Source: a virus
IMG/VR virus record: IMGVR_UViG_3300011494_000001
Coordinates: 1-46,011 of that record
Length of the DNA stretch: 46,011 bases
Direction: 5' to 3' (one strand)
This document shows positions 1 through 46,011 of the stretch, piece by piece; the stretch's first letter is position 1, and the number at the start of each line of letters is the position of its first letter. The notes under the pieces are model-generated. The model saw only the letters and a program-made list of their open reading frames with translations. It did not search any database and was not told where the DNA came from. The position numbers were made by a program, and so were the translations under genes.

Positions 1-77
1 AGCGAGTTCATGCGCCTGCAGGAACGGGCCACGCAGCTTGAGGAGTGGCGGGCGACAGAGCTCGAAAAGCAGCGCGG
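1..77. repeat. Terminal 77-bp sequence identical to 45935..46011 (contig ends overlap; circular or circularly permuted genome, unit 45,934 bp)
   Basis: Read directly: agcgagttcatgcgcctgcagg...gaaaagcagcgcgg occurs at both window ends, 77/77 identical, inside one continuous reading frame. Confidence 0.95.
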
Positions 78-765
78 ATTCCTTGAGGCGAAGGCGATCA
101 ATGAAGAGCAGTACGCCGAGCGCATCCGCAACATCCAGGAGCAACACCAGCAGCAGGTCGAGCAGCTCGAGCAGGCGCGCTATCAGGTCTCGCTGTCCAG
201 CGCGACGGATCTGTTCGGCAACCTGGCCGATATCACCGCGCAGTTCGCCGGCGAGCAGTCCGGTATCTACAAGGCGATGTTCATCGCGCAGAAAGCTTTC
301 GCTATCGCGCAATCGATGATTGCCATTCAGCAGGGCATTGCCCTTGCTGCGGCTAACCCGTGGCCGCTGAACCTCGGCGCTATGGCGTCCGTGGCCGCGG
401 CTACGGCCGGCCTCGTCTCGAACATTGCCTCGGTTGGGCTCTCGTTCGATGGCGGCGGCTACACCGGTAACGGCCCTCGCAGCGGCGGCCTGGATGGAAA
501 GGGCGGATTCCTCGCGATGATGCACCCGCAGGAGACCGTCATCGACCACACCAAGCAGCGCGGAGGGTCTGGAAACGCATCAGATGGCGGCAACGTCGTC
601 GTAAACCTCGTCGAGGATAGCTCCAGAGCTGGACAGGTAGAGCAGACGACAGGGCCTGACGGGGAAAAGGTGCTGCAGCTCTGGGTGGCGAAGATCAGGG
701 CTGGCGGAACGCCAGAGGCGCTTGCGCTTGAGCAGGCATATGGACTGAAGAGGGCGGGCAGATGA
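1..765 (+). CDS. Tail tape measure protein, 3' portion (continues from 44387..46011 across the circular junction)
   Basis: Same codon phase as 44387 frame once the 77-bp overlap is collapsed (pos 10 = pos 45944). Ala/Gly-rich hydrophobic C-terminal region. TGA 763-765 overlaps next ATG (ATGA). Confidence 0.85.
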   Translation, partial: SEFMRLQERATQLEEWRATELEKQRGFLEAKAINEEQYAERIRNIQEQHQQQVEQLEQARYQVSLSSATDLFGNLADITAQFAGEQSGIYKAMFIAQKAFAIAQSMIAIQQGIALAAANPWPLNLGAMASVAAATAGLVSNIASVGLSFDGGGYTGNGPRSGGLDGKGGFLAMMHPQETVIDHTKQRGGSGNASDGGNVVVNLVEDSSRAGQVEQTTGPDGEKVLQLWVAKIRAGGTPEALALEQAYGLKRAGR

Positions 766-1226
766 TCGAGTACCCATCAGAACTGCCGTACCCCGACCTG
801 TCCGGCTACTCGCTCGAGCATGCGCCTAACCTAACGCGAACTCCGATGGTTAGTGGCCGCGCCAGGCAGCGCCGCAAATACACCAGCGTGCCGAGCTTCG
901 TGACTCTTTCCTGGGGGATGCCTCAGAAAGAGTTCGAGCTGTTCGAGGCCTGGTTCCGCTGGTCACTGAAGGACGGCGAGGAGTGGTTCACTGGCTGGGC
1001 TCAGACATCTGGGCCTGGCCGGCAGACGACGATGCGCTTCATGGGTTCAGATGGATCGCCTGCCTACACCGCGCGCCTCGATGGCCCCGATTACTGGCGC
1101 ATCAGCTGCAGGTTGGAGATCCGCGAGCGGCAAACGCTCAGTGATGGCTGGCAGCTTCTTCCTCAGTACGTCCTTGATCCTTCGATTCTCGACCTTGCAC
1201 TCAACAGGGAGTGGCCAGAGGCATGA
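762..1226 (+). CDS. Minor tail protein (lambda gpM position), 154 aa
   Basis: ATGA coupling to tape measure stop and to next gene. Position directly after TMP in a lambda-like tail-tip module. No family motif recognised. Confidence 0.6.
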   Translation: MIEYPSELPYPDLSGYSLEHAPNLTRTPMVSGRARQRRKYTSVPSFVTLSWGMPQKEFELFEAWFRWSLKDGEEWFTGWAQTSGPGRQTTMRFMGSDGSPAYTARLDGPDYWRISCRLEIRERQTLSDGWQLLPQYVLDPSILDLALNREWPEA

Positions 1227-1705
1227 CCATTCTCGAGCGAGTATATGCGTCGGGCGGCGACGTGATCATCCCGACTATCGAGTTGATCTGTGCCGCGTGG
1301 GCTGAACCGATCCTGATCTGCAACGGTTTTGAGAATCAGTCGGTGATCGACGAAGACGGCCGCGCGCTGACGTTCCTGGCAGCCGGCATCGATGTCGCGC
1401 TCCCCGAGAAATCGAACCGCGGCTCGCAGACGCTGACCTTCGCGATCGACAACGTGACCGGGGAGGCGCAGCAGCAGATCGACGCGGCGCTTGAGGCGCA
1501 GGAGCGCGTGACGCTGATGTACCGCACCTACCTGGCCAGCGATCTCTCTGCGCCGGCCGAACGCCCGCTACGTATGAGCGTGCTGGGTGGCTCGATCGTC
1601 GGCACGCAGATCCAGATTCAGGCCGGCTTTTTCGACCTCATCAACGTGGCCTGGCCGCGCGATCTCTACACCACCAAATTCGCCCCGGCGCTCAAATACC
1701 TATGA
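1223..1705 (+). CDS. Minor tail protein (gpL position; DUF1833-like by recollection), 160 aa
   Basis: ATG 1223 overlaps upstream TGA (ATGA); track ORF begins at upstream GTG 1211. Synteny TMP-M-L-K-J. Confidence 0.6.
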   Translation: MTILERVYASGGDVIIPTIELICAAWAEPILICNGFENQSVIDEDGRALTFLAAGIDVALPEKSNRGSQTLTFAIDNVTGEAQQQIDAALEAQERVTLMYRTYLASDLSAPAERPLRMSVLGGSIVGTQIQIQAGFFDLINVAWPRDLYTTKFAPALKYL

Positions 1706-2100
1706 CCTGGATCGACCACTACTTGCGCGCGACGTACCAGGACGGCGCACGCGGGCCGGATCGGTACGACTGCTGGGGACTGGTGCGCGAGGTGCGGCAC
1801 GTCATCTACGGGAAGCGCTTGCTGCCTTCATGGGGAGGCGTGCGCAACACGCAGCCGGCCGAATTCACCCGGGCCTACCGAGCTGAAGCGGCACTGATGG
1901 AGGAATGCGCGCCGGAGGTCGGGGCGATTGCCGCCTGCTTCCGCGGCTCGCTTTGCCTGCATGTTGCCGTTGTGGTTGACATCGGTGAGGGACTGCGAGT
2001 GCTGGAGATCCGCAACGCCAAAACAAGCGCCAGGCTGCTTCGCCTGACAGACTTCGAGCGCCACTACGCGCGCGTCATCTACTACCGGGACAAGTCATGA
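1702..2100 (+). CDS. NlpC/P60-type tail protein (lambda gpK-like), 132 aa
   Basis: N-terminal ...GPDRYDCWGLVREV... fits the NlpC/P60 catalytic Cys context, with a later His region. ATGA coupling on both sides. gpK position. Confidence 0.75.
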   Translation: MTWIDHYLRATYQDGARGPDRYDCWGLVREVRHVIYGKRLLPSWGGVRNTQPAEFTRAYRAEAALMEECAPEVGAIAACFRGSLCLHVAVVVDIGEGLRVLEIRNAKTSARLLRLTDFERHYARVIYYRDKS

Positions 2101-4775
2101 TCGAGATTTATCCGAGCAAGTTGCCCGGCGCGCCTATCGAAACACACCGCACCCTGCAGCGAATGACGGTCGAGTCATGGCTGCGCGCGAATGTGCCGAG
2201 CTATGAGCAGCGCGAGGCGCCGCCGATCAGCGTCGAGATCAACGGTGTTCTGATTTCACCGGATGCCTGGGTGACTGCTGAGTTCGGGCCTGATGATGTC
2301 GTAGCGATCCGCGTCGAGCCAAAAGGCGTTGAGTCGCTGATCGCGGTCGCAACCATCGTTGCCGCTGTCAGCGTGGTCACAGGGCTGTTCATGCCCAAGT
2401 TGCCTTCCACGCCGAAGAACAACACGACGCAGGGCGACAAGCTGGCCGAGGCAGCGGCCAAGGGCAACAAAATCCGCATCAACTCGCCTATCCGCGAGAT
2501 CGCGGGCCGGCGCAAGGTGTACCCGGACTACCTGACACCGCCGCACCGGTACTTCCAGGCCGGCAGCCCGAAGTCGCAGTGGGTCGAGATGCTGCTGTGC
2601 ATCGGCAAGGGCAAATACCAGATCAACGCCAGCGAGATCCTGGTCGGTGACACGCCTGTCATCTCGCTGGGCGCCGACGCCGAATACGCGATCTATCAGC
2701 CTGGCGCTAGCGTTGCGGCTGAGCGTGCGGCCGATTGGTGGCATACCGCGACCGAGGTTGGTTCAACCAGCAGCGGAACGGCAGGTCTCGAGCTGCGTGC
2801 GACCTATGCGGTTGATCCAGTATCTACTGCCTCGAGCTACATTTTCAGCGGCTACACCATCACCGTTCCCTCTGGCGCTGGCGCGTTCCCGGACGGCTGG
2901 GACGCCGGCATGATCGTGCGCATCGAGCAGTACCTGACGTATACGGTTGGTTCAGACGGCGGCTCTCTCGAGGGCAACCTGACCCAGCTCGAGCCGTTCG
3001 CTGGGATGGTCATCGAGTTGGCTGGCGATATCGCTGGCACATTCGTGATTGCCTCTGTAACCACGGCAGGGCCCTCCGACCCTACGCCTGTTTCGATCGC
3101 CCTGAACTACGAGAACGGCAGCCCCGTGGTTGGCCTGTCGCCGGGCTCTGCACGCCTGGCAATAGGCTACGACGGTATGCGCTACCGCCTGACTGCAGGA
3201 AGCGCAACCGCCATCAGCGTCGATCGGCTCACTGATACCGGGTCTACAGACACGGCATGGAGTGGATTCACTCCGGTGACCATGAGCGATGCAGAGCTGA
3301 CGCTCGACGCCAGCACGCAGGAGGGAGACTGGGCCGGCCCGTTTGCCGTATGCCCGGCAGGCGAGACGACGGATGAACTTGAGTTCGACTTCATGTTCCC
3401 GGGCGGCCTGATCCACATCGGATCGAAGGGGCAGCTGATCGATCGCTCTGTCACGGTTGAGATGCAGTACCGCGACACGGCCACCGCAGGTGCATGGACG
3501 ACCGTTCGGAAGGCCTACACTGCCAAGACGCTGGACCAGCTCGGCTACACCGAGAAAATATCGATTGGCTCTGCTATCAGGCCGGAGGCTCGCGTTCGGC
3601 GTATCGGTGCGAAATCGACAAACCCGAACATCCAGGACACAGTTCAGTGGTACGGCCTGCGGTCAAAGTTGCAGCCACCAACCAGCTATGAGGACGTCAC
3701 GACGCTGGCCATCCGCGTGCGCGGCGGTCATCGCCTGGCATCGCAGTCTGAGCAGCTGGTGTCGGTTGTAGCCACCCGCGTTCTGCCAGTGCGCAACGGT
3801 GGAGCGTGGGATGTCGAAACGCCAACCCGCGACATCGCGCCGTGGTTCGCCTACGTCGCGCATTCGATCGGCTACACGGACGACGATATTGATTTCGAGG
3901 AGCTGGACCGCCTTGATGCAATCTGGCGCGCGCGTGGGGACACGTTCGACGCTGCGATTGATAGCTCTGGCACGGTGAAGGAGTGGCTCAACGACGCGCT
4001 GATGGCTGGCTTCGCCGAGCTAACAGTCGACCGCGGACTGATCCGCCCCGTGCGCGACGAGCCTCGCACGACGTTCGAGCACATGTACACGCCGCAGAAC
4101 ATGACCGAGCAGCTGACGCGCCAGTTCGCGGCGTTCCAGCCTGATGATTTCGACGGCGTAGACGTGGAGTACAGGGACGGCATCACCTGGCAGAAAGAGA
4201 CTGTCGAGTGCCGGCTGCCTGGAGACCTTGGCCGGCGCGTCGAGAAGATCAAGGTCGAGGGGGTGACTGACGAGACGCGCGCCTGGCGCATCGGCATGCG
4301 GCGCAGGATGGAGCAGCTCTATCGCCGCTGGTCGTACTCGTTCAGTACAGAAATGGATGCGCTGAACTCGCGCTACCTGTCGTACTGCGCGCTGGCAGAT
4401 GACGTGCCAGGCTACGGCCAAAGCGCGCTGATGCTTAGCTACGACAGCGGGATCATCGAGTCATCCGAGCCGCTGGACTGGTCGTCGGGCGGCGCCCATG
4501 TGGTCGGCATTCGCCGGCCAGATGGCACGCTTTCCGGTCCATACGCCGCAACGCGGATCGATGACTATCGACTGTCCATCAGCGGCCTGGACTTCGAACC
4601 CGATACCTCGTGGAGCATCGAGCCGCCGCACTTGCTGTTTTGCCCGGTCAATCGCTGGAGCTATCCGGCGCTGATCACGTCTATCAGCCCTAGCGGAACT
4701 GATGGAGCATCGGTCGAGGCGGTCAACTACGACCCGCGCGTCTACACCTACGACAACGCAACGCCGCCAGCCTAA
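2097..4775 (+). CDS. Tail tip / host-specificity protein (gpJ-like, with gpI-like N-terminal region incl. a hydrophobic segment), 892 aa
   Basis: Largest tail ORF directly after the gpK-like gene. N-terminal ~100 aa resembles the small gpI-type domain followed by hydrophobic LIAVATIVAAVSVVTGLF. High GC3. Confidence 0.8.
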   Translation: MIEIYPSKLPGAPIETHRTLQRMTVESWLRANVPSYEQREAPPISVEINGVLISPDAWVTAEFGPDDVVAIRVEPKGVESLIAVATIVAAVSVVTGLFMPKLPSTPKNNTTQGDKLAEAAAKGNKIRINSPIREIAGRRKVYPDYLTPPHRYFQAGSPKSQWVEMLLCIGKGKYQINASEILVGDTPVISLGADAEYAIYQPGASVAAERAADWWHTATEVGSTSSGTAGLELRATYAVDPVSTASSYIFSGYTITVPSGAGAFPDGWDAGMIVRIEQYLTYTVGSDGGSLEGNLTQLEPFAGMVIELAGDIAGTFVIASVTTAGPSDPTPVSIALNYENGSPVVGLSPGSARLAIGYDGMRYRLTAGSATAISVDRLTDTGSTDTAWSGFTPVTMSDAELTLDASTQEGDWAGPFAVCPAGETTDELEFDFMFPGGLIHIGSKGQLIDRSVTVEMQYRDTATAGAWTTVRKAYTAKTLDQLGYTEKISIGSAIRPEARVRRIGAKSTNPNIQDTVQWYGLRSKLQPPTSYEDVTTLAIRVRGGHRLASQSEQLVSVVATRVLPVRNGGAWDVETPTRDIAPWFAYVAHSIGYTDDDIDFEELDRLDAIWRARGDTFDAAIDSSGTVKEWLNDALMAGFAELTVDRGLIRPVRDEPRTTFEHMYTPQNMTEQLTRQFAAFQPDDFDGVDVEYRDGITWQKETVECRLPGDLGRRVEKIKVEGVTDETRAWRIGMRRRMEQLYRRWSYSFSTEMDALNSRYLSYCALADDVPGYGQSALMLSYDSGIIESSEPLDWSSGGAHVVGIRRPDGTLSGPYAATRIDDYRLSISGLDFEPDTSWSIEPPHLLFCPVNRWSYPALITSISPSGTDGASVEAVNYDPRVYTYDNATPPA

Positions 4776-4848
4776 CAACTAGCCAACACCACATACCGGA
4801 CACGGCCCGCAAGGACGCCGTGCGGATTTGCACGCCTGGAGTAAACGC

Positions 4849-6930
4849 ATGACTTTCAATACCGGAAACCCTGTTGGCTCGACCGACGCGCGGGACCTGT
4901 ACGACAACGCGCAGAACTTGGACAAGTTCGCCAACGGCCCAGAGTTGGAATACGAGGATCGTCTTGGTGTGCCGCGCAAGAGCCTGGCTGGTATCAGGCA
5001 GCAGGTAACCGATGCGCTTTCACGTCTCGGCTATCAGATCAAGGGCGACTATGCGGCCGGTCTTCTGATCGAAAATTACGGCGAAGTCTTCCGCAAAGAC
5101 GGCGAGTTTTACCGGGCCAAGGCCGAGCTGACGCTGCCTTATCCACTGAATGGCGATTGGGCAGTCGATGCGCCAAAATTCTTTTCGGTTGGGGATGCGG
5201 TGCTGCGGCAGGAGCTGGCGAATGGCAAGAGTTTTTTGGTCGATAGCGCAGTGGTCGGGTTCAATGGTCGCAGCATTGAAGCCAAGCTTGGGGATTTCAA
5301 GATTTTTGCAGATTTCGGCGCCATTGGCGATGGTCTAAGTCATCCACTATCCGAACGCTTCGCAACGCTCGCAGAAGCACAGACAGTCTACCCATTCGTC
5401 ACTGCGCTTACGGAAGAAATAGACCGCTGCGCAATTCAGCTGGCAGTCAACCAGGCCGCAGACAATGCGACCCTTCTCGGAGGCTCACAGCGCTACAAGA
5501 TTGACGCCCCTGTAACACTTACTGATAAAGGCCCATTGCGAATTGTTGGCGGCGTCTACGACTGGCCCGCTACGTTCACCAACGTCTTTAAGCTAGTGGG
5601 TGAGTGCCATCAGCCAGAGTTCATGTTCTGCGTCTTCCTTGGCGATGGTGTGCCAAGAAGCACAATGGGGGCCATTGGCTGCTCTAGTGGCACAATCACC
5701 AACGACTTGAAAATCAGTTACTGCCGTTTCGACAAAGTACCATTTGGCGCATACATCAACGCCGATTTGTCGGGCATTCATTACAATCCAGAAGTCTCCG
5801 ATTGCACGTTCGTCGACCCTCCCCGGTATTTGGATGACACAAGCGGATCAGGTCTTGGACTGGTGTTTGCGGAAGGGGGTACAGGGCGGATCGTTAACGG
5901 TGTGTCACGAGGGAATACCTTCATCCGCACCGGCCGGCACGCGCTCTACATATCCAACGGCGGTAATGTGCGCTCGATTGGAGATCGCTTCCTTGGCCAC
6001 CGGGACGACGGTAGCCCCCTGATCCAAGAAGGCGGCGCTATTCAGATTTCACGGAACGCGAAAAACGTCACCGTTCTTTGCCCAGTATTTGAGGCATGCA
6101 AGGATACTTGCATCAGCATTACATCTGTGGTGACTGATGGATCTTTAACTTACCCAGAAAACATCAAGGTTTTTAATCCTATCTTCAAAGGCAACTTTGG
6201 AGCCTTGATGCGGTTGGGCAATGATTCACCTTCCGTAAATGGGGTACTTAGCTATGTTGATATCCGAGACATCGAGATTTGGAACCAAGGCGAGGCGGCA
6301 GGTGCTGCGATTTCTATCCTCTCGGGTACAAACATCAGCATTGACGGTGTGACGGTCAGAGAGTTTTCTGGGTCGAGCCAACTTAGTCAGATCATCAGAC
6401 TGTTCGGATACGGAACTGTTGCAGAAACAAACAAAATATCAATCAAGAATGTCAAAGGCACATTCCAGAATTCGTCTGGCTCTGCTGTGTATGTTGATAC
6501 TCGCGTTTGCACAGGTACGGCGCTAGTTGAACTGAACAACATAGACACCAGCGGGATTCCAATTAACTACCAGTCAGCAGTCACCAACACGAACATTCGT
6601 CAAGATTGCGCTCCGGGGCTAATACGTGACTTCCCACGGAGTAATACCGACCCAAACGGAGTATATGCCGCCGATCCGGGTACGTTGTTTGTGTCAAGAG
6701 CGGGCGCAAGCCGATCGGTTTGGATCAAAGAGGCATTGTTCGGAACTTCCGGTTGGTCGCTCCTGAAGACTCGATTGGTAGGCAAGAGCACCACCGCCAA
6801 CCGGCCGGCCCTCACTAGTAGTGCGTATGACATAGGCACTATGTATATGGACACTACGCTGAACGCCAACGGTAAGCCGATCTGGTGGAACGGGGCTGCG
6901 TGGGTTGATTCATCGGGCGCAGCTGTCTGA
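4849..6930 (+). CDS. Tailspike / tail fibre with right-handed beta-helix (pectate-lyase-like) domain; probable polysaccharide depolymerase, 693 aa
   Basis: GGAG 7 nt before ATG 4849 (track start 4828 is TTG). Motif FADFGAIGDG...IDRCAIQLAVNQA is typical of Pectate_lyase_3-type tailspikes. C-terminal ...GKPIWWNGAAWVDSSG motif. Lower GC by eye. Confidence 0.75.
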   Translation: MTFNTGNPVGSTDARDLYDNAQNLDKFANGPELEYEDRLGVPRKSLAGIRQQVTDALSRLGYQIKGDYAAGLLIENYGEVFRKDGEFYRAKAELTLPYPLNGDWAVDAPKFFSVGDAVLRQELANGKSFLVDSAVVGFNGRSIEAKLGDFKIFADFGAIGDGLSHPLSERFATLAEAQTVYPFVTALTEEIDRCAIQLAVNQAADNATLLGGSQRYKIDAPVTLTDKGPLRIVGGVYDWPATFTNVFKLVGECHQPEFMFCVFLGDGVPRSTMGAIGCSSGTITNDLKISYCRFDKVPFGAYINADLSGIHYNPEVSDCTFVDPPRYLDDTSGSGLGLVFAEGGTGRIVNGVSRGNTFIRTGRHALYISNGGNVRSIGDRFLGHRDDGSPLIQEGGAIQISRNAKNVTVLCPVFEACKDTCISITSVVTDGSLTYPENIKVFNPIFKGNFGALMRLGNDSPSVNGVLSYVDIRDIEIWNQGEAAGAAISILSGTNISIDGVTVREFSGSSQLSQIIRLFGYGTVAETNKISIKNVKGTFQNSSGSAVYVDTRVCTGTALVELNNIDTSGIPINYQSAVTNTNIRQDCAPGLIRDFPRSNTDPNGVYAADPGTLFVSRAGASRSVWIKEALFGTSGWSLLKTRLVGKSTTANRPALTSSAYDIGTMYMDTTLNANGKPIWWNGAAWVDSSGAAV

Positions 6931-6943
6931 GACAAAACATGAT

Positions 6944-6966
6944 CCCCGCCAGTCGGGGCTTTTTCT
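6944..6966 (+). terminator. Rho-independent terminator after tailspike
   Basis: CCCCG-ccagt-CGGGG followed by CTTTTTCT, 14 nt after the stop codon. Confidence 0.6.
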
Positions 6967-6980
6967 GCCTGGAGTTTCCC

Positions 6981-7454
6981 ATGACCCTCTCTGAAATCCG
7001 GGAGCGAGCCATAGCGCCCGCTCTCGCGCTGCTGCCTGCGCGGATGAATAGTCAGGCGGCAATCGTGGAAATGCTCGCCATAGGCCTGCAGGAATCCCGG
7101 TTCGAGCATCGCAAGCAGATCGGTGGGCCGGCCCGCGGCTGGTGGCAATTCGAGCAGGACGGCGGGGTGCGTGGTGTGCTGCGCCATTCTGCCAGCCGCG
7201 AACACGCCTTGGCTGTCTGCCGTGCGCGTAACGTCATCGCCACCGAAGGCGCCGTTTATGCCGCGCTAGAGCACGACGATGTCCTGGCTGCGGCGTTTGC
7301 CCGGCTGCTGCTATGGACCGATCCGAAACCGTTGCCTGCCATCGGCGACGAGCAGGGCGCCTGGGATCTGTACCTGCGCGTATGGCGCCCTGGTAAACCG
7401 CATCGGCACACATGGAACGCGCTGTATGCGCAAGCGATGGAGGAAGTCGCATGA
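6981..7454 (+). CDS. Endolysin (lysozyme-like / lytic transglycosylase-type), 157 aa
   Basis: GGAG at 6971 before ATG 6981. ...AIGLQESRFEHRKQIGGPARGWWQFE... resembles the SLT/lysozyme-like catalytic Glu context. Directly precedes the spanin pair. Confidence 0.7.
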   Translation: MTLSEIRERAIAPALALLPARMNSQAAIVEMLAIGLQESRFEHRKQIGGPARGWWQFEQDGGVRGVLRHSASREHALAVCRARNVIATEGAVYAALEHDDVLAAAFARLLLWTDPKPLPAIGDEQGAWDLYLRVWRPGKPHRHTWNALYAQAMEEVA

Positions 7455-7966
7455 CCGCCTGGCTGAAGCTCGTGCCTAGCTGGGCCTACTGGCTCCTTGC
7501 CCTGGCCGTTGTAGCCGGTGGGCAACAGATCAGGGTGCTATCGGCTCAGTCTGTAGCCTCGAAGGCACAGGCCGACCTTGCCACCTACCGCACCGAAGTC
7601 AGCGAGCGCGACCGCCGCGCTGCGCTATTCGTCATTCAAGAAAACCAGCGGCGCGAGGCCGCGACGGAGAAAGCAGATGCAGAGGCACAGGAACAATTGG
7701 CTGCCGCGCGTACTGATGCTGAGCGCGCTGGCAGTGCTCTTGAGCGCCTGCAGCAGCGCCTCGCCGCAGCTGAGCAACGCAGTCGTGACGCCGGCAATGC
7801 CATCACTGCCCAGCTCAGCCAGGCAGCCGAAAGCGCCGCCCGAGTGCGAGCCGACTTGCTCGGCAGGGTTGGAGAGGCTGCTGAACTCTATGCTGGAGTC
7901 GCCGACGAGCGAGGAATAGCTGGGTCTGCGTGTGAGAAAGCGTATGACGATGTGAAGGGGGATTAG
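7451..7966 (+). CDS. Rz: i-spanin (Rz-like), 171 aa
   Basis: ATG 7451 overlaps endolysin stop (ATGA). N-terminal TM (WAYWLLALAVVAGG) followed by a long charged coiled-coil-like region. Contains an embedded +1-frame lipoprotein ORF. Confidence 0.75.
   Translation: MTAWLKLVPSWAYWLLALAVVAGGQQIRVLSAQSVASKAQADLATYRTEVSERDRRAALFVIQENQRREAATEKADAEAQEQLAAARTDAERAGSALERLQQRLAAAEQRSRDAGNAITAQLSQAAESAARVRADLLGRVGEAAELYAGVADERGIAGSACEKAYDDVKGD
7677..7919 (+). CDS. Rz1: o-spanin (Rz1-like lipoprotein) fully embedded in the +1 frame of the i-spanin gene, 80 aa
   Basis: MQRHRNNWLPRVLMLSALAVLLSAC: signal peptide plus lipobox (LSAC), then a Pro-rich mature part. Classic embedded Rz/Rz1 architecture. Alternative start ATG 7716. 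Confidence 0.75.
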   Translation: MQRHRNNWLPRVLMLSALAVLLSACSSASPQLSNAVVTPAMPSLPSSARQPKAPPECEPTCSAGLERLLNSMLESPTSEE

Positions 7967-8328
7967 ATTTGCCCGGACGGGCGAGGACGGTAGACCGGGA
8001 CTCCGGCCTCCTGTGCTGCGGTGATCATGTCTTGCGTTCCGCGGCCGCCTGGGAAGGCGACCACGCCATCAGGTTTCAGCTCGAGCATCTGCCGGTTCCG
8101 GATCGGGCCGGCGCGCTTGCCGTACTTCTCCCATTCGGCCCGGCACCTGGTTGGCTCCTGCCCCATGTTGATTGCCCATTCTCGAGCAAATCGATCAGCT
8201 CCGGTCGGGCACTCGCCCTGTATCACCTCGCAGATTCCGCGGAGCGTGTGGATCTTGTCGAGCACCTGAAACACGAACGCCCGATCGGCGTAGTCGCGGC
8301 CTCCGCAGACGATGATTCGGACGGGCAT
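7963..8328 (-). CDS. SLOG-fold / DUF2493-like (YspA-related) protein, 121 aa; moron next to attP
   Basis: MPVRIIVCGGRDY...GADRFAREWA...VVAFPGGRGTQDMI pattern recalled for DUF2493/SLOG. GGAG before ATG. Convergent with the spanin gene, stop codons overlapping. Confidence 0.6.
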   Translation of the reverse strand: MPVRIIVCGGRDYADRAFVFQVLDKIHTLRGICEVIQGECPTGADRFAREWAINMGQEPTRCRAEWEKYGKRAGPIRNRQMLELKPDGVVAFPGGRGTQDMITAAQEAGVPVYRPRPSGQI

Positions 8329-8560
8329 CGTGAGCTCCGTTATGCGTTGCTGATCTGGGCCAAATCTTGGGGCAATTTTTGGGGCAGAGTACGTTTTTTC
8401 GTGGGCCAGTGAGGGCCTGCAGCCCAGTAAATACGTGAAGTTTACCCCGCCAAAACCCCCATTAGAACTGCATGGTGATGTTGGCGGTAGAAATCAAGAG
8501 GCTTTATCTCGCGGGTTTCAGAGGTGTGGGGCTACGCTTGTGGCACTTTTGGGGCAAACT
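8329..8560. other. Probable attP region with three direct T(C/T)TTGGGGCA(A/G) copies (8366-8375, 8378-8387, 8548-8557)
   Basis: Noncoding gap next to int. The repeated decamer is read directly, and the third copy lies within the int 3' end. Core crossover sequence not identifiable without the host site. Confidence 0.4.
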
Positions 8561-9713
8561 GTAATTTGCGCATCTCGGCCCAATCGCCTTCGCCGTCGAT
8601 CCAGCGGGCATACCGAGACAGCAAAATCTGTATCGAATGGCCGAGCTGCTTGGCGATGAATGCCGGTGTCATTCCGGCCATCAGGCACATGGTTGCGTAG
8701 GTGTGGCGCGCATTGTACGGGGGCCGGTAGCGAATACCCAGCGCCTTTAAAGTCGGGCGCCACTGGTGATGCAGGTCACTCGTCTGCTGGATGAACTGAG
8801 AGCTCTTGCTCGGCGGAAAGCAGAACGGGAAGTCAGTCAGCCTGCCGGATCCGGCCGCGCGCCGCTCGGCGTACTGCTTTGCGAACAGAAGGGCATGCAC
8901 TGCCCGATCATTCAGCAGGACAAACCTATCCTTCTTGGTCTTCGTCCGCTCGACGACCTTCTTCTTTGCTACGGACCTGCAGACGTGGACCGTACGCCTC
9001 TTCAAATCGACCTCTTCCCAGCGAAGGGCAGCGATCTCTCCTAACCGCATGCCGGTATAGAAAGCGAACTCGAAGAACGCAGCGTATATCTGGCTGGGCC
9101 AGTGCTCCGTTTCGTAGAGCCTGGCAATGATCCTGTCTGCCTCATCCTGCGTGAACGGGTCAACTTTCGCTTCCGTCCGCGTCGGTATGTCCAGCGCCTG
9201 AATTGGGTTCTCTGCAATCAGCCTGTCCGAAACCGCTGACTCAAGAATGGTGCTCAGCTTGTTCATGGCGTTGGCCTTCACGCCGTCCGAGGTCCATGGG
9301 ATTTGAACGACGAGCTCGCGCATGAAGGCGGTCGTCAGGTTGGGAAGGGGAGTTGTGGCCAGGTACGGCATCCACCAGACATTGAGCACTGACTTGTAGT
9401 TGTCGCGCGTGCCTTCCGAGATCGATCGGCTGTCGAGCCAGACCTGGGCGTACTGTCCGAACCCGCGCGAAACGCTCGATATGGCGTTCGGCGAGCCCGG
9501 GAAGAGCTCGGCATACTTACGCTCGTCGAAGATGCCGTGCTTGATCTGCTGGACTACTTGATCGCGTAGACGGGATGCAGCGGCAATGCCCGCTTGCGTC
9601 GGGGGGAGGGCGAGGGTTTCTGAACATCGCTTCCCGTTCCAGCTGAATCGGATGCGGATCGTATCGTTGCGTAGCTCAACTCCGGTGGGCAGCGCCATAG
9701 GCTTTCTTGCCAT
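8532..9713 (-). CDS. int: Tyrosine integrase, 393 aa
   Basis: N-terminal LPTGVELRNDTIRIRFSWNGKR arm-binding type. C-terminal YTGMRLGEI...ARHTYATMCLMAG...LGHS...LSRYARW (R, H-x-x-R-like, H, Y catalytic pattern). Confidence 0.9.
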   Translation of the reverse strand: MARKPMALPTGVELRNDTIRIRFSWNGKRCSETLALPPTQAGIAAASRLRDQVVQQIKHGIFDERKYAELFPGSPNAISSVSRGFGQYAQVWLDSRSISEGTRDNYKSVLNVWWMPYLATTPLPNLTTAFMRELVVQIPWTSDGVKANAMNKLSTILESAVSDRLIAENPIQALDIPTRTEAKVDPFTQDEADRIIARLYETEHWPSQIYAAFFEFAFYTGMRLGEIAALRWEEVDLKRRTVHVCRSVAKKKVVERTKTKKDRFVLLNDRAVHALLFAKQYAERRAAGSGRLTDFPFCFPPSKSSQFIQQTSDLHHQWRPTLKALGIRYRPPYNARHTYATMCLMAGMTPAFIAKQLGHSIQILLSRYARWIDGEGDWAEMRKLQFAPKVPQA

Positions 9714-9901
9714 TCTTCGTACCTTGATCGGCTGTAGTAGATTCGTCCATTGATGCGATTCCAGACGCCCTCGGGAATCTGGTTCCGGCTTCGCCTGCCT
9801 TCTAGGGCTCGATCGGTTGTGCCAAGTATCATGGCCATCTGCTGTTCGGTCACCTTGTCAGGGAACCACTCCGGCAGATTCTCTAGTTTCTCTGCGCCCA
9901 T
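9554..9901 (-). CDS. xis: Excisionase-like protein, 115 aa as ORF (3' 160 nt overlap int out of frame)
   Basis: GGAGGGG before ATG. ...MILGTTDRALEGRRSRNQIPEGVWNRINGRIYYSRSRYEEW... resembles lambda-type Xis. Immediately upstream of int. Confidence 0.6.
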   Translation of the reverse strand: MGAEKLENLPEWFPDKVTEQQMAMILGTTDRALEGRRSRNQIPEGVWNRINGRIYYSRSRYEEWQESLWRCPPELSYATIRSASDSAGTGSDVQKPSPSPRRKRALPLHPVYAIK

Positions 9902-9904
9902 CCC

Positions 9905-10102
9905 TCACCCCTCCAATTCCCGGCAGCCGCAGTAACTGCAGCGCTTGCCGAGGACGTTCTTCACGCATACGTTCGTGCGCTCGCCTTCTTCCTCAATCCA
10001 GACTTCCATGCGGATTCGCTGCATGTCGGACTTGGCGAGGATTTCAAACTGGCGCTTCTGCTCCTGCTCCGGCAGGCGTTTGAATGATTGGTATAGACTC
10101 AT
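9905..10102 (-). CDS. Hypothetical protein, 65 aa (C-terminal Cys cluster)
   Basis: GAGG before ATG; part of the leftward operon; ends CVKNVLGKRCSYCGC. Confidence 0.5.
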   Translation of the reverse strand: MSLYQSFKRLPEQEQKRQFEILAKSDMQRIRMEVWIEEEGERTNVCVKNVLGKRCSYCGCRELEG

Positions 10103-10111
10103 TGGGCTGCC

Positions 10112-10393
10112 TCAAAACGGAAAGTGGATAGGGTCTTCAGATCTGTCCATCCAGTCCGGGCAGACGGTGCGAAAGATTCTCAGCAGTTTTGCCAGTCGCC
10201 GGGCGCGGACCGGGCGCGGCCTGAATTCTTCGCCAGCGAAACGATCAAGCATTCCGCATATTTCGTGGTACAGATGCGTTTGGTAGCAGTCTGTCAGTGT
10301 GATGAAGCTGACACTCTCCCTGTCGAAGCCAAGGAATTCGTAGCTGTAAGGGTCGTAACCAAGCATCTGCACAAATTCGCGATGTATGGACAT
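10112..10393 (-). CDS. Hypothetical protein, 93 aa
   Basis: GGAGG 6 nt before ATG 10393; lower GC than neighbours; no family recognised. Confidence 0.5.
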   Translation of the reverse strand: MSIHREFVQMLGYDPYSYEFLGFDRESVSFITLTDCYQTHLYHEICGMLDRFAGEEFRPRPVRARRLAKLLRIFRTVCPDWMDRSEDPIHFPF

Positions 10394-10444
10394 GTCTCTA
10401 CCTCCCCGCCGACTCTCGCCGGCAGGCTGTGTGTTTGGGTGGGG

Positions 10445-10678
10445 TTAGGGGGTGATGCCGGCTCGACGATCAAGCCAGTCGGCAACCTCAATGCAGGCGT
10501 TGGCCAGTTCGCGCAGCTCGCCGCTGTCGTAGTAGGTCTTGACGTGATCGCCGTCGTCATCGACGGTCGTGCCCTTGAGCTCTCTTTGTTCAGCGCGAAC
10601 TGTAGGGCCGAAATTGCCTAGTAATTTCATCCACGATTTCGCCCCGGCGCTGATATCGCTATCGAAGTCGAACGACAT
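10445..10678 (-). CDS. Hypothetical acidic protein, 77 aa
   Basis: AAGGAGG in the upstream gene's 3' end; ATG 2 nt after the upstream stop. Confidence 0.5.
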   Translation of the reverse strand: MSFDFDSDISAGAKSWMKLLGNFGPTVRAEQRELKGTTVDDDGDHVKTYYDSGELRELANACIEVADWLDRRAGITP

Positions 10679-10679
10679 A

Positions 10680-11234
10680 TCACGCCTCCTTCGCAGCCAT
10701 GGCGGCGCGTAGTTCTGCTGCCATCTCGGCGCGCGCTGCCTTGCCTTCCTCTGCGTCGCGATCCAGGGCGTTCAGGATCATGGCGTGGATCGGCCTAAGC
10801 GCCTCGACCTTGGCGCGGAGCTGTTCATTGCGTGCCGCGTAGTAACTGACATCAACGCGGCTCTCGCTTAGCTCTCCGGCTACCATATCCCGCTCGGCGA
10901 TCACCTCGTCGCGCTCAGCAAATGCTTCGACCATCTGACCATGAGCCTCAGCGAGCACCCTATCCCGCTCGGCGGTCACGGCTGACAGGGCGGCGCCCAT
11001 ACGGCGCACGATCTCTTCAACCTGCTGCACGCGCGGCTCCTCGTCCGCGCTTACGTCGAGCCGGTCCAGCAGGTGCAGGGCCATCCACGCATCGCTGCCC
11101 ATCTCGACTGACCCTTCCGCCTCTGCAGGCTGGGCGAGGATGGCGCGAAGTTCCTTCCTGGCGGCCTTCATCTTCGCAGGGCCCATGCTGCAAACACCTG
11201 CCAGCAGCTCCCGATCAACCAATACCTTGCTCAT
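10680..11234 (-). CDS. Hypothetical coiled-coil protein, 184 aa
   Basis: GGAGAGAAAGGA before ATG; Ala/Glu/Arg-rich heptad-like sequence; high GC3. Confidence 0.6.
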   Translation of the reverse strand: MSKVLVDRELLAGVCSMGPAKMKAARKELRAILAQPAEAEGSVEMGSDAWMALHLLDRLDVSADEEPRVQQVEEIVRRMGAALSAVTAERDRVLAEAHGQMVEAFAERDEVIAERDMVAGELSESRVDVSYYAARNEQLRAKVEALRPIHAMILNALDRDAEEGKAARAEMAAELRAAMAAKEA

Positions 11235-11306
11235 TCCTTTCTCTCCTGCACGCTATGAGCGCCCTATATTTTCAGTGCCCGGCTGGACGCCTTGATTGCC
11301 GCTGGC

Positions 11307-11753
11307 TCAGCGGTGCTGATGCCCAGACTGATGATCAGGTAGCCACGGCCACGGCTCGCCGATGCGCTCGAGATACGCGCGCAGTTTCGCTGGCGTCGCG
11401 TAGCCGATCAGCATGGCGGCACGGGTGCGAGACATCCCCTCTGCGGCCAGCCGGCGCGCTGCATCGGCAACCGACTCCCCCATCGCCTCCTGATAGCGCC
11501 TGGCGACGCAACCGCGCCTCTGCCGCCATGGGTAGGCGATGCCGCGAGCCTGCAGGTAGCGCCGCAGCATCGCCGTCGTGCGGAACCCCAGCTCGCGCGC
11601 GATCTCGTCAGGGTGCCATTCGCTCATCCGCCGCGCTGCGTCCTGAACACGCTCTCCGGTTCGCTGGTAGTAGGCCGTGGCTACCTGGCGGGAGATGCAG
11701 GCGCTCATTGCTCGGCTGTCCATTGGGCCGGCTACCTTCAGTGTGTCGTTCAT
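11307..11753 (-). CDS. Hypothetical protein with two tandem helix-turn-helix-like repeats, 148 aa
   Basis: ATGA coupling upstream. Internal duplication: GERVQDAARRMSE...LRRYLQARGIAYPW versus GESVADAARRLAA...LRAYLERIGEPWPW. Confidence 0.55.
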   Translation of the reverse strand: MNDTLKVAGPMDSRAMSACISRQVATAYYQRTGERVQDAARRMSEWHPDEIARELGFRTTAMLRRYLQARGIAYPWRQRRGCVARRYQEAMGESVADAARRLAAEGMSRTRAAMLIGYATPAKLRAYLERIGEPWPWLPDHQSGHQHR

Positions 11754-12154
11754 TGCTCATGCTCCTTGATTGTGGCCAGCGGCAGCCCGCTCATTGCCAG
11801 TGGCTCGTCGTAGCAGACGCCCATCATCTCGGGCCATTTGCGCGGCTCGCCTGGCTGAATGACGCCTTGGTCGTGTGCGCGATCCCATGACAAGCGATGC
11901 CGGATGACCTGATACAAGTCCCACGCAACGCCATCCTCTCGGCGCTTTGTGGCCTCCGGCATCAGCGTGTTCGCCAGGCGCTGTATCTCGTGCCGCGTGG
12001 CGTGGACCTGCTCCCAGTCGCGCCGGTCGTAGAAGCCCGGCAGCCGCTCAATGGCGTGGTCGATCTGGCCGATCTTGATGCGCGCCAGTAGCTCGCAGGC
12101 CTCTTGCAGCTCGGCGGCCTGGCGCTCGGTTACGGTTATGGTGTAGGTGCGCAT
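11750..12154 (-). CDS. Hypothetical protein, 134 aa
   Basis: AGGAGG before ATG 12154; high GC3; ATGA coupling to the downstream gene. Confidence 0.6.
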   Translation of the reverse strand: MRTYTITVTERQAAELQEACELLARIKIGQIDHAIERLPGFYDRRDWEQVHATRHEIQRLANTLMPEATKRREDGVAWDLYQVIRHRLSWDRAHDQGVIQPGEPRKWPEMMGVCYDEPLAMSGLPLATIKEHEQ

Positions 12155-12249
12155 GGCGCCTCCTTTGGCGGCTCCGGTGGGCGGCAGCGGTAGCAGTCAC
12201 AGATGCCAATCCGCTGGCCAGATGTGCGGCAGTAGGTCGGGGCGTTCAT
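12139..12249 (-). CDS. Possible Cys-rich micro-ORF, 36 aa (MNAPTYCRTSGQRIGICDCYRCRPPEPPKEAPCAPTP)
   Basis: ATG 12249 overlaps the methyltransferase stop (ATGA). Below the track's size cutoff. Translated by hand. Confidence 0.3.
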
Positions 12250-13892
12250 TTGTGGATGGCAGTCAGGATCACGACGGCAGTGCTCGTGCCGGCGAACTCG
12301 TTGTCGTAGATGCGTGAATAGTCGTGCGCGAAGCCCGGCAGCAGATCCTTGCCTTTGGCGCTGGCCGGCAGGATTGCCACAAGGCGCCCATCAGGCTTGA
12401 GCAGCGCAGCAGCTGCCTCCAGGTGTGCCTGCCAGCGACCTTCGCTGAATGGCGGATTCATCACGATCCGGTCGGCCTTGGGCTGGCCTGGTGCCCACTT
12501 CAGAAAGTCCGCCTCAATGACGCTGTGCCCCTTGGCTCGCAGGATCTCGCAGTGCAATGGGCTGATCTCGACGCAGGTCGTTTGCAGCTGCGGCAGATGA
12601 TCGGCAATGCCGCCCTGGCCAGCGCTCGGCTCAAGCACGCCGTGGTGCGGCTCGATCTGCGCCAGCTCAGCCGCTGCCAGCGCGATGTTCTCCGGGGTCG
12701 GGTAGAACTGGTGCGATTTCTGGTCAGGAATGCAGCCAGAGCACACTACTGCGTCCAGCACCTCGACCGGGTTGTAATCGAACTGCCAGTAGTGGCCGAC
12801 CTTTGCCGCGCCAAGCGCCTGCAGAACCTTTTCCGCTTCTGCCATTGCGGCCTTGTCGTGCTGGCCATAGTCGAAGCGCATCGCGTTCGGCACCTCCTTG
12901 TATCGCTCCGGCCAGCCGTCCAGCTTCTCGCTGACTTGGCGCATCCCGGCGAGCAGGTCAACCACGGCGAACGGCAGCGGCCTGTCGAACAGCTCGAAGT
13001 CCTTGAGCTTCTTGGTGCGCTTCGGCTTTGTTCTTAGCTCAGCCGGTATAGCTGTCGGGTGCAGATTGGCTAGGATCGCATTGAGGCGCCACGCCATGTC
13101 CGGGTGAACTTCAAGGTGAGCCGTTGCCACGCCACCGTAGACGCGAATCCTCAGCGCTCCGCCGTCAACCGACATCCACTGCCCATTCTGCCGGCTGGCC
13201 GCCTTGATCACGGGGTCGGTAGAGCCATGCTTTGGCTCGTCGCGCCCCATGAACTTGGCGATCACGCAGCGCAGGTCGTTGATATGCCCGGCCGTCCCGT
13301 AGCTGAACACACCCTGGATGATCATGCGCTTGCCGAAGCCCTGTGGCTGGTTGGTCACGTGCTGCCGGCTCAGCGCCCGGAAGATCCCGTCTACGCGCTC
13401 AGCTAGGAACTGTGAGCGGCTGTGCAGCAGGCTGGTAAGCGTCGACCGCACCGTTGCCTCCTCGAACTCAGGAAGCGCGGGCAGCTCATTCTCTCCGCTG
13501 TACTTGCTGGCCCTGCGGCCTTCCGGGTTGCGGATCTGCTCGTGCCACTCTTCGCGGCGCTTCTGCGGCATGTAGTCCATCACGTCCGTCATGCGCAGTG
13601 CGCGGCTCCAGAAGTCCGCGTTGAGCTGGGCAATGGCGCCCTCGACGCGGAACAGCGCTTCAACCGTGGTCGGCATACTGTGCCGCTGCTCCCGCACGTT
13701 GCCTTCGACGAAGTAGTGCAGGGCCGATGCGTTCTGGCCGTCTCGCACAGCCTCTGCCAGCGCCTCGATGTTGCTGCGCGCCGCGTTGTATTGGCCGATC
13801 AAGCCGTCAACCAGATCGGCAGACATTGGGGCGAAGAACTCGGAAGCGTCCTCTACCAGCTCGCCGTCCAGGTGTTTGGCTACTGCTGTCAT
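12246..13892 (-). CDS. N6-adenine DNA methyltransferase with long (~380 aa) N-terminal domain, 548 aa
   Basis: C-terminal motif I VLEPSAGQGGI and motif IV DRIVMNPPF. ATG 13892 overlaps the upstream stop (ATGA). The track ORF extends 11 codons further. Confidence 0.8.
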   Translation of the reverse strand: MTAVAKHLDGELVEDASEFFAPMSADLVDGLIGQYNAARSNIEALAEAVRDGQNASALHYFVEGNVREQRHSMPTTVEALFRVEGAIAQLNADFWSRALRMTDVMDYMPQKRREEWHEQIRNPEGRRASKYSGENELPALPEFEEATVRSTLTSLLHSRSQFLAERVDGIFRALSRQHVTNQPQGFGKRMIIQGVFSYGTAGHINDLRCVIAKFMGRDEPKHGSTDPVIKAASRQNGQWMSVDGGALRIRVYGGVATAHLEVHPDMAWRLNAILANLHPTAIPAELRTKPKRTKKLKDFELFDRPLPFAVVDLLAGMRQVSEKLDGWPERYKEVPNAMRFDYGQHDKAAMAEAEKVLQALGAAKVGHYWQFDYNPVEVLDAVVCSGCIPDQKSHQFYPTPENIALAAAELAQIEPHHGVLEPSAGQGGIADHLPQLQTTCVEISPLHCEILRAKGHSVIEADFLKWAPGQPKADRIVMNPPFSEGRWQAHLEAAAALLKPDGRLVAILPASAKGKDLLPGFAHDYSRIYDNEFAGTSTAVVILTAIHK

Positions 13893-14341
13893 GCTGCTTG
13901 CTCCTGTGCCTTCCACGCCCCGCACGCCTCGAAGATCCGCGCGGCCTGCGCCTCGTCCAGGCCCTTGCCGCCCGGAACAGCAATCCAGCCTGAACTGACC
14001 AGGTGGTTCGGGTTGCAGCCGTCCAGCAGTTCGCGGTAGTAGTGTTCGAGTGCGCTGGCTAGCGTCTCGGACTTGAACATTCCGTCCGGCGCAATCTCGG
14101 TCGACTTCATGTAGGTCTCGCCCTTCGCGTCGACGCAGAACGCTCCGATATAGATGACCCAGCGGTGCGAGATATCGCAGAGGGCGCCCATGACCTGCCG
14201 GCTTGGCGCGATGGCCCGGACGTCTCGCCAGTCGATCAGGTACTGGTCGTCGTTCTCCATGCGCACGACGGCGACACGATGCAGGCGCAGCAGCGATCGA
14301 CTGACCTTTTCAAGCCTGGCCCTGGGTATGTTGCTTTTCAT
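13889..14341 (-). CDS. Hypothetical protein, ~150 aa
   Basis: ATG 14341 gives ATGA overlap with the upstream stop (alternative ATG 14347); high GC3. Confidence 0.6.
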   Translation of the reverse strand: MKSNIPRARLEKVSRSLLRLHRVAVVRMENDDQYLIDWRDVRAIAPSRQVMGALCDISHRWVIYIGAFCVDAKGETYMKSTEIAPDGMFKSETLASALEHYYRELLDGCNPNHLVSSGWIAVPGGKGLDEAQAARIFEACGAWKAQEQAA

Positions 14342-14628
14342 GGCCACACCTCGCGCAGCGCCTCATTCTGCTTGGCCTGCGGAGTGCCGCGCTTGCGAAG
14401 GGGCAGGCTGTTGACGGAGGCGGATCGGCGGCTTCCGCGCGCACGGCTCTTGGCGTCTGCCTCTGGATTGCAGGAGTTGTTGAACATTGCCGGTTTTACG
14501 GGGGCTGGCTTGCCGATGCTGTCCGGCAGCTGCTGGATCTTGCCGCCAGCGTTCAGGTATGCAGCCGTGGCGGACTCAATTTGCGCGCGCAGGGGCTCGC
14601 CACGCGCAATGGCAGATGTGTCGATCAT
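14338..14628 (-). CDS. Hypothetical protein, 96 aa
   Basis: Internal ATG 14628 chosen because the upstream part of the track ORF is Ser/Arg-rich junk overlapping the SSB-like gene. No clear SD. Confidence 0.45.
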   Translation of the reverse strand: MIDTSAIARGEPLRAQIESATAAYLNAGGKIQQLPDSIGKPAPVKPAMFNNSCNPEADAKSRARGSRRSASVNSLPLRKRGTPQAKQNEALREVWP

Positions 14629-14677
14629 GTGGATGTACCGGGGAGGAGGGCGCGCTGGGCGCCCGGGGTGGATCAGG

Positions 14678-14977
14678 TCAGAACGGCACGTCTTGGTCGT
14701 ACGGGTCAGGCTGTGCGGCTTGGCGTGCTGGCTGTTGGCGCTGTTGCTGCTGCGGCTGCCCTTGCTGCTGATCGTCGCGCGGCTCAAACAGGGCCAGCCA
14801 GATCGAGCCGTCCTCGTCGACCTTGCAGCCGGCCGGGTTGAAGAAGGCGTCCATCTTCATGCGGAAGCCCTTGTCGGTCTGGATGACCGCGCCGACTTTC
14901 CGGCTGATGTACTTGGTCTCGCCGTTCTTCTCGTACTTTCCGACCGTGGCTACCACGTCGTATTTGTGCTTGGCCAT
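14678..14977 (-). CDS. SSB-like single-strand DNA-binding protein, 99 aa
   Basis: Gln-rich linker and acidic tail ...PDPYDQDVPF resembling the SSB C-terminal DDDIPF tip. GGAG before ATG. Sits in the recombination module. Confidence 0.6.
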   Translation of the reverse strand: MAKHKYDVVATVGKYEKNGETKYISRKVGAVIQTDKGFRMKMDAFFNPAGCKVDEDGSIWLALFEPRDDQQQGQPQQQQRQQPARQAAQPDPYDQDVPF

Positions 14978-14986
14978 TCTGGCTCC

Positions 14987-15484
14987 TTACTTGATGCGGA
15001 TGGATGATTGGCCGCGCTCTAGGCGCGCACCGGGCACTTCCTCGCCGGCCTTAAGCTTGGCGGCGATGGCAGTCTTGTCTGGCGCGATCTCGGTCTTCAC
15101 GCGCATCAGGTCGTCCGGGATGCTGTTCTCGTCATCCACGACGACCGACTCGCGGCCTTTGGCCAGGGTGATGGTGAAGAGCGGGCAGCTGATCTTCGTC
15201 ATGCCGCACGCTTCCATGTTTTCGCGCAGGTACTCCTTGATCTCGCGCTGGCGGTTGGTGACCAGCCGCTTGCGCTCCTGCAGGCGTTCGATCTCCTTGT
15301 CGAGTGCAGCAACGTCGGCGTCGAAGTTCAGGATGACGTGCGACACGGCCAGCGCCTTTTCGTTGAACTCGGCTTCGATGCCGGCCATCGTGTCGCGGAT
15401 GGCGACGGCCATATCCTCGTCGGCCGTCTCCTGCAGCGTGGCCAGCTCCTTGAACTGGCCGGTGATCTCGTAGAGTGCGCTCAT
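14987..15484 (-). CDS. Siphovirus Gp157-family protein, 165 aa
   Basis: Sequence flavour (MSALYEITGQFKEL..., coiled-coil, C-terminal ...IPDDLMRVKTEIAPDK) as recalled for the Gp157 family. ATGA coupling with the upstream recombinase. Confidence 0.6.
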   Translation of the reverse strand: MSALYEITGQFKELATLQETADEDMAVAIRDTMAGIEAEFNEKALAVSHVILNFDADVAALDKEIERLQERKRLVTNRQREIKEYLRENMEACGMTKISCPLFTITLAKGRESVVVDDENSIPDDLMRVKTEIAPDKTAIAAKLKAGEEVPGARLERGQSSIRIK

Positions 15485-16209
15485 GCTGCGGCCTCCTGCT
15501 TAGGCTCAAGCTGGGCTTTGCGCTCATCGAATGCCATGGCTAGGCGCTTGACGAACTTGTCCTCATTGCGGCGCGTCGCGCTGCGGACGTAAGAAGCGTG
15601 GAGCTTGGAAAGCTCGTGCATGGTCTGCGCGCCGGCCATTGTGTCGAGCGCAGCCTTGAGCCAGTCGAGCCGCTCTTGCGCTTGGCGCGCCGCCTCGGCT
15701 TCCTTGTTCTCGGCTTGCTCAAGCTGGGCCTCGGCCTCACGCTCAGCCACGTAGTCGCGGTCGTCGTAGAGCCCGAGGAAGATGTCAGCGCTAAAGCCGA
15801 GCATCGCCAGCGCCTTCTTCACAGCATCGGTGAGCGACTTCTTCGGCGCCTCGGTGTCCGTGGTGACGCCCCACTTGCTCTTGTAGGTGAACGGCGTGCA
15901 TCCGTACTGCTCGACCTCGCCGCGCTTGTCGCCCTGCATGAACCAGAGCTTGACGCGGATGGTGTGGCCGACCTCGTGGCCGATCAGTTCGCCCTTGTCG
16001 TTGCGGATCTCGCCGCCCTGGTCGAAGCGCTCCTCGGCGACCGTCCAGCCCCAGCCGATACCGACCGGGCCGAACACCTCCGTTGCGCGCTTGATCATGT
16101 GCTGGCCGCTGATCGAGGTGATCTGCTGGCCGTTGACCTTCGCGGACTTGGTGGCCTCTGGGGCGGTCTTCTCAACCTGGCTCCAGATGCTCATGTTCTG
16201 GTTGCTCAT
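15481..16209 (-). CDS. Rad52/Sak-type single-strand annealing recombinase, 242 aa
   Basis: GGAGG 6 nt before ATG 16209 (track start 16215 is TTG). ...FGPVGIGWGW... and ...KSLTDAVKKALAMLGFSADIFLG... resemble Rad52-family motifs. Confidence 0.7.
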   Translation of the reverse strand: MSNQNMSIWSQVEKTAPEATKSAKVNGQQITSISGQHMIKRATEVFGPVGIGWGWTVAEERFDQGGEIRNDKGELIGHEVGHTIRVKLWFMQGDKRGEVEQYGCTPFTYKSKWGVTTDTEAPKKSLTDAVKKALAMLGFSADIFLGLYDDRDYVAEREAEAQLEQAENKEAEAARQAQERLDWLKAALDTMAGAQTMHELSKLHASYVRSATRRNEDKFVKRLAMAFDERKAQLEPKQEAAA

Positions 16210-16211
16210 GC

Positions 16212-16382
16212 TCAACCTCCGAATAGGTAGTAAATCGCCGCCTCACTGAAGAGGCCGACGATCAGCGTTGCGGAAAGGACGCCGAACCCGGTAAGGGTCC
16301 ACCACGCCGCTGCGAATGAGTGGCCTGTGGGGGTGTCGTCGTGCGGGCCGGTGTCGTAGGGGAGGGGGAGGGTGCGGTTCAT
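16212..16382 (-). CDS. Small membrane protein, 56 aa
   Basis: ATG 16382 overlaps the upstream stop (ATGA). C-terminal TM WWTLTGFGVLSATLIVGLF. Confidence 0.5.
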   Translation of the reverse strand: MNRTLPLPYDTGPHDDTPTGHSFAAAWWTLTGFGVLSATLIVGLFSEAAIYYLFGG

Positions 16383-16915
16383 GGGGTCACCTTGCGGTAG
16401 CCGGATTCGTAAACTCGCTTGGCGATGTAGCGGCACTCTGGAGACAGCGACAGGTCATCAAGAATGGTGTCAATCGCCTTCTCCCGCTCTTCCGCCGCAA
16501 TCTGCTCGGGCGTGCGGATGACGTTAAAGTCAACCTTGTCTGTTCGCGTGGAGATCGGAGTTCCCGGCACGCCAGTATCTAGCCAAACGAAATCAGCGTG
16601 ATAGGCGAGGATGGTGCAGCGGCGGGGCTCTATCGTGTCGAACCCCCACTGCGAATTGTGCGGGGCCACCTCACACACCGTCCCAACTGGCGGCAGGCCT
16701 TCGCCTGACCATGCTGGCTGAGCCACATGGCGAGGTATGCACTTCTCAATCGGGAGAGGATTGCGGTCTATCATCCATTTTCCCCACAGACCATCGGCGC
16801 GTGAGTAGTAACGCTGCCCCTCCTGCTCCTTAACCCAGCAAGCGACATAGCAGTCATATTCATCGTGCCAATGCGTTGCATCTTCCGGCGCCTTGCTCCA
16901 GTCGATCTCTTTCAT
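16379..16915 (-). CDS. Hypothetical protein, 178 aa
   Basis: ATGA coupling on both sides; high GC3; no family named. Confidence 0.65.
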   Translation of the reverse strand: MKEIDWSKAPEDATHWHDEYDCYVACWVKEQEGQRYYSRADGLWGKWMIDRNPLPIEKCIPRHVAQPAWSGEGLPPVGTVCEVAPHNSQWGFDTIEPRRCTILAYHADFVWLDTGVPGTPISTRTDKVDFNVIRTPEQIAAEEREKAIDTILDDLSLSPECRYIAKRVYESGYRKVTP

Positions 16916-17001
16916 CCCGTCACCTTCCCTGCCAGTCCGCTAATCACAGCCAGCAGCGAGAACACTGCCAGGCCGTAGCCGTGAAATTTGATCGCTTCCA
17001 T
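16912..17001 (-). CDS. Micro-ORF, 29-aa hydrophobic peptide (MEAIKFHGYGLAVFSLLAVISGLAGKVTG)
   Basis: Hand translation. Start overlaps the previous stop (TGATG) and the stop overlaps the next ATG (ATGA). Confidence 0.35.
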   Translation of the reverse strand: MEAIKFHGYGLAVFSLLAVISGLAGKVTG

Positions 17002-17105
17002 CACACACCCCCTAATAGCGCCACGTAGGCGAGAGCCGCTAAGAAAGGAGCCACTCCGCAATACAGCAGGAAGGCGCCGGCCAGATCCTTGAGTTGGATG
17101 GTCAT
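17001..17105 (-). CDS. Micro-ORF, 34-aa hydrophobic peptide (MTIQLKDLAGAFLLYCGVAPFLAALAYVALLGGV)
   Basis: Hand translation. ATG 17105 overlaps the upstream stop (ATGA) behind an AGGAGAG SD. Confidence 0.35.
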   Translation of the reverse strand: MTIQLKDLAGAFLLYCGVAPFLAALAYVALLGGV

Positions 17106-17299
17106 GGCTGCTCTCCTTGCAGGGCCTCGCCAAGAGTTACAAACCGGAATGAATCAGGCAGCTTTACAGCCTCAATTGAGCCGCCAGATAGGGACTGGAT
17201 CATGTGGATCAAAACGTCCTGGCACTCGGCCGGGAATTTGATGTGGCATACCGCTCCGTCAATCTCTGCGGTGATCTGCAGCCGTGTGATTCGTGTCAT
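17102..17299 (-). CDS. Hypothetical protein, 65 aa
   Basis: ATG 17299 overlaps the upstream stop (ATGA). The upstream part of the track ORF is out-of-frame overlap. Confidence 0.5.
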   Translation of the reverse strand: MTRITRLQITAEIDGAVCHIKFPAECQDVLIHMIQSLSGGSIEAVKLPDSFRFVTLGEALQGEQP

Positions 17300-17598
17300 G
17301 GCTGGGCTCCTTTCCAACTGACTTCTAGCCACATGTCGACGAACTGGCCTTCGTAGCAGAAAATCTGGCACTGATAGCCGAGCGCAGTCAGTTGCTTGAT
17401 GATCGCCTTGCCGAGCTCCGGCCACTTGTCTTCCGTCGAGTAGTAGCAGCCGTCACCGAAGCCAAACTGGCGAATCTGAATCTCGTACTTTCCGTCACCG
17501 GCAGCCGCGTCGACCATTGCGAGGATTGCGTCAACCGTGGATGACGGGTCCTTCGCCTTTGCCTTGTCGCGGGCTTGATCTGCTGTGATTCGAGTCAT
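17296..17598 (-). CDS. Hypothetical protein, 100 aa
   Basis: ATGA coupling on both sides; AGGAGAG SD; high GC3. Confidence 0.6.
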   Translation of the reverse strand: MTRITADQARDKAKAKDPSSTVDAILAMVDAAAGDGKYEIQIRQFGFGDGCYYSTEDKWPELGKAIIKQLTALGYQCQIFCYEGQFVDMWLEVSWKGAQP

Positions 17599-17717
17599 GG
17601 CTGCTCTCCTTGCTGTATTGGCGCCAGAATCGGTCCGTCTACGTGGTCAATCCAGATAACGACGGCCATCATGGCAAGCAGCAGAAGCATGATCAGAAGA
17701 TCGTGGTCGTCGTTCAT
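17595..17717 (-). CDS. Micro-ORF, 40-aa membrane peptide (MNDDHDLLIMLLLLAMMAVVIWIDHVDGPILAPIQQGEQP)
   Basis: Hand translation. ATGA overlaps at both ends fill the gap between two called genes exactly. Confidence 0.45.
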   Translation of the reverse strand: MNDDHDLLIMLLLLAMMAVVIWIDHVDGPILAPIQQGEQP

Positions 17718-18049
17718 GCGTCCTCCCGTTGATCTTCGATCAGCTCGTCACAGGCGGCGTCCAGCTCCGCGTCGTAGACACCAAGGCCATTTGGCAGGCC
17801 GGCTTTGCGGAAAGCCCGGTAGCGATCGGCATCCTTCTGCGCCGCATCCCGCTCAGCGAGAATGGCGTCGTAGTCGGCAAGCAGGTCTAGAACAGTGGCC
17901 GGGGTTGCTTTCTCGCTGAACTGATCATCGAGGTGCGCCCAGGCGTCGTATGCCTGCTCGCTGTCGGAGCTAAGGTGCGTCTCTTGCGCGGCCTTAGCGG
18001 CCTCAGCCAGCGCCTTCAGCTCATCCCACCGCTTCACTTCCTTGCTCAT
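17714..18049 (-). CDS. Hypothetical acidic protein, 111 aa
   Basis: ATG 18049 overlaps the upstream stop (ATGA); high GC3. Confidence 0.6.
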   Translation of the reverse strand: MSKEVKRWDELKALAEAAKAAQETHLSSDSEQAYDAWAHLDDQFSEKATPATVLDLLADYDAILAERDAAQKDADRYRAFRKAGLPNGLGVYDAELDAACDELIEDQREDA

Positions 18050-18240
18050 GCCTGCTCTCCCTGCGCGCCCATAATCGCGCTGCGAATAAACTCCCACTCC
18101 TCGTCTGTGCAGTGCTGCGCGAGAGGCTTGCTTGCTGCCAGCGTGAGGGCTTCGAGGAGGGTGTCGTAATGCTTGGCGAGGACGACTGTTCGGTAGACGG
18201 CGCCGACCTGAACGACGAAGTGGCGTGCGTGATCGCTCAT
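18046..18240 (-). CDS. Hypothetical protein, 64 aa
   Basis: ATG 18240 overlaps the upstream stop (ATGA). The N-terminal part of the track ORF is Arg-rich out-of-frame overlap. Confidence 0.5.
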   Translation of the reverse strand: MSDHARHFVVQVGAVYRTVVLAKHYDTLLEALTLAASKPLAQHCTDEEWEFIRSAIMGAQGEQA

Positions 18241-18596
18241 GCTGCCTCCTGCTTGATCTGCTCTGCGGTGCTGCGCAACTGCGCCGCGTGGTGCTCGATG
18301 AATTCCGCCTGCAGCTTGTCGATGCTCCAGACGATCTCGTTCAGGGCCTCGTCTAGCCATTCGTTCGAGTAGCCGATGCGGCTGCGCATGGCGTCCCACT
18401 TGCCGGAGCAGATGGACAGGATCAGCGCCTTGGCCAGCGCGGCCGGCACCTCAAGCTTGTCCTCGCAAAACTCGGCGTAGGCCTGCATGGTTGGTTCGTG
18501 GAGGCTGTCGAGCGCGGCCAGCACCTGCTCTGCCTCGGAAACGCTGTCATCCGGGCACGGCTGTTCGCGGCGCCCTATGGGTCCGTAGTGGGTCAT
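18237..18596 (-). CDS. Hypothetical protein, 119 aa
   Basis: First ORF after the 0.77-kb ORF-free gap; weak GAGG SD; high GC3. Confidence 0.6.
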   Translation of the reverse strand: MTHYGPIGRREQPCPDDSVSEAEQVLAALDSLHEPTMQAYAEFCEDKLEVPAALAKALILSICSGKWDAMRSRIGYSNEWLDEALNEIVWSIDKLQAEFIEHHAAQLRSTAEQIKQEAA

Positions 18597-18989
18597 GGTG
18601 AATACCTCGGTTGCCCGGATGGGCGATGGAAGGGGTGATGCAGTGGCCGGGCATCACTCCGGCGCGCCTTAACATTGCGGTGGCTCCGCAAGAGGGCTCC
18701 CGACCTTTCGGCCCGCAAGGCATTCCCTCTGACGACTTCTTCCCCGGTGCGCCTAGTTCCCGGTATTTCTGCTGTTTGCGTGTCTATGGCTGCCACGCCG
18801 CACTGCATCGGGGAGTGATCTGCCCTGAGTCGAACAGGGAAGACATGCTGGGCTTCTCGCCAGATTGATCAGGTCCGGCACCGGCCGGCGCTACATGGGG
18901 GCTACCCGTTCACGCCGGCCGCGCATCAGGCTCGCGGTCCGCGCCAAATCACTCTCCGATGCAGGCTCGTTACGTGAGCCATTCGAGAT

Positions 18990-19014
18990 GAAAGCCCGAC
19001 ATTGCCGGGCTTTC
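18990..19014. terminator. Bidirectional terminator-like hairpin inside the leftward operon
   Basis: GAAAGCCCG-acattgc-CGGGCTTTC. Core GC stem is followed by TTTC on both strands (short U tract, so strength is uncertain). Confidence 0.5.
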
Positions 19015-19361
19015 GGTGTGCTGTGGTTTCTTGGCGGGGAAGCCGACGCCAGACCGTCAGGCGACCCCGGTGAACCTTCGCGGCCTCCAGGGCATGTAGC
19101 GCTTTGCGTCGGCTCCGCTCAGCTCAGGCACGTCAGTGTCTGGCCGCTCGTGCCTGAGTGAGGCGCCGATCAGTAGGACGATGAGCATTGGTTTGTCTCG
19201 AAGTGAATGAATGCCTGCTACCGATACCCGGCAGGCGCTAGGCAGGAGTTGTCTTCCGTGACGCCGGATCGGCTCCAGCTGATGGTCATGGCGCTACCAG
19301 CACCGCGCGCCGTTCGGTTATCGCAGACCTGGCGGTCTGGCCTGGCTGGTTCAGGCGGGGG

Positions 19362-19811
19362 TTATTTGGTGCGGGCTGCGAGCATGGCATGCCGCTCCAT
19401 GTGGTGCTGGTGGCAGAGCCAGATAACATCTAGCGGCTTTGAATAGTCGTCATGGTGGGCATGCGTCCTTACCTCGCTACCACACACTTGGCACGGCTGC
19501 TTAATCAAGCAGCCATTGCGAACAGCTGTCTGTACAGCTTGGTGGGCTAGCCTCTTTTCAGGATGATTGGCTCGCCACTTAGAAGTACGCTGCGAGCGGT
19601 TAGCCGATTGGCTCTCGTGATACTTATTGTTGGAGGCGCGCTTCTTTTCTCGATTACGGCGCGCCCATTCTGTAGCCATGCTCACTTCGCACGGCTTGCA
19701 GACATATTTGCGTCGGCGAACCATCGCATCAGTTACGGTGATTGCTGACTTGCACCGGGAGCACGGCCTTATATCTCCGACAAAATTGCGCTGAACGTTG
19801 TTACCGGCCAT
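19362..19811 (-). CDS. HNH endonuclease, 149 aa
   Basis: C-terminal ...CQVCGSEVRTHAHHDDYSKPLDVIWLCHQHHMERH (Cys pairs plus HNH His pattern). Lower GC than flanks. ATG 19811 chosen because the upstream part of the track ORF overlaps the neighbour out of frame. Confidence 0.7.
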   Translation of the reverse strand: MAGNNVQRNFVGDIRPCSRCKSAITVTDAMVRRRKYVCKPCEVSMATEWARRNREKKRASNNKYHESQSANRSQRTSKWRANHPEKRLAHQAVQTAVRNGCLIKQPCQVCGSEVRTHAHHDDYSKPLDVIWLCHQHHMERHAMLAARTK

Positions 19812-20064
19812 AGCTACCGCTCCTTGCGAGCAACATCGCATCAGCCAGCTTGTAAGCTGTTCTTGCGGTTTCGTTCTCGCATCCATCCATGCCAAGCAGG
19901 CAAGGAGAGCCGGCGGTTGATATGAGCCCCTGCATCGCCTTCGCCGCGAAGTAATCGCGAAGATCCATGCCGGAGCTGGGAAGCGTTTTCCGTATCTCAT
20001 TGCCCGAGATGAACTTGTTTCCGCCTTCGCATGGAAACGCCGGCCCGCCTGTATCAATGGTCAT
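19801..20064 (-). CDS. Hypothetical phage protein, 87 aa
   Basis: AAGGAGA before ATG. ...GGPAFP...GMDLRDYFAAKAMQGL... is a recurrent phage-protein motif by recollection. Confidence 0.6.
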   Translation of the reverse strand: MTIDTGGPAFPCEGGNKFISGNEIRKTLPSSGMDLRDYFAAKAMQGLISTAGSPCLLGMDGCENETARTAYKLADAMLLARSGSYGR

Positions 20065-20065
20065 C

Positions 20066-20158
20066 TCAATCTCCTTTCCAATTCCTTCTCCACCAATCCC
20101 ACATGCAAAGCGCTGCCAATACGCCGCAAATGATCAGGACTTCGGGGCCGGTTAGCAT
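20066..20158 (-). CDS. Micro-ORF, 30-aa hydrophobic/Trp-rich peptide (MLTGPEVLIICGVLAALCMWDWWRRNWKGD)
   Basis: Hand translation. ATG overlaps the upstream TAA (ATGCTAA) and the stop lies 1 nt before the next ATG. Confidence 0.35.
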   Translation of the reverse strand: MLTGPEVLIICGVLAALCMWDWWRRNWKGD

Positions 20159-20445
20159 GGCGTGCCGCGGGCCTTGGCGATGGCCGTGCGGGCCTTCTCC
20201 AGCGCCGCTAGAGTGACCGCGTTCTGGTGCGTGTATCCCATGATTGCCATCTGAGCGGACTCCAGCGCCGCGAGAAGATCAGGCGCCGCAGCCAGCAGGC
20301 GAGCGTCATTCATGTCGTGCTCGCCTGTAACGCTTCGCTCAATGACGGCCACGCCTGGTTCAATGAAGATGTAGAACTCCGACTTCTGCCCGGTCGCTTC
20401 AAGTTCGCTGACGTACCAGTCGCCTGGCGTAAATCCTTCGCTCAT
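20152..20445 (-). CDS. Hypothetical protein (Ead/Ea22-like C-terminal motif), 97 aa
   Basis: GGAGG before ATG. ...NDARLLAAAPDLLAALE... motif is common in lambdoid early proteins (recollection). Confidence 0.6.
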   Translation of the reverse strand: MSEGFTPGDWYVSELEATGQKSEFYIFIEPGVAVIERSVTGEHDMNDARLLAAAPDLLAALESAQMAIMGYTHQNAVTLAALEKARTAIAKARGTPC

Positions 20446-20505
20446 CTCATCCTCCTATGTGCTGATGGGTGCCCGCTGCAGCCTGTCGCCAAGCTGCGGG
20501 GTGGG

Positions 20506-21261
20506 TTACTCGTTCATCGCGGCTTGAATGAATATCCGCGCCGCTTCAGCGTCGACAGCGTTTCCGTAGGCGCGCAGCTGCTCCACTCGGTTGGGATATT
20601 CATTAGCCAACGGGAATGTTCCGGGCTCAATCGGCCTTCGCTTTCCGTCAAGGCATTGCACAAACTCAACCGCGCTTGCATTGCTAATGAAATCTGACGC
20701 CCCTCCTGAATCCTTCGCAGCACGCCGGGCAGCCTGCAATCCGCCTTCTTTCCGTCCGAAGCCAGCGGCGTACGCCACAAAGAAAAGTCGCTCGCGAGGT
20801 GTGAACGAACCTGCGCTTGCGGCTTCGATAGGCATTGCCCCAAAGGCGTAGCCCATGGCCTCCAGGTGACTGCGCACAAGAATGATCCATTTAGCTGCGC
20901 TCGCAACCTGCTCTCCAAAGAACGCTGCAGGTCGACGCTGTTCGATAAGCCAGGCGAGGGAGGGCCAGAGGTGGCGCTCATCAGCAAACCCAGCTCCTTT
21001 GCCTGCCGCGCTGAAAGGCTGGCATGGGCAACTCCCGGTCCATACAGGAACGTCATCTGGCCATCCGGCTCTACGAAGAGCGAGGGACCAGACTCCAACA
21101 CCTGCAAAGAAGTGGCATTGCGTGTAACCGTCGAGGTCTGCAGGGCGGACATCCTCGATACTCCTCTCGTCTACGTCGCCAGGCGCGATGTGGCCGGCCT
21201 CTATCAAATTTCGCAGCCACTGAGCCGCGTACGGGTCGATCTCGTTGTAATACGCGGTCAT
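20506..21261 (-). CDS. DNA (cytosine-5) methyltransferase, 251 aa
   Basis: FFAGVGVWS (motif I-like), GSCPCQPFSAAGK (PCQ, motif IV), FFGEQV (ENV-like), TPRERLFFVAY (motif VIII-like), AYGNAV (motif X). ATG 21261 = MTAYYNEID. Confidence 0.8.
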   Translation of the reverse strand: MTAYYNEIDPYAAQWLRNLIEAGHIAPGDVDERSIEDVRPADLDGYTQCHFFAGVGVWSLALRRAGWPDDVPVWTGSCPCQPFSAAGKGAGFADERHLWPSLAWLIEQRRPAAFFGEQVASAAKWIILVRSHLEAMGYAFGAMPIEAASAGSFTPRERLFFVAYAAGFGRKEGGLQAARRAAKDSGGASDFISNASAVEFVQCLDGKRRPIEPGTFPLANEYPNRVEQLRAYGNAVDAEAARIFIQAAMNE

Positions 21262-21370
21262 GTGCGCCTCGCTTGTTAATCCATCAAGCCGCCCACTGCG
21301 CCTCATCCATCCGCTGAGCCCGCGCTACTTGATGAGAGCGGGGCTGGGTCTGGACGGCGCACATAGCCGG

Positions 21371-21577
21371 CTAGGCGTTCATCGTCACCGTGATGCAGCC
21401 GTTGCTGGCTCGCATCACACTCCAGCGGTTCAACATCACGGCGGGCCCGAACTTCTTGCCCGCCGCGCGCTTCACCTGATCGGCTACCGACTGCAGGCTT
21501 TCGCCTTCCTCTGCAATGGCCAGCCACTGGAGCCGCTTGCCGCTGCTGAGGCTGGCGTCGATGTTGAACTGGGCCAT
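21371..21577 (-). CDS. Hypothetical protein, 68 aa
   Basis: GAGGG SD before ATG 21577; high GC3. Confidence 0.5.
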   Translation of the reverse strand: MAQFNIDASLSSGKRLQWLAIAEEGESLQSVADQVKRAAGKKFGPAVMLNRWSVMRASNGCITVTMNA

Positions 21578-21580
21578 TTG

Positions 21581-21793
21581 CTATCCCTCAATCTCAAAGT
21601 GGCGGCGGGCGACCTGCTCGCCGATTTCATCCAGCAGCTCAGCGGCTCCGAAGTGGTTCACGATCTGCTCGATGTCGAAGTTGGCCAGCACCGTGGCGCC
21701 GTCCGCGTCGTATGCCGAGACGCCCATCAGCGTGCGGCTGGCTGGGTTAACGTCGATCTTGTAGGCGTCGAAATTCAAAACGCTGATGTTCAT
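21581..21793 (-). CDS. Hypothetical protein, 70 aa
   Basis: GGAGAGAGAG directly before ATG 21793. The upstream part of the 131-aa track ORF looks non-coding (Ser/Arg/Gly-rich). Confidence 0.55.
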   Translation of the reverse strand: MNISVLNFDAYKIDVNPASRTLMGVSAYDADGATVLANFDIEQIVNHFGAAELLDEIGEQVARRHFEIEG

Positions 21794-21851
21794 CTCTCTC
21801 TCCATTCTGTTAATCCCCGCTGCAGCCTGTCGCCAAGCTGCGGGGGTGGGG

Positions 21852-22058
21852 TTAGGCGGCATACTCGAACCAGGGATTCGGCCCGTCCTTGTGCAGCCAG
21901 ATGAACCTGTCCAGCTCAAGCGAGCACGGCGGCTTGAATATGCAGACGTTCCCGTCGACCTTCTCGCACCACCCAACCAGCTCTCCGGCTGGCAGGGTCA
22001 TGTGCTTGTCGCTGGAGAAGATCCGGCAGCCCCGCATCGGCTTAGTGAAGCGCCGCAT
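21852..22058 (-). CDS. Hypothetical protein, 68 aa
   Basis: TAATG overlap with the upstream gene; high GC3. Confidence 0.5.
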   Translation of the reverse strand: MRRFTKPMRGCRIFSSDKHMTLPAGELVGWCEKVDGNVCIFKPPCSLELDRFIWLHKDGPNPWFEYAA

Positions 22059-22288
22059 TACGCGGCTTTCCGATGCAGTGTGCAGTACCGACTAGTGCAG
22101 CCGCAGGCCGATGCCTCGCGCCATGCGTGGTAGCGATGGGCCAGAGCAGGCAGCGCGCGGCCATCGCGGCATACCATCCTGACCGTCTCGCGCCACTCCA
22201 GCGGAGTGAACGGCGCGGCACCGTGAATTAGGGCGGGGCCTTGCTCGGCGCTGAAGAAGTCGGTGAGGGTATCGAAATCGCATTCCAT
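22058..22288 (-). CDS. Hypothetical protein, 76 aa; first ORF of the leftward early operon
   Basis: AAGGAGATAGCC before ATG 22288 (MECDFDTLTDFF...). Not Arg-rich, so not an obvious N homologue. Confidence 0.5.
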   Translation of the reverse strand: MECDFDTLTDFFSAEQGPALIHGAAPFTPLEWRETVRMVCRDGRALPALAHRYHAWREASACGCTSRYCTLHRKAA

Positions 22289-22586
22289 GGCTATCTCCTT
22301 GTGTCTTTGGCGGCGTATGCCCAGGCGTTGCGTTTGGTGTCGCGGCGCTCGGTTGATTCCCAATGCCGACTCATCGAATCGGCATCAGTGAATGTTCCGT
22401 TCTCCGTTGCGCGCTATGCCGAGTCGTCTCAGGCCCTGGTCAGCTACTGGCGTCTTCCAGGGAGGCGGTTGCGCAACTTCGCGTGGCTGCATGTGGAGCC
22501 ACGGCCAGTTCCAGAGCTGGCATGGGGCGGGGAATTTGTTGATCGCGCTGTATGCCGAAGCAGACCCCGCCGCGATGTTCCCAATC

Positions 22587-22614
22587 TGTTAAAGAGCGTG
22601 GGCTTTTCAGGCCC
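22587..22614 (-). promoter_or_regulatory. nut-like element in the PL leader: boxB-like hairpin followed by rrn-type boxA
   Basis: Minus strand reads GGGCCUGAAAAGCCC-A-CGCUCUUUAACA. The last 11 nt equal the GCUCUUUAACA core of boxA. The hairpin loop CUGAAAA resembles lambda boxB. Begins ~25-30 nt downstream of the predicted PL start. Confidence 0.55.
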
Positions 22615-22643
22615 TGACGCGGTGCTGCTGCGTCGATGGGTGA

Positions 22644-22687
22644 ACAATAAGCCACTGCCTAATCTTGTGCAATAGGCATTAGCTAAT
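22644..22687 (-). promoter_or_regulatory. Candidate PL promoter and OL operators
   Basis: Minus strand: ATTAGCTAATGCCTATTGCAC-aag-ATTAGGCAGTGGCTTATTGT. That gives -35 TTGCAC (22667-72), a 17-nt spacer and -10 TATTGT (22644-49). The two blocks recur at OR. Confidence 0.5.
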
Positions 22688-22742
22688 TTTTTTCGAGTAG
22701 ACGAACGAAACCGCCCCGAGGCTCTGCCGAGGCCCTATTGAG

Positions 22743-22791
22743 GGAATCAGGAATCAGGAATCAGGAATCAGGAATCAGGAATCAGGAATCA
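22743..22791. repeat. Perfect tandem repeat (GGAATCA)x7
   Basis: Counted directly: 49 nt, seven identical heptamers, in the intergenic space between the cI 3' end and OL/PL. Confidence 0.97.
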
Positions 22792-22805
22792 GCCGGGCTC
22801 GACAT

Positions 22806-22826
22806 GGCCTAGGACTGTCCTAGGCC
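22806..22826. repeat. Perfect 21-nt palindrome GGCCTAGGAC-t-GTCCTAGGCC, 46 nt downstream of the cI stop
   Basis: Read directly. 10-bp arms. No U tract on either strand, so not a canonical intrinsic terminator. Confidence 0.9.
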
Positions 22827-22871
22827 CGTACATTGGCTGGAAGGCGCGGAATAGAAGGGTTCGCGGCTATG

Positions 22872-23654
22872 TCAGCCTAGTGCGCCGCCGCGCCATATGA
22901 CGCGACCCATGATAGGCACCTCGGCCATTGATGCGGCAGAGACTTCCTCGTCTGGATAGCGGGCCTTGTCCGGGTTGTCGCTGCGAATCAGCCAGTTGCC
23001 TGATATCTGCTGCGCCATGCGCTTGATGCTTAAGCTGCCGTCTGGCCGGCGGATTGCGTACACCTGGCGGTCTCGCGGCTCCGTGTCGGAGCTGTCGAAC
23101 AGCACCACGTCACCCTCGAAGATGTAGGGCTCCATGCTGCTTCCGCTGGCGTAGATGACAAACAGGTGCTGCGGCTTTGCGCCCATGCGGCGTAGCCAGT
23201 CGCGCTTGAAGGCAAGGCCTCCATTCACTTCGACGTGCTCGTTGAGCGCGCCGTCACCGCAGGCGCCGCGGGCGCTGTATTGGGGGATGAGGGCGTAATC
23301 GTCGCTGCTTGGAGAGTGCCCGGCGCGACTGTCTTCCGCCGGCGTGGCTGTGAGGCCAATCGCTGCTTCGCCAAGATTGCCGATCTGCAGGTCGCCGTCT
23401 GTTCCTGGCGAGCGATGAGCCTCGTCAGCAATTAGCACAGTTCCTTCCGCAAGCCCCCAGTGGCTGGCAGGAACGACATCGGAGAAGAAGGTGATCATCT
23501 GGATGATCTTCGTCTTGTCGATACGGCCGGTCGCGATCCACCCCTGAACCGATGGCGGCTTCACGTTGAAATGGTCCGCAAGGGCCTTCTTTGAAAGACC
23601 CTTCTTGATTCGTGCGGCGTCTATAGCTGCGCCAAGCTGTTCACCTTTAAGCAT
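22872..23654 (-). CDS. cI: CI-type prophage repressor (HTH_XRE N-terminal domain + S24 LexA-like autopeptidase C-terminal domain), 260 aa
   Basis: ...[26 protein letters not shown]... (HTH). ...[19 protein letters not shown]... and ...LSIKRM... (S24 Ser/Lys dyad). Divergent from the cro-like gene. Confidence 0.9.
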
Positions 23655-23724
23655 TGCCTAATTTACCCCCGGTGAATATCGGTTAGGCAATGGCTTGCTT
23701 CTCGATTAGCTAATGCCTTATTCT
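23653..23724. promoter_or_regulatory. OR operator cluster and candidate PR promoter
   Basis: ATTGCCTAA (23653-61, overlapping the cI ATG) / TTAGGCAAT (23683-91) inverted repeat. Block TTAGGCAATGGCTT (13/14 match to OL). Block ATTAGCTAATGCCT (23705-18, 14/14 match to OL, contains palindrome ATTAGCTAAT). PR = TTGCTT(23695)-18-TATTCT(23719). Confidence 0.5.
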
Positions 23725-23753
23725 GTGCCCGTGTCACTACGGAGTAGCACTCA

Positions 23754-23975
23754 ATGACCCCCGCACAAGCAGCCCAGAAGGCGGCGCAAATCCTCGGTAG
23801 CCAGGCGGAGCTTGCTCGCCAGCTCCAGATTCGCACACCGACTGTTAGCCAGTGGTGCTCAGGTTGCCGGCCGATCCCGGCTGCTCGTGCACTGCAGATC
23901 GAATCAGCAACTGGCGGAAAGGTCCGCCGGCAAGAGCTGTGCCCGTCCTTCCCGTGGGAAGGCGTGGCCGCCTGA
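23754..23975 (+). CDS. cro: Cro / YdaS-type HTH regulator, 73 aa
   Basis: ACGGAG SD. ...LGSQAELARQLQIRTPTVSQW... HTH. Divergent from cI across the operators. Confidence 0.7.
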   Translation: MTPAQAAQKAAQILGSQAELARQLQIRTPTVSQWCSGCRPIPAARALQIESATGGKVRRQELCPSFPWEGVAA

Positions 23976-23996
23976 GAACTGAAAAGGAAGTCGACC

Positions 23997-24191
23997 ATGT
24001 ACCACGACCCCAAACATCTGCGTGACCACATCACGAAAGTCCGCCTCGACGAGGACACCGACGAGCTTCTTCAGTCGTTGGCGAAATTCCATCGCACCCA
24101 GAAAGCCGTCCTGGCTCGCGAACTGTTGGAAGCCAGCCTGCGGGACATGCTTTCGCGCCTTGAGGATAGCGAGATTGTGAAGACGGCCTGA
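23997..24191 (+). CDS. Ribbon-helix-helix-like small protein, 64 aa (cII-position)
   Basis: AAGGAAG SD. ITKVRLDEDTDELLQSLAKFH...KAVLARELLEASL fits a strand-helix-helix pattern. Confidence 0.5.
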   Translation: MYHDPKHLRDHITKVRLDEDTDELLQSLAKFHRTQKAVLARELLEASLRDMLSRLEDSEIVKTA

Positions 24192-24209
24192 AGGGTCCGA
24201 GGAGGCCCT

Positions 24210-24419
24210 ATGGCTGATCAAGAGGTCGCTCTCGATGAGCGCTACCAGCGCGCATTGCATGAGCTAGCAAGGCAGGAAGGCAAGTCTCCAGAAGACCTTG
24301 GCGGCGAGCTGATCAGGGATCAACTGCGGAAGATCACTGAGCCGAAAGGCAATACCGGAAAGGTGCAGCCGTTTCGGAGGAGGGCAGGCCCTGAAAAGGG
24401 ACCGAAAAACGGGCAATAA
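24210..24419 (+). CDS. Ribbon-helix-helix-like small protein with basic tail, 69 aa
   Basis: GAGGAGG SD. EVALDERYQRALHELARQEGKSPEDLGGELIRDQL fits a strand-helix-helix pattern. Confidence 0.5.
   Translation: MADQEVALDERYQRALHELARQEGKSPEDLGGELIRDQLRKITEPKGNTGKVQPFRRRAGPEKGPKNGQ
24389..24400 (+). promoter_or_regulatory. Possible nutR-type boxB-like hairpin (CCCUGAAAAGGG) just upstream of the tR1-like terminator
   Basis: Differs from lambda boxB GCCCUGAAAAAGGGC by a shorter stem and loop. Shares CCUGAAAAG with the PL-leader hairpin. No adjacent boxA found. Confidence 0.3.
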
Positions 24420-24421
24420 AA

Positions 24422-24448
24422 AACCCGGTGGGAAAGACCGGGTTCTTC
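24422..24448 (+). terminator. Rho-independent terminator (tR1 position)
   Basis: AACCCGGT-gggaaag-ACCGGGTT followed by CTTC, preceded by an A-run. Begins 3 nt after the stop codon. Confidence 0.6.
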
Positions 24449-24479
24449 AACAGCAGTTAGTGCAGAGAGGATTTTACAT

Positions 24480-25139
24480 ATGAGAAGTGGATATGTCTAC
24501 GGAGTGCTCTTTTCGGACGGCCTTGTAAAGGTTGGGCGGATGTCGGAGAGGTCAAGTCGCCTATCGAGCTATGGAGTGGCAGCGTCTTTGCGCGGTTCAT
24601 CTGTGTCCAGGACGGTCACGTCTGGATTCGTTGTTGATTCGGTGCGCGAGGAGAACAAGCTAATTCAATGGTGCCGACAGCATGGCAATCAAGCGGCTGG
24701 CAGGGAGTGGTTTGACGGTATCAGTTTCGATCTGCTTGAGGCGTTCATTCTGACTGATGTAAAGCCTTCCTCTGATTCCGAAATAAAGCGCGCAGCCGAT
24801 GAAGCGGCTAAGCACGCTGAGCGAGTTGCTGATGCGCTTTTCCCGTCCGGCCAAGCATCAGGACGTGACGATTCAGCGGAATGGGCGGCTGCTCTGGTGC
24901 ACGCAAAGACGCTTGAGCAAATGTTCGTGAATGAATGCTACGGCGGTGACCTGTTCGTCTGTCTACCCGAGCGCGGCTACAGCCTTTTCTTCCTAAATGC
25001 AGCGATTGCCTTTTCTCAGCTAAGCCCGATGGGCGCTGCCGAGCTCTACGCGTCTGCGCTTGAGGATCCGGAAGGGTGCATTGGCACGGTTGAAAACCTT
25101 GCAGCTGAGGCTGTGGCGGCTATTAGGGAGGCCGCATGA
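24480..25139 (+). CDS. T5orf172 / GIY-YIG-like N-terminal domain protein with unknown C-terminal domain, 219 aa (moron)
   Basis: GYVYGVLFSDGLVKVGRMS...R...EENKLIQWCRQHG...GREWFDG fits the T5orf172 pattern (recollection). Lower GC. Sits between a terminator and the replication genes. Confidence 0.55.
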   Translation: MRSGYVYGVLFSDGLVKVGRMSERSSRLSSYGVAASLRGSSVSRTVTSGFVVDSVREENKLIQWCRQHGNQAAGREWFDGISFDLLEAFILTDVKPSSDSEIKRAADEAAKHAERVADALFPSGQASGRDDSAEWAAALVHAKTLEQMFVNECYGGDLFVCLPERGYSLFFLNAAIAFSQLSPMGAAELYASALEDPEGCIGTVENLAAEAVAAIREAA

Positions 25140-25855
25140 TGGCCAGATCGCGCAATATCAAGCCAGGTTTCTTCCAGAACGAAGACCTGCAGGAACTCGA
25201 CTTCGCCACTCGCCTGTTCTTCATCGGCCTCTGGACCGAAGCCGACAAGGAAGGCCGCCTCGAAGACCGTCCGAAGAAGCTGAAGAACGCACTCTTTCCG
25301 GCTGACGACGTGGACGTCGAGCAGATGCTGGACGGCCTGGCCGCATACGGCTTTATCAGCCGCTATGAGCGCGCCGGCAAGAAGATCATCCAGATCGTCA
25401 AGTGGGCCAAGCACCAGAACCCGCACCGCCGCGAAGCGCCGAGCACTCTGCCTGCAGAGAACGATGAAGTCGTGGAGGAAGGGCAGCAGGCCGAATCAGG
25501 GCCTCAAAAGGCTGACACCGAGGCTGCCTTCGAAACCTTCTGGAAGCTGTACCCACGCAAGACCGCCAAGGACAACGCGCGCAAGGCCTTCGTGAAGATA
25601 AATCCCGATGCTGAGCTGCTGGCTCAGATCCTCGAGTCTCTGGCCAAGCACTGCACCTGCCAGGGCTGGCTGAAGGACGACGGCCAGTTCATCCCGCACG
25701 CCGCCACCTGGCTCAACGGGAAGCGCTGGAACGACGAAGTGAAGCCGGCTGGGAACGTGCACCACTTCCCCGGCGCTTCGCGTCACAGCGGGTTCGAGAA
25801 GCGGGATTACGAAGCGGACCTGATTCCGCGGGAGGATGGCACCAATGGCTTCTAA
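25136..25855 (+). CDS. Replication initiator / replisome organizer (lambda O position), 239 aa
   Basis: N-terminal ...SRNIKPGFFQNEDLQELDFATRLFFIGLWTEADKEGRLEDRP... is typical of phage replication proteins. ATGA coupling. Followed by a DnaC-like loader. Confidence 0.7.
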   Translation: MMARSRNIKPGFFQNEDLQELDFATRLFFIGLWTEADKEGRLEDRPKKLKNALFPADDVDVEQMLDGLAAYGFISRYERAGKKIIQIVKWAKHQNPHRREAPSTLPAENDEVVEEGQQAESGPQKADTEAAFETFWKLYPRKTAKDNARKAFVKINPDAELLAQILESLAKHCTCQGWLKDDGQFIPHAATWLNGKRWNDEVKPAGNVHHFPGASRHSGFEKRDYEADLIPREDGTNGF

Positions 25856-26654
25856 CGCATTGAACCTTACCGTCGCTCCGCTGGAAGCCAAGTTCGGCAT
25901 CGTCTCCAAAGAGCTGGCCGTTTGCGCTGAGCACGGTGAATACGCCGCGATCATCAGCAAGCACCGGGAGGGCCCGAGCGGCTGCCCTGCGTGCGCCGAC
26001 GCCCTGCAGCGCAAACAGGACGAAGAGCGCATCGCTGCGGAGCGGGTAAAGAACGCTGCCGACCGTCTGGCCAACAAGCTCGGCGCCGCGCTGATCCCGG
26101 CCCGATTCCGTGACCGCACGTTTGAGGGCTACATCGCCACCGAGCCGAAGCAGGTCAAGGCGCTGAGTATCTGCCGAGGCTACGCCGAGAACTTCGCCGA
26201 GCACTTCGAGGCGGGCCGCTGCCTTCTGCTGCTGGGCAATGTCGGCACGGGAAAGACGCACCTTGCCACTGCCATCGCCAACCACATCATGCGCACGACG
26301 ACCGCCACGGCCGTCTACCGCACCGTTGGCGGCATCCTGCAGCACATCAAGGGCAGCTACGACCGCGATAGCGAGTACAGCGAGGCTGACGCCTTCGCCG
26401 CGTATACGAAGCCGAGCCTGCTGATCATCGACGAAGTTGGCGCGACCAAGCCGACCGAGTTCGAGCTTGCCACCCTGTTCAACATCATCAACGGCCGGTA
26501 CGAGGAGCGGTTGCCGACCGTCGTGATATCCAACCTGCCAGCCGGCGAACTGTCCGGCGCCCTGGGCGAGCGCTGCGTTGACCGTCTGCGCGAAGGCGGC
26601 GGTATCGCTGTCGGCTTCGACTGGAAGTCTGCGCGCGGGAGAGCCAAGGCATGA
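25845..26654 (+). CDS. DnaC/IstB-like AAA+ helicase loader, ~269 aa
   Basis: Walker A LLLLGNVGTGKTHLA and Walker B LLIIDEVG. GGAGG 9 nt before ATG 25845 (the track start 25836 directly abuts the SD). Confidence 0.85.
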   Translation: MASNALNLTVAPLEAKFGIVSKELAVCAEHGEYAAIISKHREGPSGCPACADALQRKQDEERIAAERVKNAADRLANKLGAALIPARFRDRTFEGYIATEPKQVKALSICRGYAENFAEHFEAGRCLLLLGNVGTGKTHLATAIANHIMRTTTATAVYRTVGGILQHIKGSYDRDSEYSEADAFAAYTKPSLLIIDEVGATKPTEFELATLFNIINGRYEERLPTVVISNLPAGELSGALGERCVDRLREGGGIAVGFDWKSARGRAKA

Positions 26655-26944
26655 GCACCTCTATCGGAACCGGCCGCCTGCACGAGGGCGGCCTTGACTG
26701 CCGGAATCTCTGCGAAATCTGCGGTACCAGCCGCACCACTCGCCGGCACCAAGCCTGCGCGCAGATCCGCAAGGCCATCTACTCCGCGCCAGCCGCTCAG
26801 CGCCTAGAGGTTCAGGCACTCCAGCGCCAGGGCTACCGCCCCCAGGCAATCACCGGGGCAGGCATAGGCCTATCCCGCGGCAATGACCATCGCGTCGTCT
26901 GTGCTGACGGAAGCACCCAGCGCGGCGTAGGAGCGAAACGATGA
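26651..26944 (+). CDS. Hypothetical protein, 97 aa
   Basis: ATGA coupling at both ends; high GC3. Confidence 0.5.
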   Translation: MSTSIGTGRLHEGGLDCRNLCEICGTSRTTRRHQACAQIRKAIYSAPAAQRLEVQALQRQGYRPQAITGAGIGLSRGNDHRVVCADGSTQRGVGAKR

Positions 26945-27207
26945 CCGACTACATGGAAATCACCGAAGCCTTCCACCAGGCCCGCACAGCCCCCGACGTA
27001 ACAGACCGCGCAACCGGGCTAGAGGAGGCAGATCGTATAGGTGGCGTGGCACTGGTACAGGCCAGGCTGCAGGGGCAGGGCGCTGAGTTCTGTGCCGACT
27101 GTGACGAGGAGATTCCGGCCAAGCGTCGCGCTGCAGCTCCGTGGGCAGAGCGCTGCATCTCCTGCCAGGACGACCACGACAAGCGGGAGGCGCGCCGTCA
27201 TGGCTGA
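26941..27207 (+). CDS. DksA/TraR-family C4 zinc-finger protein, 88 aa
   Basis: ...FCADCDEEIPAKRRAAAPWAERCISCQ... (CxxC-17-CxxC). Confidence 0.7.
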   Translation: MTDYMEITEAFHQARTAPDVTDRATGLEEADRIGGVALVQARLQGQGAEFCADCDEEIPAKRRAAAPWAERCISCQDDHDKREARRHG

Positions 27208-27640
27208 CCTCATGCTTCGCTCCGACATGGACCGCCAGCGCCTGATCAGCTTCCTGCAGGGCTTGGACCTTTCCAAGCCTCGCAAGGTGGCCATCACCGA
27301 AGTCCGCAGCAAGCGCTCCGACGCCCAAAACCGTCTGCTCTGGCAGTGGAACGGCCTGATTCAGCAGCACCTGCGCGAGTCGTTCGGGCAGATCGCCAGC
27401 GCTGAGGAATGGCACGAGATCCTGGTCAGCAAGCTATGGCCGTCCGAGGTGCACCCGGTAGAGCTGCCGGACGGCACGCGATACCGCGTAGGCCGCGCCA
27501 AGACTCGAGCCTTCACGATCCAGCAGATGACTACATACCTGGAGCTGCTTGACGCCTACTGCGCCGAGCACCTGGGCCTTCTGCTGCCGCATCCGGAAGA
27601 CCTCATGTACGCCATCTATGGCGAGCGGAGGGCTGCCTGA
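27200..27640 (+). CDS. ninB: NinB/Orf-family recombination mediator, 146 aa
   Basis: ...KPRKVAITEVRSKRSDAQNRLLWQWNGLI... matches the NinB flavour (SxxQNxxxW). ATG 27200 is an internal start of the track ORF. Confidence 0.65.
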   Translation: MADLMLRSDMDRQRLISFLQGLDLSKPRKVAITEVRSKRSDAQNRLLWQWNGLIQQHLRESFGQIASAEEWHEILVSKLWPSEVHPVELPDGTRYRVGRAKTRAFTIQQMTTYLELLDAYCAEHLGLLLPHPEDLMYAIYGERRAA

Positions 27641-27948
27641 TGCTCCGCCAGCGGTCCCAGCCATTCCGCTCTAGCAAGTGGCTCTCAGCGGTACACAAGA
27701 TCGAAAACTGCGTGCTCTGCGGCGCCTATGGCGTCCAGGCCGCACACATCAACGAAGGAAAGGGCATGAGTCAGAAGACAGACGACTGCCTCACAGCAGC
27801 CATCTGCCAGGGCTGCCACCACGAGCTGGACAACGGCAAGAAGTACACCCGCGACGAGCGCCGGGAAATCCTGCGTAAGGCGGTACTGGACACCATCGCG
27901 CAGCTGGCTCGCATGGGGCTGATCGACGCGAAAAGGGGCGCCGCATGA
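27640..27948 (+). CDS. YbcO/Ref-like (DUF1364) HNH-type nuclease-like protein, 102 aa
   Basis: ...CVLCGAYGVQAAHINEGKGMSQKTDDCLTAAICQGCHHELD... Cys/His pattern. TGATG coupling. Confidence 0.5.
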   Translation: MLRQRSQPFRSSKWLSAVHKIENCVLCGAYGVQAAHINEGKGMSQKTDDCLTAAICQGCHHELDNGKKYTRDERREILRKAVLDTIAQLARMGLIDAKRGAA

Positions 27949-28103
27949 AGACCTGCCCCGTAGACGCCACCCACAAGACCACCGGCTACAGCCTAAGGCA
28001 GACCCTGTACTGCCACGACTGCCGCAAGGAACACCCCTGGCCGCTAAAGCCCGGCCAGCTCCCCCTGATCGCAAACAACAGAGCCACAAGGAAGCCGCAA
28101 TGA
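27945..28103 (+). CDS. Small Cys-containing ORF, 52 aa (MKTCPVDATHKTTGYSLRQTLYCHDCRKEHPW...)
   Basis: Hand translation. ATGA coupling at both ends. Below the track's size cutoff. Confidence 0.4.
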   Translation: MKTCPVDATHKTTGYSLRQTLYCHDCRKEHPWPLKPGQLPLIANNRATRKPQ

Positions 28104-28378
28104 CTGACGCTATCAACCCAACCCATTACACCCGCGGCGCGGTTGAGTGCATCGACGCCATCGAAGCGGCGACCGTGGACAAGCGCGGCATCGAAGCGGC
28201 CTGCACCGCGAACATCATCAAGTACCTCTGGCGCTACGAGGCCAAGAACGGCATCGAGGACGTGAAGAAGGCTCGCTGGTACCTGGAGCGCCTGATCGCG
28301 CACCTCGACAAAGCCGAGTTCGGCCAGCAGAACACCATCGACTGCCGCTCGGATGCCGAGAAGGCGGAGCTGGCATGA
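28100..28378 (+). CDS. DUF3310-like protein, 92 aa
   Basis: ...INPTHYTRGAVECIDAIEAA...NIIKYLWRYEAKNGIEDVKKARWYLERLI is the pattern I recall for DUF3310. Confidence 0.6.
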   Translation: MTDAINPTHYTRGAVECIDAIEAATVDKRGIEAACTANIIKYLWRYEAKNGIEDVKKARWYLERLIAHLDKAEFGQQNTIDCRSDAEKAELA

Positions 28379-28660
28379 AGATCTCGCGCATCGATGTGAT
28401 TGCACAGAACGGAAACGATGGGGCGGCGTATGACCAGATCCTCTGCGGCGAAGAGCTGTTTGTCAGCGGAAGGGCTGATTGCAAAGGAGCATGCGGAGCA
28501 GCTTGCTCTCGCAATCGCGGACAAGATGCGGGAGCGCTGCAAGCCCATGGGTCTGCCGAAGTGGCGCCAGTGGGTGTCGGCCGAGCTGTCGAGGATGAGC
28601 CCTTTGCTGCGGTCGATGGTGCGCGCTGCGCTGGAAGCGAAGGCGAGGGGGAGTAGATGA
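28375..28660 (+). CDS. Hypothetical protein with unresolved frame. 5' end reads in frame of ATG 28375 (MKISRIDVIAQNGNDG...). 3' two-thirds code in the next frame (…AEGLIAKEHAEQLALAIADKMRERCKPMGLPKWRQW…)
   Basis: ATGA coupling at ATG 28375. Hand-counted GC3 over 28471-28560 is 24/30 in the second frame versus 12/30 in the first. Both frames stop at the RuvC-like ATG. Confidence 0.35.
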
Positions 28661-29130
28661 TCATCGGAATCGACCCTGGCTGCACCGGCGCCATCGTGGT
28701 GATGACCGAGAGCCGCAACTACGTGGCTCACCTCAACATGCCGACCATCAAGGTAGGCACGAAGAGTCGCGTGAACGGCGCCGCGGTGGCTGCATTCCTG
28801 CGGGAGACGATCGGCGAGTTCACCGCTCACGCCTATCTTGAAGCGGTTGGCGCCATGCCGGGCCAGGGCGTTTCCTCGATGTTCACCTTTGGCCATGCCG
28901 CTGGCGTGGTCGAGGGCATCCTTCAAGGAGCGTGCATCCCTTACACATTGGTCACCCCGCAATCATGGAAGAAAAGAGCGGGCCTCATTGGGGTCGACAA
29001 GGATGCTGCACGCTCCCGCGCAATCCAGCTCTACCCGGACCTCCGCATTCTCGACCTGAAAGGGAAGGGGCAAGCGGTGGCCGACGCCATTTTGATCGCC
29101 CGGTTTGGGGCTAAAGGGGAGGCAGCCTAG
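28657..29130 (+). CDS. RuvC-like Holliday junction resolvase, 157 aa
   Basis: MIIGIDPGCTGA... (first acidic residue), ...AYLEAVGAMPGQG..., ...QAVADAILIARFG (C-terminal Asp). Confidence 0.8.
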   Translation: MIIGIDPGCTGAIVVMTESRNYVAHLNMPTIKVGTKSRVNGAAVAAFLRETIGEFTAHAYLEAVGAMPGQGVSSMFTFGHAAGVVEGILQGACIPYTLVTPQSWKKRAGLIGVDKDAARSRAIQLYPDLRILDLKGKGQAVADAILIARFGAKGEAA

Positions 29131-30266
29131 TGGCCGCACGCAAGCACGACGACGAGACAATCAAGGCCGCGCTGACTGGCCGTACTGTGGCCGAGGCTGC
29201 GCAGATCCTTGGGCTGCACGAGCGCAACGTCTACACCCACAAGGCCAGGCTGGCTCGGCAGGGATGGAGCCCGGAGCACGACATGGTGAAGACGGTGCCG
29301 GATGGCTTCCACCTCAAAGGCACGTCGACGCTCTACGGCAAGGACGGCGAGCAGAAACTGCAGTGGGTCAAGTCAAACATCGATCACGAGCGCCAAGCCG
29401 AACTGATGAAGGAGGCGGTCAAGGCGCTGGCCCTCGACATCAAGCCGGCCAAGGCGCTGCCGGCACCTCTGCACACCCTTGCGCACCTCCTCAACTGCTA
29501 CGTCATCACCGACTACCACCTCGGCATGAATGCCTGGGCGGAGGAGACGGGCGCAGCTTGGGATATGAATATCGCCGAGGACACGCTGGTCGGCTGGTTT
29601 GGTGCCGCCATCGCCCAGGCGCCTGACTCCCATACCGGCGTATTCGCACAGCTCGGGGATCTGTTGCATTGGGATGGTATCCAGGCGGTCACCCCGACAT
29701 CCGGCCACGTTCTCGACGCCGACACTCGGTTCCAGAAGCTGGTCCGCGTGGCAATCAGCGTCATCCGCCGCGTAACGGCCATGCTGCTGCAGAAGCACGA
29801 GCGCGTCGTTCTCCTGATGGCTGAGGGAAACCACGATCTGGCGTCGAGCGCATGGCTGCGCGAGCTGTTCGCCGCCTTGTATGCGGACGAGCCCCGCATC
29901 GAGGTCATCACCCGCCCGGACCCGTACTACTGCATCGAGCACGGCCGCACGTCGCTGTTCTTCCACCACGGCCACAAGAAGCGGATGGACTCCCTCGAGA
30001 CGGTATTCATCGCCAAGTTTCGCGAGGTCTTCGGCCGTACCAAGCACAGCTATGCGCACACCGGCCACCTGCATCACAACGTCCTGCGTGAGACGAACAC
30101 CATGCAGATCGAACAGCACCGCACCCTGGCCGCTCCAGACAGTCACGCGAGCCGCGGCGGGTGGATGAGCGGACGTGACGCCAAGGTCATCACCTACCAC
30201 GCCGAGCACGGCGAAGTGGGGCGAATCATCGTGTCAGCCGACATGCTCAAGGGGGAAGCAGCATGA
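29130..30266 (+). CDS. Metallophosphoesterase (calcineurin-like) with N-terminal HTH region, 378 aa
   Basis: GTG 29130 overlaps TAG, after AAGGGGAGG. HTH-like TVAEAAQILGLHERNVYTHKARL. MPE motifs DYHLG, GDLLHWDG, GNHD, HHGH, GHLHH. Confidence 0.7.
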   Translation: MAARKHDDETIKAALTGRTVAEAAQILGLHERNVYTHKARLARQGWSPEHDMVKTVPDGFHLKGTSTLYGKDGEQKLQWVKSNIDHERQAELMKEAVKALALDIKPAKALPAPLHTLAHLLNCYVITDYHLGMNAWAEETGAAWDMNIAEDTLVGWFGAAIAQAPDSHTGVFAQLGDLLHWDGIQAVTPTSGHVLDADTRFQKLVRVAISVIRRVTAMLLQKHERVVLLMAEGNHDLASSAWLRELFAALYADEPRIEVITRPDPYYCIEHGRTSLFFHHGHKKRMDSLETVFIAKFREVFGRTKHSYAHTGHLHHNVLRETNTMQIEQHRTLAAPDSHASRGGWMSGRDAKVITYHAEHGEVGRIIVSADMLKGEAA

Positions 30267-30808
30267 CCTATCGCAACGTGGTTTCCGCAGTAGTCCGCGC
30301 CCTGGCGTCGGAGGTGATCAACTCGGCGGGCGGCTGTGACTTCGAACCCAAAGTGCAAAAAGCGCGCATTCCTGGTGCCATCTGCGGAAAGGAAGCGGCA
30401 TTCCTGACTGACTGCTGGGTACATGGCCGCCTACATAAGGCGCTGCCGGTAGGCCTGTGGCTGGCTCTCGTGGCCAAGTACAGCACCCATCTGGAGCGCA
30501 AGCATGACGCGATGATGGCGCTTGCCGGGGCTGTGAAGTCTCCGGCGCCCGAGCGGTTCGTTCAGTGTGCCGTCGCCACATGGGCATTCCCGAAGCTGCC
30601 TGGTGCAGAAGGGAAGCGCAGCACGAGCGTATTGCCGGCCGCATGGTATGAGCTTAACCGCTGGGACGAAGATGGTCGCCCGCAAAAGACGCTGGAGCGG
30701 TGGCGTCGGGACATCCGCCGTGACTTGGAGCGGCAGGTGGACCAGGCGCTGGTAGAGGCTCACGAGATACTGGCTGCTGAGGGATTGGTGGCAGGCGAGG
30801 CGGCGTGA
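30263..30808 (+). CDS. Hypothetical protein, 181 aa; positional candidate for the late-gene regulator (lambda Q slot)
   Basis: Last ORF of the nin-like region, 20 nt upstream of a strong promoter. No Q-family motif recognised, so the function is positional inference only. Confidence 0.35.
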   Translation: MTYRNVVSAVVRALASEVINSAGGCDFEPKVQKARIPGAICGKEAAFLTDCWVHGRLHKALPVGLWLALVAKYSTHLERKHDAMMALAGAVKSPAPERFVQCAVATWAFPKLPGAEGKRSTSVLPAAWYELNRWDEDGRPQKTLERWRRDIRRDLERQVDQALVEAHEILAAEGLVAGEAA

Positions 30809-30828
30809 AATAAATTTGCGAAAGGGTG

Positions 30829-30856
30829 TTGCGTTAGTTACCTAACGCTGTATACT
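30829..30856 (+). promoter_or_regulatory. Strong sigma70-type promoter with palindromic operator in the spacer
   Basis: TTGCGT(30829-34)-16 nt-TATACT(30851-56). Perfect inverted repeat GCGTTAG-ttac-CTAACGC at 30831-30848. Confidence 0.65.
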
Positions 30857-30920
30857 AACACCCATGGAAGCGAAACAGCCTCCACTGCATCCCCGGCAGC
30901 TTCCGGGTAGAGATAAAGAC

Positions 30921-31151
30921 ATGAGCGAAGTATTTGCAACAATCAAGGTAGAGTTTGATGGCCGCACTGTAGAGGCTGACATGATTCTCACCGGCGGCGG
31001 CCTGACCAGCGACTGGCAGGCCCGGTCAAAGGAAGACAAAGCCTGGCTGGAGGGCTTGATCGGACTGAGCCGCACCATTAGCCGCGCCATGGATGCCGAA
31101 AACGGCACTGGCGAATACAAGGGCATCACCGTCAACCTGTCGGGGGTCTGA
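30921..31151 (+). CDS. Orphan small protein, 76 aa (alternative leaderless start ATG 30864 gives 95 aa)
   Basis: First ORF after the promoter. ATG 30864 lies 7 nt after the -10 hexamer. No family recognised. Confidence 0.5.
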   Translation: MSEVFATIKVEFDGRTVEADMILTGGGLTSDWQARSKEDKAWLEGLIGLSRTISRAMDAENGTGEYKGITVNLSGV

Positions 31152-31154
31152 AAA

Positions 31155-31700
31155 ATGGCTGCCGATACCCACACTCTGATAATGGCCGCGATGTACGCGG
31201 CCCTTGGCCAGCAAACAAAACTCAGCCGGTCCGGACACAGTATCGTTTTTGTAGAGCCTCAGTGCGGCCGGCATGACCTATCCGATGATGAGGGTCGCGC
31301 AACAGAGCAGGCGCGTAGTGCGGGGCTGAATATCGAGGCCATAACGCCTGAACAGGTCGAGGCATACCAGTCGTGGTACACCGCCATGTATGAGGCGCGC
31401 AGGATTGGCGAGGCGCGGATTCAGATCACTGCCCCGTACGTCATGCAGCACAGGAATGAGTTAGTTCCAGCAAATGGCGTTCGCCTGATCGATGGCTGGG
31501 GTTGCGTGGTTAGTTCGCGCGCTGTGCGTATGGAGATGTATTTAGACCCCGCCAGTAAGAATCGCATTGGCGAGCTAGGAGCGTACTGCCACCGCCCCGA
31601 TTACGCAAAAATTACGGATCGCGTAAAGAAAATTCTTGCGAAACATCCTGAGTTCGAAAGTGCACGCATTCAAGACAATAACCATAGAGGCCGCAAGTGA
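31155..31700 (+). CDS. Orphan protein, 181 aa
   Basis: Lower GC by eye. GGGGG 9 nt before ATG. No motif recognised. Confidence 0.6.
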   Translation: MAADTHTLIMAAMYAALGQQTKLSRSGHSIVFVEPQCGRHDLSDDEGRATEQARSAGLNIEAITPEQVEAYQSWYTAMYEARRIGEARIQITAPYVMQHRNELVPANGVRLIDGWGCVVSSRAVRMEMYLDPASKNRIGELGAYCHRPDYAKITDRVKKILAKHPEFESARIQDNNHRGRK

Positions 31701-32113
31701 ACGAGAAGGAATTCAAGCAGCTGATGCTAGAGGCTAAACGAATCGGCGGCGATTACGGCGCGGGCTTTCAGCGCGGATTGCGTCGTCACTACCACGGCGA
31801 GCAGTTCGGCACTGCGGCCGAGCATGAGACGTGGATGGCCTTGAGCGGACATCGCCAGGAACAAGGCGACGGCTACCGTGACGGGTTCGCTGGATTGAAA
31901 CCGAATGCAAGCTGGTCGCCGAAAACCACGGCTGAGCGTGTAGCTGAGCACGATGCCAGGCTGGTGAGCAATGGGGGGCGCAAGCTCAGCGGGATTCGTC
32001 TCACGCCAGATGCTGCTGCTGCGCTAGCTGATCTGGAGGCGGCCGGAGAGTCTGCCACCGCGGTGATAAACAGGCTGCTCACGGAAAGCCTAGCGTCATG
32101 CAAAGGTAGTTGA
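31697..32113 (+). CDS. Orphan protein, 138 aa, with C-terminal ribbon-helix-helix-like segment
   Basis: GTG 31697 overlaps the upstream TGA (GTGA). Gly/Tyr-rich N-terminal half. C-terminal LSGIRLTPDAAAALADLEAAGESATAVINRLL fits strand-helix-helix. Confidence 0.55.
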   Translation: MNEKEFKQLMLEAKRIGGDYGAGFQRGLRRHYHGEQFGTAAEHETWMALSGHRQEQGDGYRDGFAGLKPNASWSPKTTAERVAEHDARLVSNGGRKLSGIRLTPDAAAALADLEAAGESATAVINRLLTESLASCKGS

Positions 32114-32323
32114 CATGACTGATCCAGTGAGCCATTCTATGCCTATCTTGGTCATTTCACGCGTTGAGATGGCCGAGAGCATGTGAATGCCCGGGCTGAC
32201 GGGCTAAGCGGTACATAAGTCGAGTTGGAAAGCGCGCCAACACGCGGGGTTTCCGGCATAAACCAGACCGGCACCAGTCGACCCATGCAGGAGATCAGCG
32301 CCTGCCACCTGCACCAATTCAAG

Positions 32324-32349
32324 AAACCGACCGCTGTGTCGGTTTTTTT
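32324..32349 (+). terminator. Strong rho-independent terminator
   Basis: AAACCGAC-cgctgt-GTCGGTTT followed by further Ts (7-T run 32343-32349). Confidence 0.8.
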
Positions 32350-32648
32350 ATGCCGATTCGAAAGCCAATCCGCGCTTCAGTCGGCAATGAAATACCAGTT
32401 TCGGGCGCTAAAGGCCGTTTGAATGGATCGCCACCATGCGCCCAACCCAATCCCCGGCCTGCTTGCGATCGGCTACGCGCCACACGCAGCACACTGCGCG
32501 ACTCGGTAACGAGTATCGCCCCTAGGACGCTAGGGGAATCGGGCACTACACCACGAATTCCGGCCCCGCGCCTGCCTCCTAGCTCATAGGCGGATGGCAG
32601 CTGCGTGTGAGGCCGGACCAATCAACTGCCCCATGCGGGATAACCGAG

Positions 32649-32972
32649 ATGCCCAAGATGCCCGAGAAAAGTCCAGAAGTATGGGCTGCGGTCCTCGCAT
32701 GGCTGCACGCTATTGCGCCGAGCCTGTACGCGTTCTGTCTGTCCGTGACTATCGCCGTGCTGCGAGTCGTGTACGGGGGCGGAACTAAGCGGCAGATGGT
32801 GCTCGAGGGCGCTCTGTGTGGATTCGCCACGCTGACCCTGGTCCCGCTGCTCGAGTACTTCGGCCTCCCGCAGAGCATGGCTACGTTCGTCGGCGGTTCG
32901 GTTGGCTTCCTCGGAACAGAAAAGCTCCGTGACCTGGCTATCCGCTGGGGGGAGAAGAAGGCGAGCGCATGA
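32649..32972 (+). CDS. Lambda S-family holin with dual-start motif (MPKMPEK...), 107 aa
   Basis: Compare lambda S: MKMPEK..., ...YLRGRYNGG...TK, ...[22 protein letters not shown]. This ORF: MPKMPEK, VLRVVYGGGTKR, VGFLGTEKLRDLAIRWGEKKAS. Multiple TM segments. Confidence 0.85.
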   Translation: MPKMPEKSPEVWAAVLAWLHAIAPSLYAFCLSVTIAVLRVVYGGGTKRQMVLEGALCGFATLTLVPLLEYFGLPQSMATFVGGSVGFLGTEKLRDLAIRWGEKKASA

Positions 32973-33190
32973 AGCAGCAGCCTCCATGGATACACAGGTT
33001 CGATGACGGCCGCGGCGTCCGCAAGGTGTTCCTAGATGGGCAAGAGATCAAGATGGCTGTCTTCGTCGACCAGGAGCGCGGCATCGTCGATCGCTTCCGC
33101 CAGCCGCTGACCATTCGCCGCCGTGATGGGCAACTGATAACCGAGCGCCTACACGGTCGCGTGGAGGTTGTATGGCAAACGTCCAGCTAG
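32969..33190 (+). CDS. Hypothetical protein, 73 aa
   Basis: ATGA coupling to the holin stop; high GC3. Confidence 0.5.
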   Translation: MKQQPPWIHRFDDGRGVRKVFLDGQEIKMAVFVDQERGIVDRFRQPLTIRRRDGQLITERLHGRVEVVWQTSS

Positions 33191-33339
33191 TGGCCGTCGT
33201 CAAGATTCGCTGGTGGCTGCGCCTGTATCTCGCCGGAGTGGTTGCAGCCTCTCGCATCACTGGACTTGACCCGGATTGGCAAAAGGTCAGTCAGTGGATT
33301 CGGCGCGGCACAGTGATTCGCTTCAAGGCGGCACAGTGA
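33172..33339 (+). CDS. Small ORF, 55 aa (MANVQLVAVVKIRWWLRLYLAGVVAASRITG...)
   Basis: Hand translation. Hydrophobic N-terminal part. Below the track's cutoff. Confidence 0.35.
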   Translation: MANVQLVAVVKIRWWLRLYLAGVVAASRITGLDPDWQKVSQWIRRGTVIRFKAAQ

Positions 33340-33476
33340 AACGCCTCCACGCCACCTTGATCCTGATATGCCTCGCAGCCTGTGTCGCTGTGATGATCGG
33401 GAAAGAGGTGTGGATCTACTCACGCAAGAGGAAAGGCAATGACCGAAAGACCAAAGGTCGTCGAGTTCAAGCGTGA
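33336..33476 (+). CDS. Small ORF, 46 aa, signal/lipobox-like N-terminus (VKRLHATLILICLAAC...) and basic tail
   Basis: GTG 33336 overlaps the previous TGA (GTGA). In frame with track ORF 33276..33476. Confidence 0.3.
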   Translation: MKRLHATLILICLAACVAVMIGKEVWIYSRKRKGNDRKTKGRRVQA

Positions 33477-33693
33477 AGGATGGCGAGACGCTATCAAGAC
33501 ACTCCGCACCATTGCCGACCAGATGGAGTCGGGCGAAGTGCCGCGCTGTGACGTAGGCATTCTCGTGACGATAGGGCCGGACGGAGAGATAGACACATAC
33601 GGCATGGGTGGCAAAGGCGAAGACCTGGCGCTGCTCGGCCTGCTCCGGTGCGCTGAGCAAGTGATCATCGAGAGCACCCTATACCCGGAGTGA
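33439..33693 (+). CDS. Hypothetical protein, 84 aa
   Basis: High GC3. Ends 3 nt before the terS SD/ATG. Confidence 0.5.
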   Translation: MTERPKVVEFKREGWRDAIKTLRTIADQMESGEVPRCDVGILVTIGPDGEIDTYGMGGKGEDLALLGLLRCAEQVIIESTLYPE

Positions 33694-33696
33694 CCT

Positions 33697-34170
33697 ATGG
33701 CCCTGACTCAGAAGCAGGAAGCCTTCGCGCTTGCCTACTTTGAGACAGGCAATGCCAGCGAGGCATACCGAAGGGCGTACAACGCCGAGAACATGAAGCC
33801 GGAGAGCATCAATCGCAAAGCGAAGGAGATGCTTGATCACGGCAAGGTTACGGCAAGACTGGCCGAACTGCGCACAGCGGCCGCCAAGCGCAACCAGATC
33901 ACCGTGGATGACCTGCTGCGTGAGCTGGAAGAGGCCCGCGTTAAAGCGCTGAGCTGCGAGAACCCCCAGTCATCGGCAGCGGTGAGCGCGACGCTCGGCA
34001 AGGCCAAGTTGCTCGGACTGGATCGCCCAGACATTGGGCTTGATCTGGAGGCCAAGCGCCTGGCGAACGAGAAGCTGCGCCGCGAACTGGAAGACCCGAA
34101 TCAGGGCTTGCCTGAGCCGAAGCAAGTCATCATCGGGGTGGAAGATGCAAGCGACCCTGAAGCTGAATAG
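33697..34170 (+). CDS. terS: Terminase small subunit, 157 aa
   Basis: MALTQKQEAFALAYFETGNASEAYRRAYNAE... is the typical Terminase_2-type N-terminal HTH. Immediately upstream of terL. Confidence 0.8.
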   Translation: MALTQKQEAFALAYFETGNASEAYRRAYNAENMKPESINRKAKEMLDHGKVTARLAELRTAAAKRNQITVDDLLRELEEARVKALSCENPQSSAAVSATLGKAKLLGLDRPDIGLDLEAKRLANEKLRRELEDPNQGLPEPKQVIIGVEDASDPEAE

Positions 34171-35428
34171 GCCGCAGTTCGAGTTCATCAGCCACCCGAA
34201 GAAGTTCTCTGCGTTTGTCGGCGGGTATCGAAGCGGCAAGACGTTCGTAGGCTGCGTGCGGCTGTGTATCAACGCACTGGAGCACCCTGGCATCCCGCAG
34301 GGCTACTTCGCACCGACCTATCCGCAGATTGCCGACATCTTCTACGACACGATACCGGGTGTTGCTGAGGCCTTCGGGCTGTTCGCCGACATCGTGCCGA
34401 GCAACAAGCGGGTGCATCTTCGCGACTCGAAAGGCCGCTGTCTGTCGACGATCGTCTGCAAGAGCATGGAGCACCCTGGCCGCATCGTCGGCTTCAACAT
34501 CGCGCACGCCCTGGTCGACGAGATCGACTGCATGCCGATCAAGAAGGCCGACAGCGCGTGGAAGAAGATCATCGCCCGTATGTCGACTGTCTGGCCGACG
34601 CGCGGAGAGAACACCATTGACGTGACGACCACGCCGGAGGGGTTCAACTGGGTATATCGCAAGTTCGTCAAGGAGCTGGCCGCCAATCCGAGCCAGCGCC
34701 CGCTGTATGGCATCGTCCACGCCAGCACGCGGCAGAACGCGAAGAACCTGCCGAAGGACTACATCCCGTCGTTGCGTGAGTCGTACCCGGCCAATCTGGT
34801 CGACGCCTACATTGACGGCCAGTTCGTCAACCTGGTGAGCGGATCGGTCTACCCGAACTTCTGTCGGCGGCTGAATCACACCGACGAAACGATTCGTCCG
34901 GGTGAAGAGCTGCATGTCGGGATGGACTTCAACATCAATCGGATGGCTGCCTGCGTGTTCGTCATTCGTGACGGTGAGCCGCGGCAACTGGATGAGCTGA
35001 CCAGCCTATTCGACACGCCTGCAATGATCGCTGCGCTACTTGAGCGATTCCCGGGCCACAAGATCACGGTTTACCCCGACGCCAGCGGCAAGAACCGCAA
35101 GAGCGTAAACGGTAGCGAGTCCGATCACAGCTTGCTCAGACAGGCCGGCTTCACGGTTCGCGTCAACCCGGCTAACCCTATGGTTCGTGACCGTGTGCTG
35201 GCAGTTAACGCCATGTTCCTTAATGGCGAGGGCGTGCGCCGGCTGAAGGTCAACACCGACAAATGCCCGGTCACCACTCAGGTGCTCGAGCAGCAGGCAT
35301 ACAACGAACATGGCGAGCCCAACAAGGACGGCACGGAAGACCCGGCCGACGCCTTCGGGTACTTCGTCGTTCACCGCTTCCCGATCATCAAGCCCGCCAC
35401 ATCAATCAACATGGGATTCGCCCGATAA
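34145..35428 (+). CDS. terL: Terminase large subunit, 427 aa
   Basis: ATG 34145 (MQATLKLNRPQFEF...). Walker A GGYRSGKT, ...ALVDEID... Walker B-like, C-terminal nuclease-like region. The track ORF starts at an upstream alternative codon. Confidence 0.85.
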   Translation: MQATLKLNRPQFEFISHPKKFSAFVGGYRSGKTFVGCVRLCINALEHPGIPQGYFAPTYPQIADIFYDTIPGVAEAFGLFADIVPSNKRVHLRDSKGRCLSTIVCKSMEHPGRIVGFNIAHALVDEIDCMPIKKADSAWKKIIARMSTVWPTRGENTIDVTTTPEGFNWVYRKFVKELAANPSQRPLYGIVHASTRQNAKNLPKDYIPSLRESYPANLVDAYIDGQFVNLVSGSVYPNFCRRLNHTDETIRPGEELHVGMDFNINRMAACVFVIRDGEPRQLDELTSLFDTPAMIAALLERFPGHKITVYPDASGKNRKSVNGSESDHSLLRQAGFTVRVNPANPMVRDRVLAVNAMFLNGEGVRRLKVNTDKCPVTTQVLEQQAYNEHGEPNKDGTEDPADAFGYFVVHRFPIIKPATSINMGFAR

Positions 35429-36879
35429 TGGCCGACGTTCAATACCAGCGCCCTGAATACGAGGCAGCGCAAGCCCGTTGGCGCCTGGTGCGCGACGTTT
35501 GCAAGGGCTCCGAGGCGGTCAAGGCAGCCGAGCAGCGCTACCTGCCCAAGCCGAACAAGCACGACACGAGCAAGGAGAACGCCGAGCGGTACGAGAGCTA
35601 TCTGGCCCGCGCTGTGTTCTACAACGCAACCGGGCGGACTCGTGATGGCTTGGTCGGTGCCGTGTTCCGCGTGGTTCCGACGCTGACTGTGCCCGCGCTG
35701 CTCGACTACATGGCCACCGATGCCAATGGCGCCGGAATCAGCGTCTACCAGCAGTCGCAGACGGTCCTGGCTGATGTGCTGGAGACTGGCCGGGCGCTGA
35801 TCCTCGTCGACTTCCCTGCGGTTGAATCAGCCAGCCGGGCCGACATGCAGAGCGGCAAGGCGCGGGCGACCATCACGGCATACCCGGCCGAGGCGGTGAT
35901 CAACTGGCGCACGACAAAGGTAGGCGCACGTCACCTCCTGTCGCTGGCTGTGCTGCGTGAGACGCACGAGGTCGAAGACGGTTTCGGCGTCAAGACATAC
36001 CCTCAATACCGCGTGCTGAGCCTGCGCGATGGCGTCTACACCGTCGATGTGTGGCGCCAGGCAGCCGGAGAAGGCGCGTTCGAGATCGCAGAGACCTACA
36101 ACCCGCGTCGCAGCAATGGTGCGCCGTGGAACGAGATCACGGCCTTCTTCGTTGGCGCGCAGAACAACGACACGTCGATCGATGAGTCGCCGCTGTACGA
36201 CTTGGCCGAGATCAACATCGGCCACTACCGAAACAGCGCGGACTACGAGGATTCGGTCTATCTGGTCGGGCAGCCTCAGGTCTACATGGCCGGGCTTGAC
36301 GATCACTGGGTCAAGATGCTCGAAGAGAAGGGCATCTACTTCGGCTCCCGCGCCATCCTGCCACTGCCGCAAGGTGGAACGGCCGGCATCCTTCAGGCTC
36401 AGCCGAACGGCCTAGCTAAGGAGGCGATGGACGCTAAAGAACGCCAGATGGTCGCCTTGGGTGCTCGCCTGGTCGAGAAGGGTAGCGCCACGAAGACCGC
36501 CACCGAGGCTGCTTCGGATAACGCCGCAGAGCACTCGGTTCTGTCTCTGGTTGCATCCAACGTGAGCGAGGCCTACACCAAGGCTCTGCAGTGCGCTGCT
36601 GAGTTCATGGGCGCCACTGGCGAGTGCGTCTACGCGCTGAATCAGGACTTCATCGAAGCCCGCCTTGATCCGCAGACCCTGGCCGAGCTGGTCAAGTCCT
36701 GGCAGGCCGGCGCGATCACTGATGCCGACCTGTGGGCTCAGCTGCGCCGTTACGGACTGATCGATGCTGAGAAGTCGGATGACGACATTCGCGAGGAGCT
36801 TGCCAGCAGCACGTCTGGCCTGAACTTGGACGACGACGATGGCAACGGCGGAACTACTGATCCAGTCGGCAACGCGTAA
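35428..36879 (+). CDS. Portal protein, 483 aa
   Basis: TAATG overlap with terL. N-terminal MADVQYQRPEYEAAQARWRLVRDVCKGSEAVKAAEQRYLP as recalled for DUF4055-type portals. Size and position fit. Confidence 0.75.
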   Translation: MADVQYQRPEYEAAQARWRLVRDVCKGSEAVKAAEQRYLPKPNKHDTSKENAERYESYLARAVFYNATGRTRDGLVGAVFRVVPTLTVPALLDYMATDANGAGISVYQQSQTVLADVLETGRALILVDFPAVESASRADMQSGKARATITAYPAEAVINWRTTKVGARHLLSLAVLRETHEVEDGFGVKTYPQYRVLSLRDGVYTVDVWRQAAGEGAFEIAETYNPRRSNGAPWNEITAFFVGAQNNDTSIDESPLYDLAEINIGHYRNSADYEDSVYLVGQPQVYMAGLDDHWVKMLEEKGIYFGSRAILPLPQGGTAGILQAQPNGLAKEAMDAKERQMVALGARLVEKGSATKTATEAASDNAAEHSVLSLVASNVSEAYTKALQCAAEFMGATGECVYALNQDFIEARLDPQTLAELVKSWQAGAITDADLWAQLRRYGLIDAEKSDDDIREELASSTSGLNLDDDDGNGGTTDPVGNA

Positions 36880-37906
36880 CGCCGTGATGTTGGAGCGTCT
36901 GAAGTCGGGAGAGGTCGAGAAGATCGATCCCTTCCTTCGGCGCATCGACAAGGATCTACGCGACAGGCTGAGCCGCGACACGCTGACCGACTACAGCCGG
37001 GCGCGTCTTGAGCAGATGCTGAAGTCCATTGACGCGATGCTTGCCAAGATTCATGGCGAGTTCACGGCTCAGCTGCTGCTGGACCTGTTCGATATCGGTG
37101 CCTACGAGGCCGAGTTTGAGGCCAGGTCGCTTGATCAGGTGCTGGTCAATATCACCGCAGCGGCTCCGACCGTGAAAGCGATACAGGCCGCCGTAAAGGC
37201 TCAGCCGCTCAGCGTGACGGGGCCGGATGGCGGAAAGCTGCTTGAGTCGTTCATCGCTGATTGGACGCAGGCCGAGCGTAACCGGGTGACTGGTGCAATT
37301 CGCATGGGCTATGTCCAGGGTGAGACGAATCAAACCATCATCAACCGCATCCGCGGCACCAAGGCGCTGCAGTACAGCGACGGCTTGCTGGCGATCAGCA
37401 AGCGCAATGCCGAAGCCGTGGTCAGGACTGGCATCCAGCACGTCGCCAGCGTGGCGCGCATGGAGACGTGGAAGACGAATAGTGACGTGGTGACCGGCTA
37501 CCGCTGGGTTTCCACTCTCGACGGTCGCACGTCCGCACAGTGCAAGTCGCTGGATGGTCGGGTGTTTAAGATGGGCAAGGGCCCTGTACCGCCCGCGCAC
37601 ATCCGCTGCCGCAGCACGACCGCCGCCGAGCTGGACGCCCGCTATGCCTTCCTCGACGAAGGCGCCACACGGGCCAGCAAGGACGGTTACGTTGACGCCG
37701 AGCAGACCTACTACAGCTGGCTCAAGGGCCAGCCGCAAGAGTTCCAGAACATCGCGCTCGGGCCTGAGCGCGCAAAGCTGTTCCGCGACGGCGGGCTGAG
37801 CGCTGAGCGCTTTGCTGAGCTGCAGCTGGATCGGCAATTCAAACCACTGACCTTGGAACAGATGAAGGCTCTTGAGCCCGAAGCGTTCCGTAGGGCAGGC
37901 ATCTAG
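36839..37906 (+). CDS. Head morphogenesis protein (Mu F / SPP1 gp7 family), 355 aa (start uncertain; alternative ATG 36887)
   Basis: ...TGYRWVSTLDGRTSAQCKSLDGRVFKMGKGPVPPAHIRCRSTT... is the conserved Mu-F motif. Follows the portal. Confidence 0.8.
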   Translation: MATAELLIQSATRNAVMLERLKSGEVEKIDPFLRRIDKDLRDRLSRDTLTDYSRARLEQMLKSIDAMLAKIHGEFTAQLLLDLFDIGAYEAEFEARSLDQVLVNITAAAPTVKAIQAAVKAQPLSVTGPDGGKLLESFIADWTQAERNRVTGAIRMGYVQGETNQTIINRIRGTKALQYSDGLLAISKRNAEAVVRTGIQHVASVARMETWKTNSDVVTGYRWVSTLDGRTSAQCKSLDGRVFKMGKGPVPPAHIRCRSTTAAELDARYAFLDEGATRASKDGYVDAEQTYYSWLKGQPQEFQNIALGPERAKLFRDGGLSAERFAELQLDRQFKPLTLEQMKALEPEAFRRAGI

Positions 37907-37943
37907 CCGGCAGGGCCGGCAAACCTAGTCTCCGGGAGACACC

Positions 37944-38648
37944 ATGCTCGATTTTGAACGCGACAGCCTGGAAGGGCTGGATGAAGGCCTGCGCGGCTTT
38001 TATGAAGAGAAGGGCGGCAAGTACCAGCTCAAGGTCAACGGCATCCCGCAGGGCGAGGACGTGTCGGGCCTGAAAGCAAAGCTCGAGGAACTGCTCGGCG
38101 AATCCAAGGCAGCGAAGGCGAAAGCCCGTGAGGCCGAGGAAGCAGCCAAGAAGGCCGAGGAAGAGCGCGCCCGCAAGGCTGGTGACGTTGAGGCGCTGGA
38201 GAACAGCTGGAAAGAGAAGCTTACCAAGCGCGAACAGGAGCTACTGGCCGAGCGCGAAGGACTGGCGGGGCAGATCAAGAATCTGACCGTTGGCCGTGCT
38301 GCCACCGACCTGGCCGCCGAACTCGCCATACAGGGCAGCGCAAAGGCTCTCCTGCCGCACATCCAATCCCGTCTGAGCATGGATATCCGTGATGGTCAGC
38401 CGACTGTCGTCGTTCTCGACGCCAACGGCAAGCCCAGCGCGGCGACCCTGGAAGAACTGAAAGCAGAATTCGTCAACGATCCGGCTTTTGCGCCGCTGAT
38501 CGTCGGCAGCAAGGCGTCTGGCAGCGGGGCTGGCGGAGCCAAACCGGGCAGCGGGGCTGCATCGGACAGCAACACCAAGGCCGAAGCCGCCAAGAAGGCG
38601 GGCGACGTGGCTGGTTTCATCTCCGCACACCTGACCAAAGGTAACTGA
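37944..38648 (+). CDS. Scaffolding protein, 234 aa
   Basis: Lys/Glu/Ala-rich coiled-coil centre. Located between the head-morphogenesis and capsid genes. GGGAG SD. Confidence 0.65.
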   Translation: MLDFERDSLEGLDEGLRGFYEEKGGKYQLKVNGIPQGEDVSGLKAKLEELLGESKAAKAKAREAEEAAKKAEEERARKAGDVEALENSWKEKLTKREQELLAEREGLAGQIKNLTVGRAATDLAAELAIQGSAKALLPHIQSRLSMDIRDGQPTVVVLDANGKPSAATLEELKAEFVNDPAFAPLIVGSKASGSGAGGAKPGSGAASDSNTKAEAAKKAGDVAGFISAHLTKGN

Positions 38649-38651
38649 TAA

Positions 38652-39812
38652 ATGGCTAACGAAAACCTCTCCTCGTCGCTGTCGGCCCTGCTGAACGACA
38701 AGGTCATCAACGAAGCGTTCGAGATCGCGCGCTCCAACCGCACCGGCATCCTGCAGACCGTGCAGTTCGGCACCGCTCGCGTTCCGTACGAGGGCTACAA
38801 GCTGTCCTGGCTGGATATGCGCGTCGACGCTACCAGCTCGCCGACCACTGCCGAAGCGCTGGCCGCCGCTACCACTGTCGCAGTGGCTGACGGCACCAAG
38901 TTCCGCGCAGGCATGACCGTGTCCCCGGTTGGCTCGGACGAAGTGCTGCTCGTGACCGCAGTGTCCGGCAACAACCTGACCGTGACCCGTGGCTTCGGTG
39001 GCACCACTGCCGCGACCATCGCCTCCGGCACCGTCCTCGTGATCGACTCCGTGGGTCGTGAAGAGAACTCCGGCGCCGAGAATGATGGCATCTTCCAGCC
39101 GGACCCGGTCGAGAACTTCTTCCAGACGATGGATACCGCCGTCGAGTTCTCGCGCCGCGCGCTGGCTACCATCCAGTTCGGCAACACCAACGACCTGAGC
39201 TTCCAGGTCTCTGAGCGCATCCGCCAGCTGACCATTCAGATGGACCGCGCACTGGTCCGTGGCCGTCGCGCCACCGCTACCATCGGCACCAAGCCCGTCA
39301 GCTATACTGGCGGCCTGCGCTTCTTCCTCGATCAGGCCGGCGCGATCAACGTCGACAACTCGGCAGCTGTGCTGACCCTGGACGCGATTAACGCGCTGAA
39401 TGCAGAGATCGTGAGCCGCGGCGGTAGCGCCAACACCGTCGCGGTCGGCATTAAGCAGGCTCGTGCGCTGTCCGCCCTGGTTTCGGCCAACTACAACAGC
39501 CAGCGCCTGGCCGAGTGGAGCGCCGACGAAGGCTCCGTGCTGCAGCTGCCGAGCGACCTGCCGCTGGTTGGCAACGTCAACCGCATCGTGGTCGACACCA
39601 ACCTGGACGACAAAGAGCTGGTGATCTACGACGCCGGCATGATCTCCATCGTCCCGATGGCCAACGGCAATGCTTCCGACTCCGGCAATTGGCGCACTCT
39701 GGACGCCACCCAGCCCGGTCAGGACGGTGAGCGTACCCGCATCATTGGTGACTTCGGCATGGAAGTGCGTCAGTCGAAGACCCACATGGCGCGTCTGCGC
39801 AACATCGGCTAA
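38652..39812 (+). CDS. Major capsid protein, 386 aa
   Basis: Position after the scaffold, size, very high GC3. No fold assignment possible by eye. Confidence 0.8.
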   Translation: MANENLSSSLSALLNDKVINEAFEIARSNRTGILQTVQFGTARVPYEGYKLSWLDMRVDATSSPTTAEALAAATTVAVADGTKFRAGMTVSPVGSDEVLLVTAVSGNNLTVTRGFGGTTAATIASGTVLVIDSVGREENSGAENDGIFQPDPVENFFQTMDTAVEFSRRALATIQFGNTNDLSFQVSERIRQLTIQMDRALVRGRRATATIGTKPVSYTGGLRFFLDQAGAINVDNSAAVLTLDAINALNAEIVSRGGSANTVAVGIKQARALSALVSANYNSQRLAEWSADEGSVLQLPSDLPLVGNVNRIVVDTNLDDKELVIYDAGMISIVPMANGNASDSGNWRTLDATQPGQDGERTRIIGDFGMEVRQSKTHMARLRNIG

Positions 39813-39823
39813 GGGGAATCCAA

Positions 39824-39988
39824 ATGGTAGTGGTCGGAAAACCCGGCCTCTACCACTTCGCCGGGGTGCTAGTCACGGTCCCGGCAAGTGGAGAGGTAGA
39901 CGTACCAGACAAGGTGGCCGAGGAGATGAAATCTCGCGGCTTTAAGGGCAAGGCTGGAAAGCCCAGCAAAGAACCACCCAAGGAATAA
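39824..39988 (+). CDS. Small ORF, 54 aa, Lys/Pro-rich tail
   Basis: Hand translation. AAGGGG SD before ATG 39824. Fills the capsid-connector gap. Confidence 0.4.
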   Translation: MVVVGKPGLYHFAGVLVTVPASGEVDVPDKVAEEMKSRGFKGKAGKPSKEPPKE

Positions 39989-39991
39989 CGC

Positions 39992-40489
39992 ATGACGCTG
40001 ATCATCGAAGACGGAACCGGGAAGGACGACGCCGAAAGCTACGCCACGGCCGCCGAGCTGGTCAGCTATGCCGCGAACTACGGGGTGGCTGTTCCTGGCA
40101 CCGAGCAGGCCCAGGAATCGCTGCTCCGGCGCGCCGCAATGCAGATGCAGGTCATGGGCTGGAAAGGCCGCAAGGCGAGTGCTGCGCAGGCTCTCGCGTG
40201 GCCTCGTGCTGATGTTGAGCTTGACGGCGAAGTGCTGCCGTCGACCTACATTCCGGCGCGCATACAGTACGGCCAGATGGCCCTGGCTGCCGAGATCCAC
40301 GCGGACGACATCGACCCGCCTGCCCAGCGACAGGGTGCAGTGATTCGCGAGCGGGTAGAGGGCGCCGTAGACGTTCAGTACGCCGAGAACAAGTCGGGAT
40401 ATCTGCTGCCGGCCGCTCCCGATCGGCCAAGCCGGACACAGTTCGCTGATTATCTGGTCAAGCGTGGCCTATTTGCCGTGAGGGCGTGA
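39992..40489 (+). CDS. Head-tail connector / adaptor (DnaT-like gp6-type by recollection), 165 aa
   Basis: N-terminal ...EDGTGKDDAESYATAAELVSYAANYG... is typical of head-tail adaptors. Position fits. Confidence 0.6.
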   Translation: MTLIIEDGTGKDDAESYATAAELVSYAANYGVAVPGTEQAQESLLRRAAMQMQVMGWKGRKASAAQALAWPRADVELDGEVLPSTYIPARIQYGQMALAAEIHADDIDPPAQRQGAVIRERVEGAVDVQYAENKSGYLLPAAPDRPSRTQFADYLVKRGLFAVRA

Positions 40490-40490
40490 C

Positions 40491-40895
40491 ATGTCGCAGT
40501 TCTATGACCGCATGGCCTCGACCGCTCTGCGGTTGATAGAACGCTTCGGCCAGACCATCACCCTGCGCGACACGGTGCCAGGCGAGTACGACCCGGTGAC
40601 TGGCTCGCAGACGCCTGACGTCGAGGTCGACCAGCCCGCGCAGGCCATCCTGCAGGACTACGCGCTGCAGCAGTCCGGCATGAGTTACGCCGAGGGCACG
40701 GTCATCAAGCAGGGCGACAAGAAGATCCTCGTCGCAGCGATGACCAAAGACGCCAATGACCAGCCTGTCCAGCTTACGCCGCCGACGCTCACCACGATCG
40801 TCATCGCAGATGGCGCAACGTGGACCATCGTCAACATCAAAGAGATCAACCCGGCCGGCACGCCGCTTGTGTACGAGCTGCAGGGGAGGCGCTGA
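40491..40895 (+). CDS. Head-tail joining protein (hypothetical), 134 aa
   Basis: Position within the connector cluster. Tight spacing. TGATG coupling downstream. Confidence 0.5.
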   Translation: MSQFYDRMASTALRLIERFGQTITLRDTVPGEYDPVTGSQTPDVEVDQPAQAILQDYALQQSGMSYAEGTVIKQGDKKILVAAMTKDANDQPVQLTPPTLTTIVIADGATWTIVNIKEINPAGTPLVYELQGRR

Positions 40896-41284
40896 TGGCA
40901 TTCGCTGACGATGTGCGCCGATTCGCTGTGAAGGCTGGCAATTCGAGCGACAAGATTGTCCGCGCCGTCACGCTGTCGCTGTTCAATGGGATCATCCGTG
41001 ATACGCCAGTCGACACAGGTCGCGCCAGGGGGAACTGGCAAACCACTGTCGGGCGGCCAGCATCCGGCGAGATCGATCGGCTTGGCGCTAGCGCAGCAAT
41101 CGCAGAGGTCGAAGCAAAGACGCCGCCTGGCGCTGGCCAAGAGACCTATCTGGCGAACGATCTGCCCTATATCGAAGAACTCGAGAAAGGCAGCTCCAAG
41201 CAATCGCCCGAGGGCATGGTTCGTCGCAACATCGACCGCATCGAGCGCAACCTGAAACGAGCCATCCGCGATAACAAGGTCTGA
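40895..41284 (+). CDS. HK97 gp10-like tail completion protein, 129 aa
   Basis: ...IIRDTPVDTGRARGNWQ... is the gp10-family DTG..NW motif. ATG 40895 overlaps the upstream TGA. Confidence 0.7.
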   Translation: MAFADDVRRFAVKAGNSSDKIVRAVTLSLFNGIIRDTPVDTGRARGNWQTTVGRPASGEIDRLGASAAIAEVEAKTPPGAGQETYLANDLPYIEELEKGSSKQSPEGMVRRNIDRIERNLKRAIRDNKV

Positions 41285-41286
41285 TC

Positions 41287-41703
41287 ATGTCCGAATCCAA
41301 GATCCACAGCGCCCTTGTTTCGGCCTATGTCGCGTCAGGCGTCATGCCTGCGGCGCGAACGGCATTAGAGGGGAAGGCCTTCACGCCGCCGACCGGGCAG
41401 AGCTGGGCGCGCCTCACCGGCTTGCCAACTGGTCGAGCCCCTGCGGCTCAAGGTAAGAGCGCCGCGCAGGAGTGGACCGGCATTCTTCAGATCGACCTGT
41501 TCCACCCCAAGAACACCGGCCACGCCGGGCTACTGACCGACGTAGACGCGCTGCTGGCTTTCTTCATTTCCGGCAAGCGTCTCGACTACCAAGGCCAGGG
41601 CGTACTGATCCGCCGCGCTGAGCGTTCGCAGATTCGCCAGGAAGACGTCTGGCAGTCGGTCAGCGTCAGCATCTACTGCACCGCCTGGTCATTCCCGGCG
41701 TAA
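41287..41703 (+). CDS. Tail terminator-like protein (DUF4128 / gpU position), 138 aa
   Basis: Last ORF before the major tail gene. Sequence flavour recalled for DUF4128. Confidence 0.55.
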   Translation: MSESKIHSALVSAYVASGVMPAARTALEGKAFTPPTGQSWARLTGLPTGRAPAAQGKSAAQEWTGILQIDLFHPKNTGHAGLLTDVDALLAFFISGKRLDYQGQGVLIRRAERSQIRQEDVWQSVSVSIYCTAWSFPA

Positions 41704-41723
41704 CCACAACCCGAAACACCGCG

Positions 41724-41744
41724 GCCCGCCTTGAGCGGGCTTTT
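41724..41744 (+). terminator. Hairpin/terminator upstream of the major tail gene
   Basis: GCCCGC-cttga-GCGGGC followed by TTTTGCATTT. Confidence 0.6.
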
Positions 41745-41763
41745 GCATTTCTGGAGATAGCAA

Positions 41764-42672
41764 ATGCCCTATGCACAAGGCGTCAATCAGAACACCTACA
41801 TCAAGCTGGAGGGCGTCGGCGGCACTCTCGACCCGGCCGTCGCCTGGATTCCGCTGCGTCTCATCACCAATGGCCTGAGTCAGTCGGTCGAGGAGTTGGA
41901 GTCCGACGAGATGCTGCCAGGACGCCACATGGCAGAGTCCCGCAGCGGCGTTTCCAGCGTGGCCGGCGACCTCGAGGCCGAGCTGACCTACGGCACCTTC
42001 GACATGTTGCTCGAGGCGGCTTTCCACGGCACCTGGACCGCCAACGTCCTGAAGACCGGCAGCACTCGCCGCAAGTTCGCCATCCTCAAGCACAACGAGG
42101 ACATTGGCCGCTGGCTGATCTATCGCGGCTGCGAAGTCGGCAGCGTTGCGATCGACTGTCCGCTGCAGGGCAAGATCGGCATCACCTTCTCCATGATCGG
42201 CACCAAGGAAGAGGCATACGTCTTCGATGGCGTGACCGAGAGCATCGCCGACCCGACCGAAACCGTGATGATGACCACGTTCGAGGGTTCGCTGACCGAA
42301 GGCGGCACCGGCCTGAACCACGCGACCGCGCTGAACCTGTCGCTGGACAACGGCATGGAGGCGATTTACCGCCTGTTCAGCCGCGACGCCTACGACATCA
42401 AGCTGGGCCGCATCAACGTCTCCGGCAGTCTGTCCGCGTACATCGAGGACAACCGCCTGAAGGACAAGTACCTCGGCGAGACCAAGACTCCTCTTGTCGT
42501 GACCCTGACCGATGGCGAGAACAGCTATCAGATCAGCATGACCCAGGCCAAGCTGACGACCTCGAGCGAGGAAGGCAGTGGCGACGATCCGATCATCCAG
42601 AATTACGACTTCCGAGCCTTCAATGACCAGGCGGTCGACACTGAGATCACCATCACCCGCATTCCGGCGTAA
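41764..42672 (+). CDS. Major tail tube protein, 302 aa
   Basis: GGAG SD. Position immediately before the chaperone G/GT pair. Very high GC3. Confidence 0.7.
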   Translation: MPYAQGVNQNTYIKLEGVGGTLDPAVAWIPLRLITNGLSQSVEELESDEMLPGRHMAESRSGVSSVAGDLEAELTYGTFDMLLEAAFHGTWTANVLKTGSTRRKFAILKHNEDIGRWLIYRGCEVGSVAIDCPLQGKIGITFSMIGTKEEAYVFDGVTESIADPTETVMMTTFEGSLTEGGTGLNHATALNLSLDNGMEAIYRLFSRDAYDIKLGRINVSGSLSAYIEDNRLKDKYLGETKTPLVVTLTDGENSYQISMTQAKLTTSSEEGSGDDPIIQNYDFRAFNDQAVDTEITITRIPA

Positions 42673-42681
42673 GGGGCTCGC

Positions 42682-43074
42682 ATGAAACCGAGTGACTTTT
42701 TCACCCGGGCCAAGGCGAACGAGGGGGAGCGCATGCCGCTCTCCCTGCCTGACGGTACGCCAACAGATGAGTGGCTGCAGATCCGCGGCGTGGACTCAGA
42801 TCATTTTCGCCATGCCCTCGATGAATTTCGGCGCAAATCTCTGAGCGCTGCTTCCCTAAAAGATCTGGAAGAAAAAGCCGAGAAGGCAGAGGCGGCAAGG
42901 CTGGAGCTAAATGCCGCGCTCGTGATCGGCTGGTCGTTCGATGCCGAGTTCTCAGAGGCTGCGCTTCTGGAGTTCCTGCGCGAATCCCCCTACATCGCGG
43001 CAGAGGTGGACCGGTTCGCGAGTGACCGCCGCCGTTTTTTTGGGAAACGCTCGACGGGCTCGCCGAAGGACTGA
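42682..43074 (+). CDS. Tail assembly chaperone (gpG-like), 130 aa
   Basis: Position between the tube and tape measure genes. Slippery run near the 3' end. Paralogous to 44044..44394. Confidence 0.7.
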   Translation: MKPSDFFTRAKANEGERMPLSLPDGTPTDEWLQIRGVDSDHFRHALDEFRRKSLSAASLKDLEEKAEKAEAARLELNAALVIGWSFDAEFSEAALLEFLRESPYIAAEVDRFASDRRRFFGKRSTGSPKD

Positions 43075-43394
43075 TCGCGCACGCCGAGCATCAACTAGGA
43101 CTGCTGCGACCAGCCGGGCCGAGGCCGAAGAAAGGGCCGGACAAGCGCATCACAGTCCGCGCGCAGCTGGAAGCCATCGCGGAGAAGACCGGCAAACGTC
43201 CGTCACGTCTGGATGGCCCGCCGTGCCCTCCCGAGCTGGCCTATGTCTGGGAGTGGTACTGCTCAGCCAGGCCGATCGGTTCTCTGGTCGAGCTGAAGGC
43301 ATGGGCGGACCTCTACGGGCACACGCTGAAGCCGCACGAGATCATGCTGCTGCGCCGGCTGGCTTCGGTTGAGCAACGCGTGGCGAGCCAGTAG
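42682..43394 (+). CDS. Tail assembly chaperone GT-type fusion made by programmed -1 frameshift at T TTT TTT (43035..43041)
   Basis: The -1 frame is open from 43041 to TAG 43392-94 (117 codons, hand-translated WETLDGLAEGLIAH...VEQRVASQ) and has no start codon of its own. Confidence 0.65.
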
Positions 43395-43395
43395 G

Positions 43396-43425
43396 GCACC
43401 GATTTGGTAAAGTCGGTGCTTTCTT
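43396..43425 (+). terminator. Rho-independent terminator right after the GT frame
   Basis: GCACCGA-tttggtaaag-TCGGTGC followed by TTTCTT. Confidence 0.6.
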
Positions 43426-43439
43426 AGATGGGGCAACAA

Positions 43440-43631
43440 ATGGACTTCGTTCTTTCGCTAATAATGCTGGCTGCGATGATTGGCCTGTATTTCCTGCCCG
43501 GGCTGATCGCCTACATGCGCGGTCACCACAACGCTGTGTCGATCATGCTGCTCAACCTTTTCCTTGGCTGGACGCTGCTGGGATGGGTTGGCGCGCTCGT
43601 GTGGTCAGCATCGTCGAGCAAGCCGCAATGA
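43440..43631 (+). CDS. Superinfection-immunity (Imm_superinfect-like) membrane protein, 63 aa (alternative start 43428)
   Basis: ...LYFLPGLIAYMRGHHNAVSIMLLNLFLGWTLLGWVGALVWS... matches the two-TM Imm-type motif (recollection of PF14373). Lower GC. Confidence 0.65.
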   Translation: MDFVLSLIMLAAMIGLYFLPGLIAYMRGHHNAVSIMLLNLFLGWTLLGWVGALVWSASSSKPQ

Positions 43632-43987
43632 GGCTCGCTGTCGTATGTGCGGCTGCTGTTCTTGGGCTGGCTGGTTGTGATGCGCGCGAACAGGCCTGTA
43701 ATGACGCTAACGCTGCGTATATGGCAGCTCAGGCACTGGTTGCAGAGCGACTGGTTTCGCCGGTGACAGCTTCCTTCCCGATTGCAGGAGAAAAAGGAGC
43801 GCACGTGGATAAGTCTGACGGGTGCAGGTACTTGATCAGCAGCTACGTGGATTCGCAAAACCTGTTCGGAGCCATGGTGCGCAGCAAGTTCGACGCCATC
43901 ATGGTTCTGTCGCCGAATGGATCGTGGGAGCCGGATGGCTTCAACATATCCGAGTTCCAAGGTAACGGAGCAGTCAAGCGCGACTGA
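43628..43987 (+). CDS. Lipoprotein, 119 aa
   Basis: ATG 43628 overlaps the upstream TGA (ATGA). MRLAVVCAAAVLGLAGC signal peptide plus lipobox. Confidence 0.65.
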   Translation: MRLAVVCAAAVLGLAGCDAREQACNDANAAYMAAQALVAERLVSPVTASFPIAGEKGAHVDKSDGCRYLISSYVDSQNLFGAMVRSKFDAIMVLSPNGSWEPDGFNISEFQGNGAVKRD

Positions 43988-44004
43988 CCGTAAAGACACA
44001 TAAG

Positions 44005-44027
44005 AGCCCGCCTAGTGCGGGCTTTTT
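44005..44027 (+). terminator. Rho-independent terminator after the lipoprotein gene
   Basis: AGCCCGC-ctagt-GCGGGCT followed by TTTTT. Confidence 0.75.
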
Positions 44028-44043
44028 AATGCCCGGAGAAAAG

Positions 44044-44394
44044 ATGCGCCCGCAGGATTTCTACACGAAGACGAGGGCCAGCAAGGGCATTGTTGTCTAT
44101 TTTGCCGACCCTGCAGGTAGCCGGGAGTGGATTCGCATCAGGTCCGTGCTAAGCGATGAGTTCAAGGCGGCCTCGTTGCGAGCTGTAGAAGGCGCAGCGC
44201 ATAGCTCGAATGATTCTGGAAAGCAGAAGACTAGGTGTCTCCGAGCCACTCTCGCCGCTGCGCTCATAGCTGACTGGTCGCTGCCTAGCGAAATCGATCC
44301 AGTCCAGCTGCTCATTGAAGCGCCGCGTCTGCGCCGGCAGATCGAGCGCATAGCTGAAAACCATTCAATGCACTTTGGGGTACGCCATGACTGA
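44044..44394 (+). CDS. Second tail-assembly-chaperone paralog (gpG-like, no T extension), 116 aa
   Basis: GGAG 8 nt before ATG 44044. Aligns by eye with 42682 ORF: M(K/R)P.DF(F/Y)T...W(L/I).IR.V.SD.F...AAL(V/I)..WS. The stop overlaps the tape measure start. Confidence 0.55.
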   Translation: MRPQDFYTKTRASKGIVVYFADPAGSREWIRIRSVLSDEFKAASLRAVEGAAHSSNDSGKQKTRCLRATLAAALIADWSLPSEIDPVQLLIEAPRLRRQIERIAENHSMHFGVRHD

Positions 44395-46011
44395 ATACGC
44401 ACGGTTGGTCGTGGCTGTAGATAGCACCCAAGCCGCAAAGGCGAGAGCCGAACTGGACAAGCTGCCTGGATCTGCGCGTAAGGCGAGTTCAGCGGCAGAT
44501 GGCCTCACTTCTAGTTTCAAGAAGCTTGGCGGCGTTCTTGCCACCTATTTCAGCGTGCGCGAGGTGGTTAGAGCTGCTGAGGCATACACCACAATCAACA
44601 ACCGCTTGCGCTTGGTAACGGCGAGTTCCGAGCAATTTGCGCAAGCTCAGGCCGATCTGTTCCGCATCGCGCAGAATTCTAGGCAGCCGCTTACTGAAAC
44701 TGCCGAGCTTTATCAGCGCATCGCAACCAATCAGAAGGAGCTTGGCCTTACCAGCGCAGGTGTCGCGCGTATTACTGAGGTAATCAACAAGTCTCTTGCC
44801 GTATCAGGAACATCCGCAGACTCGGCAGCTGGCGCGCTTACCCAGCTCGGCCAGGCATTCGCATCTGGCCAGCTGCGCGGTGAGGAACTGAACTCGGTGC
44901 TGGAGAACGCTCCCGCTCTGGCGCAAGCCTTGGCGCGCGGCATGGGTGTTACCGTAGGGCAGCTTCGTGCACTAGGTGCTGAAGGGAAAATTTCTGCGCA
45001 GGCTGTAGTCGACGCTCTGCTCAGCCAGGGAGAGGCGCTGGACCAGCAGTTCGCAACGCTGGCGCCTACTGTTTCTGGCGCAATGACTACGGTCGGCAAT
45101 GCGTTTGTCCAACTCGTTGGGCAGATGGACCAAACCACTGGCGCCTCGGCAAATGCTGCTGCCGAGATCATGAAACTGGCCGACATCCTGTCCGATCCTG
45201 CGACGGTGAAAGCGGCCCAAGATCTCGCGGCCGGCATCGCAACTGCACTTGGCTGGGTCGTAGAGGCTGCGACGTCTACCGTTGGCGCCGTCCAGTGGAT
45301 GGCCGAAGAGCTGACGGTTCTGTTCAACGGGATCGGCTTGCATGACATTGACCGCCTCGAGCAGGAAGCGTCTCGTCTGCAAGAGCTGCTCAACAAGATG
45401 GAGCAGCGCGGAGAAACAGGATACGCGATCTACGGAAGCACGAAGGAAAGCTACGACAAGGTAAAACGGCAGCTCGACCAGGCATACGAACTCGCGGATC
45501 TTGCCTCAACGCTTCAGTCAGGCAGTGGTTCGCCTGTTCCGGCAGCTGCGGCTCAGCGCCCGGCGCTCAGGATGGCTAGCAGCGGAACGGGAGTTGTAGA
45601 AAAAGAAATCAGCAATTCAAAAGCTCTGCAGGCGCAGCTCAAAGCTGAACTAGCAGCCAAGCGCGAGTTGACCGCGCAAGAGCAGATCCGCATCGACATC
45701 CTGCGCGAGTCAGGCCAGCTACGCGCCGCCAATGACGCGCAGTTCCAGCTGGAGTACGCCGAGAAAATCGCCGAGTACGAACGCCAGGGCAATGTCGAGG
45801 CGTTGCAGAGGCTGGAAACGCTGCGCCGCATCCGCGAAGTGCAGATGAACGCCGACCAGGCTCCCGGGACGGTTGAAGGCGTCACCAAGGCGCCGAACTC
45901 CGGTGTCGTCTCGCCAGAAATCGGCGGTGCCGCTAGCGAGTTCATGCGCCTGCAGGAACGGGCCACGCAGCTTGAGGAGTGGCGGGCGACAGAGCTCGAA
46001 AAGCAGCGCGG
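44387..46011 (+). CDS. Tail tape measure protein, 5' portion (runs off the window end, continues at 1..765; ~770 aa in total)
   Basis: Hand translation with no stop to the window end. ...TQLGQAFASGQLRGEELNSVLENAPALAQALARGMGVTVGQLRALGAEGKISAQ... is the conserved TMP N-terminal motif. Not in the ORF track because it lacks a stop. Confidence 0.85.
   Translation, partial: MTEYARLVVAVDSTQAAKARAELDKLPGSARKASSAADGLTSSFKKLGGVLATYFSVREVVRAAEAYTTINNRLRLVTASSEQFAQAQADLFRIAQNSRQPLTETAELYQRIATNQKELGLTSAGVARITEVINKSLAVSGTSADSAAGALTQLGQAFASGQLRGEELNSVLENAPALAQALARGMGVTVGQLRALGAEGKISAQAVVDALLSQGEALDQQFATLAPTVSGAMTTVGNAFVQLVGQMDQTTGASANAAAEIMKLADILSDPATVKAAQDLAAGIATALGWVVEAATSTVGAVQWMAEELTVLFNGIGLHDIDRLEQEASRLQELLNKMEQRGETGYAIYGSTKESYDKVKRQLDQAYELADLASTLQSGSGSPVPAAAAQRPALRMASSGTGVVEKEISNSKALQAQLKAELAAKRELTAQEQIRIDILRESGQLRAANDAQFQLEYAEKIAEYERQGNVEALQRLETLRRIREVQMNADQAPGTVEGVTKAPNSGVVSPEIGGAASEFMRLQERATQLEEWRATELEKQR
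45935..46011. repeat. Copy of the 77-bp end overlap (identical to 1..77)
   Basis: Direct comparison of the two window ends. Confidence 0.95.

Follow-up and report, generated by a model that had tools for sequence, protein, structure and literature searches.

What is the 219-aa open reading frame that lies directly upstream of the replication genes of this virus, and what might it do for the phage that carries it? We addressed this question by computational analysis of the window (IMG/VR record IMGVR_UViG_3300011494_000001, the whole stretch of 46,011 nucleotides). The genome is that of a temperate Pseudomonas-type phage, and the ORF (24480-25139, + strand) is a real gene of its early-right operon. 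As one allele of an exchangeable slot with precise boundaries, it encodes, in order, a T5orf172 domain, a helical linker, and an acidic C-terminal domain.

Genomic Context and Transcription Signals

The gene is tightly connected to the replication module on its 3' side. Its stop codon, TGA (25137-25139), and the start codon of a 239-aa replication initiator (25136-25855, + strand), ATG (25136-25138), overlap as ATGA, so that the coupling to a replication gene reported in the initial annotation is indeed present (25136-25139). The initiator matches phrog_16167 at 6e-50, and a DnaC/IstB-like loader gene follows 3' of it. On the 5' side, a Shine-Dalgarno-like GAGAGGA (24465-24471, + strand) read from the sequence is located 8 nt from the ATG of the 219-aa ORF. 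Further upstream, cro (23754-23975) matches YdaS/P22_Cro at 3e-18, in agreement with the initial annotation; the ribbon–helix–helix (RHH) assignment given there to the two small ORFs between cro and the hairpin described below (orf64 and orf69) is weak (DUF6290, 0.006; Antitox_RHH, 0.16).

RNA folding indicates two hairpins in front of the gene. A boxB-like hairpin, GGCCCUGAAAAGGGACC (24387-24403, + strand), lies within the 69-aa ORF, at its 3' end, and belongs to the part of the left flank that is kept in relatives L003-L007. A tR1-like hairpin site (24423-24448, + strand) forms the left border of the slot; the hairpin itself spans 24423-24443 with a 7-bp stem, and its pairing is preserved in relative L007 by a compensatory stem change. 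The hairpin that had been read as a tR1-like terminator thus exists, and its function as a terminator is plausible at most, since its + strand tail is only TTCTTC, a weak U-tail, and the T-run lies on the - strand. Consistent with this, the hairpin was passed over on the + strand by a scan for terminators. An Rfam scan of 23600-25400 returned only a sub-threshold match to sX6.

Promoter prediction across 23500-25500 gave no + strand promoter-like site, including in the gap between the hairpin and the ATG, and the 3' side of the ORF, where the stop codon overlaps the initiator ATG, carries no terminator. From the missing + strand promoter and the ATGA overlap with the initiator, we infer that the gene is expressed as part of the early operon. 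Its base composition is distinct: the GC content of the ORF is 0.52-0.56 versus 0.60-0.65 in the surroundings, a comparison with the genome value of 0.61 puts it at 0.53-0.58, and GC3 is 0.56 versus 0.80 in the initiator, which bears out the lower GC noted initially.

These observations bear on the original description of the gene as a moron. Morons are added between genes, carry their own promoter and terminator, and are expressed from the prophage. The 219-aa gene shares their deviant base composition, but neither signal was found, and the gene is an allele of a slot that is filled in all 49 contigs surveyed below, rather than an addition to a site that is otherwise vacant. A true moron, that is, a prophage-expressed defense or exclusion gene protecting the lysogen, would account for the low GC and for the hairpin 5' of the gene, and nuclease-type domains are frequent in defense systems. 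Against this stand the absence of a predicted + strand promoter between hairpin and ATG, the absence of a 3' terminator, the overlap with the initiator, the lack of any PADLOC match, and a location within the repressed PR operon, from which expression would come only in the early lytic phase. We consider this explanation very improbable.

An Exchangeable Slot in Front of the Initiator

Blastn comparison with nine relatives (L029, L030, L032, L041, L042, L044, L048, L071, and L072) places breakpoints at 24452-24455 and 25122-25131, with constant junctions at 24455 and 25122. They delimit an exchangeable cassette (24456-25121, + strand) that is replaced by unrelated genes in relatives, while the flanks are ~90-93% identical. 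The conserved right linker defined by these breakpoints (25122-25135, + strand) holds the initiator Shine-Dalgarno sequence AGGGAGG and also encodes the final five codons of any resident cassette gene; the encoded C terminus reads ...QEAA in ANT-type alleles and ...(R/K)EAA in T5-type ones.

We surveyed the slot in 49 viral contigs having the same initiator (87-96% identical). An ORF abuts the initiator on its upstream side in 49/49, and the slot is never empty in this sample. Rha was matched in 34 contigs and ANT in 34, most of them with both; the remaining matches are to Bro-N (5), the T5orf172-tail family (4), ParB_N (2), and KilA-N (1). The T5orf172-tail gene is therefore absent from 45 of the 49 contigs, with another gene at the site each time, and the GC3 of the T5 alleles (0.53-0.61) lies under that of all 45 other occupants (0.64-0.79). 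In the more distant phage IME307 the slot is empty, and a hairpin of like layout and different sequence is found directly 5' of the initiator. Because the slot is empty in IME307 and holds unrelated genes in 45 of 49 same-initiator contigs, the 219-aa gene is accessory and outside core replication, as first proposed. It also displays the features expected of the Bro network, namely, a slot that Bro-N, KilA-N, Rha, or ANT proteins occupy in sister phages, N-domain relatives that are fused to KilA-N, Bro-N, and HTH domains, and an intragenic domain swap.

The position of the slot differs from that originally suggested, which was the position lambda uses for cII. In Fyn8, another relative, the slot is preceded by a true cII (Pfam Phage_CII, 1.6e-10), which places it past the cII-position genes and ahead of the initiator, and a Pfam search of the 219-aa protein for Phage_CII gave no match. 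Nor does cassette type follow cI/cro type: the same T5 allele occurs in L003 next to a 58% cI, and L029, with a similar cI, carries an ANT allele. It is thus unlikely that the gene encodes an antirepressor dedicated to the repressor of its own phage.

The comparisons with relatives also speak to the earlier suggestion of a replication-origin-associated factor. A dedicated replication factor for the resident initiator or origin would agree with the translational overlap, with the constant occupation of the slot in close relatives, and with the finding that, in 15 of 17 loci, the family member is followed by an initiator within one gene. However, five unrelated cassette types accompany the same initiator (87-96% identical), members of the family are found before initiators of at least four families, IME307 has nothing in the slot, and the C-domain has no similarity to either initiator or loader. 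Such a role is hardly credible, and we do not retain it.

The N-Terminal Domain

The initial annotation had recognized a T5orf172 pattern in the first ~95 residues. Direct searches did not recover it: the 219-aa protein has no match at E ≤ 1 among Pfam, NCBIfam, and PADLOC HMMs, and the sole PHROG sign is a weak match to endonuclease phrog_1111 (E = 0.019). The assignment was instead confirmed through relatives, fold, and motif alignment. A close-family profile, which reaches relatives at 1e-11 to 1e-50, retrieves 1087 proteins at E ≤ 1e-3, most of which share just positions 3-90. The top Pfam family of these relatives is T5orf172 (best E = 7e-8), matched in 16/30 full-length relatives (E ≤ 0.1) and 31/59 N-domain-only relatives (E ≤ 0.01).

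The AF2 model of the N-domain (aa 1-95; 24480-24764, + strand) shows a GIY-YIG-type beta-beta-alpha-beta-alpha fold composed of E4-11, E15-21, H27-37, E42-47, and H54-68, with pLDDT values mostly of 85-95 and of 66-73 over residues 21-40. Foldseek against BFVD ranks T5orf172 proteins first (E = 5e-6 to 1e-3; rmsd ~3 Å over ~95 residues). The full-length model finds nothing significant in the PDB, the best GIY-YIG match being 1zg2 (E = 1.4). Sequence profile searches of the PDB likewise returned only sub-significant matches; three of the best are GIY-YIG nucleases, and in these sub-significant alignments the N-domain lines up with the motifs of EndoII and BH0048.

Residues Y7, K17, G19, R27, E58, E76, and W77 are invariant among 30 relatives. 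Position 31 is Tyr in the 219-aa protein and His in the 29 other aligned relatives, a His/Tyr choice as in classical GIY-YIG enzymes. The full catalytic constellation is present: strand 1 supplies the Tyr, strand 2 the (Y/K)-x-G motif, helix 1 the Arg and the His/Tyr, and the segment past strand 3 the Glu. An hhalign comparison with Odn (ICP1 gp88; E = 1.9e-4, at a probability of only 47%) pairs Y7, K17, G19, R27, and E58 with identical Odn residues; E58 corresponds to E180, and the E180A change abolishes cleavage by Odn (PMC8263062). On the basis of the Pfam matches of relatives, the fold, and the motif alignment, we conclude that the first ~95 residues are a divergent T5orf172 / GIY-YIG-clan domain.

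T5orf172 was originally described as a DNA-binding module, and among the rivals to an endonuclease the main one is a protein that does not cut. Here, a non-catalytic Bro-network regulator would use its T5orf172 domain just to bind DNA and, in the manner of the antirepressor-like Rha, Bro-N, and ANT proteins, tune early expression or the lysis-lysogeny switch. This would fit the exact slot, otherwise held by Rha/Bro-N+ANT and KilA-N proteins, and the fusion of N-domain relatives to KilA-N, Bro-N, and many HTH domains. It would also fit published descriptions of the Bro network as domain-swapping DNA-interactive proteins before the PICI replication zone and of CapR as a domesticated repressor (PMC10111431, PMC10448857). 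However, the invariance of E58, E76, and the whole GIY-YIG catalytic set is unexpected for mere DNA binding, and cassette type does not follow cI/cro type. A non-catalytic role is a live option given that the other occupants are regulator-like Bro-network proteins, and we regard it as possible rather than probable.

The Linker and the Acidic C-Terminal Domain

The two domains are joined by a variable helical linker (aa 96-131; 24765-24872, + strand) in which an intragenic recombination junction is located; nucleotide homology with L005-L007 resumes at 24865-24912, inside the ORF. Linker identity is 6-19% to relatives of <50% overall identity and 72-78% to L003 and L004. Relative to the latter two, dN/dS is 0.25-0.29 for the whole ORF. 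By part, dN/dS is 0.15 for the N-domain, 0.7-0.86 for the linker, and 0.1-0.28 for the C-domain.

The C-domain (aa 132-219; 24873-25136, + strand) is modeled by AF2 as an acidic four-helix domain (pLDDT 93, pTM 0.84). In the family alignment, W135 is invariant and a Y-G-G-x-L-F loop is conserved. The loop may resemble a beta-clamp-binding motif, a reading that we treat as no more than a lead because the loop is part of a folded domain. The pI of the domain is 4.1, with a family median of 4.45, and for this reason we do not consider the tail a DNA binder. Comparison of the model with PDB folds gave no match (best E = 2.3), and searches of PDB sequences and Pfam families also gave none, revealing no Zn-finger, HTH, or NUMOD; the early impression that the C-terminal ~120 residues match nothing recognizable thus holds. 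A word-indexed search with the C-domain alone recovered the close family only, with no new architecture. By hhalign, the domain is unrelated to ANT (E = 0.37), comparisons with KilA-N, ParB_N-like, and unknown slot occupants were negative, and no similarity to the initiator or the DnaC-like loader was detected. As modeled, the C-terminal 88 residues are a novel acidic four-helix domain.

The nature of this tail also bears on whether the gene is a classical free-standing homing endonuclease, which would cut sister genomes without the gene near the slot and be copied in by repair together with flanking markers. T5orf172 genes have been proposed as homing endonuclease genes (HEGs) at genetic exchange boundaries (PMC10448857), and the 219-aa gene adjoins an essential gene, has a foreign composition, and is surrounded by sharp mosaic junctions, one of which lies inside it. 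Nevertheless, the protein has no recognizable DNA-binding domain and its tail is acidic, while Zn-fingers are found in 87% of surveyed T5orf172 HEGs (PMC10448857). Moreover, T5 is a minority allele (4/49), no T5-allele-specific nucleotide occurs in the 129 bp to the left or 213 bp to the right of the cassette, and the family divergence across 17 loci (30-50%) is about that of the neighboring genes. Homing of this kind appears unlikely.

Proposed Role of the Protein

We favor, with a probability of roughly 0.5, an accessory endonuclease that belongs to the Bro network, is expressed early, and acts in conflicts between mobile elements. The 219-aa protein would be co-produced with the replication proteins after transcription passes the hairpin. 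It would be a Mg-dependent DNA endonuclease, with the N-domain responsible for catalysis as well as DNA contact. The tail, which as an acidic domain would be unable to bind DNA, may mediate oligomerization or docking on a protein partner, and such docking would set the target. The accessory role could be to damage or process DNA, either that of the host or that of a competing phage, satellite, or plasmid; alternatively, it could be to promote recombination at the module boundary.

The occupation of the slot in 49/49 contigs hints at a common needed function, which a conflict nuclease leaves unexplained. Because the slot is filled in every contig and the occupant is always fused to the start of the initiator, the unrelated occupants could conceivably be functional analogues for one early task tied to replication onset, such as action on a DNA or host-replisome target that they have in common. 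The T5orf172 allele would perform this task by cutting, with its acidic domain, which carries the invariant Y-G-G-x-L-F loop, docking on a conserved host protein. We offer this idea as a speculative one with a small chance of being correct.

Work on T5orf172 proteins has dealt with homing-type or anti-satellite nucleases of lytic vibriophages that bear zinc-finger or RepA-like DNA binders (PMC8263062, PMC10448857). The architecture described here differs, joining a nuclease-like head to a novel acidic helical tail in temperate Pseudomonas-type phages. The natural allelic series, in which five unrelated Bro-network genes share identical junctions, provides a handle on the antirepressor-like Bro, Rha, ANT, and T5orf172 genes that precede replication modules and allows one to ask whether an intact GIY-YIG active site matters in the slot. 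The T5orf172-tail family, currently annotated as hypothetical or mislabeled 'PII-like', also gains a name and domain boundaries.

Comparison with Known Systems

A search of 50,697 records yielded a single isolate-phage homologue, gp047 of Pseudomonas phage psageB2 (QXV71624.1; hypothetical protein), which is 33% identical across 90% of the length; by megablast, the region had no match among isolate phages. The psageB2 gene occupies the same position, with cro and two small ORFs before it and an initiator and DnaC-like pair after it. At 250 aa, it carries a 24-aa N-terminal extension that is absent from the 219-aa protein. A genome-contig scan found two loci only, a Pseudomonas sp. prophage and an N-domain-only match in Streptomyces.

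Odn, an origin-directed T5orf172 nuclease (ICP1 gp88; Barth et al. 2021; PMC8263062), has in common with the 219-aa protein the second motif (IKVGR/VKVGR), the catalytic Arg, and the essential Glu, and both genes are two-domain, phage-encoded, and accessory. In Odn, the nuclease is C-terminal and a RepA_N-like DNA-binding domain targets the satellite origin (PMC8263062), whereas in the 219-aa protein the nuclease is N-terminal, the partner domain is acidic, and there is no link to any initiator. The proteins also differ in helix 1, where Tyr31 aligns with Leu in Odn; the authors report neither His nor Tyr in that Odn helix (PMC8263062).

Free-standing T5orf172 HEGs of ICP1, T5-like, and other phages (Barth, Dunham and Seed 2023; PMC10448857) share the T5orf172 domain with the 219-aa gene, and both lie beside essential genes and at exchange boundaries and have domains swapped by recombination. 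These HEGs, most of which come from lytic phages, bear zinc-finger DNA-binding repeats of the CapR, DUF723, or DUF4397 type (PMC10448857), whereas the 219-aa gene has an acidic helical tail and resides in a temperate phage, in a slot otherwise filled by Rha/Bro/ANT genes.

With the Bro network, the 219-aa gene shares the exact slot and junctions of Rha+ANT, Bro-N+ANT, and KilA-N proteins. The network was reportedly first described by Iyer, Koonin and Aravind in 2002. The Bro zone of PICIs is also located directly 5' of replication genes (PMC10111431). Unlike the other Bro-network proteins, the 219-aa protein has a C-domain unrelated to ANT or the other slot occupants and, judging from its sequence, an intact set of catalytic residues, and it may thus cut DNA rather than merely bind it.

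Genes Are Exchanged at Constant Junctions before the Replication Initiator

The genome record is complete (46,011 bp) and has direct terminal repeats. An S24-type cI repressor gene (22872-23654, minus strand) is followed by cro (23754-23975; YdaS/P22_Cro, 3e-18), two short ORFs encoding 64 and 69 aa (phrog_4113 and phrog_5333, with weak Pfam hints of the RHH type), the 219-aa ORF analyzed here (24480-25139), a replication initiator gene (25136-25855; phrog_16167, 6e-50), and a DnaC/IstB-like loader gene (25836-26654). The TGA of the 219-aa ORF and the ATG of the initiator share an ATGA overlap. GC content is 0.52-0.56 inside the gene versus 0.60-0.65 on either side, and third-position GC (GC3) is 0.56 compared with 0.80 in the initiator. 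The initial annotation had described a T5orf172-like ORF of low GC behind a hairpin and ATGA-coupled to the initiator, and this description is upheld.

The initiator is mosaic: residues 1-111 correspond to JBD44-, F10-, and LESphi2-type initiators (56-60%), and residues 109-239 are about 50% identical to MR13-, psageK9-, and phiPSA1-type proteins. Nucleotide homology breaks off in several relatives around 25130-25525 or past 25855; in one contig (L003), the loader is swapped for a 50%-identical one after 25855. A sub-threshold Rfam match to the proteobacterial sRNA sX6 (25114-25364; 22 bits, where the gathering score is 40; E 0.004) extends over the beginning of the initiator gene and is probably coding-sequence similarity, not an sRNA.

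Our main result is slot exchange at constant junctions. The initiator was used as a query against viral contigs; of the 66 loci recovered, we tabulated 51 whose match to the initiator is near full-length or N-terminal (63-97% identity). In 49 of these, the initiator is directly preceded by an ORF of 219-322 aa, with the ATGA overlap in nearly all; the other two contigs end too close upstream to judge. The T5orf172 acidic-tail family, to which the 219-aa protein belongs, fills the slot in 4/49 loci (three are L004, L005, and L006). Pfam searches of the 49 occupants returned Phage_pRha (34), ANT (34), Bro-N (5), ParB_N (2), and KilA-N (1). Compared with nine relatives, nucleotide identity of ~90-93% extends to 24452-24455 and returns at 25122-25131, which defines an exchanged segment of 24456-25121 containing the gene plus its own ribosome-binding site. 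The right linker holds the Shine-Dalgarno sequence of the initiator and the final five codons of whichever cassette gene is present, which explains the (R/K)EAA ending of T5-type alleles and the QEAA ending of ANT-type alleles. The T5 cassette is the most foreign-looking in the slot, with GC3 values (0.53-0.61) below those of all 45 other occupants (0.64-0.79, median 0.72).

Isolate phages carry further arrangements. Fyn8 has the order cII, ANT protein, initiator; the Aurca01 slot contains a Rha protein and a 77-aa ORF; and psageB2 carries a 33%-identical member of the T5orf172 acidic-tail family, the only match when three family members were searched by tblastn against 50,697 phage records. 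The presence/absence comparison bears out the earlier view of the gene as accessory, since unrelated genes replace it and the slot of IME307 is empty, with a hairpin of the same layout and the initiator ~30 nt later. That the gene encodes a core replication factor is scarcely credible, given this empty slot and the occurrence of one initiator with five cassette types.

The family also precedes at least four initiator families (phrog_16167, phrog_270/9474, phrog_1032/678, and phrog_2509). The same T5 allele is paired with differing cI repressors (that of L003 is 58% identical to the one in the window), and another contig (L029) has a similar cI yet an ANT allele. This independence of the neighbors speaks both against a factor specific to this initiator or origin and against an antirepressor devoted to the repressor of the phage itself.

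In one lineage (L017:444-1991 and L018:3902-5449), NinB, not an initiator, comes directly after the family gene, with an HNH endonuclease and NinG next. Extra DNA occurs between the 69-aa ORF and the hairpin in L044:1513-2215 (~700 bp) and between the 64- and 69-aa ORFs in L030:1428-1957 (~530 bp), indicating that the operon has further insertion points.

The N-Terminal Domain Is a T5orf172 Domain

The T5orf172/GIY-YIG assignment proposed initially was borne out through relatives and not by direct search: queried on its own, the 219-aa protein had no hit at E<=1 in Pfam, NCBIfam, or PADLOC. Only eight close homologues were found in an index of 5.8 billion proteins. A profile built from them retrieved 1087 proteins at E<=1e-3 from a representative set of 1.84 billion; about 30 are full-length two-domain proteins, and the remainder share positions 3-90 only. 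Pfam ranks T5orf172 first among these relatives, followed by MUG113 and GIY-YIG. T5orf172 is matched by 16 of the 30 full-length relatives at E<=0.1 (best E 7e-8) and by 31 of 59 N-domain-only relatives at E<=0.01.

In a confident AlphaFold model, residues 1-95 fold around a beta-beta-alpha-beta-alpha core. The predicted viral structures that match this model best belong to T5orf172 proteins (E 5e-6 to 1e-3, rmsd ~3 Å over ~95 residues). PDB searches gave nothing significant; three of the best profile matches, none significant, are the GIY-YIG nucleases T4 EndoII (0.036), BH0048 (0.2), and Hpy188I (0.37). Compared with two close alleles, the domain has a dN/dS of 0.15. JGI names two family members (P0005 and P0008) [quoted passage not shown], a name with no backing in the HMM or fold results.

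Seven residues (Y7, K17, G19, R27, E58, E76, and W77) are invariant in 30 relatives; position 31 is Tyr in the window protein and His in the 29 others. To our knowledge, Odn (gp88 of phage ICP1) is the only T5orf172 protein shown to act as a nuclease. The family profile aligns with its T5orf172 domain at E 1.9e-4, a modest hhalign score, placing Y7, K17, G19, and R27 opposite identical residues and E58 opposite E180. Replacing this residue (E180A) leaves Odn unable to cleave, both in vitro and in vivo (PMC8263062). Judged from this alignment, the catalytic set is complete, and the helix-1 His/Tyr that Odn lacks according to its authors (PMC8263062) is present in the 219-aa protein. A slot common to regulator-like genes would also suit a non-cutting regulator of the Bro network, a possible but somewhat doubtful reading, as invariant E58 and E76 are unlike plain DNA binding.

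The Linker Joins an Acidic C-Terminal Domain

Residues 96-131 form a long, little conserved helix (6-19% identity to relatives less than 50% identical overall; dN/dS 0.7-0.86). Residues 132-219, modeled alone from 16 sequences, give a four-helix domain with high confidence (pLDDT 93, pTM 0.84) with nine invariant residues (W135, A142, Y154, G156, L158, F159, G166, F170, and A187), including a Y-G-G-x-L-F loop. The initial annotation recognized nothing in this part of the protein, and our searches agree: neither the fold (best E 2.3) nor the sequence has a counterpart in the PDB, and Pfam has no match to the sequence either. Comparisons by hhalign found no link to the ANT domain, other slot occupants, or the initiator and loader. 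The domain has a pI of 4.1 (family median 4.45), compared with 8.8 for the N-terminal domain. Being acidic and without a fold or family match, it is not a DNA-binding domain of the homing-endonuclease kind. Since such a domain is absent, the T5 allele is a minority in the slot, and no diagnostic differences were found in the immediate flanks (129 bp on the left, 213 bp on the right), we consider a classical homing endonuclease unlikely.

In three contigs (L005, L006, and L007), homology to the window covers the left flank (81-93% nucleotide identity) and the part encoding the C-terminal domain (75-83% from ~24865-24912 on). Their N-terminal domains cannot be aligned as nucleotides, and protein identity there is 35-37% in L005 and L006; L007 has 43% over residues 4-178. 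More distant relatives conserve the N-terminal domain better than the C-terminal domain (34-43% versus 21-31%), so this pattern reflects a domain swap in the linker and not a general rate difference.

Transcription Signals

A conserved hairpin with a 7-bp stem in the RNA fold lies at 24423-24443 and stays paired in L007 through a compensatory stem change. The hairpin that had been annotated as a terminator is therefore real; its terminator role is plausible rather than demonstrated, as its plus-strand tail is just TTCTTC and the scan for terminators passed over it on this strand. The minus strand past the hairpin reads TTTTTTATT, so the hairpin is better suited as an intrinsic terminator in the leftward than in the rightward direction. 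The sole promoter-like site in 23500-25500 is also leftward (24499-24471, TAGACA-17-TAAAAT, 10/12), and together these elements could produce an OOP-like antisense RNA of ~50 nt that spans the leader of the cassette. Because this site lies inside the variable cassette, other alleles have no conserved copy. A boxB-like hairpin with a GAAAA-type loop (24387-24403, GGCCCUGAAAAGGGACC), conserved in L003-L007, lies within the final codons of the 69-aa ORF, immediately ahead of the terminator-like hairpin, and suggests a nutR-like site; no N-like protein was identified here.

The 219-aa gene has no predicted promoter of its own. The initial classification as a moron does not hold, since neither a promoter nor a terminator of its own is predicted for the gene, and with PADLOC finding no match, a defense moron expressed from the prophage is quite improbable.

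Proposed Function and Comparison with Known Systems

We favor, at a probability of roughly 0.5 for the whole reading, an accessory DNA-cutting protein with a docking or oligomerizing tail. The protein would be made alongside the replication proteins, after read-through of the 24423-24443 hairpin. Its T5orf172 domain would cut or nick DNA, and the acidic tail may oligomerize the protein or dock it on a protein partner. Its role would be accessory: it may take part in conflicts with the host or with other mobile elements, or promote recombination at the module boundary.

Judged by its position and shuffling, the gene belongs to the Bro network, characterized in the literature as a dynamic zone just upstream of the replication zone of PICIs (PMC10111431). 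In ICP1 (L094:7828-9415), odn adjoins gp89, a Bro-N/ANT "anti-repressor", and Bro-N or Rha-like gene pairs are described in an eLife paper as co-varying with the Odn locus; the ICP1 locus is a further example of T5orf172 genes neighboring Bro/Rha/ANT genes. Odn (PMC8263062) and the T5orf172 homing-type genes (PMC10448857) are the nearest characterized relatives. They have the nuclease domain in common with the 219-aa gene but differ from it in partner domain, domain order, and phage lifestyle.

Follow-up and report, generated by a model that had tools for sequence, protein, structure and literature searches.

Related systems

New inhibitors of bacterial immunity are found chiefly by way of conserved regulators, of which Aca1 is an example. 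In the acrIF1-aca1 operon of Pseudomonas phage JBD30, which is located in a Mu-like late region, an inverted-repeat operator lies between or over the −35 and −10 elements, and small orphan cargo is followed by a small DNA-binding autorepressor. The JBD30 Aca1 operator is AGGCACAATGTGCCT (PMC8633003). Aca regulators of the ribbon-helix-helix (RHH) type, Acr proteins with built-in RHH or helix-turn-helix (HTH) modules, and binding of Aca proteins to structured 5'UTR motifs have been reported (PMC13551039). The Aca14 operons end in an RHH instead of an HTH regulator and have an AT-rich repeat that overlaps the core promoter at the −10 (PMC13551039, 2026). AcrIIA1, AcrIIA15, AcrIF24, AcrIF25, and AcrIE10 combine a DNA-binding autoregulatory module and a second domain in one polypeptide; the Cas7f-binding domain of AcrIF25 is C-terminal, and a homolog has its RHH module replaced by an HTH. 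In the late control region of lambda, the regulator gene is immediately upstream of a promoter with a binding-site-like spacer element, the transcript starts with a −10-like sequence, and a non-coding leader of ~200 nt runs to an intrinsic terminator shortly before the lysis genes. Q also controls the stx genes, which follow tR'.

Overall organization of the interval

The window is the whole stretch of viral DNA analysed here, 46,011 nt in length (IMG/VR record IMGVR_UViG_3300011494_000001). Its interval 30811-32349 is composed of two adjacent regulatory units, not one. Unit A (30829-32113) is probably an anti-defence operon of the acr-aca type, paired with Unit B (32110-32349) as a late control region. 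Anatomy, conservation, associations, and predicted folds were established. The preliminary description, made from the window alone, had proposed a self-contained, repressor-gated unit with anti-CRISPR grammar and a terminal autorepressor. Comparison with sister phages, with the ORF3 family, and with their operators backs that proposal, and the sequence features named in it are real. The promoter strength, the leaderless ORF1, and the rank and ownership of the terminator had to be revised. The lower GC content noticed earlier by eye amounts to 0.53-0.59 across 30750-31800 versus 0.62-0.65 in the flanks. The features of Unit A and of its left border are as follows.

30263-30808, + strand: "Qc", a 181-aa protein of phrog_3412 (function unknown; PHROG E=3.9e-70), left flank of the slot
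30809-30828, + strand: left cassette junction AATAAATTTGCGAAAGGGTG, common to the Aca1-type cassettes of sister phages
30829-30856, + strand: cassette promoter, −35 TTGCGT (30829-30834), 16-nt spacer, −10 TATACT (30851-30856), read directly
30831-30848, no strand assigned: putative operator, a perfect palindrome (GCGTTAG-ttac-CTAACGC) that fills the spacer and extends into the −35
30863-30920, + strand: structured 5'UTR of ~57 nt, with CATG conserved where transcription is expected to start
30865-30884, + strand: 5'UTR hairpin 1
30892-30907, + strand: 5'UTR hairpin 2, CCCGG-cagctt-CCGGG
30910-30913, + strand: weak Shine-Dalgarno sequence GAGA
30921-31151, + strand: ORF1, 76 aa, orphan, candidate anti-defence (Acr-like) cargo
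31155-31700, + strand: ORF2, 181 aa, orphan alpha/beta protein, candidate anti-defence cargo
31697-32113, + strand: ORF3, 138 aa, predicted autorepressor, possibly also effector
31697-31906, + strand: conserved helical N-domain of ORF3 (residues 1-70), followed by a linker
31979-32110, + strand: C-terminal RHH of ORF3 (residues ~95-138; AlphaFold2 and alignment)

The three ORFs, with the alternative ORF1 start at 30864 and the GTGA overlap between ORF2 and ORF3, are located where they had been described.

Promoter, operator, and leader of Unit A

The cassette promoter agrees with the consensus at 8 of 12 positions (the −35 at 3 of 6), and a consensus promoter scan of the window did not list it. 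Its positions and 16-nt spacer had been given correctly; its designation as near-consensus and strong is not borne out. Homologous cassettes have at the same positions TTGCGT-16-TATAAT (L144), TTGACG-17-TATAAT (L143), TTGACC-17-TATAAT (L155), TTGACA-17-TAATCT (L146), and TTGACA-17-TATATT (L148).

The inverted repeat at 30831-30848 is perfect, as had been read. Its pattern, with three or fewer mismatches, is expected about twice in shuffled sequences and was found once in the window. The palindrome alone is thus not beyond chance, and it gains significance only from the comparison with related cassettes. GTTAG-N4-CTAAC is kept in L106 and L144, both of which have the same RHH type as ORF3 of the window. 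Cassettes with a different ORF3-family tail have another repeat, namely TTGTTTGT(A/G)TTGACAA in L146, L148, L150, and L152, and TG(A/G)CCATATAAT in L143 and L155. The inverted repeat lies over the core promoter as in acr-aca operons, and the homologous cassettes have equivalent repeats. The motif changes with the type of the DNA-binding tail, which indirectly supports the putative operator role. It differs from the GGCAC-N3-GTGCC of the JBD30 Aca1 operator. The 30263 product had also been put forward as a possible binder of the palindrome; nothing suggests such binding.

The 5'UTR folds with a dG of −15.8, and its nucleotides are conserved in L143, L144, L106, and L154, even with a different first gene. 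The pairing of hairpin 2 is kept via double changes: CCCGA/TCGGG in L146, CCAAT/ATTGG in L151, TCAGG/CCTGA in L152, and CTCGG/CCGAG in L155. Among the relatives, the ATG that precedes the first gene is in another reading frame than that gene in L143, L148, and L152, and leads into a stop in L151 and L155. Together with the conservation of the nucleotides there as a 5'UTR, this makes the 95-aa leaderless form of ORF1 from 30864, which had been suggested as an alternative, unlikely. No conserved RNA motif is reported for the Aca14 operons, whereas the ORF3 family has this covarying hairpin.

ORF1 and ORF2 are orphan cargo

ORF1 is found in only 3 clusters among 5.8 billion proteins. It has no match in Pfam, PHROG, NCBIfam, PADLOC, or PDB, nor among 50,697 phage records, and shares 51% identity with the leading gene of the L104 Aca1 operon. 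ORF2 is found in only 10 clusters; Foldseek matched its AlphaFold2 model (pLDDT 91) to nothing in PDB or BFVD at E<0.01. Homologs of ORF2 are located in four differently composed operons having the same leader (L143, L106, L155, and L154). The homolog in L155 lies directly downstream of an AcrIE4/AcrF31-like gene, whose AcrF31 match of 26.2 is just below the Pfam cutoff of 27. L154 has no ORF3-like gene on its 5-kb contig, so regulation there may differ. Another homolog is near a HipA gene. Sequence, PADLOC, and structure searches revealed no relative of known function, by sequence or fold, for either protein, and in having no known Acr relatives the cargo differs from that of JBD30. From their setting we infer that ORF1 and ORF2 are candidate inhibitors of host defence.

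ORF3 belongs to a family with interchangeable tails

The AlphaFold2 model of ORF3 (pLDDT 91) has a strand at residues 100-102 and helices at 104-115 and 120-137, in keeping with the strand-helix-helix segment noticed earlier at its end. The tail of ORF3 itself matched no RHH model of Pfam; some relatives weakly match the RHH families TacA1, NikA-like, and CopG. The tails swap within the family, which has several RHH types, an Aca1-like HTH (P0043), and XRE HTHs, comparable to the exchange of RHH for HTH seen with AcrIF25. A profile of the N-domain retrieved 701 cluster representatives, and no annotation was found for this family. Many of these proteins are stand-alone without a DNA-binding tail, and others are fused to other unknown regions; therefore, the family is not simply "a regulator".

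ORF3 had no PDB sequence match at E<=10 and no Foldseek match. The PDB search found no Aca1 chain, and the 138-aa ORF3, with its new N-domain and RHH tail, is distinct from the ~79-aa HTH proteins of the Aca1 family. It is likewise distinct from AcrIF25 (PDB 8JDI/8JDH), and it shares no sequence similarity with any of the five two-domain Acr proteins in PDB. Its RHH is at the C-terminus, where AcrIF25 has the Cas7f-binding domain, and its N-domain, unlike the second domain of the bifunctional Acr proteins, has no known inhibitory activity. For Aca14 of Pasteurella multocida, whose operons were compared with the window by their published description, no conserved N-domain of ~70 aa is described.

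Genes of the ORF3 family invariably stand last or near-last in small operons, and the remaining genes of these operons are mutually unrelated. Among 22 neighbouring cargo proteins compared, only ORF1 of the window and its L104 homolog are related. In L153, the operon opens with a protein of the AcrIC5 family (74.7 bits, cutoff 27) and closes with an ORF3-family gene, the L155 operon has the AcrF31/AcrIE4-like gene beside the ORF2 homolog, and one further operon holds a Lar-like anti-restriction gene. As in acr-aca operons, the last gene encodes a small protein predicted to bind DNA (the ORF3 model; the RHH/HTH tails of relatives), and the regulator family is found near known acr genes (L153, L155, and AcrIE4-Aca1 in the slot). 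These sequence associations suggest that the ORF3 family behaves like an Aca, as a terminal gene beside known or likely acr genes.

Unit A occupies an exchangeable slot behind a Q-like gene

The Qc ORF stops at 30808, and the cassette promoter follows 20 nt further on. Qc has no Pfam match at E<=0.1 and no NCBIfam match, its family profile retrieves nothing from PDB at E<=10, and neither the Pfam nor the PDB search links it detectably to the Q-lambda, Q21, or Q82 families. From the architecture of its locus, Qc is a candidate Q-like antiterminator of late genes. We fetched 141 loci related to Qc and counted the 138 with a complete Qc gene. In 92 of these, the late-promoter-like element of Unit B is 90 nt or less from the Qc stop; 27 have 200-1400 nt of varied cargo between the two. 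By this comparison, the gap is a hot spot for cargo.

A blastn search with 30800-30925 aligned L104 (96.9%) and L063, L103, and L105 (90.6%) over 32 nt, and L144 and L106 (93%) over 109-126 nt. Sister phages have Aca1 operons in the same slot, with the same left and right junctions as in the window. These operons consist of a promoter with an inverted repeat in its spacer, one or two small acidic ORFs, and a terminal 73-77-aa protein, which is Aca1 (PDB 7c0g/7fa3, E=2.5e-29) and about 70% identical to that of JBD30 over aligned residues. The inverted repeat AGGAACAGTGTTCC of the sister slot is similar to the operator of Aca1 in JBD30. In L063/L107, the operon is headed by AcrIE4 (PDB 7vzm, E=3e-19), and the ORF1 homolog noted above sits in a sister Aca1 operon as well. 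ORF3 and the Aca1 proteins of the slot share the C-terminal residues ASCKGS/ASCKDG, whose codons belong to the common right junction, as does the late −35. In L143, another phage, the cassette adjoins xis/int, and in L144 its neighbours are another late element and a second copy, in truncated form, of the 3' end of Qc. Judging from these placements, the cassette moves as a unit.

The slot had been equated with that of stx, which lies between PR'/tR' and the lysis genes. The cassette sits instead after the Q-like gene and upstream of the late promoter and, unlike stx-type cargo, has its own promoter. The location also differs from that of the JBD30 operon: the cassette sits in a lambdoid-type phage, with a Q-like gene to its left and the late promoter to its right.

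Unit B resembles a late control region

The features of Unit B are as follows.

32110-32149, + strand: late-promoter-like element, −35 TTGACA (32110-32115), overlapping the ORF3 stop
32120-32134, + strand: direct repeat TGATCCA-g-TGAGCCA of the late element, 8-bp period
32133-32138, + strand: −10-like CATTCT of the late element
32144-32149, + strand: −10-like initial transcribed motif TATCTT
32147-32177, + strand: late-leader hairpin CTTGGTCATTTCA-cgcgt-TGAGATGGCCGAG, dG −17 to −19
32178-32323, + strand: late leader from hairpin to terminator, no convincing ORF
32324-32349, + strand: intrinsic terminator, 8-bp stem AAACCGAC/GTCGGTTT, 6-nt loop, 7 T, listed by the scan, dG −12.6

The architecture of the late element is alike in 83 loci, with direct repeats in the spacer and a conserved [CT]ATC[CT]T at about +1 to +6, and the words repeated with the 8-bp period vary (TGAGCCA, TGGCAG, GTGAGA, TGATAG, TGTCGC). 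The 69 distinct variants of the hairpin have a mean dG of −11.3 and a mean z of −2.2; their stem sequences differ while the YGCGYGT loop is conserved. The late leader is 97.9-99.3% identical over 141 nt in L144, L115, and L106 and 95.7% identical over 115 nt in L067, and has no Rfam match even at E<=1. In most loci of the family, a terminator is located 40-70 nt after the hairpin.

The terminator had been described as a hairpin with seven T, the strongest of the window, at the end of the three-gene unit. The hairpin and T-run are present, but the first rank is not clear, with comparable T-run hairpins at 43035 (+) and 24423 (−). The terminator segment is 94-100% identical in the cassette-free loci L068, L078, L080, L093, L070, and L067, and in L115, which has HNH cargo. 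As terminator and leader are conserved without the cassette, and the promoter-like element intervenes between the genes and the terminator, we assign the terminator to the late leader (tR'-like). The scan found no other terminator between the cassette promoter and 32324, so transcripts of the cassette probably end at 32324-32349 too. The holin gene (PF05106) starts at 32649, 300 nt further on, as had been noted.

Unit B is laid out as in lambda, with the candidate regulator gene directly upstream of promoter, short leader, and terminator ahead of lysis and late genes in the same 92 of 138 loci. Unlike in lambda, the repeats are direct with the 8-bp period, the start site is followed by a conserved hairpin, and the candidate regulator has no detectable similarity to Q-lambda, Q21, or Q82.

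Alternative readings

In an unlikely reading, the prophage expresses the cassette as a defence, superinfection-exclusion, or toxin-antitoxin module, with ORF3 as RHH antitoxin and autorepressor and ORF1 and/or ORF2 as toxin or lysogen-protecting effector. Type II toxin-antitoxin systems typically have RHH proteins with palindromic operators and 4-nt overlaps between genes, ORF3 relatives weakly match the antitoxin-type RHH families TacA1 and CopG_antitoxin, and a conserved N-domain with a swappable RHH/HTH tail recalls the layout of the HicB and MqsA antitoxins. The ORF2 homolog near HipA, the GC content below that of the flanks, and the location in accessory slots fit this reading as well. 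However, the N-domain is strongly conserved while the genes preceding ORF3-family members share no relationship from one operon to the next, which is the opposite of what a co-evolving toxin/antitoxin pair would give. No cognate toxin family is consistently paired with the regulator among the 22 cargo proteins, there is no PADLOC match, and the known genes of these operons and of the slot are anti-defence ones (AcrIC5, AcrIE4, AcrF31-like, Lar-like, and Aca1). We consider it quite improbable that the cassette is an autoregulated accessory operon with another purpose, such as host takeover or lysogenic conversion, in which the N-domain of ORF3 is the main actor, e.g. as a binder of a host factor or of the RNA of the 5'UTR, and ORF1 and ORF2 are unrelated to immunity. 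All informative associations found point to anti-defence loci, and fast-varying small acidic cargo before a conserved regulator is a signature for discovery of Acr genes. Such a purpose would nonetheless agree with the size of the N-domain family, its many stand-alone or otherwise fused members, and its lack of annotation, with 5'UTR hairpins conserved family-wide through compensatory changes, and with nothing directly tying ORF1 or ORF2 to a defence system.

The preliminary description had offered 30829-30856 as the late promoter of the phage, with ORF1-3 as protein-coding leader and 32324-32349 as target of antitermination. The promoter does lie 20 nt past the gene in the Q position, and its transcripts probably reach 32324. 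Yet this promoter and the three genes are missing from almost all related phages, and it is a different element, at 32110-32180 in the window with direct repeats and leader hairpin, that adjoins the Q-like gene in the 92 loci. The cassette is also found beside an integrase, far from late genes, and its promoter scaffold is common to Aca1 operons. The comparison largely refutes this alternative, which we regard as highly improbable.

Proposed mechanism

The acr-aca-type reading of Unit A implies a mobile, self-regulated cassette that would have been inserted into a Pseudomonas phage, at a recombination hot spot that separates the Q-like gene from its late promoter. Its sigma-70 promoter would fire early, independently of late-gene control, and the mRNA would have the structured 57-nt leader followed by ORF1 (76 aa), ORF2 (181 aa), and ORF3. 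ORF3 is predicted to dimerize via its C-terminal RHH and to target the 18-bp palindrome between −35 and −10; once enough ORF3 has accumulated, the cassette promoter would be shut down. Aca1, Aca2, and the RHH protein Aca14 repress anti-CRISPR operons in the same mode. The cargo proteins ORF1 and ORF2 would most likely inhibit a host immune system, CRISPR-Cas being the leading candidate, and the N-domain of ORF3 could either act as one more effector or interact with the conserved 5'UTR hairpins. In Unit B, the direct repeats in the promoter spacer are a likely binding site for the upstream 181-aa protein. The transcript would start with the −10-like element and hairpin and continue through a ~200-nt leader to the terminator, resembling PR'-qut-tR' of lambda, and antitermination there is likewise inferred.

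A wider reading is tentative, and we hold it with more doubt than confidence. It takes the ~70-aa N-domain (GYQRGLRRHYHG...GYRDGFAG) as defining a new and widespread class of anti-defence proteins of phages, either stand-alone or combined with interchangeable RHH/HTH autorepressor modules, to which the covarying 5'UTR hairpin may add control at the RNA level. ORF1 and ORF2 would then be two new families of immune inhibitors, and the 181-aa Qc protein would found a fourth, Pseudomonas-specific family of Q-type late antiterminators.

The locus adds a regulator family annotated nowhere, with ~700 cluster representatives and members beside AcrIC5- and AcrIE4-like genes. It flags ORF1 and ORF2 as candidates that are directly testable in Pseudomonas/Stutzerimonas hosts equipped with type I CRISPR-Cas or another defence. 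The slot between the conserved late-regulator gene and its promoter is mapped as a hot spot for cassette exchange by recombination, and scanning it over Pseudomonas prophages would be a cheap harvest of further candidates. The late-control element provides a concrete, testable model for the switch-on of late genes in a large group of temperate Pseudomonas phages. This group includes relatives of D3, F10, and JBD44, in which the Qc gene is still annotated as hypothetical.

Two adjacent units upstream of the holin gene

The interval between the 181-aa gene Qc (30263-30808, phrog_3412) and the holin gene holds two units, a three-gene cassette at 30829-32113 and a late-promoter-like unit at 32110-32349. 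Their features are:

30829-30834 and 30851-30856, + strand: cassette promoter, TTGCGT and TATACT with a 16-nt gap
30831-30848: perfect inverted repeat GCGTTAG-ttac-CTAACGC (the palindrome)
30863-30920: 5'UTR with two hairpins
30892-30907: hairpin 2, 2-5 nt ahead of the SD
30921-31151: ORF1
31155-31700: ORF2
31697-32113: ORF3
32110-32115: late -35 TTGACA, overlapping the ORF3 stop
32120-32134: direct repeat TGATCCA-g-TGAGCCA
32147-32177: late hairpin, dG about -17 to -19
32324-32349: terminator, a hairpin with a 7-T run

The preliminary description had taken 30811-32349 as a single operator-gated unit. Most of its anatomy is real: the promoter hexamers and the palindrome are read directly, all three ORFs are present, ORF2 and ORF3 join in a GTGA overlap, the 7-T terminator is in place, the holin gene (PF05106, E=1e-30) begins 300 nt past it, and GC is 0.53-0.59 over the cassette versus 0.62-0.65 in the flanks. 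"Near-consensus" and "strong" are too much for a promoter that agrees with the consensus at 8 of 12 positions and was not listed by a consensus scan, and the "strongest terminator of the window" has a dG of -12.6, with peers at 43035 (+) and 24423 (-). About two palindromes of such kind with up to three mismatches are expected by chance in the window, across which no second copy was found. The meaning of these features comes from comparison with relatives, not from within-window statistics.

The three proteins are true orphans. None of them matched Pfam, PHROGs, NCBIfam or PADLOC, PDB sequence searches gave nothing meaningful, and tblastn against 50,697 phage records returned zero matches. Among 5.8 billion clustered proteins, ORF1, ORF2, and ORF3 have 3, 10, and 51 clusters, respectively, none of which is named or has a Pfam domain. 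The AlphaFold2 models of ORF2 and ORF3 are confident (pLDDT 91 for both), and Foldseek at E<0.001 found no match for ORF3 in PDB or for ORF2 in PDB and BFVD. In the ORF3 model, four helices form the N-domain, a linker helix comes next, and the C-terminus has a strand (residues 100-102) and then two helices (104-115 and 120-137), the second of them preceded by a G-E-S turn. The strand and two helices show the pattern of the ribbon-helix-helix (RHH) suspected at this C-terminus. Rfam returned nothing for the whole window at the gathering threshold or for 30780-32700 at E<=1, and no tRNAs were found.

The late element and its terminator

At the DNA level, the sole cultured relative is Pseudomonas phage PS-1, in which a Qc homolog (phrog_3412) is followed by an HNH endonuclease gene as differing cargo and then by a non-coding stretch common with the window. 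We inspected 141 fetched loci encoding Qc homologs. In most of them, a conserved non-coding architecture lies directly 3' of the Qc stop. It begins with a -35 hexamer, TTGCA(A/T) or a stop-overlapping TTGAC(A/G), and in the spacer a repeat word stands twice in direct orientation with a period of 8 bp (TGAGCCA, TGGCAG, GTGAGA, TGATAG, or TGTCGC by subgroup). Next come a -10-like hexamer, the conserved motif [CT]ATC[CT]T at about +1 to +6, and a hairpin whose YGCGYGT loop is conserved; an intrinsic terminator usually lies 40-70 nt past the hairpin. The 69 distinct hairpin variants, whose loops differ in length, have very different stem sequences and, by per-sequence folding, a mean dG of -11.3 and a mean z of -2.2.

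Among the 138 loci with complete Qc, the late element is within 90 nt of the Qc stop in 92, and in 27 it is separated from that stop by 200-1400 nt of varied cargo; the strict pattern was unmatched in the other 19. In the window, the element lies away from Qc at 32110-32180. The leader and terminator segments of the window are 94-100% identical in seven cassette-free loci (L068, L078, L080, L093, L070, L067, and L115). Hence, the terminator, which had been assigned to the three-gene unit, is part of the late-promoter-like unit. Cassette transcripts probably end at 32324-32349 too, as there is no other terminator between.

The late unit resembles the PR'-qut-6S-tR' arrangement of lambda, and together with Qc it looks like a Q/PR'/qut/tR' late switch. 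The 181-aa protein would bind the direct repeats and let RNA polymerase pass the terminator into the lysis and structural genes. It has no similarity to known Q families. The gene is present in 62 phage records; nearly all, among them D3 (orf84), JBD44, PMG1, and MD8, call the product hypothetical and one names it an anti-termination regulator. The record of phage F10, which also has the gene, is unannotated.

Exchange of cargo between Qc and the late element

Short operons occupy the slot between Qc and the late element in six related loci (L063, L103, L105, L107, L104, and L101). The right junction (ATGCAAAG.T.GTTGACA) is common to all six and the window, and the left junction (TGAAATAAATTTGCG...GTTG) to the window and five of the six, L101 being the exception. 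In each operon, the promoter spacer contains an inverted repeat, one or two small acidic ORFs come next, and the last gene encodes an HTH protein of 73-77 aa. This protein is the anti-CRISPR-associated regulator (Aca) Aca1 (PDB 7c0g/7fa3, E=2.5e-29), and the repeat, AGGAACAGTGTTCC, closely resembles the operator of Aca1 in JBD30, AGGCACAATGTGCCT (PMC8633003). The identifiable genes in these operons are anti-CRISPR (Acr) genes; the first gene of L063 and L107 is AcrIE4 (PDB 7vzm, AcrIE4-F7, E=3e-19). PDB searches gave no matches for two other cargo proteins, of 85 aa in L103 and 79 aa in L101. The Aca1 operon of L104 opens with a gene 51% identical to ORF1 of the window.

Although unrelated, ORF3 and the sister Aca1 proteins have a C-terminal tail in common (ASCKGS or ASCKDG). 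This tail is encoded by the common right junction (32096-32113 in the window; also L063, L103, L104, and L107), which includes the late -35 TTGACA, and it marks cassette exchange via recombination within the flanks. Locus L144 (2635-5370; ENA k141_36781) is a tandem. Qc and a late element make up its first part; the second part opens with the Qc 3' half again, as a truncated copy, continues with the ORF1-ORF2-ORF3 cassette, and closes with another late element, its leader, and the terminator. The tandem looks like a recombination intermediate showing cassette acquisition.

An HNH endonuclease gene, which has a short leader of its own, often fills the slot (PS-1, i.e. L001, 5546-6230; L073, L081, L086, L094, L096, and others), and other loci have a small Cys-rich ORF there; several kinds of cargo thus use the hot spot. 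The comparison of the slot with that of stx, made in the preliminary description, does not hold.

The cassette forms an independent unit. A cassette like ORF1-ORF2-ORF3, under the promoter TTGACG-17-TATAAT, adjoins xis/int in L143, which belongs to another phage. Four operons of differing composition that have their leader in common contain an ORF2 homolog. It is accompanied by an ORF1 homolog in L143, by a first gene of another kind in L106, and by two further genes in L155; the fourth operon is that of L154.

ORF3 family

The conserved part of the ORF3 family is the N-domain, residues 1-70 (alignment A1), with invariant G23, G27, L28, R29, R30, G34, H43, G59, Y60, R61, and G63. The DNA-binding tail at the C-terminus can be exchanged: it comes as an RHH of at least three types, as an Aca1-like HTH in cluster representative P0043, and as an XRE-type HTH in L169 and L172. 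The operator motif varies along with the tail type.

Operator motifs by RHH tail type
Type I (window, L106, L144): GTTAG-N4-CTAAC
Type II (L143, L155): TG(A/G)CCATATAAT
Type III (L146, L148, L150, L152): TTGTTTGT(A/G)TTGACAA

In every context examined, the ORF3-family gene is last or near-last of a short operon whose remaining genes are mutually unrelated. Several of these operons include recognised anti-defence genes. An AcrIC5-family protein (74.7 bits; cutoff 27) is encoded first in the L153 operon, and L150 carries a Lar-like anti-restriction gene. In L155, the gene directly upstream of the ORF2 homolog is 36% identical to AcrIE4, and its N-terminus scores 26.2 bits against AcrF31, just below the cutoff of 27. 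The family profile gathered 701 cluster representatives, none with a Pfam domain. As many of them are stand-alone proteins of 70-100 aa or fusions to unknown regions, the N-domain has its own function. The family resembles an Aca in its behaviour, and its role may go further.

The N-domain (GYQRGLRRHYHG...GYRDGFAG), about 70 aa, is widespread and unannotated, and in some cases forms the C-terminal part of a larger protein (P0065-P0211, e.g. P0084, P0078, P0092, P0122, and P0144). More unannotated cargo stands directly 5' of ORF3-family genes on IMG/VR contigs: L159 2615-3001, L160 2196-2633, and L168 2419-2961. The latter two are one family, and all three are further anti-defence candidates.

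5'UTR and start of ORF1

A leaderless 95-aa ORF1 from ATG 30864 had been considered and is rejected on relatives. The corresponding ATG and the first gene are in different frames in L143, L148, and L152, and in L151 and L155 reading from that ATG meets a stop. ORF1 hence has 76 aa from 30921. The nucleotides around the upstream ATG are kept in relatives despite the loss of frame. Hairpin 2 retains five pairs across the family via double substitutions (CCCGG/CCGGG, CCCGA/TCGGG, CCAAT/ATTGG, TCAGG/CCTGA, and CTCGG/CCGAG), and its loop is often cggaa.

Aca2 and Aca1 have recently been described to bind structured 5'UTR motifs (PMC13551039). That the ORF3 N-domain binds the conserved hairpin is speculation; L154 has the same leader and no visible ORF3-like gene, and the many stand-alone N-domain proteins also speak against this pairing.

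Proposed mechanism and comparison with known systems

We propose a model built on the anatomy of the cassette, its conservation, its association with Aca1/Acr loci, the covariation of tail and operator, and the predicted RHH. The cassette promoter would fire early, and ORF3 dimers would then bind the palindrome and repress it. ORF1 and ORF2, possibly with the N-domain, would neutralise a host defence system, for which CRISPR-Cas is the leading candidate in view of the genes found together with them. The 5'UTR hairpins may add post-transcriptional control. The central intuition of the preliminary description, a regulated anti-defence-type unit, is judged right.

We weighed three other readings. 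A toxin-antitoxin or defence module would fit the RHH and the gene overlap, but the unrelated cargo beside a conserved N-domain and the lack of PADLOC matches argue against it, and we consider it unlikely. An accessory operon unconnected with immunity is only slightly less probable than that. The earlier alternative that 30829-30856 is the late promoter with a coding leader is contradicted by the comparative data and is very improbable.

The closest analogy to ORF3 is the bifunctional Acr class (AcrIIA1, AcrIF24, and AcrIF25), and a swap between RHH and HTH modules has been reported for AcrIF25 (PMC13551039). PDB sequence search and Foldseek found no sequence or fold similarity between ORF3 and these proteins. 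ORF3 as AcrIF25 or as Aca1 is ruled out on sequence. The grammar is already known from acr-aca operons, the RHH protein Aca14, and bifunctional Acrs, so the finding is not categorically new. What appears new is an unannotated regulator family of about 700 representatives with a conserved N-domain and interchangeable RHH/HTH tails, its covarying 5'UTR hairpin, the two orphan cargo families ORF1 and ORF2, and the interval separating a Q-like gene from its promoter as a defined hot spot.

Flanking regions

Between the holin (32649-32972) and small terminase (33697-34170) genes, 32972-33697 has only small ORFs of 73, 55, and 84 aa. No endolysin gene is evident beside the holin gene, and another part of the genome may encode the lysin. 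Just 5' of the holin gene, a second conserved non-coding element (32559-32624) is found in about 49 related loci. It is a long imperfect hairpin (dG -36), almost invariant with one compensatory pair (CG to TA), and has no T-run and no Rfam match. The gene ahead of Qc (29130-30266) encodes a 378-aa protein of phrog_704, "DNA repair exonuclease" (E=5.6e-136), with a weak N-terminal HTH (HTH_28, E=6.8e-5), a combination we regard as unusual.

Follow-up and report, generated by a model that had tools for sequence, protein, structure and literature searches.

The window, i.e. the whole stretch of 46,011 nucleotides that makes up IMG/VR record IMGVR_UViG_3300011494_000001, comes from a temperate siphophage of the Pseudomonas/Stutzerimonas type. 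Its tail region, all on the + strand, contains in order a tail tube gene, the chaperone gene G, a -1 frameshift extension giving GT, a hairpin, a gene for an Imm_superinfect protein, a lipoprotein gene, a terminator, a second chaperone gene (G') and the gene for the tape measure protein (TMP). The tube gene (41764-42672, 302 aa) matches PF18906 Phage_tube_2 (E 3e-42) and phrog_290. It is followed by G (42682-43074, 130 aa), a canonical tail assembly chaperone (TAC; phrog_313, E 1e-25), in which the slippery heptamer T_TTT_TTT can be read in frame at 43035-43041. The T extension in the -1 frame (43041-43394) matches PF23812 Phage_TAC_18 (E 1e-9). This frame is open up to the TAG at 43392-43394, exactly where the GT frame had been said to stop, and the fusion comes to about 237 aa in total. 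A hairpin with UUUCUU, recognised by its folding energy, occupies 43396-43425 and overlaps the conserved motif TTTGGTAAAGT (43403-43413), a candidate extended -10 promoter (TGnTAnnnT). The Imm_superinfect-family protein, predicted to lie in the inner membrane (43440-43631, 63 aa), and the lipoprotein (43628-43987, 119 aa; phrog_13160, function unknown) come next, and an intrinsic terminator consisting of a hairpin and a T-run (44005-44027) marks the right end of what is called here the slot. G' (44044-44394, 116 aa), a chaperone paralog without a frameshift, is related to G by BLASTP and hhalign. The TMP gene (PF20155 TMP_3, E 3e-65) has its N-terminal 541 codons at 44387-46011 and runs on into positions 1-765 of the window, as the contig, whose ends overlap by 77 nt, was assembled as a circle. 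It starts at ATG 44387 and overlaps the 3' end of G' by 8 nt (ATGACTGA), so that the direct coupling described earlier for these two genes holds, but it is not of the ATGA type. The initial annotation had proposed that the order tube-G/GT-TMP is interrupted, and this was borne out, as every listed feature lies at or near the position given for it. Rfam and tRNA scans were empty. A near-identity search of GenBank phages gave no match, and a distant search gave short matches to the tube and TMP only.

The first gene of the cassette encodes a protein that scores 68 bits against PF14373, where the gathering cutoff is 27.9 (E 6e-19, profile positions 1-41 of 42), which places it by sequence in the Imm_superinfect family; it also matches phrog_1039, 'immunity to superinfection' (E 1.5e-23). 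Two stretches of the protein are hydrophobic, residues ~1-26 and 31-56 of 63; they are defined by Kyte-Doolittle windows above 1.5 and hence by hydropathy only. The start at ATG 43440 has the Shine-Dalgarno (SD) sequence GGGG and is preferred over ATG 43428, which would give 67 aa, because relatives start there. Thus, the proposed 63-aa protein with two transmembrane (TM) segments and an Imm motif was recovered. The family takes its name from the phage T4 immunity protein Imm, and because it is named for that role, the protein would most likely sit in the inner membrane and block genome entry by a superinfecting phage.

The lipoprotein gene overlaps the Imm gene by ATGA (43628-43631) and its product begins with a lipobox signal peptide (MRLAVVCAAAVLGLAG followed by C), so the ATGA-coupled lipoprotein with the lipobox LAGC is as first described. 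Its Asp at position +2 is found also in close homologues. The AlphaFold2 (AF2) model (pLDDT 92) contains a folded domain of 103 aa, for which the best Foldseek matches in the PDB are NTF2-like folds, weak at E ~0.06. The protein carries an uncharacterised domain with the signature YVDSQNxFGA, to which 2449 clusters at 50% identity are related; a family as huge as this is probably not phage-restricted. The protein had no match in Pfam, its profile had none among PDB sequences, and a look-up of its homologue clusters returned no names. PADLOC gave no match for Imm, the lipoprotein, G or G'. A resemblance to Llp or Cor was sought in Pfam, PADLOC, PDB sequences and Foldseek and none was detected, and the proposal of a lipoprotein of the Llp/Cor type was not sustained. 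The lipoprotein would most likely serve as a second envelope factor, independent of Imm, that faces the periplasm. A reading of the gene pair as a two-component spanin (Rz/Rz1) was considered and rejected. In a spanin pair the i-spanin has one N-terminal TM segment and a long periplasmic coiled coil, the o-spanin is a short proline-rich lipoprotein, and the genes sit in the lysis cassette. Here the membrane protein of 63 aa has two TM segments without a periplasmic domain, the lipoprotein is a folded domain of 103 aa, and the locus lies in the tail operon, the holin being at 32607-32972.

A scan for related loci gave 45 from viral contigs and 4 from genome contigs, from which a comparison set of about 40 distinct loci with 39 distinct GT-G' intervals was obtained. 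The length of this interval ranges from -4 nt to 4709 nt. At the lower end lies L023, the one empty site found, where the GT stop overlaps the ATG of G'. Occupied slots hold Imm alone, Imm with a lipoprotein of the window type, at least six unrelated types of lipoprotein, BamE-like lipoproteins, Zn-ribbon membrane proteins and HicA/HicB-like genes, and at least 27 of the 39 intervals encode Imm or a lipobox open reading frame. Imm is the sole cargo in four loci (L018, L024, L031 and L032) and is found together with other genes in L008, and L026, L030, L034 and L040 carry a distant relative of the lipoprotein (36-37% identity) but no Imm. The comparison of relatives that had been suggested as a check therefore shows that exactly at the GT-G' junction the relatives differ both in whether cargo is present and in what it is, one site being empty. 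G/GT and G' were also found together in every relative, L023 and loci as distant as ~40% tube identity among them. Universal conservation thus applies to the two chaperone genes but not to the two small genes, which are absent or replaced in other relatives; this variable occupancy marks them as accessory cargo, i.e. a moron, and not as core tail genes. The type of cargo does not follow the type of TMP: this link was rejected because one relative (L027) carries the same Imm and lipoprotein cargo with a TMP that is only 39% identical. GC content is 0.57 in the cassette, 0.61 in the genome, 0.66 in T, 0.57 in G' and 0.60 in the N-terminal part of TMP; both GC and GC3 fall at ~43400 and remain lower through G' and the TMP N-terminus.

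At the right boundary, the second terminator (AGCCCGC-CTAGT-GCGGGCT-TTTT, 44005-44027) is as strong as had been proposed (-16.3 kcal/mol, z = -3.1) and closes the cassette. All relatives with cargo have an equivalent GC-rich hairpin with a T-run ~18-23 nt before G', the stems differing in sequence yet remaining complementary, and it is absent at the empty site. These terminators were scored by hairpin detection in each sequence separately; a strict script found them in 30 of the 39 intervals against a background of 0.012 per 70 nt and missed 9 with stems reaching into the T-run, those of the other occupied slots being recognised by inspection. The cassette thus ends in its own terminator and lies between genes that are adjacent in a relative, and it is probably a moron, accessory cargo at 43.4-44.0 kb in a hypervariable slot dedicated to such genes within the tail operon. 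The conserved backbone of the lineage reads tube, G, GT (-1 frameshift), slot, G', TMP; the slot is either empty or carries one gene or several, most of them for envelope proteins. Upstream of the tube gene, at a place without cargo, there is likewise a hairpin resembling a terminator, so the terminators may belong to the operon as native punctuation rather than having come in with morons. The right terminator would keep prophage transcription out of G'-TMP, and late transcription would read through the slot and pre-tube terminators, presumably by antitermination. Searches of the nin-to-lysis region with PHROGs and Pfam gave no homologue of the Q antiterminator.

The left boundary is of a different kind. 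The hairpin that follows GT had been taken as a first terminator, and as a hairpin it is real: its stem (43396-43419) is followed by UUUCUU, with a minimum free energy (MFE) of -18.1 kcal/mol and z = -4.2. Its role in termination is in doubt, since a promoter-like motif lies inside it and the stem does not covary significantly. That it is a true terminator or attenuator which ends or tunes tube-G-GT, with the cassette expressed only as part of the late operon, appears unlikely. The stability of the hairpin would agree with this, and some relatives carry A-U to G-C changes that preserve pairing, but over 20 relatives pairing is 71.4% as against 69.2 +/- 1.5% in shuffled controls (45 of 500 shuffles were as high), so that covariation of the stem as a conserved RNA structure is not above the controls. 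In addition, the U-tract is interrupted, L018, L031 and L047 retain TTTGGTAnnnT but not the stem, and the motif accompanies cargo genes even away from GT, as in L008, L021, L046 and L056, where it stands immediately before cargo genes in the interior of the slot. It has a single match in the window, inside the slot, and 37 matches in the fetched loci, nearly all of them single, on the + strand and within the slot, and followed some 25-35 nt downstream by an envelope gene on the same strand. In the alignment, the columns without variation read TTTG.TA...T. A sigma-54 (-24/-12) reading of TTTGGTA...GC was rejected because relatives vary by 1 nt in the distance between GG and GC, and because the unvarying T, six bases beyond TA, is what a -10 hexamer would have. 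The motif, which precedes the cargo in most occupied slots, may be read as a sigma-70 promoter of the extended -10 type; it lacks a recognisable -35 element, and a generic promoter scan gave no match. The first "terminator" is thus better read as a putative cassette promoter region, a prediction drawn solely from conservation, part of which could be hitch-hiking with the highly conserved 3' end of T. Such a promoter would allow the cargo to be expressed from a repressed prophage.

Expression from the prophage raises the question of what the cargo does. Lambda Bor and Lom are examples of lysogenic-conversion factors, and it could be argued that the slot generally receives envelope genes that benefit the host and have nothing to do with exclusion; envelope stress, serum or predation resistance and adhesion are examples of such roles. 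The cargo is indeed dominated by diverse lipoproteins, BamE-like ones included, none of which matches a known defence family, and the size of the YVDSQNxFGA family, probably not confined to phages, points the same way. We nevertheless consider this explanation improbable: the Imm family owes its name to exclusion, the HK97 protein encoded at this junction, gp15, acts in exclusion, and superinfection-exclusion (Sie) lipoproteins that target TMPs are known, Ltp being one (cited in PMC10883804).

The presence of two chaperone genes is a further property of this locus. G shares 43-45% identity with the TACs of phages Almagne, Mallos and pVco-14, each of which has a single one, and T_TTT_TTY lies in frame at its codons 117-119 in 25 of 25 distinct relatives. 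G' has no conserved in-frame X_XXY_YYZ heptamer, and none at all in 18 of the 25; it has no room for a T extension because TMP starts within its 3' end. The claim that only the first chaperone has a slippery site and a T extension thus proved correct. A fusion of G' to TMP by frameshifting was rejected, since the frame relation and spacing of the two genes vary among relatives. Comparison of G' with G (BLASTP 29% identity, E 9e-17; hhalign probability 99.2%, E 1e-19) likewise agrees with the earlier view of two diverged paralogs. The top PDB match of its AF2 model in Foldseek is the HK97 TAC 2OB9 (probability 0.97, with a modest TM-score of 0.43-0.46), and the model finds TACs in BFVD at E 4e-6 to 1e-3. 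G' has no family match in Pfam or PHROG, and its profile found nothing significant among PDB sequences. G' is a genuine paralog with the G fold and without the frameshift.

It is quite unlikely that G' does not work as a chaperone and is instead a duplicate in decay, or has taken on another function such as that of a counter-defence decoy protecting TMP. Such a protein would be expected to look as G' does in having no Pfam or PHROG family, in lacking the frameshift and in having diverged further than G (G/GT are 80-100% identical among relatives). On the other hand, its 60 homologues are conserved over the full length with 20 invariant residues, it is preceded by the conserved SD GGAGAAAAG and tightly coupled to the TMP start, and a TAC-like fold appears to be retained in the model; taken together, these features exclude a decaying duplicate. 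Neither is G' a by-product of insertion, since it is kept in every relative, even at the empty site, and the suggestion that the cassette came in with the chaperone genes, or through recombination between them, does not hold. An obligate two-component exclusion system of Imm and an outer-membrane Llp/Cor-like lipoprotein, arriving with or between chaperone genes and leaving a redundant chaperone, would draw on the Imm family membership, the ATGA coupling, the homology of G and G' and the GC shift at the junction, but it is very unlikely and already largely refuted by comparative genomics, as all relatives down to ~40% tube identity have G', Imm and the lipoprotein (or its homologue) each occur without the other, neither sequence nor fold connects the lipoprotein with known exclusion lipoproteins, and Asp at +2 means inner-membrane retention by the E. 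coli rule, which may not apply in Pseudomonas.

Which of the chaperones serves this TMP, a point left unclear in the initial annotation, can be answered in part. Pairwise identities of G' correlate with those of TMP (rho 0.60), whereas TMP correlates only at 0.08-0.10 with tube, G and T; the values for tube with G and with T are 0.51 and 0.65. On these sequence comparisons G' may be inherited with TMP and G/GT with the tube, although linkage alone could account for the co-variation of G' and TMP because the two genes overlap. Being inherited with TMP and diverging like it, G' would be the TMP-matched chaperone, and GT would supply the T domain that recruits the tube. A tentative and rather doubtful extension is that the chaperone function has been split, G' coating and co-evolving with TMP while G/GT docks on G'. 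G/GT would then no longer recognise TMP directly but would attach to G' by forming hetero-oligomers with it, the tube being recruited by T, and the same joint would have become the promoter-to-terminator slot where envelope-acting genes are swapped. If true, the split makes the tube and TMP sides of the tail freely recombinable at one joint. A G' paralog fixed beside TMP is new, and offers a natural system for asking which part of G/GT recognises TMP and which the tube. A slot with conserved promoter-like and terminator boundaries is also new. Its ~40 alternative cargos, nearly all small lipoproteins or membrane proteins, form a catalogue of candidate exclusion or envelope-remodelling proteins, which includes the very large uncharacterised YVDSQNxFGA lipoprotein domain family that has no Pfam entry; many of the swapped genes may encode new superinfection-exclusion proteins.

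Each element of the locus can be compared with known systems. T4 Imm and PF14373 share with the window's protein the size class, the two hydrophobic helices and an HMM score well over threshold. T4, however, is a lytic phage with a contractile tail and expresses Imm early in infection, whereas the window's Imm gene lies in the tail operon of a temperate siphophage. Lambda-type G/GT chaperones, reportedly the subject of work by Xu and colleagues in 2004 and 2013, likewise comprise G and a -1 frameshift T extension between tube and TMP, and G' has the G fold. In the canonical arrangement there is only one G gene; this locus has a further G paralog, lacking the frameshift, fixed beside TMP and parted from GT by a cargo slot. 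A full-text literature search turned up no account of such an additional paralog next to TMP. T5 Llp, Cor of phi80, N15 and HK022, and Ltp of TP-J34 are phage or prophage lipoproteins with a lipobox, and like them the window's lipoprotein could act on an incoming phage at the envelope, but it has no sequence or fold similarity to them, being predicted to form an NTF2-like cone. Hotspots of temperate phages and satellites, such as the accessory and defence gene hotspots of P2 and P4 (Rousset et al. 2022, cited in PMC10884400), resemble the slot in having conserved flanks around highly variable cargo. They differ in that the slot lies within a tail structural operon, that its cargo is almost entirely small envelope proteins and not cytoplasmic defence systems, and that it has shared promoter-like and terminator boundaries.

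An Imm-family protein at this junction is known already from a RefSeq Pseudomonas phage. The P. aeruginosa siphophage YMC11/02/R656 (NC_028657) has a gene annotated 'immunity to superinfection' between T and TMP, whose Imm domain is homologous to that of the window (57% identity). The gene is longer (195 aa, with an extra C-terminal region), neither the lipoprotein nor G' is present, and the tail module is of another kind. Another precedent in position is gene 15 of HK97, whose standing as a moron reportedly goes back to Juhala and colleagues in 2000 and Cumby and colleagues in 2012. This gene, the original moron, lies between the chaperone and TMP genes with a putative terminator after it, and gp15 is an inner-membrane exclusion protein (PMC3594210). 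The likeness extends to the position after G/GT and before TMP, to a small inner-membrane protein (62-63 aa), to a terminator 12-20 nt before the next tail gene and to the absence of the gene from related phages. In contrast, gp15 is YebO-like (PF13974) and not of the Imm family, BLASTP gave no alignment between it and the window's Imm protein, and HK97 has one cargo gene, no second chaperone and a terminator that directly abuts TMP. In this respect the cassette is ordinary, a moron at a junction already known from HK97 gene 15. We infer that the locus holds a classical moron in a known position, with a presumed exclusion function, inside a two-chaperone tail module that is apparently undescribed so far.

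The genome is that of a temperate siphophage of lambdoid style with a GC content of 0.61. It carries NinB, resolvase, holin and terminase genes together with a candidate integrase ORF (8532-9713), and the region under study is its proximal tail operon. The window ends with the same 77 nt with which it starts (1-77 and 45935-46011), an overlap from circular assembly, so the contig represents the complete phage genome of ~45.9 kb and the tape measure protein (TMP) gene which leaves the window at 46011 resumes at 1-765, intact over the junction. The operon lies on the + strand. The tail terminator gene (41287-41703, PF13554) is followed by a terminator-like hairpin (41723-41741), the tube gene (41764-42672, PF18906) and the tail assembly chaperone gene G (42682-43074, phrog_313). 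G contains an in-frame T_TTT_TTT heptamer at 43035-43041, and the T extension in the -1 frame stays open up to the TAG at 43392-43394, its product matching PF23812 (Phage_TAC_18). Beyond it are a first hairpin (43396-43425; -18.1 kcal/mol, z = -4.2), a gene for a 63-aa Imm_superinfect protein with two hydrophobic segments (43440-43631; PF14373, 68 bits against a cutoff of 27.9), a lipoprotein gene (43628-43987) which overlaps it as ATGA and has the signal peptide MRLAVVCAAAVLGLAG directly before the Cys, and a strong intrinsic terminator (44005-44027). A 116-aa ORF, G' (44044-44394), comes next and overlaps by 8 nt with the TMP gene, which starts at ATG 44387. The features noted at 43396-44394 in the initial annotation, including the homology of the two chaperones, were thus confirmed with minor corrections.

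G' is clearly a paralog of G. It has no match in Pfam or PHROG. The two proteins are 29% identical in BLASTP (E 9e-17), their profiles align over the full length with 99.2% probability (E 1e-19), and the AlphaFold model of G' (pLDDT 83) has the HK97 tail assembly chaperone 2OB9 as its top PDB match, further matches being viral proteins that carry a tail-chaperone or tape-measure-chaperone annotation. The slippery heptamer is conserved in G of 25/25 distinct relatives, and no conserved heptamer was found in G' of the distinct relatives compared. Single chaperones of the isolated phages Almagne, Mallos and pVco-14, which have the canonical tube-G(T)-TMP order, show 43-45% identity to G and only 30-36% to G'. 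This makes G the canonical orthologue and G' an extra, more divergent paralog. Full-text literature searches found no description of such a fixed second G paralog.

Starting from 60 homologues of G', ~55 loci were collected from metagenomes, IMG/VR and genomes, among them Stutzerimonas stutzeri KOS6 and an S. degradans prophage, and the window proteins were mapped onto them to establish gene order. The order tube - G - T ... G' - TMP was observed in every locus extending far enough, including a distant group with tube identity of only ~40%. The interval from the T stop to the G' ATG, called here the slot, exists in 39 distinct forms. In one fetched locus, L023, it is -4 nt, the T stop and G' start overlapping as ATGA with the hairpin absent. 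Intervals of 287-291 nt hold Imm alone, those of ~380-690 nt one lipoprotein or Imm with a lipoprotein, and those of ~790-930 nt two genes or one larger membrane-protein gene (L028). The cargo consists mostly of envelope proteins, namely Imm, Zn-ribbon membrane proteins, small TM proteins and lipoproteins of at least 6 unrelated lipobox families (two BamE-like), and an Imm or lipobox ORF is present in at least 27/39 intervals. The two genes are separable: Imm is found on its own or beside different genes, and a distant lipoprotein homologue (36-37% identity) is found without Imm. A moron, as initially proposed, was expected to vary in presence among relatives at the G/GT-TMP junction, and the cassette does so between GT and G'. 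The opposite expectation, that all four genes belong to the conserved tail core, holds for both chaperones, which are universal, and fails for Imm and the lipoprotein, which are variable.

Larger inserts were also seen, and some slots include cytoplasmic cargo. In the slot of L020 (about 2725-5001, up to 2.3 kb), two lipoprotein genes are preceded by genes for a HicA toxin (PF07927) and for a DUF1902/HicB-like protein, and the 4.7-kb slot of L046 (288-5001) contains genes on the reverse strand as well as an ORF of 343 aa. A second variable slot lies between the tail-terminator and tube genes. It is empty in the window (41703-41764), where the hairpin 41723-41741 is retained and followed by the conserved TTTGCATTTCTGGAGAtAGCAAATG, and in relatives it holds 0.9-2.4 kb of cargo (L002 2352-3256; L036 851-2653; L042 53-2474), including a small reverse-strand ORF which by eye resembles a helix-turn-helix regulator, as well as two large ORFs (188 and 384 aa). 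In L005, L012, L020, L024, L032, L035, L036 and L056 the tube gene is lengthened in frame by roughly 150-250 nt behind residue ~91-128, and the extra part may be an added surface domain; the L005 tube (3614-4780) is 388 aa long as compared to 302 aa in the window.

Co-variation was assessed by Spearman correlation of pairwise-identity vectors over 36 distinct loci. The coefficient is 0.60 for G' and TMP, against only 0.25-0.31 for G' and each of tube, G and T. Values of 0.08-0.10 leave TMP uncorrelated with these three, and the tube varies together with G (0.51) and T (0.65). G keeps 80-90% identity where TMP N-termini share only 33-37%, and both GC and GC3 step down at ~43400, the lower level persisting through G' and the TMP start. 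Together these patterns place the mosaic junction of the tail module within the slot. Physical linkage alone could produce the G'-TMP correlation. We infer that G' would be the chaperone matched to TMP, with GT supplying the tube-binding T domain.

Every occupied slot has a GC-rich hairpin with a T-run ~18-23 nt 5' of the G' ATG, and downstream of it a conserved CATGCCyGGAGAAAAG which carries the G' Shine-Dalgarno. The stems vary (AGCCCGC/GCGGGCT, ACCCGC/GCGGGT, GCCGCC/GGCGG, CCCCGC/GCGGGG, GCCTCGC/GCGGGGC, CCCAGC/GCTGGG) and all are self-complementary. A strict script detected this terminator at 30/39 occupied right boundaries (40 boundaries counting the empty site L023) and the remainder were recognised by eye; the background elsewhere in the fetched loci is 0.012 per 70 nt. 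Since a terminator of this kind also stands ahead of the tube gene, although the second slot is empty in the window, the terminators may be native punctuation of the tail operon.

At the left boundary, TTTGGTAnnnT is found soon after the T stop in about two thirds of the loci. The whole window has a single copy, which falls within the first hairpin (43403-43413), and the 37 matches across all fetched loci are nearly all single, on the + strand and in the slot. In L008, L021, L046 and L056, where the slot starts with other genes, it stands ~25-35 nt 5' of an internal + strand envelope gene. Alignment of 20 distinct versions leaves exactly TTTG-TA---T invariant, the second G being 90% conserved, a pattern that matches the form TGnTAnnnT of an extended -10 element. 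The first hairpin had been taken for a terminator; its pairing (71.4%) is not conserved above shuffled controls (69.2 +/- 1.5%) and the motif is conserved, so 43396-43425 is read as primarily a candidate cassette promoter, its folding potential being secondary and perhaps incidental. The motif agrees less well with a sigma-54 site, the GG-GC spacing being variable.

The lipoprotein belongs to a very large, unnamed family, marked by the motif YVDSQNxFGA and comprising 2449 clusters at 50% identity (E <= 1e-3). It has no match in Pfam, PADLOC or PDB sequences, and its model (pLDDT 92) gave only weak, NTF2-like fold matches; the proposed likeness to Llp or Cor was therefore not upheld in any of these sequence or fold comparisons. 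In the family alignment its C-terminal domain of ~85 aa (within 43628-43987) carries LKSPxTAxFP...YVDSQNxFGA, has no Pfam model and is a candidate new domain family. A related motif, VNAKNSYGGY, was seen by eye in slot lipoproteins of L009, L010 and L056. Asp follows the lipid-modified Cys at +2 (LAGC-D) in the window lipoprotein (43628-43650) and its close homologues in L002 and L027, and the remaining slot lipoproteins have Ala or Ser. Asp at this position is an inner-membrane retention signal in E. coli.

We infer that the cargo would be expressed in the prophage from the putative extended -10 element, that termination at 44027 would shield G'-TMP from lysogenic expression, and that late transcription would read through the terminators by antitermination. 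Imm would act in exclusion at the inner membrane, the lipoprotein would have a periplasmic role, and labour would be divided between G' and G/GT. PHROGs and Pfam revealed no recognisable Q-type antiterminator in the nin-to-lysis region. The place where Q is usually found, between the nin-like genes and the lysis/terminase region, is taken by ORF 30263-30808 (181 aa, phrog_3412), a candidate for the late regulator needed for reading through the operon terminators.

The cassette adds a new member to a kind already well known, the tail-operon moron which lies at the GT-TMP junction and has an Imm-family gene. HK97 gene 15 was the first gene to be called a moron (PMC3594210), and the HK97 record has the order gp13/GT, gp15 (62 aa), a putative terminator and TMP 12 nt further on. 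HK97 gp15 is YebO-like and has no homology to the window Imm; the likeness is limited to position and architecture. Siphophage exclusion proteins such as HK97 gp15 and TP-J34 Ltp have been linked to the TMP of the incoming phage (PMC10883804). In the P. aeruginosa phage YMC11/02/R656, T and TMP are separated by a gene with an Imm domain, which is annotated "immunity to superinfection", and G' is absent. Its RefSeq record (NC_028657.1, 3174-4570) labels as 'tail length tape measure protein' two small genes that follow the major tail protein gene, precede the Imm-domain gene and stand where G and T are expected; the Imm-domain gene encodes 195 aa and thus has an extra C-terminal region. The architecture around the cassette seems to be a variant not described before, in which a universal extra chaperone paralog is tied to TMP and a slot running from a putative promoter to a terminator accommodates dozens of alternative envelope-protein cargos.
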